A DNA stretch of 64,000 bases from positions 248,001 through 312,000 of the forward strand of contig JAPEUD010000019.1 in assembly GCA_026026165.1 (NCBI GenBank), read 5' to 3'. Position 1 is the stretch's first letter. Each line of letters opens with the position of its first letter. This document shows positions 1 through 64,000 of the stretch, piece after piece. The DNA is from Sarea resinae. Its lineage: Eukaryota. Made by a program: the position numbers and the translations under genes. The notes below the pieces were generated by a model. That model made no database searches. It was not told the DNA's origin and was given only the letters and a program-made list of their open reading frames with translations.

Positions 1-447
1 CCTTGAACAAGAGCTGCATAAGGTTGCCTATCCACACCAGTACTGTAACAACACTTCCATACACTACTGATCACTCCGCCATCTTCTCTTTCTCTTCTCT
101 TCTCTTCTCATCAACCATTCACCTCATCCAGAAGACCCCATATCACGAACTCATACGCGTCCTCGATCTATCTCTAGGTGCACTGCTGTGGGAGATTGAC
201 CGGCCCCGAAGCGCCCTCGACGAGAACCCCTCCATAACACACCTTTGCTGCCCCACCATCGAATATCAACCACGTCGCTTCCCAAGGCTTTCGACGAAAC
301 CACGAATCTACTGCCCTCGCTCTTGAAGCCTCCGCTATCTCTCGTTCTAGCTTGACGTGGACTCAGACGTCTCGAGCCTGTCCAGACCATCGTTGAGGTA
401 CCGCGAGGCTCTTTCGAGCAGAGACAGGTGGAGCTCAATCTCTCATC

Positions 448-3400
448 ATGTCTATGACTATTGAGGAGCTGGACACCACTGTCCGGTCCTTTTACGAGGG
501 CAGAGGTGATGTGGTATGTGGATGTTGCCCATTTGCCTCCCTGATATTGCTATTAGCTACGTGGCAACGGTGCTGATTCTTGATGTACAGCAAAAGCAAG
601 CTCAGGCTACTCTGAATCAGGTACGACCATCCGCCGTGCATCGAATAATAGTCCTCGTCATGCTGACATCGTATCTAGTTCAAGGAGAATCCGGATGCCT
701 GGCTGCTCGTGGATAAGATATTACAGGAGGCCACATATCCGCAGACAAAGTGTAAGTTGGCCTCGTATTGTGCGATCCGGGAGACCATATTTGTTAACCT
801 GTGGTAGACTTAGGACTGCAGGTCCTGGACAATGTGATCATGACGAGATGGAAAGTTTTGCCACGCGAGCAGTGCCAGGGTCTGTAGAAACCTCCATCGA
901 GACCGCAGTCATGTCCATACTGATCCGTTCTCAAGGTATCCGTAACTTTGTCGTCAATTTCATCATCCAGAGCTCGAGCTCCGAAGAGTCGTTGCGGAGT
1001 CAACGCACCCTTCTAAACAAGCTCAATCTCGTCTTGGTATCTATACTCAAACAAGAATGGCCCCATCATTGGCCGACGTTCATCAATGAGATCATATCGT
1101 CTTGCCACACGAGCCTGTCGATATGCGAAAACAATATGGCTATTCTAAGATTACTATCGGAAGAGGTGTTTGACTACTCAGCCGACCAGATGACATCTGC
1201 GAAGACCAAAAATCTGAAGACCACGATGTGTGCCGAGTTTTCGGCCATCTTTCAGTTATGCTCTGAAGTTCTTACCACCGCAAACCAGGCCAGTCTCATC
1301 AAAGCGACACTGGAGACGTTGCTCAGATTCTTGAATTGGATTCCGCTTGGATACATATTCGAGACTCCAATCATTGAAACGTTGCGAAGCCGGTTTCTCG
1401 AAACACCAGAGTTTCGCAATATCACTCTGAAATGTCTTACGGAGATAGGAGGCCTGCAGATCGGACCTCAGTACTCGTACGACGAGAAGCTTGTGCAGAT
1501 GTTCACCGAGGTCTTGACGTCTATCTCCAAGATCATACCGTTAACTTTAGATCTAAAGGTCACTTATGCTTCAAGTAATTCCAGGGATCAAGAGTTCGTG
1601 CAAAATCTAGCGCTGTTCCTTTGCAATTTCTTTACTGTCCACCTCGGCGTAAGTGCCAGCATTCCAACAACACTCGACTTCTCTAACTATCTGACTAGCT
1701 CATCGAAAACCTCCCTAATCGGGACTATCTTACACACGCGCATTTCTATCTTATCCGGATAAGCCAAATTGATGACCGAGAAATTTTCAAGATCTGCTTG
1801 GAGTACTGGAGCAAACTCGTCAAGGAGCTATATGAGGAGATGCAACAGCTGCCTATTACCGATCTGAACCCTCTGGTCAACATGGGCGTCAGTGGCCTCT
1901 CCAATAGCGGTGCACCTCACCCAACCGTGCTCGCCAACTACCCACTCCGCAAGCACAAATATAGTGAGGTTCTATCAAACCTGCGACAAGTCATGATCGA
2001 GAAGATGGTGCGCCCTGAGGAGGTGCTCATTGTGGAGAATGACGAGGGCGAAATTGTACGAGAATTCGTCAAGGAGAGTGACACAATTCAACTCTACAAG
2101 AGCACAAAAGAATGCTTGGTGTATCTCACACACTTGGACGTTATCGACACAGAGTCAATCATGTCTGAGAAATTGGCTCGACAAGTCGATGGCACAGAGT
2201 GGTCATGGGCCAACTGCAATACTCTTTGCTGGGCTATTGGATCTATCTCTGGAGCGATGAACGAGGAAACCGAGAAGAGATTCTTAGTGACAGTCATCAA
2301 AGACCTATTAGGCTTGACTGAAATGAAGCGTGGCAAAGACAACAAGGCCGTGGTGGCTAGTAACATCATGTACATCGTAGGCCAATACCCGAGGTTCCTC
2401 AAGGCCCACTGGAAGTTCTTAAAGACCGTGGTCAACAAACTCTTTGAGTTTATGCATGAGACCCACGAAGGTTCGTCAAGTCGCACCCTTATCAATTAAA
2501 CTTGCTGACATCCACTAGGTGTGCAGGATATGGCGTGTGACACGTTCATCAAAATTGCCAACAAGTGCAAGCGTCATTTTGTCGTGTTACAACCCGGAGA
2601 ATCCGAACCCTTCATCGAGGAGATTGTACGAAATATGCGCAAAATTACCTGTGACTTATCCCCGCAACAGGTCCATACCTTCTACGAAGCTTGCGGGTAT
2701 ATGATCAGCGCCCAGGGCCAAAAGAACGTCCAGGAGAGACTTATACAAGAACTTATGTCGTATCCGAATGCCGCCGTAAGTTTTCACGTACATTGCCGAT
2801 AGAGTTGTTCTGATCAGATGACACAGTGGGACGCAATTATCCAGCAAGCAAATCAGGATCCTGCTATATTGCAAGATGGAGAAACGATCAAGGTCGTTGG
2901 CAATATCATGAAGACTAATGTATCGGCCTGCAGCTCTATTGGCAGCTACTTCTATCCTCAGATCGGTCGCATCTATCTTGATATGCTCTCTATGTATAGA
3001 GCCACCAGCCAAATGATCTCGGAAGCTGTAGCGCGTGAAGGTAGGAGCCCAGTGACGATATGTTATGTGCAGTATACTCACTTTTTGAAGGCGCGGTTGC
3101 GACCAAGATGCCTAAAGTTAGGGGCCTGCGAACGATCAAGAAAGAAATTTTGAAGCTCATCGAAACCTACGTTCAAAAAGCCGATGACTTGGAAATGGTC
3201 AACAGCAACATTGTTCCTGCACTCCTGGATGCGGTTCTGGTTGACTACAATCGCAACGTTGCCGACGCGCGTGATGCGGAAGTCTTGAATGTTATGACTA
3301 CAATCATCACGAAATTACATGTACGTTGGACCCCCCAAACCTCTCGCTATATGGTTGTACCCTTTGAAGCCTTGGTGCTCGAACAACACTGACGTCAAGC

Positions 3401-4343
3401 AGAACTTGATGGATGACAAAGTCCCGACAATTATGGAGAATGTGTTCGAATGCACACTCGATATGATCAATAAAGACTTTTCTGAGTATCCCGAGCACCG
3501 CGTAGAGTTCTTCAAATTACTAAGAGCCATCAACCTCTACTGCTTTCCTGGTGAGTTGGCTAAGACCATTAGATTGCATGCATACTAATTCCCCAAAGCA
3601 CTTCTCAAGCTCGACGGACGGCAATTCAAATTCGTCATTGACTCTTGCATGTGGGCGAGCAAACACGACAACCGCGAGGTCGAAAGCGCCGGTCTTAACA
3701 TGTGTCTCGAGCTACTCAACAACATGGCTGAGCAGACTGACCCCCAGGTCTCTGGGATGTTCTTCCAGCAATTCTTCCTCACCATCCTTCAGGACGTTTT
3801 CTTCGTGCTTACCGACTCAGACCATAAAGCTGGTATGTGCTATGCATCGATTTTGCCACAGTGTCAACTAACCTCTTCACTAGGTTTCAAATATCAGTCT
3901 ATGCTTTTGGCACGGATGTTCATGCTCGTTGAGTCTGGCAAAATCACGGAGCCAGTCTACTCACCAGAGCAAGCTCCAGCAGGGACGAGTAACAGGGAAT
4001 TTCTTCGAGAGTTTGTTGGAAACCTTCTCCAAAACGCTTTCCCCAATCTTCAAACGTAAGTATCAGTCCTTGAGATCAAATGCGGCTGCTCACACCTCAC
4101 AGGGCTCAAATAAAGGTTTTCGTCGATAACCTATTCGCTCTCAATAGCGACTTGGCCCGATTCAAGCTTGCCGTTCGGGACTTCCTTATCCAACTCAAAG
4201 AGTTCTCCGGGGACAACGCCGAGCTGTATGCCGAGGAGCGGGAACAAGAGTTGAAGAGTGCCCAGGAGGCAGAAAGAGAGAGAGCTATGAAAGTCGGAGG
4301 TCTTCTGAAACCCGCCGAAATCGATCAAGACGATGAACTGTGA
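448..4343 (+). CDS. CRM1: Exportin-1 (CRM1/XPO1/KapK), multi-exon
   Basis: Spliced translation [111 protein letters not shown]; canonical GT-AG introns (first 514-590). Confidence 0.98.
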
Positions 4344-4790
4344 CTGGAGGAAGAGCTCAGGGCGGAGTTTGCTACGCAGGTAGCAGAGGCTGAACATCTC
4401 ACCACCAAGCCGTCGCCCACGAAGTTCGAATCTACTACGGAGGACAGTTTCAACGGTTGGGAGATCTATGGTCTTTGATGCTGCTGCAATGGCATGGAGG
4501 CTTCTCGTGCTCTTGGAGCGTACATGGTCAATTTCGTTCAATTTCCTCGGTGCACAGGCGATGATATCAATTTAGGGCTTACAGGCAGTCCCGTTCGTTT
4601 TGATAAAAGCATCATCTTCTAAGAAGCGCAGAGCGCACATTTCCCGTCGCCTTTTTTCTTTTCGGAAGACTATTCGGGCGCATAGCTAGGCTCTTCCCGT
4701 CAGGATGTAGATTGCATTAACGTTATGTATAGGTGGTAAAGCAATGAAAATTGATAAGCATGTCAAGCATCTTATGTGGTGCTTCTCCAT

Positions 4791-5719
4791 CTATGAAATC
4801 TGAGTTGGTGTTGAATGAGCTTCCAGGGCCTTGTGCTGTGAGCTCGTTGGAAACTCGTCAGGATCGGCGGTAGAAGTTTCGTTTGGGTCTTTGGCTCGGA
4901 GAGACGTTGTATCAACGCCCTCCAAGAACTCTTCGACTGCGTATCTAGCTTTACTGCCCGCAAAACTCCGACTATGAATTCGAAGAAGAAGCGCGGGATC
5001 ATCAGCTCCGATTGCGTCCCACGCAGACATGTCGCATCCACATGAACACGCACGCGCAAGATCTTCACCAGTCGCAATAGCAACCAAAGGGGCTGGGTAC
5101 TCACTATTCCAGAATGATACTCGTATAGTTCCATCCTTGCCATCGTCTGACAATTCCGCAGAACAAGCCGATCGGGTCGACGATGAGGACTGGCTTCGGG
5201 CTCTCGTGAAGGAGGCGCAGCGCTTTCCGTAAGGTCGCGATGGTGTCGCTGTGACGCGTGTTCCAGGCTTCTAGCGACGCGTGAATGGGGGGCGTATGTC
5301 GCCAGGTTGTGGTAGTTGGCGGACGGAGGAGCGTTTGCAAGGCCTTGGAGGGGGGTTCGGGGGTGAGAGTCAGGAGGGTGCGGAGGCGGAGACTTTGGTG
5401 GGATATCTTTTAGCACGGGGCTATGGTGGAGGATAGATCCACGATCCACAATGGAGGGACCATAACAGATGGATGGCTTACGTTCTGAGGAAGCCTAGGT
5501 TCTGAAAGTCCACGGCTGGAGGTTGGGCAAGGGCAGAGGAGTCAGCTTCACGTCTGCATGGCTGGAGAGGGGCCATGATGGGCAGGAAACGGGAGGATGC
5601 AGAATGCATGCAGGCTTACACGCGCAGCGATAGATGCCTTCGGTGACGATGGCCAGGAGCTCGGGGGGAGTGAGGAAGAGGCTGTCATCGAGGGCGGCGT
5701 GCTCGAATGCGCCGGCCAT
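4791..5719 (-). CDS. OCA4: OCA4-like (Siw14/Oca family) phosphatase-fold protein lacking the CX5R motif; 4 exons
   Basis: Spliced: LTPPELLAIVTEGIYRCASVDFQNLGFLRTLRLRTLLTLTPEPPSK..VLIVDPIGLFCGIVRRWQGWNYTSIILEYRSFAGSKARYAVEEFLEGVD; resembles Oca-family N- and C-terminal motifs; three introns with GTAAGC/GTGAGT donors. Confidence 0.75.
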
Positions 5720-6358
5720 GCTCGTTTCTGTGGCGTCTGTTGCCTTGGTGGGGCTTGAGGCGCATTGAGACGGATGTGCTGAAGATTGCTGTTGTTATCA
5801 TCGGTGGTCGAGGTGGAGGGAGAGCTTGAAGTACTCGGATCGAGGTCTCTCGGTGCGTCTACGCAGGCGATGGAGTACCTCTTGTCTCGTACCTGGAGCT
5901 TGATCGTGTCTCTCCGATGCGGCAAGCCACAGGCTTATCTGACTGGGAGGCTCTGCGGCACCTCTCGGCCCTGACTAACCCAATTGCGGCGTGATGACGC
6001 CAAAGGCGGGATGAAGTATCGGGCATGTCTCGATACTTCACTCCACGCGCTCTACGCGCACGCCTGGTACGTGCCTCTACCTCTGCGCAACCAGCAGAGA
6101 ACATCAGATCACTGCAGCGGCAGCGACTGGTGATTTTGGATCCCACGGCGCGACGCTCGGGTGGCCTGCGTTGTCTTTGCATAGAGTATCGTCAATCGAT
6201 TCGCCCGTCTTCAATTCATCCCTTCACCCTTAAAGAGAGATTCCCCTCATCAGCAGCGACCATATTCGGCCAGTTCGCCGTGTCCATCTCAATTCGAGTC
6301 AATTCAAAGCCAGCACCCTCACACAGACCATCCAATTCCATCTCCACCTGCATCCAAG

Positions 6359-6964
6359 ATGAACGGCCAGGCCACCCGACAAGCCGCCCACCGGCCCGCC
6401 ACCGTCACACAGACACAGACACCGACTCCAGCGCCACGGATCACGCTGCCAACAGGCACCCTGAGATTGCGCGGCGAGCCGGTCGAGGAAAGGCATATTG
6501 CGTGGGCGGAAGACGTGGTGGATAACGAGGGCATGGGGAAGAAGAGCTCAAAAGGTCCGTTTCCTCCATCCGTCACTCTCCATACGGTATCTCCTGGCTA
6601 CTTGTCGTCTCATACGCTTAACGCATGAACAGTCTGCTGCATCTACCACAAACCGCGTGCCGTCGACGAATCCTCGTCGGAAGACTCGTCTTCCTCGTCG
6701 TCCGACAGCGACTCGGACTCGTCCAGCGAGCCGGACAACAGCCGCGCCCGCATGCCAGGCCAAGGCCGAGGCCGCCGCCGTCGACCCTCCCATCCACACT
6801 CTCACGACCACGATGGCGACGATGGCGACGGCGGCGACGACGACGATGACGGTGGATGCGGCCACGACCACGGCTCGCCGCCGCGAAAGCCGGCGCGCCA
6901 GAGGCGAAGAGCGAGCCCGAACGCGTACGAGAAGATGCCCAAGGCCAAAGGCATGCAGACGTGA
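6359..6964 (+). CDS. YPI1: PP1 regulator Ypi1 / inhibitor-3 (PPP1R11)
   Basis: [40 protein letters not shown]; intron 6555-6632. Confidence 0.95.
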
Positions 6965-7933
6965 AGACCGCCCTCTATCATCTTGAAACTTTCCGTCTCA
7001 TTTTTTTTTCTTCTTGGCGTTTCAGCGGGGTTCATAAATATGGCTGGCGGACTGGCGAGCCGGTCGGCGTTTTCGGGCTGCACGGATATCAAGGACTGGG
7101 GGCCTTCGCGGGAATCGAAATGCACACGAAAGTAGCCACAGGCGACGGGAGCTGTGTCAATGAGCGAACTAGCGGTGGCTGACACTACCCGGGGGGGAGG
7201 CGGGTGCGAATACCCACTGGATCTGTCTTCAAGCATCATCTCCATCATCTCACAACCGTCATGGCTCGGCCATCCCAATCCGCCCTACATACTACCGCAG
7301 AGAAGCCTAGAATCTGGTCTTTTCACGCTCGCGTCAGGACTCACCGACCAGCCGTGACGCAGCAGCACAGCACAGCACAGCACGCAGCATGCTACAACAT
7401 AGACTAGCATAGTAGTAGTCGTAGGAGCAATAAAAGCAGAATCATAGGAGATAAGGAAATCCATACCCCATCCATCCACCCACCTATCAATCCACCTCTC
7501 AATCCCCTTTCCCTCCTATCTCCAAACTCGAACCCAAACACCAAAAAGAGCGCCGAAGACAAACATGCCAAAAGTGCAAGAACCTACACGGAACCCTCTC
7601 TAGGTCTTATCTCTCTCTCTCTATCGAGTCACCTTCTCCGATTCCTAATCTCCGTCCGTCTGTCTGTGTACCGGTACGTCCTGGGACGAATAGGCGTCGT
7701 CAGTCGGGCAGTCAGTCAGCTAGGGGCGCCGTGGAAACACTAATATCAATAGTAGTAGTACTCCGGGTAGTAGTAGTATTGTAGCAGCAGCACCCGTGGT
7801 CAAAACCCCCAATTCACAAGACCAGGCAGACTTATAAAGTGACAAATCTGAATTCAATTCTCTCCCCTCTCCCCTCTCCCTTCTCCCCTCCCGTCTCTTT
7901 CTCTCCCCCTTCACTCATCTATCATCTCAAATC

Positions 7934-7934
<1 letters not shown>

Positions 7935-7974
<40 letters not shown>

Positions 7975-7991
7975 AAAAAAAAAAAAAAAAA
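7935..7991. repeat. Poly(A) tract (A38-GG-A17), poly(U) relative to the SGO1 3' region
   Basis: Directly visible. Confidence 0.95.
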
Positions 7992-8229
7992 CGCAATAGC
8001 CCAAACGCTGCCGTCCCCGGATCAGTGATACCCAACTCCGTCCGGTCCGTTCCGTTCCGTTCCGTTCGCGCTCTACCTTTCCCCCTTCCAAAAACAAGAC
8101 AGAACAAAAAGAATGGGTAGGGATAAGATAATAAGTTAAGGGAACCGTAGGGTAGGGGTATAAGAGTCCACCGCACCGCACACAGCGCGCCCCGGAAGTC
8201 GTGGTTCGAACAAAGATCAAGACAAGAAG

Positions 8230-8266
<37 letters not shown>

Positions 8267-8269
8267 CGT

Positions 8270-11024
8270 CTATAGCATCATGCTCCTCCGCCTACTAGCC
8301 GCGGCCGCCGATCGCTCTGCCCTCGAAGAGCTCGCGCCTAGTACTGCTTTGGCCCCTCGACCACCACCATCGCCATCATCGGACAAGTCTGCCGCTCCAT
8401 CCAGACCCCTGCTGGGCACGCTCCTGGCCGTTCGCAGCTCCCTGGTACTCGTGCTCTCCGGCGCATCCAGACCTCGAGTCAGATTTCTCGTTCTCGTAGA
8501 GGCCGAGGAACCAGCAGCCGGAACGGAGGAATGCCGCCTGGATGCTCTAGCAGCACTATTGCTGCTGCCGATAGCAGAAGTGGCCGAGATCCTGCTTCTT
8601 GACGAATGAGAGGATTCAAATTTCTCCGAGGGATTTTCAACCGGTGACGAGGTCCTGAACTCGAAGATGTCGACCTCGCCATCCCTCTCTTCATCTCCAT
8701 CCTCGCCCCCCTCTTCTTCATCGTCCCGTCCTTCTGCCACTGTGGCTTCTTCAACGTCGCCACCTATCCCCCCAAAGCCTTTAGACGCCCCTTTGCGACT
8801 CTCGCGCCGATCTCTGGGTTTCTTACTACTTGCGATAAGCGCTGATATCGCAGCAGCCGAGCCAGATGCTCGTACTGATTTCTTGTCCGAGTGAACGTCT
8901 TGATCGGGATCGCTGGCCTCGATTTCGTCCAAAGGCGGGCAGTGCAGTGCAGATGAAGTACGACGGCGACGACTTGTTATGACCGTAGAAGGGAGATCGT
9001 GCTCGTTATGGTTGCCGCTGTCGGAAACATGAATGCCTGATTTGTTGCCAAGGGGACTCGCACTGCTCTCGTCGGCACGGAACTTTTGCGGATCCATTGC
9101 CGTAGATGATGCTGGGGGCAGAGACTTCCATGCTGCCGAGGAAGAGGAATTACCCGTATCTTCTCTCTTGATGACAACGGTTCGCATTTTCTTCTCCGTG
9201 GTGCTCCCTGGCTCTTCGCTCGTCGACAGCACATTTTCTGTTTTGATGCCATTTTGTTGTTGGGACCGCTTCTCTGCCGCTACGGCATCAATAAGCTCCT
9301 TAGTTGGCCTGCGCATTTTATCCCTCAAATTTGGTTCGGCATAACTAACGGCCGTACGTTGGCGTCTTGCCGTGCGGCCCGCGGCGTTGAGTGCCTCAGC
9401 CGATGAGCTAGAGGGGTTCAAATCAGGCGGTGGCGGTGTATCTCTCGACTCCTGGCGCACGGCTGAGGGTTCCGAAGCGGTGGGAGAGAAAAGATCAAGA
9501 CCTGCTGGGGTCTCTGGAGAAGGATCCATAGAGTCTGGTGGGGCTCCTTCGATGGTATCCATGGAGGGTCGTTCCTGAATCCGAGTTGGGGGTTCAATGA
9601 CAGTCACTATTTTGCGTCGGCGTTCGCGCGGTGTTGGTCGGCCTTGCTTGTCATCAGAGTCCTTCTTGATGTTCCCTGCTTTCTCCGAGAGCGTTCTCGA
9701 CGCTTTTACTGGTGAGACTACCGGATCCGTGTTTATGCTCTCTGTATAGTTATTAGCAACGTGCCCAGAGGTGGAAGCTAGAGAAAGCTTACTTGGCCCC
9801 AAAGCTTTTCTTCCTGATGGCGCAACAGTGGACTTGGTTCCCCTTGATTTTTCAGTAGACGTGATCGAGGCTATCGGGGCTGTTTTGCTGCCCTTAGACG
9901 TGTTTCTAGAAGTAGTAGTTCGACCATTGGAGTCACCATGACCCGTAGAGTCTGATCTTCGATTGAACGTGAAGTCATCCGAGCCAGCCTCCCTCTCAAG
10001 CTGCTCAGCTTCATCTCTTGAGCTGAACTTCCGTTTCGCTCCCGCTTTCAACTTTGGCTGCGCAGCGGTATCCGAAGCTGGATCCGAGTCTATCGATTGA
10101 GGGACTTGGCTTTCTGCCTCATCTATCCGCTTGAATTCAGCCGGTTTTGAGCTATCTCGTCGTTTCCTCCTCGTCTCGAGATTTGGTGCAAGAGCGGCGA
10201 TTATTTCCTCATCTCGGCAACCTAGTTGCTGATCCTGTTTATTCTCTGGCAAGAACTTGATGGGATCTCCTTCATCTAAGTGAGCTACTGGAGGGGGACC
10301 AAGGTCCGGGGATTCCACGTGAGGATCTAAAACGACGGTGCCTAGTTCTTCGTGGCTGTGGGAATGTCAGTTCTGCTCCTCTTCTAGGGTTTTGGCAGTA
10401 AGACATACTCGAGGGTTCTTCTTGGATAGTACTTGTCTTCGGCAATAGGGGGCAGCTTCCCATCTTGACCCGTAATCTCCGACAGCGTAAACGCACTCTT
10501 CCAATTCCTTTGATCCGGCGAGCGCTTGGGTGACTGGTTCGTGGCCTTTTCTCTCGACAATATATCCTTAGGTTGATGGAGCTTCTGTAGCTCGCCCAAC
10601 TCCGAGACCAGAAATCCTAGCTCCGCCATCTTCCCCGCAAGCCTGTCTTTGACGTCCTCAACATGGTTAAAGTATCGTCGGTTCTTGTTGTTGTTGTCGA
10701 GCTCAGACTGGAGCTTGATGATCTGTTCTCGTAGCGAAATATTCTCCGCCAGTAAGCGCGACGTCTCGGACTCGAGATTCCGAATGCGCAAAGATTGTGT
10801 CGAGTTTGCTCTAGCTGCCAGTCAGTCATCAACGCGCCGACGCTCGTGGAATGGTATACCTAGCGATCTCGCGGTTCTGCCGCACAAAGCGCCGCTTGAC
10901 TATACATGAATGAGCGACATTATCTTGGGGCTAGGACGGGCGCCATAGTTGCGCATGTGGCCAAGGACTTACGTGCTTCGAGCGACTCGGTTGCTGGCGG
11001 TGCTGGTTCGTTCAACCGCGCCAT
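8270..11024 (-). CDS. SGO1: Shugoshin
   Basis: MARLNEPAPP..KRRFVRQNREIARANSTQSLRIRNLESE coiled coil; SGO motif RRQRTAVSYAEPNLRDKMRRP; ends RRRSMML; several introns. Confidence 0.95.
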
Positions 11025-11499
11025 GTGCGCTTTTTCGGGTGTGGTAATAGGAGCAGGATGAAGGGATGATAGATCACAGACGCTATAACATCAAGAGTGT
11101 ATATGGTGACCCGGTAGCGAGTGGTTGAGGGATGATTGATGAGGATGTTGGTGACAAAGTTTCGAGAGGGAGAGAGATGTTGTTGATATGCGGCAGGGGT
11201 GGTGTTGAGAGGTTGTGTTTACCTTTGGCCCAAACGAGGAACTTTGTATGGGGATCGTCCTCTTCGCTTACCGCCGAGTCACATCGTGGCATTCATCGAG
11301 CAATTGCGAAACGGAACATGAAATCGTCACAGTTGTTCCAAGTCCCCCACCTCCGTCCAATTCATTGTATCTATTGATTCATTGCATTCGCCACCCACAT
11401 TTCTCTTCTGCTTTTTGTCAGCGCAAAATCCTTTATCTGGAAGGAAACAGAATCGGCATCTCGCGTTATCGCTCATAGTTCTCCCTTACGCGCCACGCC

Positions 11500-12080
11500 A
11501 TGTCTTATCAGACGCGTCCTTTCGCTTCCCACCTGCGCCATCCCTCCACTTCCGGAGCGCAGACTTCCACTGGCCAGTCTCCGGTATTGACGGCACGCAT
11601 CAATGAGAAGAAGATCGAATTAGAGAACCTCAAGCAGCTACGAGATCTGAGCGCAGGGCTGGCAGGGCAGATGTCGATGCTGGAGGAGAAATTGAGTACA
11701 CTGTCTGATGGCACAGAAGGTGGGCTCCAAGCACGCGATAATATCCCGCTGGGATCCAAGGCACTACTGGCTGTGAGCTTGCACTGATGATTATATAAAT
11801 ATAGCGGTCGCTGCGGTCTTATCAAATTGGCATAATGTTCTACGTGCAATCAACATGGCGTCGAGTGAGTTTAGACTTCTTTCGAGTACGTTTGAGAAGT
11901 ACTCATGTGTTGGCAGTGAAAATCCCCAAGCCCAAAGACGAGAACGGGGAAGAGATTGACGAAGATGAGGCTAAGAAACCTGCCTCTGACGTTCCCTTAC
12001 CGCAGACCTTGGTTCGCATACCCACGGAACAGCAGCACGTGTTGGAGCCTCAGCCCAGTTCTGGAGGCGCGGAACCTTAA
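11500..12080 (+). CDS. DAD2: DASH/Dam1 complex subunit Dad2
   Basis: ARINEKKIELENLKQLRDLS..LSDGTE|AVAAVLSNWHNVLRAINMAS..PLPQTLVRIP; 2 introns. Confidence 0.95.
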
Positions 12081-13120
12081 GTCGGTTCCAAGGACTACTC
12101 GTATCAGGTTCATGGTCTATTCAAATTTTGGATGGTGGGTTTTTGGGGTGCTACAACGGCGGAATTATTACAGCGAATACCAGGGGAAGGCGCATCATCA
12201 AGTTGCCATGCGGATTTCATTGGCTGAGAGGCCAGGTCGAAAATGCAATCCCCAAGCGATGCTTCAGTGATTGTCAAAGACTTGGACAAACAGACGTTCA
12301 GTTCAGGAGTGTTCAGAACCACCAAAAGGGAGCGGCGATGAGGGGGGGTGACAAAATTCAGCCAGAAAACCGGCTCGAATAAAAACAGATTCTCGCCCAA
12401 GCACCAAAAGCCGAAGCCAAAAGGGCAGACAACCATGCACTCGAATAACAGGTCTTGAATCTATGAGCAGATGCCGGAGTCGTTGGCAAGTCAAGCAGAA
12501 AAAGTACGATTTAGGAACCAGATCGGGATATAAGCAGTCTATTACAGTGCCGGCGGGCAGCGCTACACACCCAAGAACAGCAAACCTCGCGGGCAGGGGA
12601 GTGACCAAGAGAATCAATGCCAGCATAGCGCAAGCGACCGAGACATTTTCGAAGGGCGTAATAAGTCTCGAGCGCCTGACGAGTCATACTCTTTCCGGAT
12701 CGTTGATGGAAGATATCTGTGCGATCGTCTATAGAAACCTCGGGGATTGGCCTCAACCCTATAGAAAGGGCGACCGATTCTACCAGGCGAGTAGAATGCC
12801 ATACAATCGGTCAAGGCGTTCATAGTAGTCAGATAGTACGAAAGTGAATGATTTTACATCAGCGTTTGCTTTGACAAACTGTATCTCTTACGTTTGGCCT
12901 AGTATATTACCTTAGAACACCCGTGATCCGAATTCATGGCTTGTTATGGATTGCCGGAGGAAGTTCCTACGCTTGTGGTCCCGCCACCCACACGCGACAG
13001 GCGCCCTAAGCGCTTGCCGAAATATTTCCATCACCGGGCATCAGCATCTTCGATGACCACCAGCGCCATCAAAATCCGAACATCACCGTCACTACCGCCG
13101 GAACAACCATCACCGCGATA

Positions 13121-14200
13121 ATGCCACCGACACTGCCCCGCCCGGGGCTGCATCTGCCCTCCTTCCTCCTCCCCTCGAACCTGATCCTCCCTGCCACCGC
13201 AAAACGCTCCATCCAATCCATCCATCCTCCCCGACCCAACCGCTTCAATTACTCCGCCGATATTCCTCCCTTGACCGGCACGACCACCGCCGCCCTGGCC
13301 CGCAAAGCCGCCACCACTCCTCTCCGCACCGGCGCCCTCGCCACGAAAAAGGGCATGACAGCCCTGTACGATCCAGCAACGGGAAAGCGCACGCCGTGCA
13401 CGGTGCTCCAACTCGACCGCGTGCAAGTCGTGGCGCACAAGACGCGCCACCAGCACGGCTACTGGGCCGTCCAGGTCGGCGCCGGCTGGAAGCACCCGAG
13501 CAACGTCACGCGGCCGCTGCTGGGCCATTTCGCCGCCCACGGCGTCAGCCCCAAGCGACATCTGGCCGAGTTCCGCGTCAAGGATGAAGCCGGCCTCTTG
13601 GATGTCGGGGAGGCCATTGGCGCGAGCTGGTTCCAGGAGGGCCAGTTTGTGGACGCGAGGGCGAATTGTCGGGGTATGGGTTTTGCGGGTGTAAGTTTAT
13701 CTCTCCCTTTGATCGTTCGCTGGCATCGCCTTGGCTTTGGATGCGAGACTGAGCCTCTACTTAGGGAATGAAACGCCATGGCTTCAGCGGTCAGCCGGCC
13801 TCGCACGGTAACTCGCTTTCGCATCGTGCGATGGGTTCTGCGGGCCAGTCGCAGGGTGGTGGATCCCGAGTGCTGCCGGGCAAGAAGATGGCGGGACGAA
13901 TGGGCGGACAGCAAGTGACGGTGCAGAATGTAAAGGTGCTGAAGGTGGACGAGGAGAAGGGAATTGTGGTCTTGAACGGTAAGCTTTGCAGTCCTGTCTA
14001 TCTATCTAATAACCTCTATCTATTATTCCCTGCAGCGAACTTGCATATGACTAACTTTCGCTCGCCGTGTAGGATGCATAAGCGGCCCCAAGGGCTGCAT
14101 CGTCAAAATCCAGGATGCAATCAAGAAGCCTTGGCCGGAGATGCCTCCGGCGCCTCGATCGGGCTCAGAGGCGGCCGAGCCCCTGACGGCGACGGCATAG
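13121..14200 (+). CDS. MRPL9: Mitochondrial ribosomal protein uL3m
   Basis: [56 protein letters not shown]; 2 introns. Confidence 0.95.
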
Positions 14201-14848
14201 GGATCGAAAATGTGGCTTCGTTCTTTTTGATTCATCGTTTGCTTTTGTATATTACCCATGTACAGCAACCTCACACACACACACACACACATATATAAAC
14301 TGCAAAGACCGTAATAAGCTTCTCGTGTCTCGTCTTTTGTCCCACTCTGCCGTGACGAGTTCTAGCTCAGCTCTCGAAATTCTAAGCATTGAACCTGTCT
14401 ACTTTCGACACGAACCGTGGTCTGATCAAATAACATCCGTCAGGAAGGATTCAGGAAGCCAGCAACCACCGCTGCTCCAGTGCAATGAATTTGTAAGTGT
14501 GGTGGCAGTAACCTCGGATAATATATACAGAATGGCCAACTCTTCTAAGAGAGCTCGCTCAGTACGCATCGCACCCATATACGCCATGCTCATGCTCAAC
14601 AAAAAAACAAACAAACACGGGGTCCCAGACCACGACAGTATGGTAACAGTATTTACACGATTCCCCCTCTCCCCGCTGGGCTGCTCCTTGCCTTCTTGCC
14701 TTCTCCCCCAGAACTGTGCATTGTTCCGGCCTTTCATCTCAAACATCTCCATTTGTCTGCTTCTCTCTCTTCTGCTTGTCTAGCCTCATACTTGACGAGG
14801 AGCTTCGGGGTTGAAAGCCAAAACCACACGATGGGCATTCGGCTTCTA

Positions 14849-15552
14849 TCACTCCTTTCCGTTCTCATTCATCTCGGTATCCTGGAACGGGTCCGGCGCG
14901 TCGGCGTCGAGCAGCTGTAGCACGGTGCCATCGTCGGCCGTGAGCGTCCACTCCTTGGTCTTGAACTATATCGCAATCAGAAGCATCAGTCTCAATCCCA
15001 CATGTCAAAGCCACAACGAACGAAGAAGAAGAAAGACAGGAAGAGCGGAGAAGAGAAAGGGGGAATCAAAGGAGGGGGGGGACCACGCACGAAACCCGTT
15101 CTCGACGTCCTCACACTCCGGAAGCGCATCTCGCCAGCGGCCTTGGTGCCCTTGACCCGATACCGAATGTCGATGCGGCCCTTGAGCTGGTTCAGCTCGC
15201 CCTTGATCCACGGCAGCGCCGAGGCGAAATAGATCTCGTCGCCGAGGAACTCGCGGGCCTTCTCGCTAGTGCGCAGCGCGTACAGGGTCGAGCCCACCAC
15301 CGACGACGACTGCTTCTCGTAGTTGAAGATGGCGAAGAGCGAGCCGCCGCACAGCAGGACGAAGAGCGGGAACGTCTTGCGCCAGCCGCCCGGCGTGATG
15401 TCGGGCAGGGCGCGGTCGGAGCGGCGAGTCAGGAGGGGGCCCGAGCCGGGTTTCGGCGCCGCGATCAGGCTGCGCGTTGTGGTGCGGCTGGCTTTGATGT
15501 GATGTAGGCTGTTGAGTGCGCGGAGTCGCAGTCCGAGGCGTGAGGCGAGCAT
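14849..15552 (-). CDS. COA1: Cytochrome c oxidase assembly factor Coa1
   Basis: Presequence-like N-terminus; AIFNYEKQSSSVVGSTLYALRTS..LGDEIYF..PWIKGELNQLKGRIDI; one intron; ends ..FQDTEMNENGKE*. Confidence 0.9.
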
Positions 15553-15950
15553 GGTGACGGTAACGGTGATAGTGATGGCACGGATGACAGACGTGGAGTA
15601 AAGACGGATTGGGATTCCGGACAGCGAAAGGAAAGAGGTGGCGCTCCGCAATCACTATTATGGTGTTGATGGCTTGATATTGGCCGTCGACGACGAGGTG
15701 AAGGTTCTCTGCACGCACCACACACCATCGCTCGGCCAAACATGCCATTCTGGGACTCGGCGGGCTCCGGAGAAACAGTTGCTCCGAGCACAGCGAGAAC
15801 AGCAAGTGCAGCCGAGGCCCTACATCATAATGCTCTCTGCTGCCTACATGTGCGCACGCAAAACAAAACACCAGACGCCCCATCGCCCATCGCCCAGACA
15901 ACTCCCACCACCAGCTGCCCACGGCATCAAGCACTACTGCTGTTTCCATT

Positions 15951-17102
15951 ATGGCAGCCGCCGTGACGCGCCTGAGGAAAACATTCCGCTACCCGACCGA
16001 CGATGCGCACTTCTCGGGCGAAGACGACGACGACGACGATGACATTGGCGAGGACCTCGACGAGGAAGGTATGGAGCATGCGCCCAAGCACAACCAGACA
16101 TCAAGCAACTGTCACTGACGATTATGGCATCCGGCTTAGAACAAGAAAAGCTGATCGCGAACCTGCGCGCCCAGAACCAGGCCCGGAACAAATTCTACAT
16201 TGTCAGTCTCTCCCCCGTCCCCAAAAACCCCCGGCGTAAAACTCCTACAACCATCTAACAAGCCAAGAACGCATTCATCCTGCTCGCCCTGATCTGCCTC
16301 CCCACATACGTCCCAGGCCTCTTCTCCCCTCTCACCGCTCCATCCTCCCGCCCACGACCACACGCACACGCACAATCGCAATCACCACTGGCGCCAACGT
16401 CGCCGACGCCGCCGCCGCCCCAGACCCCAGCGACGCAGCAGTACGAGCCCGCGCCTAGTCTACGTTTCCTGCTCAGCGCGCTGAGTATCACGTCTCTGCT
16501 CGCGACCGCGTACACGTTGCGCTACCTCACGCCATCCCTGTCTCCATCTCCTTCATCATCCTCATCATCCCTTTCCTCTACCGCCGCCCCTACCAAGACC
16601 ACCACCGCGAACCCAAAAGGACCACCCAGACCCCCCAAAGCGCGCGAGATTCTCCGTCAAGGCGGCCACAACTACGGCTACGGCTACGGCCACGGCGTCG
16701 ACCACGGCGTCGACATGCCCGCCCCATCCGCTCTACCCAGCAACGCAAAAGCGACAGGGCCATTACAGCACTACCTCCCTCAGCTCAACCGCGTCATCTG
16801 CGCCGTGCTGGCGCTGCCGTCTCTGCGCCCGTCGGCGGCCGTGTCGGGCGTCTGGTACAAGTTCCTGATCCCCGGCTGTGAGTTCCCCCTTCATCCCCGC
16901 CTTTCCTCATTTCCTCCCTTTTCCCTTCCCATCATTTCCCCTCTCACATTCCTCCTCTTCCACCATTGACGGAAGCGCCCCACCGCTAAGTAATCAAACA
17001 GTAATCCACACCATGACGAGCTTAGCCGTGCGCCTGATCCGCTCGTCCAACGCCGACGTCGACGGGCTCGAAGGTCTGAAATACGCCTACAAAGGCGCTT
17101 GA
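15951..17102 (+). CDS. Conserved fungal hypothetical membrane protein, 4 exons
   Basis: MAAAVTRLRKTFRYP..DLDEE|EQEKLI..hydrophobic segments..LEGLKYAYKGA*; canonical introns. Confidence 0.75.
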
Positions 17103-17124
17103 GATTGCCTTTCTGCCCCCTTTT

Positions 17125-17126
<2 letters not shown>

Positions 17127-17160
<34 letters not shown>
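17127..17160 (+). repeat. G34 homopolymer 25 nt after the stop codon of the upstream gene
   Basis: Directly visible. Confidence 0.95.
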
Positions 17161-17586
17161 CTTCTTGGTTGGATTGTGCCTTGCCTTACTTTGCGTGGCG
17201 TCCGGGCTTGCAGTTTCCCAAATGTAAAGAAATCATGCAATGATGATACATCTCCTTCCGTGTCAAATCCATTCTCTCTTATTTTTTCTTTCTTCGTAAA
17301 TCTAGCTGGAAGTGTTCATAACAGCTCGGCCACCCCCAAGGCACATGGCCCATAATCTAGAGCTCAACGGCCACCAAAACGACTTGGAAACCACTTAGTA
17401 GGTAGGTAGCCTAGAATGTATCCATCCATCTATCCACCCGTTCATCCGACCATCCACCCAGTTTTTTTCCCCTCGAGAACAAGGCCAACGTCCACATCCA
17501 CGTTACGTCCACGTACTAGCTCGAGCTCAAGTTCAAGCTCACCCGTGCGAATAAAAGAATGCCTCCCACTCCAAAGCAAAAGCGAA

Positions 17587-20500
17587 TTACATATCGATCG
17601 TCTCATGAAAGCGCAAAACACCGTTGGGCGTAAACATGCCATCGACACCTTCCGGCATCTGCATGTCAAAGAAAGCAGCAGCAGCAGAAGAAGAAGAAGT
17701 ATTAGTACTAGACGAAGAGGCCGACTGAGCTTTCTCGTCGCCAGACGTGTCGGTGATGAGGACTAGACCGGCGACTTTGATAGACTCGGCCAGGGCAGGG
17801 ACGACGCGCTGGGTTGGAGATTCTCGTCAGTGATACGTCGCATGTTGATGAAGTCGGCAAATACAAAACATACCAATAATCTCGATGCGCAGATGATGCC
17901 CATGAAGTTGTTGCTTTGGGCAATACGAACGGCCTCTTTGATCGACAAGGAGTTGTGCCCACTACTCTGGACGGCGGACGAATCCGCCCAAGTACCTTGA
18001 TCGATGCCCAGATCGTTGCAGAAAAGAACCGGATCTGCCTCTCATCAATTTCAATGACGACCAGCGTTGAAAGAAGGGGACCCACAATTAGGTTGCTTCC
18101 AATTCAGAGCAGTACATATATCAGCATTATAGGAGGTAAAAACAATGGATCTTAGAATCTCCGGGGACTTTTCTTTCAACGCCCGCGCTTGGTCGAAGAC
18201 ACACTTCAGGATGGAGTCGGCAAAGTCATTGATGTTGGGCGTTGGCTCTAATCTGGACGCTTGCTCTTCTGCCGCGGTTGGATAGAGGACATGAAGGTCG
18301 AGGTGAATATTCGGAGGAAGATACTCGAGCGCAGCGTGAAGAGATGCGTATGATGTTGCGAGTATCTGATGAATCTGCGCACTGTCTTCCACTCCCATCT
18401 GAGGTAAAGCAGCCAGTGCATCATTATCTCGACCGTGCTGTGCCCCAATGCTTACGAATTGATCATATGTTAGTCTTCCGACGGGAATCTCTATCCCACC
18501 ATGTGAGATCTTCCACGTAGGATTCAAAACCGGGACTCCGTCACTCGTTAATTGCACGAATAATCGAACATACTGTCCCGACAGACTCGACCCAGTGATA
18601 AAGGCACTCTGATGACTTTCGAGCTGGCTGGTTGCCTTCCAGTATGTATCGAAATGCGTGATTTCGAGCGGCACCCCTTGGAACGGCTTTATGACCTGGA
18701 AGTTGAAGCTGATCTGACCAATAGCTCGTAACCTAGGATCGAACAGAGGCAGGCAGCAATGGCCACTGCTGCTGGTAAGAGCGCGGAAGTTAATCGGAAG
18801 CGCCACAGATCGAGCGATGACCTTTGAGCCGAATGTGGGGAAGATGTCGAAATCCAGGGTGAAAGAATCAAGATTGTCAATCTGGAAAGAGACGACCTTA
18901 AACTCTTCGGGGATAGGTAGGAGGAAATTGCGAGGTATTAGATCGGAATGCTTCGAAGACATGGTAAGACGAGCGGCGGGGTATTTGCTGTCATGGTAAA
19001 ATGTTACTGCATCGGAACCACCGGATCCCTCGAAGCTTATCCAGATACATGTCTTGGTATCTAGGAAATTGTGTCCATAGCGGCGTAGAGGAATGATGGG
19101 AGGCGGCAGAGATAGATCTGGTATAGAATCAGGCTCGGTGGCCATGGGGTCTGGCCCTCTGCTCGATGGTATCATGATGGGAGGCGGCTGTGGCTGCGTA
19201 GGTAATGCACGACGGATTCGTCCAGGGTCGGCACCGATGGACGACAACAAATGCATGCATTCGAGATGACCTTCCCAAGTAGCATAGTACATGGCCGGCA
19301 ACTCCTTCTCGTCCAAGATATCCGCCCGAACGCCGCACTCGAGCAAGACTTGAAGACATTCAACATGACCTTCACTAGCTGCGTGAAACAGCGGTGTCCA
19401 TTGGTAAAGCTTGTCGAGCTGATCTAGATCTGCGCCATAATCTTGGAGGACCAGGAGTAGCTGAGGGTTCTTCCCCGACCGCGCAACGAGGTGTTGAGGA
19501 TACAGCCCTTCGGCATCGGCAAGCAACTGCGGATGATGTTGTAGTAAAAGCTTGACAATGGGCAACGAGCCATGTTGGCATGCCAAATTGAGGGGAACAT
19601 GATCCGAGTCGCTATTTGGCTCTATCCTGATGCGGTATGACAGAAGTCGTTCGACACAAGACAGCTGGTCGTGAACGATTCCATGAACGAGAGGCGTAAA
19701 GTTGTCGTGGTCTTTCAGATCGATGATTGAGGGTTTGGCATCAACCAAGACTTGTATAAAATCGACCCGGTCATGCATACAAGCATAGTGCAAAGGTGTC
19801 CGTCCATATACATCCACTCTCGATGCATCAACGCCATCCGACAGGCCTGCTTGGAGAACCGAGATTCGGCCTGCGATTGCAGCTTCGTGCAAACAATTCC
19901 GCTCATTAATCTCGTCTTCGGCGTGAAGATCTATGAGTTTGGTCTCCAGCAGCGCATGCAAAGACTCTTCGGGAGCCTCGCTGATTGCGGCTAGGAAGGC
20001 ACGCGTTAGCCGTGCCGCAGCATCGGGCGCGTTTCGAAAACGAGAGATCCAGTCCTTGGATAAGGAAAGGTTTCCGCCATTCAACGCTTGCAGCAATTGC
20101 GAATCGGTATCATTCTCATCTGCTCCTATAGACTGGCCGCCGCCAGTGGTCGGTATGCTAACGGCATCGAAATGAATGTTCTCTCCCTCAGCCCAAGCGC
20201 CAAGTTCCAATAGGCTTGTGGTTGCTTGATCGGACAGATGACTGATCACGTCGCGGTTGAAACATGGCTGCACCTCGACAGCACGCGAGAGATAGAGCTC
20301 TTTCGTCCGGGACTGTACTAACAATCAACAATCGTGAGCTTGACGAAAATGGTGAGTCGTCTTCGAACCTTTGATGTTTTATCCCACTTTTTCGAGTCAG
20401 TAAAAGCTTAACAAGACGAGTAGGAGTCAAAGCCAACCTTTTTCAAGATCTTCGAGAATGCGGTGGCGTTTATCTCGACGAATTGCTACAAGATGTCAAT

Positions 20501-21249
20501 TACTGCTGGCTAACAAGCTGACTTGCCTCATTACCTGTAGCTTGTTCAGGTCGTTGCCAAACTGTTGGAACCCTTCCTCGAGGGTGACGAAACTTGCTGA
20601 TATCTTGGAGGTGGTCGCACTGCGCGACTGCATCACCTTCTTCTTCTCCAAAAGGGTCTGCAAGCGCAGTTGGAGCTATGTTTCGTGAGCTTCATCGAGC
20701 GAGGGTTTGAGGCTACGCGAACGAACCTCTGCTTCCTTCTGTAGATAGAAGGTGTTGACCTTTTCGAGCTCTCTTTCCTATTCCCAGTAAGCGTCTTGAC
20801 AGCGACGGTATCTAAGGCATTTCGCCGCTGCTTACCAGTCGGAAGAAGAAGGTTGCCTTGTTTGCTTGAAGCGATGCTTGAGGATCAAGCGCTTCATGTG
20901 CCGAGGCGGATGCATTCTGAGGGAGGAGCGTGGGAGTAGCACTCAGTTTTTTGATGAGCTGCTCGCGGGTTAGCATATCAAAAGCACAAGACAAGACCAC
21001 TCCAACTTGCCTTCTTGAGGGCTTTGTAGTTCACGAAGCTCGCTGCATACTCCGGTATGTCTAGCTGCCGTTTCTGAAGATGTTTCCCGAACTTCCTGTC
21101 GATTGCGAAGGAAATGAGTTAGCGCGTTACCGAGGAGAGCGAGAGACGACGCAAAGCGGCCGCGGCTCTCGGTCCCGCTCTCCGCTGCAGCACGGGAGCT
21201 GCAAGGATGGACCGACAAGGCCATCAGACGGCGGTAAGATGACATACAT
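17587..21249 (-). CDS. PHO81: SPX-ankyrin-GDPD-like CDK inhibitor Pho81/NUC-2
   Basis: M|KFGKHLQKRQL..FVNYKALKK SPX start; ankyrin repeats (GRTPLHYAC, WTPLFHAASEGH); LPPPIIPLRRYGHNFLD; LNWKQPN; ends VLRFHETIDM*. Confidence 0.95.
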
Positions 21250-21905
21250 ATTGGGGAGGGCAGAGACCAAGCAAGATGCAAGATTACCCGAAGGACCCTC
21301 ACGGGGCCTCGAGACGGATGGCGAAGAGGAGAGGGATATGGCGATGAGGTTGGGGAATGGTTATCAGAGCAAAGGGCATCGTGCCCTGGACGGGACTGGG
21401 TTGCGTGTGGACTGGGCTGGGCGTCAGTCAGGACGAGGGGCTGATGGTCAATGGAGGGGTTGTGACAGCTGTTGCTGTTGCTGTTGCTGTCGCTGTCGCT
21501 GTCGCTGCCGCTGGCGCTGTCGCTACCGTTTCTTCCCTAATGGGCCACTACCTATGTAGGTAAGATGACTTTTAGGTTCCAGTGTCTGGGGGCAGCCCCG
21601 TCAGTCAGTCAATAGCAATGGCAGTCACGGCAATCGAATAAGGCAGGTGCGCTCCAAGGGGCGCGTCGTTCTGTCCCTTTCTTGACCCTGCGGTTTCCCT
21701 GACGTCCCCAACGGCCCGGTGGTCCACTGAGATCGAGGCTTCGACATCGTCAGAGAGAGGAATGGACGTCAGCGGGGCCAATCAGCGCCCGTGCCCTCGC
21801 AACGTGGGCCTCGGGCCTTTTTGCCGTCGAGACCAGCCTCGCTTATCTTATCTTATCGTATCTTATCTTATCTCCCATCAAGCATCCCAGGGCGGGCAGC
21901 GGGGG

Positions 21906-21907
<2 letters not shown>

Positions 21908-21971
<64 letters not shown>
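21908..21971. repeat. (GA)n microsatellite, about 32 units, between RIX7 and PHO81
   Basis: Directly visible. Confidence 0.95.
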
Positions 21972-21976
<5 letters not shown>

Positions 21977-22062
21977 GTGTGCAGTACTCATAGTCAAAGA
22001 GGCATCATGTATACCTAGCTTTTGATATTGCTACGACCTGGTAGTATGGATACGATCGACGA

Positions 22063-24428
22063 CTACGCTACATCACCCGCCTCCAGTCGGCCCTTCAATC
22101 GCTCATACTTGGACATGTCCCCAACGCTGGGCCGCACTTTGAGCATCGCCGCCTCCAAGTCCTGGAACTCGATGCGGCTCTTCCGCTTGATGGCCGCGTA
22201 GCCTGCCCGTCGCAGCAAGCTCTCGAGGTCGGCACCGCTGAACCCGTGACAGGCCCGGGCGATTTCCGCGATGCTTTCGTCGTCGATGGGCAGTTTGCGG
22301 ATGAGCGTCCGGAGAATCTCGACCCTCTCGTCCGGTCCCGGCAACCCCACAAAGAGTAGCGTCTCCAAGCGCCCCGGTCTCAACATCGCCGGGTCGATGA
22401 TATCCGGTCGGTTGGTCGCCGCGATGACATAGATGCCCGCCCGGTTGCTCAAGCCATCCAGCTCTGTCAAGAGCGTATTGACCACTCGAGCAGAAGCCTC
22501 AGAGAGCGAGTCATCTCTGCGCGGTACGAGAGCATCGAGCTCGTCAAAGAAGATGACGCACGGGATCGAAGACCTGGCTCGCACAAAAACCTGTCGCACG
22601 GAGCGCTCGGATTCACCAACATACTGCTACGGTTAGCTTACAAGCAGACAGATGAGATCGTGGTCTATGTACCTTATTGAGCAGCTCCGGCCCTTTGACA
22701 CTGATGAAGTTTGCTCGAGACTCATTGGCAACGGCTCTTGCAAGTAACGTCTTACCGCACCCAGGAGGGCCCCAGAGAAGTACTCCTGCAGGGGCGGTTA
22801 TACCCACCCGCTCGTAATTCTCTGGATTCTTGATAGGCTCGACGATGGCTGTCTGCAACTCTTCCCGCACAGACATCAAAGCTCCAATATCTTGCCACGT
22901 CGTGTCGGGAATGGTTGCGAAGCCCTCGCGCTTCGACGAGGGCTGAATCTTGGGGAGCGCTGTCAGGAAGTCATCATTGGTGACGGAGATGATGTCGAGA
23001 TTTTCCGATTCCATGGGCTCTTTGGCCAGCTTGATGACACCCCGTAGAGCCAGAACCTTGGCCGAAACAATGGGCTCTTCATTAGGCACATCAACTTCCA
23101 TCTCATTTTCCCCCACAGCTTCCGCCCTGAGTAGCTTCATATATCTCCGTATAGCAGCCGAGCCCGCTGTAGCGACCAAATCATTCAAGTCTGCGCCCAC
23201 AAATCCAGGCGTCATCTTAGCTAGCTTCTGATAATCAAAATCCCCGGAAAGTCGCATTTGCCGAGTAAGAGCACGTAGGATTTGCTCCCTGACAGGCTCG
23301 TTGGGGACGCTCATGTTGATCTCCTTGTCGAATCGACCACCTCTTCTCAAAGCGGGGTCCAGGCTGTCAGGTCGATTTGTTGCCGCAAGGACAACGACAG
23401 CTTTGCCATCAGTCTTCTCAAGAGCCAAGTCATCCATGCACGTTAAAAGCTGAGCTACGATGCGCTTCTCCATCTCTCGTTGTGCGCTCTCTCGTTTCGG
23501 TGTGATAGCGTCGATTTCGTCGATAAAGAGCATGCAAGGAGCCATTCTCTTGGCCTCGTCAAAGTACTCTCTCAGCTGCTTCTCCGACTCTCCGGACATA
23601 CCCGATACAATGGAAGGGGCCGAAATTGGAATGAAAGGAACCCCCAATTCCGCCGCGAAAGCATTGGCAATCATCGTTTTCCCGCATCCTGGTGGACCAT
23701 GAAGCAGCACACCCCTTGGAGGTTGGATTTTCGAGGAAGTATATACTTGGGGTCGCAATAGCGGGAGCACGAGTAGATCTTCAAGCTCCTGGATTATAGA
23801 GTCTACTCCTCCAAGGTCGGCGAGGCTGATATGTGATGGCGGCGACCTGTCCGCAGCCTCAGGAGCAGGCTTTCTCCTTTTCTTAAAAGGCTCTCCGTTC
23901 GACTGCCGTTCGCGTTTCTTCGAGACAGAGGGTTGTCCGTTTGGTTGTGGGGATCCTGGCTGAGTCTTGGCTTCGGACCACATGCCCACCAAACTCTTGT
24001 TCATAATGTTGGATTCCTTCTGGCCATTAGCTATACATATAAACTTGAGGAGCATGGACCTCACAGTCTGCGGCTCGGACTCCTCCATTCCTTCGAAATC
24101 CCCATCAATCGATCCCAACTCATCTTCCCCATTCTCTTCTTTTATAACATCAATCACCCGCTCAATGCTATCTTCCAGCAACTTCTTGCTCTTACGATTC
24201 AAACTCGAGTTAGACTTCTTTATGCGATCGTAGATAGCAGGGACCGAAAGCCGGACACTCTTCCCATCGTCGTACTGCGCTTGCTCGTCGGCAAATTTGC
24301 GGACGATCTGGTAGACCTAAGTGATGGTAAGTATTGAGCAGCTCTTTCGTGCCAGAATTCAACTGCTGCCATACCTCTTTATCTAGGCCTTGACCAAGCG
24401 TTGGCCTCGAAGAGCGTTGTCTTGGCAT
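22063..24428 (-). CDS. RIX7: Ribosome biogenesis AAA+ ATPase Rix7 (NVL)
   Basis: Two AAA domains (GPPGCGKT twice, FIDEID/FFDELD), [35 protein letters not shown]. Confidence 0.96.
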
Positions 24429-24607
24429 GATTGGGGAGATGAAGCACGGTTTGTTGCGCCGAGAAATGAATGTTTGTGGAGTTGGCGATTTCTACAGACG
24501 GGACGGCAAATTCCGGGCGGTGTCGGACTATCGATACATACCTGGTAGGTGTGCAAGCATGCGACCTCTTGATGTTTAGAACTGGATGATCAACGCCCTC
24601 TACAGCG

Positions 24608-25371
24608 ATGGGAAATACCCCCAGCTCTCATAAAATATCTGCTCAGGATAGGTGATTTTCTGGTTCAGACTCGGCATGTTTACTCTAGACTAATTTGATC
24701 TGTCCCCAGAGCTATCCTTGACATGAAAATCCAGCGCGACAAGCTACACCAATACCAGAGGCGCATCACCGTCATAACAGACCGAGAGAAAGCCATCGCA
24801 AGAGAATGCCTTGCCAAGGGCGATAAGAAGAAGGCATTGTTGGCACTACGGCGAAAGAAATACCAAGAATCCCTATTAGCAAAAACGGATGCGCAGCTAG
24901 AGCAGCTAGAGGTCTTGACGAGTAGTGTGGAGTTCGCGCTGGTTCAGAAGGATGTCGTCTTCGGACTGCAGCAGGGGACGAGTGTGCTAAAAGAGATTCA
25001 TAAGGAGATGGGAGGAATAGACAACGTGGAGAAGCTGATGGGCGAGAGCGAAGAGGCCAGAGCATATCAGAGGGTTAGTGTTTCAAACCTAGAGTGCCGT
25101 GTTCTGCGAACTAACATGGATGGTTCTGTAGGAAATTAGTGAGATGCTAGGAGGACGAATATCAAACCAAGATGAAGACGAAGTAGAAGACGAGCTCGAG
25201 GCCCTCGAACAAGAGGTATCAGGCGTCAAGCTTCCAGATGCGCCGACGACAGATATCGAAGGGTCCCTGGAGGAAGGCGAATTAGCGAAGGCGGAGGCGC
25301 AACGGGCGAGAGCGCGGGCGAGAGCTGCTGCAAGAGCTTCTTCCCAACATGCGGAACCAATGATTGCATGA
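24608..25371 (+). CDS. VPS20: ESCRT-III subunit Vps20 (Snf7 family)
   Basis: MGNTPS myristoylation-type start; AQDR|AILDMKIQRDKLHQYQ..ALLALRRKKYQE; 2 introns. Confidence 0.95.
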
Positions 25372-26107
25372 CCCATCCGTTTGAACTACTATATATCTGC
25401 TTTGATGCATTCAAGCGCTGGCGTTGCGGGGGCATTTTGGCTATTTTGGATTTGAAATGGGAGGCACATAGTTTGGACGTAAATATTGTTCTAGTCAGAA
25501 GCATCGGCCACAGTTGCTTCACATCAACGTTGGCTCTGATAGCCGAGAATAGGGCGCGCAAGTGAATTGAACCCCAGGCCCGGACTTGTGATGGGACTCA
25601 AGGCCGCGGGCAGGAAGATATGTCGGACAGGCTCTAGGGGGGTTGCTCGAGGGCACACGGCGCGGTCTCGAGATATCTTCGTCAACGAGAAAGACGTCGC
25701 TACCAGGAAGTGGCCGGCCGATAGCCACACACGATCGAGATGCCGTTGCATCCTGCAGAGGGTCCGGCTTGACCCAGAGTTCACATGCAAGCAATTGCAG
25801 GCGTTTCTCTGGTACATTAAGCATCGAGAAAGAGAATGGGTGTGATTGCTTCATAGACTCATGTAAATATCTTGCACTCCTCGACCATCATTGGCGCTTA
25901 TCACATTTGATCCGAGCTGCGCAAAAGCATGCTATTTCGAGTTTTGTGCAAAAGAGTAGTGTGTGCAAAGGTGTTTTGGTGCAAAGGTATTTTGGTGCAA
26001 AGAAAACTGTATGAAAAGAGAACTGTATGCTAAGATGTTTTTGTCATCGTGTACCAAATCATATCCTTTTGAAGAGCGCCGAGAATTCCATGATCGATGT
26101 GCCTAGA

Positions 26108-27748
26108 CTATGACTCCTCTTTCTCAATCACCGCGGGAGCCTTGATTGTTCGGTCCTTGAGAAACTCAAGTCCTTCTCCGCCCTGCTATTTGTTAGCCAG
26201 TGTTTCGGATTCTAATAGAACATTGAACTCACGTAGCTGATCCGAGGAGATATTTCAACTCCGGTCTCGGTTTCCTCGCTGACCACGACTCCTCCAGCCG
26301 CCTGGACCCATCGCGTACCTTGGTGAAGAATGTCTCTCTTGCTGGTGTCCGGATCATCTTCGCCCTTCCCTCTGCCATTCTTCAAGGGTGAGAATTCGTC
26401 TTCTCGCTGAACCTCCATGCATGCAAACTTATCAAGCTCCAAGCGCGGGAACACATCGAAGACGAATTGCTCCAGCTTTACACCATTAGGTTGTTCTGGC
26501 TTGATTGTCTCACCATTCTCTGTATTGACAAAAGGGATCTTCTTCCGCGCCACGTGGTGCGGCATATCGTGAGCCCAGTTGGGGATCGACTCGAGGAAAG
26601 AGATCGAATAATAGTGATTGACGATGTTCGCTGCCCTGAACCTCAGGAGATCGTGGTGGTTTGGGTCTTTGGCTTCCGCCGTCTCCTTGTCGATCTCCGA
26701 GTATTCCACCACATCAGGTTTGCCATCTTTCAAAAGAATCAGGCCGACGGGTTCATTTGCATTCCTCTTCCGGACGACCTTGGTCGCAATATCCACTTTC
26801 TTTGAAGCCGAGAAGCCAATGAAGACGGGATCTGCGACTTTGACCAGACAGTTGTCTACGCAGTAAGCATGGATGTGCTCGATTCCACGTTTTTGCATGT
26901 CCGATAGAACGGAAGACTTCACAAGAGCATGGTAAATGCCTCCATTACCGTCAGGTGCACGAGCAACCTACATCCTGTTAGCCTAGTATTCCACCTGTAT
27001 TCGAAATCCGTGTAGAACATACCTTTCCCTTGCTTTCTAACAATATCTTCCCTTCGTTGGAGATGCAGGGGAGAACACCTTGCTCGAAAAATATCACGTT
27101 CTCCTTCTTCAGTCCAAAGAAGTCGTGCTTCGCAAAGAATTCCTCCGTCGGTGCTCTGGTAGGCCCACTAGTCATGACGTACCAGGGCACCACCACATTT
27201 TCCTTGCCATGTTTCTTCTCCGCCAACTGCTGTACCTTCCAGATCCTCTCAGCTTGAAGCTGGAACAAGGACTTTCCGCTCGGCAGTCCAATGTCAAAGC
27301 AACCTTTTGGATCCGAGCTGCCCAGCCTCGTGCCCTGTCCGCCGGCCATGAGCACCACGCCCACCTTGTTGCCGGCGATCAGATCCAAGCCCAGGTTGTA
27401 CCATTGCTCGAGGTCCTCTGGTTTTGAGTCTAGGATGGAGGCTGTTGCGGAGTCGGGCAATTGCTTCAGGATACTTGGTTCGTCGCTCTCGGCCTTGGGA
27501 GGGTGAAGGGCTCGTTCGGTGATCTCATTGATGTGTTTCGGATCAATGTCAGATAGTTGGTGGTAGAGGGTCTCTTTTTCAGCGGCATCGAGCTTGTCGT
27601 AGAAGGCGAAGACTTGAGCCTGGCCGGCGTCTTCGTACTGCTTGCGCAGCTTGAGTAGCTCATCCTCTGACGGTTCTCTTGGTGGGAGCCGGCTCTCGCC
27701 AGAGGTGATATGAAGCTTGTCTAGTAGACTGTGCATCGCAGACGCCAT
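26108..27748 (-). CDS. UAP1: UDP-N-acetylglucosamine pyrophosphorylase
   Basis: [52 protein letters not shown]; 2 introns. Confidence 0.97.
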
Positions 27749-28922
27749 GTTGGACGAAAGGCTGAAGGGATTCAACGACGGAGGAAAAGGTTGGAGGATT
27801 GAAAGAGGGCGGCAAAGGTCTACTTTTGAAAGGGATCTGATGGGTTGCAGAGGGGACTGATTTATATTCTGTCGGATTCTTTGCGGTGAGTGTCAGGGTA
27901 CTCGGTATGCCTTACTCTAGCTGTGAATGGCGAAGTATTTCCACCGTAATCGTCAATAAGGCAATGAGACCAGGCAATGGACAATAATAGCTCCAGGCAA
28001 AAATAGGCACAAGAGGGAGGCACTGCCCACTGCCCCTCGTATATACGGAGTACACAGTACAGCCTGTATACAAGCCTTGAGACGACGTACTACCAAGACC
28101 TGACGCATCTCCGTACCGTGCGAGTACGGGTTACATGCATCTGCATCGTACCAGACCTAAGGTAGCCCGGTAGGTAGGCAGTACCTCGCACGCAGATGGT
28201 GCAGAGGCAAAGACTTATCTTATCTGCCATCTTATCTGATGATGTGAGGCCTCGTAGCACCTCTCTAAGGGGTCGGATCGAGAGACTGAGTTGTAGAATA
28301 GATATTGCAGAGATAGGATACTATGAACCACCTCGAACCAATACATGCCTACGGAGAGTACACGTTCTATGGAATCAGAGGAGCAATCTAGGCATAGCAT
28401 TCCATAAGCCTCGGCTTCTGATACTCTATCGTACAGATTCCGTATTTTATAGTGCATTGTCGTCGTAGGATCAAAGGCAGAATGACTACCTATATAGCAC
28501 GATTTGGGTTGGCATTCAAGATGTTCGTGACATGCATTCGCATCGAAATACATTACTCCATCTCCTGGATTGCGAAAGGATGAAAGAGGAGGCTGCGGGA
28601 TGTTCGCTGCCGCACCTTCATATAATTTGCTGATACTGCGAATTGATCAAGTGGCGGTGGCCCGTGAGGCATATGGATCGGTCATGACAGGCGTCATCAT
28701 GCAGGACCCGTCGCAGGGTCCCTCGGGCCAAACAAGGGAACCGAACGTCAACAACCGCATTCACACCAACATTGCCGTACTCACCATTCACCTCCACCTC
28801 TCCTACTCTACTGACCTCTCATCAACTTCAGCGACGACATCAATGCAAAACTCCAGAACGCAGCAGAGGTTTTGCCCCTAGGACCATCTTCATCCGAAAC
28901 CCAGACGCAACCCCTCACCAAA

Positions 28923-29756
28923 ATGTCCCACGACTGTCACTCCGAGCACGCGGGCCACAGCCACGACGGTCACGGCGGCCACGACCACGTCCACGACCAC
29001 AGCGACGAAATCGCCCCTGTGCACCAGTCGCTGCTTTACCAGCAGGTCGACTTCTCTGGTATCACGACGCTCAACGAAGCCGTGCCGGGGTCGGGCGCCG
29101 CCGTCGTGCAGAAGGCCTGGGCGCAGCACCAGGACACGGAGCCTGAACTCGCGTCGGATGTGGATGAGCAGTTGCTGATGTTTGTGCCGTACGTATAGGC
29201 CCCCCCTTCATTCCCTCCCACCCTTTCCCCTGCCACCTTTCCCCCCTCAAAGCTATAGACGGGGACTCAGGAGTGAAGGGCTGTTGCCGGCGGCTGGCTG
29301 ACCTTCAATCACAATTGCAGATTCACCGGCCAGATCAAGCTGCAATCCGTGCTCATCCTGACATCGCCATCGCCCTCGGCGCCAAAAACGCTCCACCTGT
29401 TCGCCAATCGCGACGACCTCGACTTCAGCACGGCCTCGGACCTGCCCCCGACACAAACACTGCATCTCTCGCAGACATCGGCGTTGCAAGAACTGCCCGT
29501 CAAGCGCACCCTCTTCAACGCCACGCAGTCGCTGACGCTGTTCTTCGCCGACAACTTCGGCGATGGCGACGAGGACGTCACGAGGGTTACTTATGTCGGC
29601 TTCAAGGGCGAATGGATGCGCCTCAATCGCGAGCCCGTCGAGTTTTTGTACGAGGCTGCTGCTAATCCGGGCGATCATAAGGCTGTCGTCGGCACGAAAC
29701 AAGGGCTGGGGAGCAGTAGGCTGGGTGGTGCGGGCGGAGGCGGGGATGGCGTTTGA
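28923..29756 (+). CDS. PITHD1: PITH-domain protein with His-rich N-terminus
   Basis: SDVDEQLLMFVP|FTGQIKL..APKTLHLFANRDDLDF..YEAAANPGDH; one intron. Confidence 0.9.
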
Positions 29757-30433
29757 ACGACTGAATGAATTGAACGAGCGGACTATAGCGAGCGAAGGAA
29801 TGTGAAATTTCATGGCGTGAAAAGGGGCTACGAAAAAACGAATCATGGGCCCGGAGGGAATGAATTGCATCATTAGCTTACCAGCCGGCATCTCCGCCGG
29901 TGGCGTTCAGAAAAGGCGTCCGTCTTTCCCTATGCGCTTCTAATCTGCTATCGACCTTTGATCTGAAAAGAAAATAGGAACACCCGTCTGGAAGCCGGCC
30001 CGCGGGTCGGGGTCGGGGACGGGACCGGGGACGGGACCGGGGACGGGGGATGAGAGTTAGGTCTCACTAGGCAAGGTATACAGCAGCCATTGTGCTTTCT
30101 ATCAGGTACTCAGATGAAATATCTACCTCTTTACGAATGGAATCGATGAGGTTCTTTATCACGCACCAGAGCTACTCTACTCTACGCTATTTAGTACCAT
30201 CCTAGCTCCCAGAGTATCAGAGTTGGGGAAAGAAAAAAACGTGCTTAGGGAGGAGTATTCTTTCACAATGACGATGACGATGGCGACCGAGATGACGAAA
30301 TATTTCTTTTATTTTCAGCGGAGGGGCTTCTCGTTGCTCTCAAGATGCTCGGCTCTCCCTGGCTACCGCATCCCCTATCACCAAAGACACACCTACCTGA
30401 GTCTGACTTTTCTAAAGCTGCTAAACAAACCCT

Positions 30434-30478
30434 CCCCTGCCCTGCCCTGCCCTGCCCTGCCCTGCCCTGCCCTGCCCT
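30434..30478. repeat. (CCCTG)n pentanucleotide repeat abutting the DHX35 stop codon
   Basis: Directly visible. Confidence 0.9.
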
Positions 30479-32890
30479 ACCGCCCGATCTTGTAAAACGC
30501 CGGCGCGTATTCCAGCAGCCAGCCCTTCTCGACCTTGGTCACGTCCCGGATGAACGTCTTGTTAGCCGTCTCTAGCACCTCGTGGAAGATGACCCAGTCG
30601 GCTTTGCGGTTCTAGATAGAGAGAGAACGAGAGGTTCAAAGTCAGTTGGGTTGTTGGGCTCGTCGGTGGGGTGGTGCGCTTCTGGTTGGAGAGGGAGGTG
30701 GAGGGAAGGGAAGGAGAGGAAAAGTCCCGTGGGGTTCAAGGGATGGAGGGAGGGAGGGAGGGAAAGCAAGGAATGACATTGACATTGACATTACACGTAC
30801 AAACATGACGGAGCTCGGGTGCGCGTATAACGTCGTCCCACCGCTCACGGTCCTGAAACTCCCGTCCGGCTGCATGCGCGCGGCGTGCGCGAAGAACCCG
30901 GTCGTCAGGCACCGGCGGATCTTCTCGCCCTTTCCGGGCCCGGAGCCATCGGCGTCGGCGGCAAGCCCGTCACTCCGCTGGCCTCGCTGTCCTCTGTGCT
31001 GTTGATGTTGATGTTGACCACGAGTCAGACTCTCGTCGTCGTCGTCGACCTTCAGCCCAAACCGCTCGAGATAGCGCTTCAGCTGGGCCCGGATCCGAAC
31101 GGCGCGCTCCAGCGCCTTGAAGTTGAGATAGTGCTGGCGACACCAGCCGGCGGCGTGCGTGCGACTCCGCGACACGAACGCCCGGTACACGTTCAGCAGG
31201 GTCAGATGGTCGCCTTCGTCGGCGGCGAATTTATGGCGTTCGGAGTCGGCCTCCTTGGCACCCTCGTGCTGCACCCACACGCTCCCGCCCTGCAGCGCCG
31301 TCATGGCCGCGATATCGACCATTTCCGATAGACAGCCAAAGGTCGGGGCGGCCAGCAAGGCTTTGGCCATCATGGGCTCGAGGGCCAGCTCGGCCATGCG
31401 CAGACCGAGCGGCTTGCTGAGCTTGGCGTAGTCGTCCAAGGCGCCGAGCGAGTAGAGGAGCTCGAGCGCGCGCGTGAGGAGCTGGGCCGGCGGCGGCGTC
31501 AGGAAATCGAATCGCGCCACGTTGTCGATGCCGAGCGCTTTGAGCTGCAGGATCACGGGCGCCAGGTTCGAGCGTTGGATCTCCGGAATGCTGGTCGCGG
31601 GGAGCACGGTCTGGTAGGTCGATTCCGGGTACAGGCGGAAGCATTTGCCCGGCTTGGTGCGGCCGGCGCGGCCGGCGCGTTGGGTTGCCGATGCCTTGGA
31701 GATGGGCACGGCGGTGAGTGTCTCGATGCCCGTGGAGGGGTTGAAGGCGCGCAGTTTGACGAAGCCCGTGTCGACGACGAAGACGATGTCGGGGATGGTC
31801 AAGGACGCTTCGGCGATGTTGGTCGCGAGGATGACCTTGCGCGTGTTCTCGGGCGCCGGCTCGAAGACGTAGAGTTGTTGTTCGGTGGAGAGGCCGGCAT
31901 AGAGAGGCAGAGGGAGGAGAGAAGGGGCGCGCGGATGGAGAGAGGCGGACCGGTCGGCGATGAGTTGGATTGCGCTGTCGATTTCCTCGCGGCCGGTCAG
32001 GAAGACCAGGATGTCTCCCTCGCCTTCTTTGGTGTGGATGTCAAAGACAGTCTTTACGGCCCTCTCGACGTAGTCTTCTGTCGGCTGCTCGAGGTATAGA
32101 ATGTCGACTGGATACATGCGACCCTCGAGACTGATAATCCGGCCTGTATCGCCGCCAATGTGGTTTCCGCTTGCCTTGTCGTTGGCACCATCAGCGCCGA
32201 CGAAAAACCGCAAGAAATCCTCGGCCTGTAAAGTGGCACTGCTGATGATAATCCTCAGCTCCGGTCGCCTCTTGCGGATCTTCTTCAATATTCCTAGCAG
32301 GATGTCTGTGCTCAGGGATCGCTCGTGCGCCTCGTCGACCATGATGACCGAATATCGAGATAATAACGGATCGACGAGCGCTTCGCGGAGGAGAAGACCG
32401 TCGGTCAGGAACTTGATTTTGGTTGCCGCCGACGTGACATCTTCGAATCGAATCGAATAGCCCACCTGTATGATCAGCCACGTCTCTCCGTCGGACCGGG
32501 AAGAAGAAACCAACCTCTTCGCCGAGCTTACATCTCATCTCCTCGGCCACTCGCGCGGCCACGGTCGTAGCAGCTACTCGCCTTGGCTAGAGCCCGGTCA
32601 GCCCGTACTTTTCGTAGATGAACATCAAGAAACAAAGCAGCCCATCAGAACTCACCTACCTGCGTGACCGCAACCACCTTGCCATTGGCGCACCATCCCG
32701 CCTGCTCCAGGAACTGCGGTATCTGAGTCGTCTTACCGCTGCCTGTCTGGCCTACCACGATGGTGACGGGGTACGTTTCGATGAGATAGAGCAAATTCTG
32801 TCGATGTCGTGCGATGGGGAGGAGAGAGGAGGGTTTATGCAGGGAGGGGATGTAGGAGGTCGACAACTCGAGGTCGAGATCGGACGCCAT
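30477..32890 (-). CDS. DHX35: DEAH-box RNA helicase DHX35
   Basis: GQTGSGKTTQIPQF, DEAH, SAT, ATNIAEASLT, QRAGRAGR; short N-terminus typical of DHX35; 3 introns. Confidence 0.88.
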
Positions 32891-33130
32891 TTCGATGCGC
32901 TGAAGAGGAAGAATTGCGGTTCTTGTAACCCTAGGGAATGGTAAAGATGCTGCGGACGTGCTGAGACATGATAGCAGCGCAAAGACCGCGTCGCGACAGA
33001 GCCGCAAAGAACTATTCCACAAGGCGCATAAGGCAATTCAATTGCGTTTGTCCTGGAGTTGCTGCTGCTCCTCCTGACGCAGCGGGAAAAGAAAGTCGCC
33101 GGCATCTCCCGTCGGCCAGGTCTCGACCCT

Positions 33131-33166
33131 CATCCAGATCATCCAGATCATCCAGATCATCCAGAT
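33131..33166. repeat. (CATCCAGAT)x4 tandem repeat in the DHX35/CCDC25 divergent region
   Basis: Directly visible. Confidence 0.9.
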
Positions 33167-33260
33167 CCTTGCAACAACAACAACAACCTCCTCGACGAAC
33201 GGCTTTCGATACTGCCCCTCACCACCCAGTCCATCGTTGCTTCAATCCTCTTCCGCCAGA

Positions 33261-34496
33261 ATGGTCTATTACTTCACCAGTAATGCCGTCACTCCCTCCG
33301 CCTTCATCTACGTCGGCAAAGACAAGTTCGAAAGTATGCGCCCACATCCCCACCATCCAGCATCCAGCTTGCCCCGCGCCCCGCGCCGTCGTCCCGGTCT
33401 CCTCCACAAGAAGCCTCTCTCTTCTCCTCCGCCGCCGTGCTAACGTCTCACTCAACCAGATGAAGAGCTGATTGCGCACGGCTGGGAAGAGGATGTATGG
33501 TATCTGCCTTTCCGCCCCCGAGACCCTCCATTCCGCAAATAAGCAAACCAATCCCCGACTAACACCTCCGCCACCTCGCAGGGTTCGTCGCACTTCTCCT
33601 AGAACGCAACCTCTATATCTTACAATTCCCTGACTTGGTCCCGTTCAGTTCCACGTCGACAATCTCTCCAGCGCGCACGTCTACCTCCGCCTTCGCGACG
33701 GCGAAACCTGGGACGCCATCCCGCCTGGCCTCCTCCAAGACTGCATCCAGCTAACCAAAGCGAATTCAATTGAGGGTTCGTGTGCTGGCCCGCCACTCCC
33801 CCCTTTCCCCCGCTCCATTCCCACTCCAATCTTGCACTGATCGACTAACGACCCCTCCCCGTATCCCGCACCCACAGGCAACAAGAAGGACAACATAACA
33901 GTCATCTACACGCCGCACGGCAACCTCAAAAAGGACGGCAGCATGGCCGTGGGCCAAGTCAGCTTCAAGGACCCCAAGAAAGTGAAGAAGGCGCTCGTGG
34001 TGCAGCGCGAGAACGCCGTCATCAACCGGCTCAACAAGACCAAGGTCGAGAAGACGAAGCCGGACCTGAGACAGGAGAAGGAAGACCACCTGCGCGAGCT
34101 GCGGAAGAAAGACCGCATCGCGCAGCAGGAACGGGTTTGTCTCTCTCCCTTGGTTTTTCTTTTCTCCTTTTTTTTCTTTTCTTCGTTCCTGATCCTTGCG
34201 TGCATCCGAACCTTCATTCGACTCAACCCCAGTCTCCCGTCTCCTCGGCCCCCCCTCCCCCCTTTTTTTTTTTCTTTTCTCCGTCTTCGCCCCTTCCATG
34301 TCCACTCCGATAGAAGCCTCGCTAACCCCAGGCTCGGAACAACCAGAAACAGCGCGAGGCAGCCACAGCGCGCGAACACGCCGCCCTCGCGTGGCAGAAA
34401 GACCACGCATACGACGAGCTCTTCGGGGACGAAGAGGCGCTGAAAGCGACGCAGAACTGGGACCGCGAGGAGGGATGGGAGGACGACTTCATGTGA
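33261..34496 (+). CDS. CCDC25: CCDC25/Jlp2 (NFACT-R, DUF814) protein; model includes a 1-nt exon
   Basis: [62 protein letters not shown]. Confidence 0.95.
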
Positions 34497-35544
34497 AAGT
34501 CATCCTCCTCGTTCTCTCTTCGGGGATTTTCGGTTGGGTGCTTTGAGGGCTTGCTTTCTGGGATCGGGCTACGGGGCAGGAGAAGAGAGAGGGCCCGGCA
34601 CGGGGAATGGGTGGTTGCGACCTCGTCTTAGATTGCTTCGGTAGATTGCCTGCATCTTGCATGCAGACATTTTGTTTGTGGTTTTTCTTTTTCTCCTGAA
34701 AAGGGGTTAGATAGTAAGGTCTAGATATGATTGAACGACCCAAGTAACTTTCGAAGATGTTTTTGGTATTTCTGTTTCCCCTATGGAGTCTTTCGACTTT
34801 CGAACTTTCCTTTCGGATCAGATATGTACAGTGAAGAAAAAAAAAATGGGAAAAGGAATTTGGCCCCCTGACGTGCGGCCTGCAGGCCGAGCCATCTGCT
34901 GATACGATACCAGAATATCACCAGACTTGCTTCAGTAAAACACATTCCAACAAGACACCTGGACGTATCCATTCAATTCATTCGCCGACCAAACAGAGAG
35001 AAAAAGAAGTGGGGAAAGAATTTGGTCTTCGGGAAATGAAATCAAATTGGCACATAGTCCGTTGTGCTCGGTTGATGCCTGCGGTACCTGAGGCTGGACG
35101 TTGACTTTCGCAACGTTGATGCGCGCGCTTGAAAGGTCTTATCGGCCTATCGATGTTCTACCTTACGGGAGCGTAGGAAGGACGTAGTCGCTGTTGTGTG
35201 TTTTGGCAAATCTGTTCGCGAGCTGTATCCATAGCCTCAAGCCTTATCCGAAAATAAAGAGAGGCGCTGAGAAGATCATTGACCGGTCCGGCGGGGCTAG
35301 AGAATACACACGCTAAGGGTTAGGTTTTCCTGCTCCCGTCGAGAACATGCTCGCTTCACATGCCGGTTCTGCGTGTCGATTGGATGTCGAGCTTGGCAAT
35401 GATATTGAGGGCGGAGCGTAGATGAAGTGGTAGATTTCTATGACAGGGCTGGCGATTGTGAGGTAGAATAGACGCGACGTGGCCAATATGGTATCAGCAG
35501 CAGAGACGGCGAAGGGCGGAGATATCCAGGAGATAGAAGAGACA

Positions 35545-36987
35545 TCAATAATCTTCCAGCCTGTTGATCTGTTTCTTGATGAATTCAAAAGAAGAAAAGA
35601 AAATGGCATTGACAAGACATGAACGACCCATGGAGACACCGAGACCTGTGTTCATAGCGTCAGATACTATTACTCACCAGAAATGAAGGAGAACAATGAC
35701 ACACCTCGGTACATTCTCCTGTTGAAAAATTGAATCTTGGGCGTGTCAATTTTGGTCGAGGCGCTATGTGTCAGGCAATTCCTTTGGTAGATGCTTTTCG
35801 CCGAGTCGATTGGGTATATCTGATCAGATCGTCAGCAGCTGGGAAGTACATGGATCGAGTTTCTTACACAAGCCCAGGAAACAAGCCCACAAATTCCTCC
35901 TGCGACGACCACGGCTACAGGTGAGGTCGGAGAGCTTCCACTAGTCGTGGCCATTACCTGTTTACAACTCTCATAAGTCGTGAAGTAGATTCCTGTGCCG
36001 ATAGTATCACGTACTGCATACACGCACGTCAGAACAAGCGGTTCCAGATGAATCTCGGATCACTTACACAAATGCAAGTGAAATCCCGAATACAATCCAC
36101 GAACGCCTCGATGCTGAACAATATTTTGTGCCGTCTTCAGAGTACCCTTTTGCTGGTAAGAGTGTCGCACCGCGTCGTCTCCGCCCATCGCAACATTGTT
36201 GCTGCCAGCCATGAGCACCGAGATCTGGGCACTCAATTTTGTCAATTCGAAGGGACCTAGACAGCAGGAATTAGTACTCTGCAGCAGCAAGATGGCCCAC
36301 AAAACCACATACAAGCAATTGCAGTGATGGCGGCCCCTGCCGTTGCGCCCGCAGCCCCAAAGCACGCCGCCGTTATGAATGTCGGATAACTCCCCGGGCT
36401 ATTGACGATGACCAGAGGAGACTGTCCGGTCGCCTTCTCCAGCCATGCCGAGTACGTGTATTTGGCCTTTTGGTAGATGGAGAACGACACGGTTCGGACG
36501 AAGGTGATGCTGGCCAGCGGAGCGAGGACACCTTGATCGCTGTCAGCTCGCCGAGCAGGGCTACTCGGAACGCATCTCTCACCTCTCCAGAAGCCCCTCA
36601 ATCCCTCGGTCTGATGCGTATGCCGTACACAATCGACGAATGTGGGAAACTTGTATCTATTCGGCAGTGAGTCAGTGCCGATTCACCTACCAGCAAGTAC
36701 GGAGATCTTACGCTTGCATTCGCGTCTTCACGGAATCGAGAGGATACTAGGATTGGATATCAGCCGCTGGCTGACGGATGCCCGGACATTGCCACGCATT
36801 TTCTTGCCATTGACCCACTTACCGCGGTAAAGGTCGAGAGGATACTGCTGGTGCTGGCTGCGATCTCAGTGCGGTAGTGCTTTGACCACCGCTTGGGTCG
36901 ACCCTTCTCTGGCGGAGCATAGGGAAGAGGCAATAGTCGTGGATCGTGAGCTTTGCCATCGGCGGGACCTTGACGCGGTTCGGGCAT
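35545..36987 (-). CDS. Mitochondrial carrier (SLC25) family protein, substrate uncertain
   Basis: Carrier signatures YPLDSVKTRMQ, CPFELTKL, YPIDSAK; multiple introns; start codon uncertain. Confidence 0.88.
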
Positions 36988-38605
36988 TCTGGATGCTATC
37001 TGGCTGGTCGCGACGAGCGCTGTCGCGCTCTTTGAAGACCTACGTCCTCAACGCAATCGCGATACGAAGTGAGGCCAATGGTAGTCCATATGGCCGCGTG
37101 CGCAGTCCCAGAGGTAAAAGGGTTGGGGAACGAGACCGCTTGGTCGCGTGCCCTGAGATGGCCGGACAGGAATGTACGTGATTGCGGGGTGGTCTGGCTC
37201 TTGTGGGCTATGACGGCAGAGGGGCGACGACTTCGGTGCAGTGGTCGTGGTCGTGGTCGTGGTCGTGGTGTTTCGCTATCGAGAGGTACGAGGTCGAGAC
37301 CGAGTCGAGCGAGTGCGGAGAGACTACGGGCGAAATGGGCGTGGATGGGGATGGGGATGCTACTAGGACCTCCAGAGCTACTACGACAACTACCACCTTT
37401 CCCTTCACCAGAGCTGTTTGCCTCTTTGCCTCTCGCACAATCGAATGGAGACAGATCCAGAGATGCGAGCAGCGTGAAAGGGGCCGCGAGCAAGAGTGGC
37501 CATTCTCTCAGGTCAGGGCAGTCACCTCAAGTGACTGTCCTTTCACTTCCACCGCCCTCTGCAGGCCCAGAGGTGATGGATTGACAGAGGTGAGAAGACC
37601 TCGAGGTACGCTGTACTCCGTACATGGTACTCCAGAGCCAAGGTACGATGATGTGGGGAAGATCCCTGGGGTACTGACCAGTATCGGTACCGCCAACCCC
37701 GTGGTCTCAATCGCCCACGACGAGGCTCTCGCTACCTGACGGTACTTCGTGCTCGGCCTTGGTCGAGCTGAAGATCGTCCCAGATCCCCCGACCCCATCC
37801 TCCAATCACGCTCGTCATGGCCATGATCGATGACAGCAATGGTGCGTCTGACGTCATTCGTTTCTCTCTCCGACCACGTGACATCCAGCCACGGAACAAC
37901 AGCACTCACACTCACAGTACAACCGAATACTACGTAGTAACACGATGGACGAGGCCAATGCTCGCTGCGAATAGCTAAGGTAGGTAATCATCATCGACTT
38001 GCAAAGACCACATGCGGCGCTCTCGGCCCTCTTATTTGACATGCGTATGTAGACTCAACCCGCCACTCCAACGCGAACATATCATCCCAGAGCACGCCGG
38101 ATATGCCCGAGTAAGTGAACGCCATGCCAAATGAACAGCTGCCGTAACCCTCGTCCATGCCGCGAGGGATCACTAGCACTCTTCCCACGGTCTGAACGCC
38201 CGCTAAATGCTTCAACGCATGCCATTTGACTTGTAATGCCATTCGCCATCCATGCTGTACCTTAGATCTCGGACACAAGGCGTAACTATCTGACCGAGAT
38301 AGTCCTGCATCCAATATGGCATCAGTAAGGAATCGAAAACGAGAAAGTAGCGGCGACAAAGTACTGCTGTGACAGTCCCTACCTAGTAGCATCAATCCAG
38401 AATTATGATATCGTGCCGTGATGACTTTTCGCCATGAGACCTCTGTCTTTCGTCCGCAATCATAGGTGCTTGACGACGAGTCCTCAAGGCTTGGTGATGA
38501 TGCGCGATGATGCCCCGGCCATCGCCGCTGTCACGCCTGTTGTGTCCAATCAGCCAATTCCGTCCGTCTTTCGCAGCAACCCCTACAATGAAGACTTGGG
38601 TCTCG

Positions 38606-41499
38606 TCAGATGGGGACGTACTGTCTTGCTGCATGTTGAGCGTGGTTCAAATAGCCTGGCCGACGGATATCCCCTGACATGGGTTCCAAGTGAATAACCC
38701 TGCCTTCGTGGTTGTCGCGTACTGATAGCATGTGCGGTGACCCTCGTTGGGGCCGCTCACTCGCAGGCGGGCCATAGCGAGGCAAGCTCTGGGACTCCTC
38801 GAACCTTGTAACCAATTGTAAAGGCTGTTTATGCGGCGGAGACGAGTAAGTAGCATGAGGTGCAATACGTTTGCTTCTTGGAGACAAGAAAGCATCAACT
38901 GAGTCCGTAAGAGGATGAAGACGGAAGTTATCATGCATATTCACTTCATCCTGAGAAAGAGAATCATTTCTCAAATGAGAAATGCGCCTGTCTGCGACCA
39001 CATTAGAAGCTTCAGGCCGATACTCGCGATTCTGGCCGTGGTCCCTTGGCGAATGATGAATGCCAACAGGCAGAGATTGCATATGGGCGAGTCTGGTAGA
39101 GCCACCGTCCTCCCCTCTAGGATGAAGACCCCTGGTCTCATAAGTTGGAGAGCGTCGCTGGTCCCCCTTCACCCACCTAGACATGAATTCGTCCGGGGAA
39201 AGGGGCATCTGAGACGAATTCTCATGATACTCATAGCGTTTGAATCTGCTTTCAGCTTGCGGAAAAGGATATGCACGTTTACGATGAGTTGGAATGGGAT
39301 CATGAGACTGGACTAGAGGATGCGGACTCTGGACTTCTGGACGCTGGGGAACTTCAGCAGTATGCTGCTGGCGTGGATGCTGCCTCAATGGCAGTCCATG
39401 TCTCGATGCTGGTTCGAGAGGATGAACATCCAAAGGTGGCTCAGCATTCATAGCCCGCCGAGAAGGAAGGGCAGAATTCCGAGCGTCTAGTTTTGGCCAG
39501 TAGTCATGTTCGCGTCTGCTCGGCAAATTATCTTTTTCAATAAAAGTAGGAGCCCCTAACATCCGCTCAATCGAGGGATAAACAACATCCTCTGATGGGC
39601 CAGGGTGGGCCAAGTCTGCACGGTGGCCGAGATCCCCTTGTGAATCGAAATGAAAATACTTGCTCGGCGTTTTGCTTTGGATGGGTACTGCGTCAGATAC
39701 AAACGCTATCGTAGGGCCATATTCGCGTGATTGAGGATACGTATTGTCCAAATCGGCCCGATTGCGATATACTCGAGGTCCCTAGATGCCTTATATATCA
39801 GAATTTGACACATCAGACTGCAAGGTTCGACGGAGCTATCATGGAGTTGCTGGGCCTCTACATGAAGACCTACCCCTACATGATCTCGAATAACGCAGTT
39901 TGACCTCTGATGATTCGAAGCGAGAGGCTGCACAACCCGGTCTGTTTTTGGACCACTATTGAGATCTTAGCCGCGTAGAAACAAGTACGTTCTTCATCAA
40001 CCCACAGATGCTGGTAAATCATGCGTGATGGATCTTCAAAGTCTCTATGCTGATCGCCGAGGACTCTCCGGGGTTCCCTGGGACTTAATATTCTCGGTTC
40101 ATCCTCGCTGGCTCGAGGAGGATCTCCCAAAGCCGCCAATGGCCCAGGTTTTCTTTGGCTGCGGTCTAGTGCTTGACTCCAGTGCTCGTAACGACGAAGC
40201 CCACGTCGATCTACAGATATTCCCTCCATGCGCTTGGGCCGTTGGATTTTTCTGGGAACGTAAGTAATTTCTTCTTGGCGACCACCGGCGGTATGTGATT
40301 GATCATCATCAATTGACAGATCCCGCGACATATCCATAGGACTCGAAGCGATTTCATGATGGACGACTTGGTCAGAAATCAACTCAACGCTCGAGTCCCG
40401 GCCTGGCAACTGCTCATCGTCGGACTCGTCGTCGGACTCATCACCACTCTCATCATCTGAAATTACGATGACTTCGCGAAGAATTTCTTCCAACTCATCT
40501 GCATCATTCTCGTCGTCTTTGTCTCCACGCCATCGGACGAGCTGGTCTAAGCACGTTTTCTCGATCTTACCCCTGGCATCATGATAGGATGTTTCTTTGA
40601 GAAGTTTATCGTAGTTGGTATACACATGGCGTATGTGTGCTATGACAGCAAGCTGAACTCGGCGTAACAGAGGAAGGTTCTCAGCCACACCTACTCTATT
40701 TGAGCCCTATTTGCGTTAGCTTATTGTTTCAATGACAACAAGACGTTTACCATCTGAAAAGCACGCGAGACAATCTGCTTGACATCATCTTCGGGAATCT
40801 TTGGAAACAGATCTTTGATTGCGTCTTCTGCTTGCCGATCAAGTGCCTTTTGTGAGGCCGGGATACTTGTGGCAGCATTGCTCTGAATTAGTGACCGACG
40901 TGCTCGGCGAGTACCATGACGTTTCTGGAGCTGAAGAACAGCTGCGTGTGCTCGATCACGTCGCCTAGTGACCTGTCCAGAAGAATCAACATCAACATCT
41001 AGATACCAGCAGGCTTTGTTAACAATAGCACTGGCAAAATGATGCCCAATTCTATGGATGTGATGGGAAATGTGGCTCGCTTTCTTGTGGGCACGGTTCT
41101 CGGGGCGAGCCTGCATCACATTAAATCCAAACACATTATGCATGAACCACGGGATCTTACAGAGACCATGTAGACTTGGTGGCCTTCGACTCTGGACAGT
41201 TCCTTGCACTTATTCGTGAAAGGCGGATTTCCGGCAGCCACGAAAGTAAACCCGGGCGGAGCTCGGGGCTGAAATGATGACTATCAAGACGGTAAATCAG
41301 TGAGCACTCTCAGTGAGAAAAAAAATCTATTGAGAAAAACCTATTCTCTCGAGGGATGACGAACGATGGTGAGCAGCTTCTTCTTCTCCTCTGTGAAAGA
41401 TTCGAATATGACTTTGTGAGGTCTTGGCTTGCGAGCTGCGACCTTTGACCTCGCCCTAGAAGGACGGGTCGAGTCTGCACGCCCGGTTACTCTCCCCAT
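38606..41499 (-). CDS. DUF2293-domain protein with long disordered C-terminus (3' end uncertain, possibly to 38392)
   Basis: PPGFTFVAAGNP..IHRIGHHF..IKDLFPKIP..RVG..RRVQLAVIAHIRHVYTNYDKLL. Confidence 0.8.
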
Positions 41500-41872
41500 G
41501 TTTCGGTCGGGCTGAGAGTCTGTCAATTCATATCCAAAGATCTCTTGAGTGTACTCCGAGCTCTATATTGGGATAGGTCATTGTCTGACCCTCTAGATGC
41601 ATTAGTTTCTGATTTGAGACAAAACATATTCAGCAAAGACGGAAGTTCTGGTAGCTGTGTCCTTTGGCTGCCAGCAGAAGACCATCACTCCTACATTCGT
41701 TGTGACGAAGTAGGACGTCGGTGTGATGATGAATGAATAAGGTATTGGATTGGAGGTGACGGGAGCTTGCCCGCTACCAAATAGACCTGGCCAGCCCAAC
41801 CCGGCAGATTCCGTCCTGTTGATTTTCTCCCCAGACTCTACGGAAACATGCTTCACTACCTTACACCTTGCA

Positions 41873-42341
41873 ATGGCTGTTCGCACACAAGATATCCATA
41901 TCATTCACGCATACCGTCACCTCCATCGTGCTGCATTACAAGCAGTGCAATACTCAAAGCCGTCTAGATTTACCGTGCGGGATAGGGTTCGTCGGACATT
42001 CCGCTATGGGAGCCGATCCGACTTTGATCAGAACAAGATTGATAATACTCTCGAGTTCCTACGAGGCGCAGCTCAGGTCAAAGGGATCGAACATCGCATT
42101 CTGAAGGGCCTGATGCAAGTTTGGTATTGGCAAGAAGTTGATAGGCAGCGAAAGAGAAGGTATGTTTTTCACCTAAAAAAGGTTGATGAAGCTAGCTATC
42201 TATGGAGGGCAATATCTTGACCACGTCATTAGCATACCATATATGACGAAGCTCGAAAAGATGGCGCGAGACAAGGCCTTCGACCATTTCGATTTCTCTC
42301 TTCAGATGTTGAATGACAGCATGGGAATGTGCCTGCGCTGA
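41873..42341 (+). CDS. Small LYR-like / DUF1763-type protein, probably mitochondrial
   Basis: IIHAYRHLHRAALQAVQYSKPSRF..NTLEFL..IEHRILKGL..MLNDSMGMCLR*; one intron. Confidence 0.8.
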
Positions 42342-43185
42342 TATTGTCTATTTCCTCGTCGTACACCTCAGGAGCCTGATCCTTCGATTATGTCGAAGAG
42401 ATTACGAATGGATCTTCAGTGTGTAAGGCTACGAGAGCCCTTACAGAAAACCTGTCGCTCTATACGTTGGCTGGATCAGATTACCCTCCCGAGGACCCCT
42501 GAGAGCGATGAAGCGCAGAATAGCTGCAACCGCGGAAACCACGCATACTAGCCATACCTATTGCTAGTAGCCATCTAGCGTTCAGAGTCTATTACTGCCA
42601 TATTTGAAGCGAAAATAGTGGTCATGGCCGCCATCTTTAGCCTTGGTGTCGACCTCATGCAGATCTGGCATGCCCAGAAGTCTCGGAATATTATCTCGAC
42701 GGTTTCCTAGGTAGCTTGGAGGTAATAAGATCTTCCAAGACTCCTATACTACGTGCTAATGAGAATAGCAAAATATTGAAGATCAATGTACATTCGGGCG
42801 TGCAGGTCCAAGACACGAGATCAAGAGCTCTCTTTTCTCATGATCAAGGTTGAGGTGGATTGGCTCTGCCCATCAACGGGTCAATCGTTGTTCCCCTCGC
42901 ATGAGGTAGCTGCAGTGTTTTCTTGCCATGCTTCCGATGATCATGCATGGAAAATGAGCATCTTCACCGATCCTGTCATTGAAGTCGTCTGTCTAGCTTG
43001 GCCAGTCACATGGCCATATGTGCCTGGGCCGCTCCGGTCTCCAGAGAGCAAGTTGTTGAGCACCTACTATGTACGTAGTACTCTAGTAGATCTGCGGCAG
43101 ATGAGATCTAGTGCCACAGTTGATTGGCAATGGATTTACAGAGTTCCACTCATGTACTAATGCGTACGCAAGGCGTAGTCTTGAC

Positions 43186-43230
43186 GTGGGCAGTGTGGGC
43201 AACGTGGGCAATGTGGGCAATGTGGGCAAT
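43186..43230 (+). repeat. 9-bp tandem repeat x5, unit GTGGGCAAT with variants (GTGGGCAGT, GTGGGCAAC)
   Basis: Directly visible. Confidence 0.9.
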
Positions 43231-43639
43231 GAACTCATACCGGAGGTCGCAGATAAGTCGGCAGCAGAGCTTGGATTGTTGGTTTCTTGGTTTTGCTAGT
43301 AAGCCACTGGAGACGTAGAACTGGCTCAGCAGACCTCCCGCCTCCGCAAGCGGTAGCTGGGATGGCACAGACCGGAATGAGACACGCCCTTGGCCCTCGA
43401 TATCGATGATGATTGAAGGGACGGATTATCTATGAAGTTGTCCGAACAATGACAAGGCAACGAATTATAAAATACACGGGCCTTCTCATCCCGCCAATGC
43501 GATGCAAGTCATCTCCAGAAACACAACTGTATGGCATCTTTCAGCTTCCGTGTAATTGAAGACCCTTCGCAGCAAAAGCGCCCTCACGACCTCACGAATG
43601 CACGCTTGAATCCATACAATATACTACAGTCTTGTTCAG

Positions 43640-46063
43640 ATGAGTGGCCTCGTATCTTCATTTTTCATAGAACCTGTCCTTCGCACAGCTCGTCGGATCT
43701 CTTCTTCGACTGCTCCCACTCCCGCTCGCCACAGCGACTCGCCAGAGGGGTCTCTCAGCACCGCCACTACTCACGCCTCGCTTTCGTCATCACATGATGC
43801 GTCTGTCACGATACCCGGACCAGATGGATTCACGAGCACTCATCCCCAAACAGAGACCGAGGCGGGGCAAGAAGTTGAAGAAGTAGATATTGAACACGAT
43901 CAAATACATTCGGTCGACCGAGCACCATTATTGAGTTTGTGGACGCGAATTCCCTCGACCGCCATTCTAGACCAGCCTATCGTATCTTCCCCAACAACCG
44001 CAGAGAATAACGTCGGCTTGCATGTCTCGAGTGCCGAGAACGACGACTTGAGCTCCTCACCGCATGAGGCCCCGCAACATCTGGTCCCATGCCAGACCGA
44101 TGGCCGAGAGGTCAACGACGAGACTTCGAATAATCCTTTTTACGGTATCCCCGAGCAGTTTCGATCGACAACTACCTCGGTCCATTCCACGGCTTCATTT
44201 GTCGACGCCATTATGAGCTCTCCTGAGCGTTCGAGGCGTGGTACGGGCCCGGACGCCACAGGATCGAACACGGGAAGCTACCATAGTCAGACTGGCTCTG
44301 CCTCACTGCCAGCTGATGATGGCATGGGCACGATGAGAAAGCGTATCGCCGAGATCCGGGATATGGAGGCCTCGAGCGCGGCAAAGGCTCGACTGGTGCA
44401 TGGCTTGATGACTGAGCAGTATCTGTCGTCACAACCTGCGTTGCATACCATTGTTCATGACCCTCGGGCACATTCTCCATTGAGCTTTCTGAGCCATGAT
44501 GGGCCCTGTACGCCGACTTCAACACACTCCGTGCCCAATTACGGTCACGATGCTCTGACCCCAACCTCCATTTCTTCGGACGTCGAGACTGGCGACCCAT
44601 ATCATCTCACCCCAGAGGATCTCAAGCCGACTTATGTGTCGAAACATCTACATTCCGCGACAACCTCCTCGTCAGGAGCAGACAGCGATGAGCAAGCGGA
44701 TGGCGACGAGGATGGCAGAAGTCATTTAGGTTGTCCCCACTACAAGCGTAATGTCAAGCTGCAGTGTTCCGTCTGCAGTCGTTGGTACACGTGCCGATTC
44801 TGTCATGACGAAGTAGAGGACCATTCTTTGAATAGGAGAGAAACGAAGCATATGCTGTGTATGCTATGTGGGACTGCCCAACCAGCTGGGGAACGATGCA
44901 TCCACTGTGGCGAGCGGCCTGCTTGGTATTATTGCAGCGTATGTAAATTGTGGGATGATGATACGGAGAAGAGTATATACCATTGCAATGATTGCGGTAT
45001 CTGCAGAGTTGGACAGGGTCTAGGGAAGGACTACTATCACTGCAAGGTATGCTGCTCCATACAGAACCAGCAAGCAAGATGAGTGCTGACATTTACATAG
45101 ACCTGCTGTGTTTGTATGTCTATTTCGATCGCGAGCTCACATCGATGCATTGAGCGTTCGACTGACTGTGACTGCCCGATATGCGGAGAGTACATGTTCA
45201 CATCACCCCATACAGTTGTCTTCATGAGATGCGGTCACAGTATCCATCACAAATGCTACTACGAACACATGAAATCGTCCTATCGATGTCCAATATGCAG
45301 TCGAAGTATAGTCAATATGGAAATTCAGTTCCGAAATCTAGATCGATCTATTGAAAGCCAGCCTATGCCGCCACAATTCCAAGACACTAAGGCTCTCATA
45401 CATTGCAACGACTGTCTCGCAAAATCGTCGGTAAAATATCACTGGCTAGGCCTGAAGTGCGGCGTGTACGCTTTCTCCGCCAAAATTCCCTTATCGATAT
45501 GAACTGACAGACCATCCAGATGTGATTCGTACAATACTGCACAGATCCAGATTCTCGGCGGCCCTGACCAAGAATCAATTGATGACCTCTCCTCCCCTGA
45601 AGCAGCACAGGTTCCGGCCGAGACCACTGATTCCGTGGCCAATTCGGGCCCGCCAAGCCGCGGTCGAGCACTGCGTCCAGCTGCTGAGATCGATGACCCA
45701 ATCCGATCCACTACCATTGCTTCTGCCTCGTATCCCAACCAGTCTATGCTCCCCCCCTATGCCGTACCAGAGCGCACAGGTCGCTCGCTCTCCCCAACTC
45801 GCCACATAGGGGAGGATGTCTCGAACCTCGGGCCTGATCCTGGAATTCTAGCCCCAGAAGAGAATGGAGATGGAGAGGAAGAGGAAGAAGAGCTTGAATT
45901 TTGGGGTGGTGATGGACCCAGTGAGCGTTTTATGGCCGATCTGATGAGTATTGGCGAGGACGAAGACGATGAGGAAGATGATGAAGATGACGAGGACATG
46001 GATGATGAGGGTGATGGCGATGACGACGAGGACGACGGCATGGAACTTTTCGGTCATCGATAA
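43640..46063 (+). CDS. CHY + CTCHY + RING zinc-finger E3 ligase (Pirh2/RCHY1-like)
   Basis: GCPHYKRNVKLQC..CRFCHD, HCNDCGICRVG, CPICGEYMF..CGHSIH..CPICS, HWLGLKC; acidic tail ending LFGHR. Confidence 0.93.
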
Positions 46064-47208
46064 TGATGTACTGTGCCACGCTCGTCGTCAAACCACTAAC
46101 TTTCCATCAGTCCTTTCTTCCCTTGATACTTCCCAATCCTTTCATCATTATACACGCCGATCTGGTTGATCGGCATACGCAGCACCACTGGATTTCCATC
46201 CGCGTCCACATCCATACCAACAATACACCTCTGACAACCCTTGATGCTTTCGCATCAATAATTATCTTCCATTTACGGGAAACCTCACTTCGACTTCAAA
46301 GGTCTTCATCGACCACCAAATCATAAAAAGGTCACCCGCAGCCCCAGTGCAGCTGCGTCGTCCTCACATATCAACCATCTCAGAACTCACAACAATTTCA
46401 CAATAGGCGTTCTTTCCCCCACCTTCTTCTAATATCATCCGCGGCGCATTCTTCTATGGTGTCGGCCTCGGCGTTTCCGTTCACTCTCTCGTTATCCTAT
46501 CATTCTCTGACGTCCGTCTGCTTTTTCTCTAGGTTACGATATGGAAAAGGGTAATGTCCGTTCTTTGCCTCAAATATGGCTTTAGCGAATGGTTGTAGAT
46601 AGGAAATGGGACTATTGGAGCAGGGGCATAGCGTTGCGTCTAAATTACCTTACGAAAAGAAATTGTATATACCTCATACAATATCTATATGGATAGCAAT
46701 GTCACACATTGTCGCCAGCAAAACATCATTGGAGTCTATCGCTGTCATTTCTAAGCATCTGTCAATCCAGCAATTTATGAGCCATGCATAAGTATGGGTG
46801 AGACTACCGTATTCCACGTGTGATGAAGGCAATCGGTCTCTCTGCTCAGACAATATGCTGTAAATGTCTATATGAAAACCCTCGTAACGCCTTTTTGCCC
46901 CAGGATATCGAATAATAATGCCATCCGTCCCAAATGCCTTTGACCCTCTGGTCGGTCCAAATGCCCTGTCTTGCTGTGCTGTGCGCCATCTTCTTCACCT
47001 CAGTAGTTACCCCGATTCATCCATACACCCATCCATTCTCCCATCTACTAAACAATTGTTCGACATCCGACGGCTCTTATCGCACACCTGCCCACCACAA
47101 GCAAGCTTCCACAATCCTCATCAGCCCAACACGGACAATTCGGCCCCCTCCACTGCCCCAGTATTGTCCCTCTATACAGACAATTATTCCCCACGGCATG
47201 ATCTCTCA

Positions 47209-47646
47209 TCACGCCCCAACTCCTTCCTCCTCTCCCTCTTCTTGGGCAATCCTTAGTTGTTCACCCTCGCGCCGAAGTTCGAGGATCACATTCTGTGTAC
47301 ATGTAGCGAGTCAGCTTTCTGGAAAGGGGGTCAATGCGCGAGGATGGACGTATTTCTAAGGGCAGGCCAAGAAAAAGAAAGGAGGAGACGGACGGCCAAC
47401 GCTTCCGGCGAAACGCCGTTCTCGATCATCGAGACACAGAGGGAGAGCGTGGTACGGTCGAGGTGGGTATTCTGTCGTACGGCGCAGCCATCAGTATAGT
47501 ATCTCCAACCCTATGTCGGTCTCGGAGAGCAGGAATTATGCTGTAGGACAAGAGAGAGGTGCACGCACTAGCAGCGTCGAGATCTCGTGCAAGATGTCTA
47601 TTACTTCGCGCGCCGCCGCGCGCTTCGCGTCAGGTGCTGCTGACAT
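47209..47646 (-). CDS. MZT1: MOZART1, gamma-tubulin complex microprotein, 79 aa, 3 exons (not in ORF track)
   Basis: Exons 47646-47569, 47471-47394, 47292-47209 give [62 protein letters not shown]..; phase-0 GT-AG introns. Confidence 0.95.
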
Positions 47647-48031
47647 CGTTCTTCAGGCTCGTTGGGCTAATCAACGCTTCAATGGGAACGGTTTGAATAA
47701 ATGCCGGGTTGTGTGTTGCCTTATCTTGCGCTATTTTTGTAGAAGTTGTGTTATGATGGGATGTTGATGATGGGTGTTGCGCCGCGTGGTGACATTTGCC
47801 GAGTTTGGATGGAATGTGAGGTGCGCGAGATGTTTCTGAGATATGCCAACATGAGCATATAACAATCCATGATCGATAACTCAAAGCAGAGAGAAATTTG
47901 TCATTGAGATACAAGGATCAGATTCCTCAGAATGCAAATCATCCAGAAAAGTAGGTATTCGCTTTCATCTATATACCAAACTCCAGCCACGCCGATTCAA
48001 AAGCCTAATCCCAAAATCTGGCATCATCCCA

Positions 48032-48892
48032 TTACTGCTTGACAGCCTCAACGAACAGCTCTCTCATTGCCTTCAGGAATGCCCCCAGATCCCTGTTCTC
48101 ATTCAGACTCTCCACCACCCGCTCAACATCCTCAGCTTCAAGTCTCGGCTTGCAATGCAAAACCTCGTAATCCCTCTTTGCAGTTCCCAGTTCGAACCAC
48201 GCCGCGCGCTCCCAATCCCGCGCATCAACATGGGTATACACGAACTTCAGTCGATCTGCCATCCCGGCACCCTCAATCCTGAGGCAAAGATAGTCCTGCC
48301 AAAATTCCAGCTCCGGGACGTTGAAGCGCGATTGTTTGTCTAGATGTTGCGCGTGGGCCTGTTGAGCTTCCAGGCGCTGGGAGATGGCCTTCTGGGTGTC
48401 GGCAATTTGAGCACGCAGGCGGTCGCGGTGAGCCAGCTGAGAGTCGCGCTGAGAAGTGACCGATGCAATAGCGGCAGCCATTTCGGTGGTTTCGGCGGCT
48501 TCTTTTTGGAGCGTTTGAGCGTGCGTTTGCGATTTGAGGGTCAGGATTTCGATGTCTTTCTTGCGCATGCGTTGGTCCTCTACATATCATACCCATGTTA
48601 GTCAACGAAATTCATCATCTCCGGCTGTTTATCATTGGGCTTGCGGACTTGTTTACGCACCCTGCAACTCGGCCACGTTCATGCGGAATTGGTTTCGTTC
48701 TTCCAAAACGCGCTTGCGGCCGCGTTCGATGAATTCGTCGAATCTGACTGTGAACTTCGACATCCGTCCGCGGAGCTCTTCGAAGCCGAAGTCGATGCTT
48801 GGGAGGCTGTCGGCCATTGAGGGCGTGTCAGCAGAGACGGACGCGCGCATGGCGCTGGTGGAGAGCGAGGGCTCGAAGGCCATGGCTGCCAT
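48032..48892 (-). CDS. SPC25: Ndc80-complex kinetochore protein Spc25
   Basis: LPSIDFGFEELRGRMSKFTVRFDEFIERGRKRVLEERNQF..PELEFWQDYLCLRIEG..FLKAMRELF; one intron. Confidence 0.94.
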
Positions 48893-49358
48893 GGTGGTGC
48901 TGTAGACCGGCGATCGGTTTGTGGGCACTCTCAATCGATGTTGTGGTATCGCAGTCGTTGCGTTTCCACTTCTCTCTTGGATGCGATGACGGCAATTGCG
49001 TGGCAATCGGAGGGTGTAGGGGTTGTTGATGGACATGTGTGTGGGCGGCAGGACAGACTGTAGCCGGAAACGGTCGGTTGCTATGGACAACCGAGAAAGT
49101 CCAGAACGTTCAGAACTTCAAAAATTGCTCGACAAACGACATCATTGACCGTACGAATCATGATCAATGCTGACGCTAATGCTGATGCTGTGCGATGACT
49201 TGTACCACCAGCCTACCTGTTGTCAACTTGCTCTGATCGATGCACGACTCGTTCATCTCTCCGCATCTGGAACTTACTCATTTGCCTGGTCTTGAAGTCC
49301 GCCGCCATGAGTCTTGCGACAGCCGGCTTCATCAGACCCAAAATCAGACTATTCCCAG

Positions 49359-52300
49359 ATGACTGACCGTCGCTTCAATGACCTTCTCTACGGCCATCTA
49401 GGAGGAGCTGTTTATGATCCCGACACCCGACAATGGGTGTTTAGCAGACTGCCAAATCCCCAACGACAGACCTGGGCGCTTTTGCGACCGCTTTCTGTCC
49501 AAGGCTCGGCGCAAGAGGCCTTTAGGCCCCTGAGGCCGTCTCCTGGGTTTTTGCAATCATGGGAGTCTTCAAGACCTGACGGACGACGCCTCCTTGGTAA
49601 AAGGCTGCAGCATGAGACACAATCATTGGTCCAGTCGCATCCGCAACTTGTTCCTGGACTGGATTCTCTGGTACCCTTCGCCACTGTCTCTGAAGCTGTC
49701 ACCAGATTGACAGCTCATAACGATCCCATAGTTTCCGATCTCTTCGCCTTTGGCAAGGCTGCCGATCTTGATAATCAGGTATCCGGTGCTCGTACGGTAC
49801 CGATCGTTGCTGTAGCGGGAGGGAAGTCTGGAGAGACTGTACGACTGATACATGTCCGAAGCCAAAGTCTAGCATGGGGTTTTCATAAAGGGGTGCAGCT
49901 TGGGGTCCCAGTCCTTGGAGAAGGCGAAGAGGGTTGCTGGTCCGGTACCGGTGCAGCTGTGCAGCAGATTCGTTTTGCGGAAACTGGAGGAGAGCCCAGT
50001 GCGTGGTTGGCGGTACGGTCGCCAACGTCAACGACTATACTACGAATCACCTATCATCGAGTTCCTGTTCCATCTTCCTCTGCTGAACGTGGATTCCGGC
50101 ATTTTCACCCTCCATCACGAATACATGCCAATCAGATCGTCACAATTCCTGTGGGGTCTACTGGCATTACGCATGCCGACGTTTCCTTCAACCCATGGTA
50201 TCATCGACAAATTGCCATCGTAGATCAGAAGGGTAACTGGGGTGTTTGGGAAATTGAGGGGCAAAAGCGCAAGAGGTCCTTGTACACTGCGGTGGCAGGA
50301 ACGGGTGGTCATATCTACGACGGCCTAGATCAGGATACAGAAAAGGATCACCTGGGAAATGCTGACGGTTGGGCCGCTGTACTTTGGGTGGGAAATGTGA
50401 AGACGGTCGTCGTCTGTAATCGAAGGCATATGGCGTTGTTCGACCTGGATGCTGAACCTAGACGATTACCATGTCCGGACTTGAGCATCGCAAAAACATC
50501 AAATTGGATTCTTGGCATAGAAAGAAGTCCACTCAAAGAGAACCATTTTTTTATCCTGACATCTTCCCACCTATTCTGGCTCGAGGTTACCCCGTTTGAT
50601 GCTTCGATTGAACGAGCAGACGCTGGTTGCAAGATCTTAGTTTCATGGCGACATTTTCGTCATGGAGAAGACATTGGTCTACGATTCAGCCTTTCGTGCA
50701 TAGGTCAAGGTATAGCTCATCCGACACCTTTAGCGTCTCTATACTGACCTACTTTCTTTAGATCTATTGCTGCTTCTTTACTCTCGATTGAACAAGCTCA
50801 TTACAGTATTTCAATTCTCCTTGGAGACAGGAATCGGATCTTTCCCTGTTCCAATATCAATATCCGATCCGTCGCTTCTTGAATTACCTCTGGGAATTGT
50901 TGACTTTTCGAATAATAGAAACTCTGGGGCCAATCATGAAATGGCTAAGTCCATCTCTTCTATTGTAATGCGGCCGGCTGAGTACGTTATCCGGCAAAAT
51001 GTGGCTTCAGCTGGTCCTGGTAATTTCTATATGGACAACGGAGTGCAATTCCACTCGATTTTCTTTATGTGCAATGACCTTACCGTTTCGCCGGGACTCT
51101 ATGCCAGCAGACCTTCTGTTGAGAAGCCGAAAGGACGTTTCAATATTGAAGCCCCAGATGTCTTGATGAAGGCTCTAGAACCGAAGAGCTCCACGAGAAT
51201 TACGGAGGATAATTTCGTCGTCGGTGATGATGAGGTATTGCTCGGACAACGGCTCAATGGCGTTACAGCTGCAAAGCACGCTCATCGGTACCAGGGGAGA
51301 ATTCTCCGGACTTCTGCCCGAGGTCATCTCGATCCTTGGACTGTGCCAAATGAGAAGATTTACGACGAAGCTTTCCAGGATATTGGACCTGCCGAGACAC
51401 GGGCGGATTCCTCAACAGAGGGTTTTACGTCTTACCTGGAGAAATTGAACAGTCGGTTGCTGGCTAAATTGGATATTGGGTATACTTCAATCGAATCGCT
51501 GTTAGTGTAATATCCTACGAAAGTCATCTCAAATTAGTAGCTGATCAGTGCTCTAGACTGGAGCTAAACTCCTCAAGATTACAGATCGACGACGTGGACG
51601 ACGCATCTCTTCGACTCAGCGAACTTCTTCACTCTTTAGGCAATCATCAAAACGAGGATGGCAACACTAACACTTTGGCCTTCCGAACCCTTGACCTCAA
51701 TGACCGGCCGGCAAATCAAGCCACCGGCCAGGGCATGGAGGCGGAGCCTCACCTCCGCGATTCTCTTACACGCCTTTATGACGACTTGGTTGCAAAGTGG
51801 GTTTCACCGCTTCCCGCCACCATTCCAGGGATAGTGCGTCTCTCGAGAGAACGAGCCGCACGCAAAATAGCCGCGGAGATTTGCCTCGCCAGTATTGGCG
51901 CAAGCGTTCTTCCAAATACTCCCGACGATATAAACGACCATCCTTTTCCAGACATCATTAATCCACCATCCTTGAACCTTGCGAGACGTTCTCAATTTGA
52001 GGGAGCTTCGGCATCCCAATCCTTATCTCCATCTCGGTCTCCGTCTCTATCTAGCAACAGCAAGGAGAAACAACCTGTCCTCCATTCTTCTTCGCCACCA
52101 GGACCTTTATCATCCCAACCTCCGCCCCCGCTACCAACCCCTACACCTACACCCTCGCTTCATTCCCAGACCTCTATGTCCTCCTCTCACGATGAAGCAC
52201 CATTCACCGCCCGCCTAAGATCCTACACTTCTACCCCTGCTCTCCCGCCTCTTCCTCGCTCCTTGTCTACTCTTATCTCGCACTGGACTCCAGGCATGAA

Positions 52301-52790
52301 TCCTGAGACATATTCTTGGAGTAGAACTGGAAAGGCTATTGCTTTAGCTTCTTCGCAGCAAGACTTAGACTCCGATCACTCCGAGGTCGAAAGGAGAAAA
52401 GAGAGGAGGAAGAAAGGAAAGGCGAAGAAGGCCAGGTCTTCGCGCGCAGAAAGTTGGGCGAGCTCACAGCCAGGAATGGGACCGCCGAGCATTGCGACTA
52501 CGACTACCAGTACGCAACCAAACCTATCGCGTCCGTGGATGAGTTCGCCTCCTCCACCGCATTTTGCTTCTGCGTCTACGTCTCGACCGAATGCAAGCCC
52601 AGCACAAGGAACTAGTTCACAAGCTCCTCACCCTCCCAACATGCACTCCACAGCTGGAGACAGAGACGACCATCCTCCGTCTTCATCGCAGCCCTTTCCG
52701 ATGAGTCAGGCAGAGCGTGGGAAATTCGGTACCAGAACATCTCTCGGAACGAAGAAAAAAAGGGGCAGCAAGAGGCCTGGGTTCAGGTAG
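49359..52790 (+). CDS. RRN6: RNA polymerase I core factor subunit Rrn6
   Basis: LLYGHLGGAVYD..HADVSFNPW..IVDQKGNWGVW..LVSWRHF..HWTPG..MSQAERGKFG..KRPGFR*; 2 introns. Confidence 0.85.
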
Positions 52791-53477
52791 TATTGCTCAA
52801 ACGTAATCATAAAATAAGCACAACAAGTTCCTAGAATTTGAGAGCCCCGTTTTTGGACTCGAGTCTGGCTTCCGGTGTTGTATATTTATCTTTTCTTTCG
52901 GTCTTCGGTGTGGCGTTTTCCGGCTTATTGGCTTGATATAAGTCGGGGCGAATTAGAGCGGGGCTTGAGCATTTACGGCGTTTATTGTATTTGACGGTTA
53001 TTTCCTATGTTCTTTTAGGACTCTAGTATTATGAAGAGGAGTTCTGCAATGGCTTTTAAAAGAACATCTAATCGTAGATAAGACATAAGGTTTATGAATT
53101 TTCACGTTTGATTTGACAAATTCATGATGATATTGATGATGAGATTGGTCTGCCTATTTTTCAAGATCTCAACAGGACCTTTTATTTGAGTCGACCAGAC
53201 TATATGGAATCACACGTTCACGACGGGATAGAGGAATTGATTTGGGAGTATGGTTATTTGAGGATTCTCGAGTTTACTGGAGTATTGTTGTTGAGCTGAA
53301 GCCACAGCCAAGCCTCTGCAGTGGCGGAGTTACGCAAGCGATTCGTCGGCCGAGCTACGAAATACATGTGCGCGTTGGACCACTCTCTGGTACTGCCCCT
53401 CAGGCGTCATATTCGAAACTGTTCCATCGTGATTCCACCACTCCTCTTCTCCATCGCCATTATCACGGTCTTTCAAT

Positions 53478-54980
53478 ATGTCGGACTCAAAATCACAAAC
53501 TCCAGACGAGACAAAGCAGACTCCTTCTAAAGGGCCATCAGCGAGTGCCGAATCCCCGACCACCGCTCGTGAGCTTGATTTCGATGACGAGCCGCAAGAG
53601 CTCGGCGTCGTGAGCGGCGAGCCTGGAGCAGCTCCAGGGGCTAAGCGTCCATCCGGAGCTGCAAGGGCAGTATCTGGTGATGAGAAGGCTCCGCCGAAGC
53701 CACCACGCCCCTTGAGCCCACAGCAGCAAGCCGAAAATACATTGAAGGAAGCCTTTCCGAGCATCGATGCGGCCGTGGTCAGGGCAGTATTAACGGCCAG
53801 TGGAGGCAAGGTTGAGCCAGCATTTAATGCGCTGTTAGGTACGCACACTCAAACCCTCATCTTGTACCCTACTAACATCTGTAAGGCATGTCCGATCCTG
53901 ACTCGCAGAAAGAGACGCCTCCGCCACAGCCGCCGAGACCGACTCAGTCACCACTGGGAGCTACGTCAACGAAACGATCGCAACTGGAGGCTGACGAGTT
54001 GTATGCCCGCCAGCTTGCCGAACATTACAGTGCTTCTTCTGGATATGGATCAAGAGACCGAGGTGACCCGCCGATGCCTGGCGGTCGTCGGGAATCCAAC
54101 CTGAAGCCAAATGAGCTCTACGATGACCGCGACCATAGCTTCTTCGACGGTATGCATTTCTTTTTCAAATGATATATCCTGATGCTAACAATGCGACATA
54201 GATGATCTCCCAGTCATACGGGAGAATATCCGCAAAGGCTTTCTAGAGACTCAGTCCAAAGTCAATAAATGGGTCGCCGATTTCAAAAAGAAGATCGACG
54301 GAGAAGAAGAAGACGAGGAATTTCAGGGCCGACCCCCAGCACAAGGCTATCGCGATTCGCCTCGCCAATCATACGGCATCCGACCGAGCGGAGAACTAAA
54401 TCGTCGAAGCGGAGACAGAGACCGCTACGACGCCGACCCTCGAGTCCTTGGCGACGACTTCGCCGCCTTAGAGCTTCGAGACGAAGAAGGTAATTTAGAC
54501 AAGCATCCCTCGAAATCTCTACTCCATACTCATTCTTCCTTAGCAGCTGCAGCAGGACACCCTTTGCCCTCATCGCGCCCACTCGCCAATCCTAACCTTT
54601 TCAAGCCTACGCCGCGCAGCCCGCCTCAATCGGGCCCCGTGGATGAAGTTGACGCCGCCTTTCGCACTCAATCCCAAGCGAAGCGCCCTACAAACACCGC
54701 CGAGAAAGCATCCAAATGGCAGCCTCTCACGTCCATCGACCCCAGTCCGGTCGCCGACGACCCATTCAGTCTTGGTGACAGTGACGACGAGCGCGAGGCG
54801 AAGACCAAAGATTTGAAGGGCGAGGACTCTGAGAGACTGAAGCGGGCTGCGGCCGAGGCAATGAATGAGGATATTGGGTCCTCGTCCGGCTCGTCGGGGA
54901 AGAAGTTGGAGCCGCATCAGAAGACTGGCAGCCAGGGGACTAAGGATAAGGAGGCCGAGGAGGTCTTGAACCTACGGTGA
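53478..54980 (+). CDS. CUE5: CUE-domain ubiquitin-binding protein Cue5
   Basis: LKEAFPSIDAAVVRAVLTASGGKVEPAFNALL|GMSDP; QLEADELYARQL; DDLPVIRENIRKGFLETQSKVNKW; 3 introns. Confidence 0.9.
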
Positions 54981-56848
54981 GGGGGATGATGGTGATGATT
55001 GTTTGATATACTGGATTATCTTGCCTCTGCAAGGCAGCCATCTGGTTCTTTTCCCTCTATCTGTTTGCTAGCGAGAAATTGGGCACGATCATTATCTTCT
55101 CTATTGCTCCATCCTGTCATTGCTCCTCTCGGGATACGGGCAGAGATAGTGTACGCAGCGAAAAGGCGGTAAAATGAAATGCCGAAAGAGCAATTCAACG
55201 AGAGCAGCCATGGGTCGAGATGATATCGTCATCTCTATCGATGCTCAACCTTGCCCATGTGCAGTCCTCGTGGCTGCCTACCCCGGAGTACTTCGTACAT
55301 CATGGATCCATGGATGACCTTCCTCATCGGTCTGGGTCAAACGTGCTAACGACGCCTCTCTGCGTCGCCCAAGCAATGCCGTACGGTGTGGGATGGCACC
55401 ACAAGTGCATATTTGTTACATACTTCGTATCTCGTGGCACGGAGACGGAGACAGAGAGAGACGTAATTTGCTTTGTTCCTCTCGGGCTCTTTTCCAGTTG
55501 TCGCCCGTCTTCTCCGTCCTTCAGCTACCCCCTACGTACTACATAGTACGTCGTACTTGCCCCGTGCAGTCATTGATCGATGTTGAAATGGACACTATCT
55601 CATACTCGGTGGATACGTACTCATAGTACTCAATGGGGTTCTCGCCTGAGATGAGCGACCGAAATAGCACTCGACTGCGTTCGAGGAAGGATGATCAAGC
55701 TGATATGAAGTGGAAGCTTCGTCGGCCACTCTCTGGTGTCACTCGGTCAGGTATGTCAGGCATGTCAGGTATGTACATGGTGGTACCGGTCCAGCTGGGT
55801 CTGGCGGACCGGGTACTTTCCCCGATCGAGACGATGTAATTTCGATTGATGGAAGCCGCCTCGCTGCTCTTCCCCTTTTCCCCTTCGCTTCGCCCACGGC
55901 TCGAGGGCACCAGCGACGACCATTCCCGTTGGGTGTCTAGTGGCGGGTTAGCATGCACACTAGTCAGGTACGCTTGTGGTCGATCCCGGTGTGCTTCCTG
56001 TGCGCCCAGCTGCTGCTGTTGTTTCCCCTGACGGACTTCCCTACCATGTACTCGGAGTACTACTACTACCTCGTACATACTGCGTACGTTGCCGATTCGA
56101 GAGTAAGGTACTTGGAGTATGAAGTACTCCGATACTACGTGGTAGAGCTTTACGTGGGCGCCCTGTTGGCCTGTTGGACTGAGTGGACTTTGTAGCCTTG
56201 CAGAGCAGTCCTCTACTGCGGCACGATGTACTCAGAGTACACAATAGATGAAGGTACTTCGTCGCCTCTGTTCGCCTGCCACACCACTCACCACGCATCA
56301 CTGAACCCGCCTCAAGCACCACCCCCCCATGGGTTCCCCCGTCTCTACGAACTCGTCCCTACTGCCTAACCTACATACCCTTCCACCGATCCTCTCACTC
56401 TCATCCTCCACTCTCCTTCACTTCACCCTCACCTCTCCTCATCTCTTCTCCTCTTCCCCTCGTACATTTGCTGTCTTTCGACTCGTACGGTGGCCATGTC
56501 AATTCGCCATTGACGGCTCCATCCACTCTTTTTTGCAGCTGTCTGCATCCACTCCTTAACCCAGTATCTGAGCTTGCTTGCTTGTCTGTCGGGGACGTCT
56601 TTTTCATACCCCATCCATCTTCTTGTCTAACAGCATCTTCGACTCTTTCGTGATCTTCAAGCCCCATTGCACCTTGTATAGACTCACGACTGCCTTTTTA
56701 CCTTCTAATCTCGCCTTCGAATTCGACTCTTCGACGCGTTTTGCCGCTCACAAACGGTTCTTCTTCGCCAACGTTCGATCGTCAATTATCTGGTCGGCAC
56801 ATCCACTCGAGCCCGTCCCATTTTCTTTTTTTTTTATCCAAAGCGACC

Positions 56849-59023
56849 ATGAGCAGGTTGAGCCACGCTCATGAAGCTCTTCACTTCGCCAAGAGGGCCC
56901 CGAATCCCGATGCTCGCCCACTACCCATTCCCCTCGAGCGACTGAACAGTGCAGACGTCTTCCGGAGAGCTGCGACATTGGTGGCGAGGGCCCCGGCATC
57001 CGCTGCGACCACTTCCGAATGCCCAAAAGGCGACAATTCGGCAGGATGCCAGAAGCCTGTCAGCTCGAACACCGCGACTTTGCCAATCGTCCTAGGGGTC
57101 GTGTAAGAAGATGATGGGATCTCGCTCGTCTGTTTACATGCTAATCCTCTGTCTAGAATTCCCATCTCGGTCGCCATCGTCCTCTTTATCATTCTCCACC
57201 GAAAATATCTGAAGAAGCTTCGCCAAGAAGACGCCGAGGACAAACACAAGTCTCTCGACTTTGGCCTGGACATTGGCCCTGCTTCTGGCAGGAAGAAGGG
57301 CCCCAACGGGATTCCAGAAATGACCGTCACCACTTCGGAGACAGAGAAGGCGCTGCGTAGTGGCCGAGGCATGTCTATGGACATGGGCAGCCCCTATCTA
57401 CTTCCTCCAGAGGTAGACAAGTCTCGGGAATCCTTGCATACGCTGTCTCGGACGTTGAGTAATGCCTCGGACGACAAGTATAGACCGGTGACTGCTTTCG
57501 TAGCCAGCGACTCTTCCTCATTGCGGTCGTATCCTAACAGCACTCGCGGACGAGCGGATGATGCGTCAATTTACACTAACTCAAGCGACGGGTTTGGATC
57601 GAGTGCTGATCTGCTCAAGAACGCCCAGAGAATCTCGCGATCGAGTCCTCCGCTGCGGAAATCGTCAATGGCCGACATGGTCATCCCGGAGGTCAGGACA
57701 TCCCAAGAGACAAGGGGAGACGTGCATGAGGGATCACCGTCGATGCTGAATGGGGGTCTCGTCTCTCCCTCGGCCGCCGAAAGTGATAACGGTGACATGC
57801 GAAAGAGCGATAACTACTTGGGGGCTTTGATCCAAAGCCAGGAACCGTCCGAGGACCTTCAGCAGAAAGGAACGGATGATGCACACTCGGATTTGCAACC
57901 GACGGACGCGCGAAAAGCCCCACCCCCGGCTATTCGCACCGTATCTGTCGACGGCAAATCCGAGCAAGCTTACATGGACGATGGAGATTTTGGCGACGGC
58001 TTCAAGATAACCCCGCCGTCGCCCAGCGTCTCAGATCACCATGCTCCTGGTGCACGGAGACAATCCCTGGACCTGGTCGAGGAAACGTCGCCCAGCGGAG
58101 GTCTCGACGCTCCTGGTCTTGGATATGACATCCGAAGGTTGTCCATGGGCATTCGACCGCTTCCGCCAGACGATCCTACAGACAACCCCGAGCAGAGAGC
58201 GAATAGGATCCGTTCTTTCTATAAAGAATACTTTGACGATTCCAAGGGACCCGCTGCTGCAGGTGAGGGTGGCTACTACGATGCCTACGATCTTGACGAT
58301 GCGGCTATCTATGATCCATCGACTGGTCAGTTTGTCGTGGCCGGTGCTCCATACGCCCAACCGGTTAATCGCCGTGCCATGACTCCACCTCCCCGCGCGC
58401 CACGTTTACGAGGAGCGCGAAATATGTCTGGTGGGCCCGTTGCTGGTGGACCAAGGGCTTTCTCCTCTGCGTCTGGACGTCTTGCGGTCGGGCCTAAGAA
58501 ACCGCTGCCACCGCCGTCGCCTCTCAGGATCTTACCTACTCCTCACATGCTTAAAGATGATATGGCGGATCTGGTGCCCATCGACTACGCTCCCCCCACG
58601 ACATATAGGGACAGACAAGCTGGTCGACCCGAGAGTCCTTTAGGAGGTCTGAAGCAATACAATCCTCTGGTCCGGGCTCACACTCCACTCGTATCCGCTT
58701 TCGACGATCTTGCCGTTATGCCAAGCCCGTAAGTAGTCTCAGACCCTTTGACGATGTGTGGCTAACTCTTTGATAGACATGCCTTACGCAAATCTGGCAC
58801 TTTCACTGCTCTGGATTTTGCAGCCCCGCCTCGGTTCCAAAACAGCAACTCTGGCAGCGACGCTGGAAGCATCCGCAGCAACCGGAGTAACCGATCAGCA
58901 CTTCAAGTACAGAACATCCGTGCCGGGGCGTACCGTCTCAGTCGCATTCCCAAGGACGTCGTCGGTACCCGTGATGATTTGTCCGTCAGCTTGAAGCCGA
59001 GCTGGGATTTGCGCGCGAAGTAG
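56849..59023 (+). CDS. Single-pass membrane protein, Skg6/Tos2-like
   Basis: CQKP..LPIVLGVV|IPISVAIVLFIILHRK..KSLDFG; RANRIRSFYKEYF; LPTPHML; LKPSWDLR; 2 introns. Confidence 0.75.
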
Positions 59024-61264
59024 TCCCTGTCACGTCGTCTCTTTCAACTCTAATCGGAATTTCCTTTCACGTGTTTGTATTTCGGCACGGAGCTTCATGG
59101 ATCTCTGGCGATATACACGAGGTATCTCACGGCATGATCTGGACTGGCCAAGAAGGCTGTTGCTGTTGCTGTAGTTTACGGGCGAAGTTCATCTTTCAAT
59201 TGTTCATATTCGATGGGAATGGGAATGAAGGCAATTCAATTTCTTGACCCCTTAGACACTATAATGGTGCAGCGGGAATCTTTGAAAACTTAGCTACCTA
59301 TCTATATTTACAAGTCGCCGCTGGTCGTCATCGTGATTTGTGTTGGTGCTAGCGAAGACACCTCTGTAGGTAGGTAAGGTAGTTACGGTCGAGAAGCTAG
59401 GTCGGGCTACTGGCTAAAATTAAGTAGTACTGCTCTCCCAAACCTGCTTCCAGACAGCGGCTCTGAAGAAAGAAATCGGACTCGACCTAGCTAGCCTCGT
59501 GCGCAGTACTGAGTTGGTAGGGACGCGGCATCGAAGAGAGAGGTCGATGACTAATGCTCATGGCGAGATTATAATTGGGGCGATTGGGATCATTGGGAGG
59601 GGCGAAGGGAAATTACGGCGTAACTTTGAAGTCGAGCACAGTGCGTGCGTGGTACGAAGTGCTCGGTAGGGGAGCTGGGGCTTGACCGTGTTCCTTCAGG
59701 TGGTTCCTTGTTCACTGTTCCTTGTCCTTGTCCCCGGCAAGTCCTCCGTACATGATCCAGTCAGTGGTCCCGTTTTGAGGGCGACGAGTGGGAGTTGGAG
59801 GTGGAGGCCGAGGAGACCACCACCACCACCACTGTCGAATGCGCCGAATGGCTCGCTGGCAAATCGAGAGGAAGGTGTAAACTTTTACATGGCAGGTGTG
59901 TCTTCTTCTTGATCGTACATCGTACTGACGAGATGGATGTCTCCTCTGTGCATCGTACCATAGTACTAGAGTATGTATGTGCGAGAGGAGCGAGCTGGAG
60001 AGGACGAGTACTAGGGTATGATGACAGTGACAGTGGCTCCCATGGACGACGGTCGATGACATGCAGGCCCAGTGCATCCTTTCAGCTGCTGACGAGCACA
60101 GCCCCAACTGACTACCTCCGTAAGTGAATGAGCCAGTACGAACAGTCGAGCAGGAAAGAGTGACTTCTTTCTTTCTTTCTTGCTGGCTCGCTGGCGTCTG
60201 GCTCGTCTCGTCCCGCTATGACATTTCCGTCTTTTGGGTCGGGGCTTGCAAGAGGGAAAGCGACGGATTTAGTAGTCACACCACACCGCACTAACGACGA
60301 CTCTACGATGGAGTACGACCGCGTCCTCGTACTCGATGAAGTAGCTGACCGCTGAGGGGTACAAGTACCCTCTCCTGCTCAAGCCGGGTCGTTTGGAGGT
60401 ACTCGAGTAGGTCGGATGGATACGAACGACTCGCTCGCGACCTGCTCGCCCCGGCCACGCCCGGCTGCCCGCGAGGTCACTTGCAAGTCCTCGAGGACTA
60501 CGTACTCCGAGTACTTCGTACTTCTCTTCCTTCCTCCTGCTGATGATTATTGACGGGGGGGGCCGCAGCCGCAAGCAACAGCAGCAGCGGTGGTGATTTC
60601 CACTTCCCCCTTCACGGCCGACCGCCTTCCCTCTAATTCTCCTCCATCGGCCGGAAACGACACACCGTCGACCATCACCATCCCCATCATCCCCTTCTGC
60701 TTCAGCTTCACCGTCGCCATCGCCATCGCCATCGCCATCATCACCGCCATCGCCACCGCCGTCATTTGACTTTGTTCACTCTTCGCATCCATATACTCTA
60801 CTAATTCTGCTTTCACCTTTCTTTCTTCATCGGCGACCGTGGCCTTCCGATGTCCTCTTTGTCTAGCTGACCCTCGTCGATTGAGACGTCGCTGCCACTT
60901 CATTCACTCATTGCTGCAAATCCTCAGCTATCCATCCATCCATCCATCCAGTCAACCGACCGTGCAAAGGCATTCATCGTTGACCATCGAGCAAAGAGGG
61001 TGGTGGTATCGGTTGGCGAACCCAAGACGAGGAGCTCTCTCGTGAAACAAGCCCAAATCACGCGCAGTCTCGTATCTGCTACTCGACTTTCGAGAAACGC
61101 CCTTGTATACCCAACGAACGTCGCCGGTCTCTGTTGTTTGATCGTCTCTCGACATCAACGTCACCGCATATCTATCGATCCTCCCGCCAGCTTTGCACCC
61201 CTCATCCGATCCCTCTTCATTTACATAGTGGACGCGATATCTCTTATCCTCTGCATTAGCCAGC

Positions 61265-62595
61265 ATGTCGAATTCGACCAGTAAGTCTCTCACTGGACAT
61301 GACCGAACTTTCGCTGACGGGAAACAGCCTCTGCGACTAGCTTCGGCTCGAGCTCGACCTATTCACAGCAATCCTCGTTCTCTTCTTCTATCCCATTCAC
61401 CTCTTCCGCAACCTCAATTCCTTCCTCGTCAGCCTCGTCTTATTCGGCCTCGTCGTCGGCAACTTCATCTTACTATCCTTCGTCCTCGTCACAAACACCG
61501 ACCTCGACGTCACCATCATCACATGCCAGCAGTTCGGCTCCTTCAGTGACCTCGTCGACGCAGATTCCATCTTCGAGCTCTGCCATTGTCATCACTTCTG
61601 ATATCACTTCATCTGGTGCGTCGGCGCAAGCAACTACCATCGTCATTACATCCACCCAGTCACCCTCATCTGGCCCGACGACTTCAAAGACGTCTTCAAG
61701 CCATACATCGTCCGCATCATCGTCGTCTACGTCGGGTGCTCCTGCTTTGAGCGGCAATGGAACATCGTCATCTCATCATTCGAGTGGACTGTCGACGGGC
61801 GGGAAGATCGCCGTGGCAGTCGTGGTACCGATCGTGGCCGTCACCCTGATCGTGCTCGCTCTGCTTTTCTTCTGGAGAAGACGGAAGCAAAGGAAGGACG
61901 GAGAGGAATTGCGACGAAAGGAAGTGGAGGAGTACGGCTTCAATCCGAACAATGACCCGACCTTGCCTGCCGTAGGTGCTCTTGGATCCGATGGCTCTCC
62001 GCAAGAGATGAGAGAGGGCGAAGGTGGCTATAGAGGTTGGGGCGCTACTACGGGAGTGAGGAAGCCATCGACAACGCTCTCGAGCGGCAATGGAGCTATT
62101 GGTGTGGCCAGATCGGACAGCGGCAGTAATCCAGGTGGCTATGTAGCTGGGTCGCCAACTCGAGGACCAACTTCAGAAGCCCACTCTGGCGACCCTCTTA
62201 TTCATGGCTCGGGCGCCCGACCACTGAGCACTGACTCTGAGACCGTTGGCGCCCTGGGAGCTGGCCCGGCTGCCATCGACAACAGACAACAACAGGACAT
62301 CCACCGCGGAGCGTCCAATGCCTCTTCATCCTACTCAGCTGCGAACCGCTCCGATGGCTCGGGTGATGCCCCGCTACCAGGAAGCATGCCGCCCGGCGCG
62401 CAGTACTATGGGGGCGAAGGAGGCTATGACGACGGCGTTGCTGGGGGTTATCACCAACCAGGACCGTACGGCGATGGCTCCTATGGAGGTGGACAACCCA
62501 TCATCCGAGACGTGCAGGCGAGAAGGAATACGCGGATCGAGAATCCTGGCCTCCGGCCTCAACCAGGAAATGCGGGAATTTCGCAAAATTTCTGA
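61265..62595 (+). CDS. Ser/Thr-rich single-pass cell-surface protein, Mid2/Mtl1-like architecture
   Basis: MSNST|TSATSFGSSS.. long S/T tract, GLSTGGKIAVAVVVPIVAVTLIVLALLFFWRRRK, cytoplasmic tail ending GISQNF; intron 61281-61327. Confidence 0.8.
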
Positions 62596-63613
62596 TGAGA
62601 CGTGCCTGCCGTTGCTTTTGCCGTGCTTCAAAATGCGGGGAGTTTTTGAATGGGTTTAACTGAATTGCTCGTCATGGTTGGCTGGGCTCGGGCTTGGCTG
62701 GCCGCATGTATTCCAAGACGTGCGCTACACTCCTTTCTCATTGTTTGTAAGTCTCCTTATTGAGTCCGCTTGCCTATCTGGCCTCTTTTTCTTTTTTTTT
62801 GTTTTCGTCTCTCTGCTTCTTGCTCACCATCCCCAATCAGCCCTGGGCGAATGGAGGCTTCTTTTGTGCATACGCTAGCTCTATAGCAGCCGAGAACCAC
62901 AGAAAAACGAATTTCTTCTATCTGACTTGGGGGATCGTATCCCCATTTTACCGTTCTACATTGGTCTCCTCTTCCCCTGCTCTTCCTTCTTGGGGAGAGT
63001 ATGGGATGGGAAAGGGGGGCCTACTAATTCTTCTTTCCCCTCTTATTTTTCTTCTGTCATGTTTCCTTGTCGAGATCATGTTCCCTCGAATGTTGCTGTG
63101 GTTGGGGTAGAAGGGCGGGAGAGGGGTACGAGAGGAAAGGGAATCGAGTGCGAGAGCAATAGAGAAAGGTTATAGGGCGAGCAAGAAATAGGGGAGATGA
63201 TGATAATAAGAAGGAACGCGCGTGGGGAGGGATGGATGGATGATATGAGAGGGGCATTGTACAAAGGGCTTTGGTCTAGGTAGTTAGTGTGCTAGGTAGC
63301 TTTACGGGAGGCCTTGCTTCTTTCTAATCGATCAAAGCATGTCACGTATGTCCTCATCATTGTCACTGTTCGTGTCACTGCCAATTCAGATCGTAGTCGT
63401 GCTGTGCCGTCTTGTCTTACAGGATTTTTTTTCTTCTTTTCTTTTCTTTTCTTCTTATCATTCTCCGTCGTCGTTCATGTCTTGTTTCACTTCTCCTTCT
63501 TCGCCCTCCTCCGCCTCTCTTTCTTCGAAACTAGTCTATGAAATATAGGGATTGGCTCCAGCCCGCAAAGTCTAACCTCCTCAGGAAATGCCAACAGCGC
63601 AAATCCCATTTCT

Positions 63614-63665
63614 ATCGCCCATCGCCCATCGCCCATCGCCCATCGCCCATCGCCCGTCGCCATCG
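63614..63665. repeat. (ATCGCCC)n heptamer repeat
   Basis: Directly visible. Confidence 0.85.
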
Positions 63666-64000
63666 ATATCGATATCGTCATCGTCATCAGTGCTATCATA
63701 ACAACACCAACAAACCAACGCTAACAAGCCCGACTCCATCGCCATGCAAGCGAGACAGACCAGAAACCGCCCCCCCAAAAAAACACCCACCCACCCAAAA
63801 ACGCTATCTATCTATCTATCCATCCATCCATCCATCCATCCATCGATGCATGCATGCTGGCGCGAAAGCAGAGAAAACCCGGAACGTCCATTCCGTCCAA
63901 ATCCATCCATCCGTCAACCCTTGACGAATATCTTGGCGCCGACGTGACAGTACCTGGCCACGGCGAAAAACGCCGCCCCGGCCACCGTCGTCGTGGCGCT

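Follow-up and report, generated by a model that had tools for sequence, protein, structure and literature searches.

Can a single nucleotide serve as an exon in a fungal gene? The question is raised by a CCDC25/Jlp2-type gene (NFACT-R_1) of Sarea resinae (class Sareomycetes), which lies on the plus strand at 33261-34496 of the window, i.e. the whole 64,000-nucleotide stretch of contig JAPEUD010000019.1 analysed here, and which reads as six exons. The original prediction, made from the letters alone, placed two complete introns around a lone G in this gene, and reading the DNA confirmed all of its coordinates and splice signals. The parts of the gene are as follows (slashes in sequences mark exon-intron boundaries).

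33261..33333, plus strand: exon 1, with the ATG at 33261; it ends in GAA A (phase 1) and corresponds to profile positions 1-25 of alignment A1
33334..33459, plus strand: intron 1, 126 nt, GTATGC...CCAG, with a branch-like GCTAAC
33460..33499, plus strand: exon 2, 40 nt, ending in GAT GTA TG, where TG forms bases 1-2 of the Trp codon
33495..33500, plus strand: competing donor GTATGG, built from the Val and Trp codons; with the acceptor at 33648 it gives the annotated protein that lacks Val-Trp (VW)
33500..33581, plus strand: intron a, 82 nt, with GTATCT, ACTAAC at 33558-33563 and CGCAG; the branch A is 33562, 19 nt before the 3' end
33582, plus strand: candidate one-nucleotide exon, G, the third base of the invariant Trp codon (W38)
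33583..33648, plus strand: intron b, 66 nt, with GTTCGT, CCTGAC at 33629-33634 and TTCAG; the branch A is 33633, 15 nt before the end
33649..33775, plus strand: exon 4, 127 nt, starting with TTC CAC GTC GAC, i.e. F-H-V-D
33776..33877, plus strand: intron 3, 102 nt, with the gene's second GTTCGT donor
33878..34134, plus strand: exon 5, 257 nt
34135..34346, plus strand: last intron, 212 nt, pyrimidine-rich; the deposited model takes an alternative acceptor at 34331
34347..34496, plus strand: last exon, with the stop codon TGA at 34494-34496; the full model has 215 residues

The gene belongs to the CCDC25/Jlp2 family. Exon 4 by itself scores 36.3 bits against Pfam NFACT-R_1 (PF05670), above the gathering cut-off of 29.8; the protein is similar to CCDC25, including a match to the human CCDC25 structure (PDB 7eoe, E = 4.8e-11), and 983 homologues were found. 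The top database match is a 218-residue protein from a Sarea resinae MAG, with 100% identity over exon 4. Neither of the stop-to-stop ORFs on the minus strand at this locus (141 and 74 aa) has a Pfam match, and the sole Rfam hit at the locus, COG3860 RNA, is a chance match (18.8 bits vs 42.5, E = 0.25).

Splicing the window in silico separates the possible routes sharply. When G33582 is kept, a 215-residue protein with DVWFHVD results. Joining 33499 directly to 33649, i.e. skipping the G, shifts the frame and leads to a stop at codon 73, as had been anticipated; retention of intron a gives a stop at codon 52 and retention of intron b a stop at codon 55. The donor at 33495 gives an in-frame protein that lacks V37-W38 only, which also agrees with the original prediction, and this donor combined with the acceptor at 34331 reproduces the deposited protein of the Sarea resinae MAG (P0001) letter for letter. 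We also enumerated all GT-AG micro-exons inside 33500-33648 that leave the frame open. There are two, the 1-nt exon and a 39-nt exon, and only the 1-nt exon yields DVWFHVD. The 39-nt micro-exon (33544-33582, spliced from the 33495 donor) keeps the frame and was rejected because it swaps VW for 13 unrelated residues. Both approaches thus bear out the claim that TGG and the family motif D(V/I)WFHVD need G33582: the base is abutted by the AG and the GT of two introns that are each complete, and it is needed for both the frame and the conserved motif. The GTTCGT donor of intron b is not an isolated case, as had been noted for the window, since the same hexamer is found again in this gene, at 33776.

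Based on these data and on the comparisons described below, we consider it very probable that G33582 is a constitutive one-nucleotide exon of this CCDC25/Jlp2-type gene. For S. resinae itself, we infer the spliceosomal inclusion of the G, its constitutive use and the order of the steps. In this model, introns a (82 nt) and b (66 nt) would be complete, ordinary U2-type GT-AG units of typical fungal size. The acceptor of intron a (CAG/G) and the donor of intron b (G/GTTCGT) would overlap on common nucleotides, and the two introns would be removed in succession because the readers of AG/G and G/GT must occupy these overlapping nucleotides. Either order of removal would result in GAT GTA TGG TTC CAC, the start of D-V-W-F-H-V-D. 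Since transcription reaches intron a before intron b, our guess is that it is also removed before it; its removal would create TGG/GTTCGT as the donor for the second step, in a manner resembling recursive splicing but with one base kept. Of the four bases, G alone would suit both an exon start behind an acceptor and an exon end ahead of a donor. The other routes would be unproductive, i.e. skipping or retention would lead to an early stop and the GTATGG donor to the loss of V37-W38.

We also considered, and rejected, that intron a is of the U12 type. Introns of this type are recognised by an extended donor of the form RTATCCTT together with a branch site resembling TCCTTAAC. The donor of intron a reads GTATCTGCC and its branch motif is the U2-type ACTAAC; the donors in relatives are GTAAGT, GTATGA and GTGAGT, among others.

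The same two-intron layout had been predicted for orthologues. Using alignment A1, which comprises 23 full-length fungal homologues, we fetched related metagenome DNA, confirmed 293 stretches and examined the best 80 of these at the Trp/Phe junction. The arrangement TG/GT...AG/G/GT...AG/TTC is present in 18 of these best 80 of 293 loci, and in one further locus (L030) the contig is cut inside intron a, yet CAG/G/GTATGAG is visible. Of the other loci among the 80, 54 run from the Trp codon into the Phe codon without interruption (in three of them an intron lies one codon further upstream), five carry one phase-0 intron directly behind TGG, i.e. at the position of intron b, and two have the junction outside the contig; intron a alone was found in none of the best 80 of 293. 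All listed loci with the 1-nt exon also have an intron near the profile position of window intron 1, except L030, the contig of which lacks that part. Merging identical and near-identical contigs reduces the 18 loci to 13 lineages, or 14 with the window; L030 is outside this count.

The recurrence of the layout bears on the possibility that the frame conflict is an artefact, i.e. a one-base assembly error in the MAG or a decaying pseudogene. The best database match is indeed labelled MAG, and one missing base near a splice site would mimic such a conflict. However, the layout is present in 18 other contigs from 13 lineages, and the remaining gene is intact, with an open model of 215 residues and Pfam support; we regard an artefact as barely credible.

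Returning to the one-nucleotide exon, the orthologues share the layout while their introns have diverged. Not one of the 14 lineages, window included, deviates in any of the elements GT, AG, G, GT and AG. Across the same 14 lineages, intron a is 49-90 nt and intron b 48-163 nt long, and the interiors of these introns are no more alike than shuffled sequences (mean identity 0.51 vs 0.51 shuffled for intron a; 0.46 vs 0.46 for intron b). In 13 of the 14 lineages, intron a has a branch-like motif 8-24 nt from its 3' end; L022 has none within 45 nt. When the window's own 149-nt stretch was shuffled 20,000 times, 0.9% of the shuffles contained an AGGGT dividing it into halves of 40 nt or more, and the same split is seen in 14/14 lineages. 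Per locus, the shuffle chance of this split is 0.6-5.5% and the summed log10 is -23.7, a figure in which independence is overstated due to shared ancestry. The retention of AG/G/GT while its surroundings have been randomised is, judged from these comparisons, a signature of selection. An origin of introns a and b by duplication of one another was rejected: the a-to-b identity per locus is 0.40-0.64, which is not above that of shuffled pairs.

The same data weigh on a reading in which there is a single non-canonical intron of 148 nt, spanning either 33501-33648 (TA...AG) or 33500-33647 (GT...CA), and no exon within it. Because a G stands at both 33500 and 33648, the position of the junction is uncertain by one base and such an intron would give the same TGG TTC mRNA, so that the mature mRNA is identical for a 1-nt exon and for one shifted non-canonical intron, and it is the conserved internal AG/G/GT alone that favors the exon. 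For a single intron, each lineage would have to use either a CA acceptor or a donor of the TA, TG or TT kind. Such an intron would also leave without a reason the invariant internal AG/G/GT amid interiors at shuffle level, as well as the branch-like motif near the 3' end of intron a in 13/14 lineages, and each half has the size of a normal fungal intron (48-163 nt). We consider this reading very unlikely.

The two-intron arrangement with a retained G predicts an mRNA junction in which GATGTATGG is joined to TTCCACGTC, while the counterpart lacking VW would read GAGGAT/TTCCAC; a junction reading GATGTATGGTTCCAC would speak against the latter. That the protein lacking VW is the real one, made by splicing from GTATGG at 33495 to 33648 in one step, with the internal AG/G/GT as a relic, is the alternative with most in its favor, although we still judge it improbable. 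P0001 equals this model exactly and the product is in frame. The GTATGG donor, 5 nt upstream of the donor of intron a, has G at +5; by contrast, the window donor GTATCT is the weakest among the 14 lineages and the only one with C at +5. Because the donor of intron a is the weakest of the 14 and GTATGG lies 5 nt upstream, it is plausible that S. resinae makes some mRNA without VW, and this could be a real, even sizeable, isoform.

As the main product, however, the form lacking VW fits poorly with the conservation of the site. V37 and W38 are invariant in 23/23 aligned full-length proteins (A1), and the window retains all four inner splice signals as well as the two branch motifs. Immediately before TG, six lineages have the codon GTC, three GTG, two GTT, two GTA and one ATA (Ile); this variation is synonymous or conservative, as one would expect for coding sequence. 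Read as a donor, the GTN codon has C or T at +3 in 8/13 cases. In L063, the sequence is ATATG and the alternative GT donor is wholly absent; therefore, the route to a protein without VW would be impossible in that lineage.

Protein databases provide a further line of evidence. We retrieved 264 homologous database proteins and classified them by script; 202 of these have an NCBI gene model and 62 (from jgi, lgn and ena) are contiguous ORFs only. Among the 202 gene models, 82 have DVW-FHVD, 58 lack VW and 34 have an intron-derived insert at exactly the same point. Among the 62 contiguous ORFs, 35 have DVW-FHVD, and the form lacking VW and the insert each occur in none; the other 27 are fragments, and 24 of these begin within the intron or ahead of it. 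In twelve cases, a complete ORF of 211-213 residues fits on a contig of 907-1414 nt; these must be intron-free copies, and all twelve carry DVWFHVD. As had been predicted, gene callers miss the exon: P0001 lacks VW and 92/202 NCBI gene models are wrong at this point. Together, these observations make the form without VW look like an annotation artefact.

Three individual comparisons illustrate the pattern and approach a same-species test; these transcript-like ORFs are from relatives and are compared with gene models rather than with the genomic DNA of the species concerned. From FHVD to the end, P0016 agrees with the Aspergillus fumigatus model P0019 at 175/175 aligned residues, and its first 36 residues are those of the A. 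fischeri model P0030. At the point where these two models are garbled, P0016 has EKDVWFHVD; the 10-residue insert found in P0019 at the next intron is missing from P0016. Similarly, P0258 matches the Fusarium phyllophilum model P0257 in 36/36 and 171/175 residues, with IW in P0258 where P0257 has IC followed by 16 intron-derived residues (a 17-residue read-through). VW is the sole difference between two Verticillium dahliae entries. Searches for a same-species cDNA/genomic pair (tblastn and blastp of the retrieved proteins against the loci, and a search with the long exon of L019) returned only the genomic ORF P0227 and no transcript form of full length.

As a separate observation, the intron-derived N-termini of P0019 and P0004 have in common G-F-V 24 codons before FHVD. 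This is what A GGG TTC GT, i.e. AG/G/GTTCGT, would encode in frame, an unproven lead.

The position of the lost residues in the protein is also informative. In the alignment with PDB 7eoe/7eof, H40 of the 1-nt-exon model falls on chain residue 54, or H41 once the 13-residue tag is subtracted; residue 14 of the CCDC25 chains is Met1 and the aligned W-F-H is W39, F40 and H41. The His encoded by exon 4 is thus CCDC25 H41/Jlp2 H44, and the site of the one-base exon lies two codons before this histidine. According to the account in a 2026 preprint, Jlp2 H44, which is orthologous to CCDC25 H41, is essential for peptide release from peptidyl-tRNA on stalled ribosomes (10.1101/2025.09.04.673968). In an AlphaFold model of P0057 with A1 (mean pLDDT 74; mean of 84 for residues 31-40), V-W-F-H-V (37-41) is one strand. 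Deletion of VW would strip the first two residues of the predicted strand that bears the reported catalytic His, a further point against the form lacking VW as the main product.

How widely is the one-nucleotide exon distributed? We built an ML tree from the part of the protein from FHVD onward (104 rows, LG+G4, SH-aLRT only); this is a quick tree in which 42/101 inner branches are unsupported. The classes of Sarea, Microdochium, Penicillium, Cryomyces and Bathelium were checked, and the remaining tree references and genera presumably belong to the classes given here. L053 groups with two Penicillium proteins (support 90), and L049, L054 and L079 form a clade (99) within the Eurotiomycete reference group (81). 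L075 groups with Microdochium (93), L030 with Coniochaeta (96) and L022 with Podospora appendiculata (93), and L019 and L078 fall among Sordariomycete references. L050 and L080 lie near Cryomyces, weakly. L041, L063 together with L057, and the window have no placement in this tree; in Protein Atlas, L057 matched generic eukaryote clusters only (scores 0.86-0.89). In a tree of the loci only (63 distinct rows), the three junction states require at least 6 changes. This patchy distribution fits an old origin followed by repeated loss of introns, in a tree that is blind to gain versus loss.

For Cryomyces, Bathelium and Pseudovirgaria (Dothideomycetes) and for Sarcosagium, there are likewise gene models without VW, a hint that these fungi have the same layout.

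Taken together, we think it likely, from comparison of the loci and proteins, that this is the most widely conserved 1-nt exon in fungi yet, that it is constitutive, that it arose before Eurotiomycetes, Sordariomycetes and Sareomycetes diverged and was retained thereafter, that it has been lost in some lineages via loss of intron a or of both introns but, among the sampled loci, never via loss of intron b alone, and that it is misannotated in a large share of Pezizomycotina models. If so, CCDC25 would provide a natural and genetically tractable test bed (Aspergillus, Penicillium, Fusarium, Verticillium) for obligate sequential splicing. Because its two minimal introns share overlapping splice-site nucleotides, the locus would lend itself, as a clean natural substrate, to studying the order in which intron-defined spliceosomes carry out two neighbouring reactions, and the loci with intron b only or with neither intron offer a ready comparative series. 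Recognition of the exon would also correct a systematic annotation error in a conserved ribosome-rescue factor (58 models without VW and 34 with inserts), which would otherwise distort studies of the structure, evolution and function of fungal Jlp2/CCDC25.

At recursive splice sites (ratchet points) in long animal introns, a 3' and a 5' splice site are juxtaposed around a zero-length exon. CCDC25 resembles these sites in that the sites are juxtaposed and the first ligation would build the next donor. However, in CCDC25 one base would be kept, and the introns are about 50-160 nt rather than very long. In fungi, a parallel in splicing order is the stwintron, which had been invoked in the original prediction. 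As described by Fekete et al. (2017; PMC5587772), a stwintron consists of an external intron whose donor, branch or acceptor is split by an internal one, and the mRNA retains no base from between the two. The likeness stands insofar as both are found in Pezizomycotina, with two short introns together and an obligate splicing in two successive steps (predicted for CCDC25), and are missed by gene callers. It does not extend to the architecture: on that description, neither CCDC25 intron interrupts a signal of the other, each having its own full set, and one base would be kept. For the same reason a stwintron reading of the locus itself was rejected, i.e. GT, branch motif and AG are uninterrupted in both introns and the G must stay to give TGG.

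One-nucleotide exons themselves had been described as rarely documented, which is now only partly true, with plant APC11 and VPS55, Fusarium CYP621A and 13 Coprinopsis genes in print. In plants, the 1-nt exon of Arabidopsis APC11 is reported to have been proven by base substitution (PMC4674806, Guo and Liu 2015), and 1-nt exons in APC11 and VPS55 are described across land plants together with pervasive misannotation (PMC8831610, Yu et al. 2022). By these accounts, the plant exons and the CCDC25 exon have in common that they are constitutive (putatively so in CCDC25), deeply conserved, missing from reference annotations and lost somewhere via intron loss. They differ in that the plant case is experimentally proven, with the substituted base carried into cDNA, whereas the case for CCDC25 is built on comparison. 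Moreover, APC11, as reported, has long introns (the upstream intron in Arabidopsis is 332 nt) and the base is A, whereas CCDC25 has two minimal fungal introns and a G. Among fungi, a long-read annotation of Coprinopsis cinerea is stated to contain 13 exons of 1 nt in 13 genes (PMC12230235). It follows the same theme, in that fungal spliceosomes manage 1-nt exons and that leaving these out breaks gene models, in this case in a basidiomycete.

A further fungal case is the P450 gene CYP621A of Fusarium, in which a single G in AGGGT is retained and SRA reads extend across it; the abstract gives 20 orthologues and the text 24 genes (PMC12940212, Nelson and Syed 2026). On the published description, both are fungal nuclear genes with AG-G-GT between two short introns, in both the G saves the frame and a conserved motif while gene models are wrong at that point, and both were detected through a phase conflict and alignment of orthologues. 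As reported, the exon in CYP621A is SRA-supported, is described from one genus and supplies the middle base of its codon. By contrast, the exon in CCDC25 is predicted from sequence comparison and would supply the third base, and its loci group with Eurotiomycetes and Sordariomycetes in addition to the Sarea-type window. A literature search over the main text of articles brought up none that describes a one-base exon in a CCDC25, Jlp2 or DUF814 gene. Thus, 1-nt exons are already known, and what is new is an unusually widespread fungal case in CCDC25. It suggests that a one-base exon can stay evolutionarily stable across fungal classes, as in plant APC11 and VPS55, and is not necessarily a short-lived accident of one genus.

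The annotations available for a single species can diverge at the Trp|Phe junction of CCDC25. In Apiospora arundinis, the three database proteins P0160, P0161 and P0190 (211, 216 and 222 residues) embody differing junction solutions, and the same is true of the two Sporothrix schenckii proteins P0250 and P0251 (211 and 216 residues). These divergent same-species annotations show that gene calling at this junction is unstable.

The last intron of the CCDC25/Jlp2-type gene in the window has two candidate acceptors, 15 nt apart. This intron and two repeats upstream of the start codon (ATG at 33261) are as follows:

34135-34346, + strand: last intron, with candidate acceptors at 34331 and 34346
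33130-33167: perfect tandem repeat of TCATCCAGA, 4.2 copies
33172-33187: (CAA)x5.3, 3' of the TCATCCAGA repeat

The AG at 34330-34331, which lies about 5 nt past the branch-like CGCTAAC, is the choice of the deposited Sarea resinae model (P0001) and adds ARNNQ to the protein; with the AG at 34345-34346, the spacing from QQER to WQKDHAY equals that of orthologues. Use of the 34331 acceptor in the deposited model, which also lacks VW, probably reflects either another mistake in the annotation of this gene or a pair of alternative acceptors. The two repeats lie approximately 75-130 nt 5' of the start codon.

Among the database proteins, P0211, a partial sequence of 178 residues that is labelled Phytophthora cactorum and encoded on a 655-nt contig, is 82% identical to the exon of the Sordariomycete-type locus L075 and looks like fungal contamination within an oomycete assembly. 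The transcript-like ORF P0016, which matches Aspergillus fumigatus, extends 22 residues beyond the usual C-terminal DDFM.

Among the best 80 of 293 confirmed related metagenome stretches, intron b is present without intron a in a single clade (L038, L039, L064, L065 and L067), where it is 59-61 nt long, in phase 0 and immediately 3' of TGG. L001, a closely related transcript-like contig without introns, reads GTCTGG TTC uninterrupted. Both introns are absent from a Dothideomycete-like clade (L036, L043 and L071). In these three loci a different phase-0 intron (57 nt in L036 and L071, 53 nt in L043) separates the codon for Glu from that for Asp, one codon further upstream, and the junction in L036 and L071 reads GWPE|GTACGA...AAAG|GAC ATC TGG. 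This site is a neighbour of, but distinct from, the positions of introns a and b.
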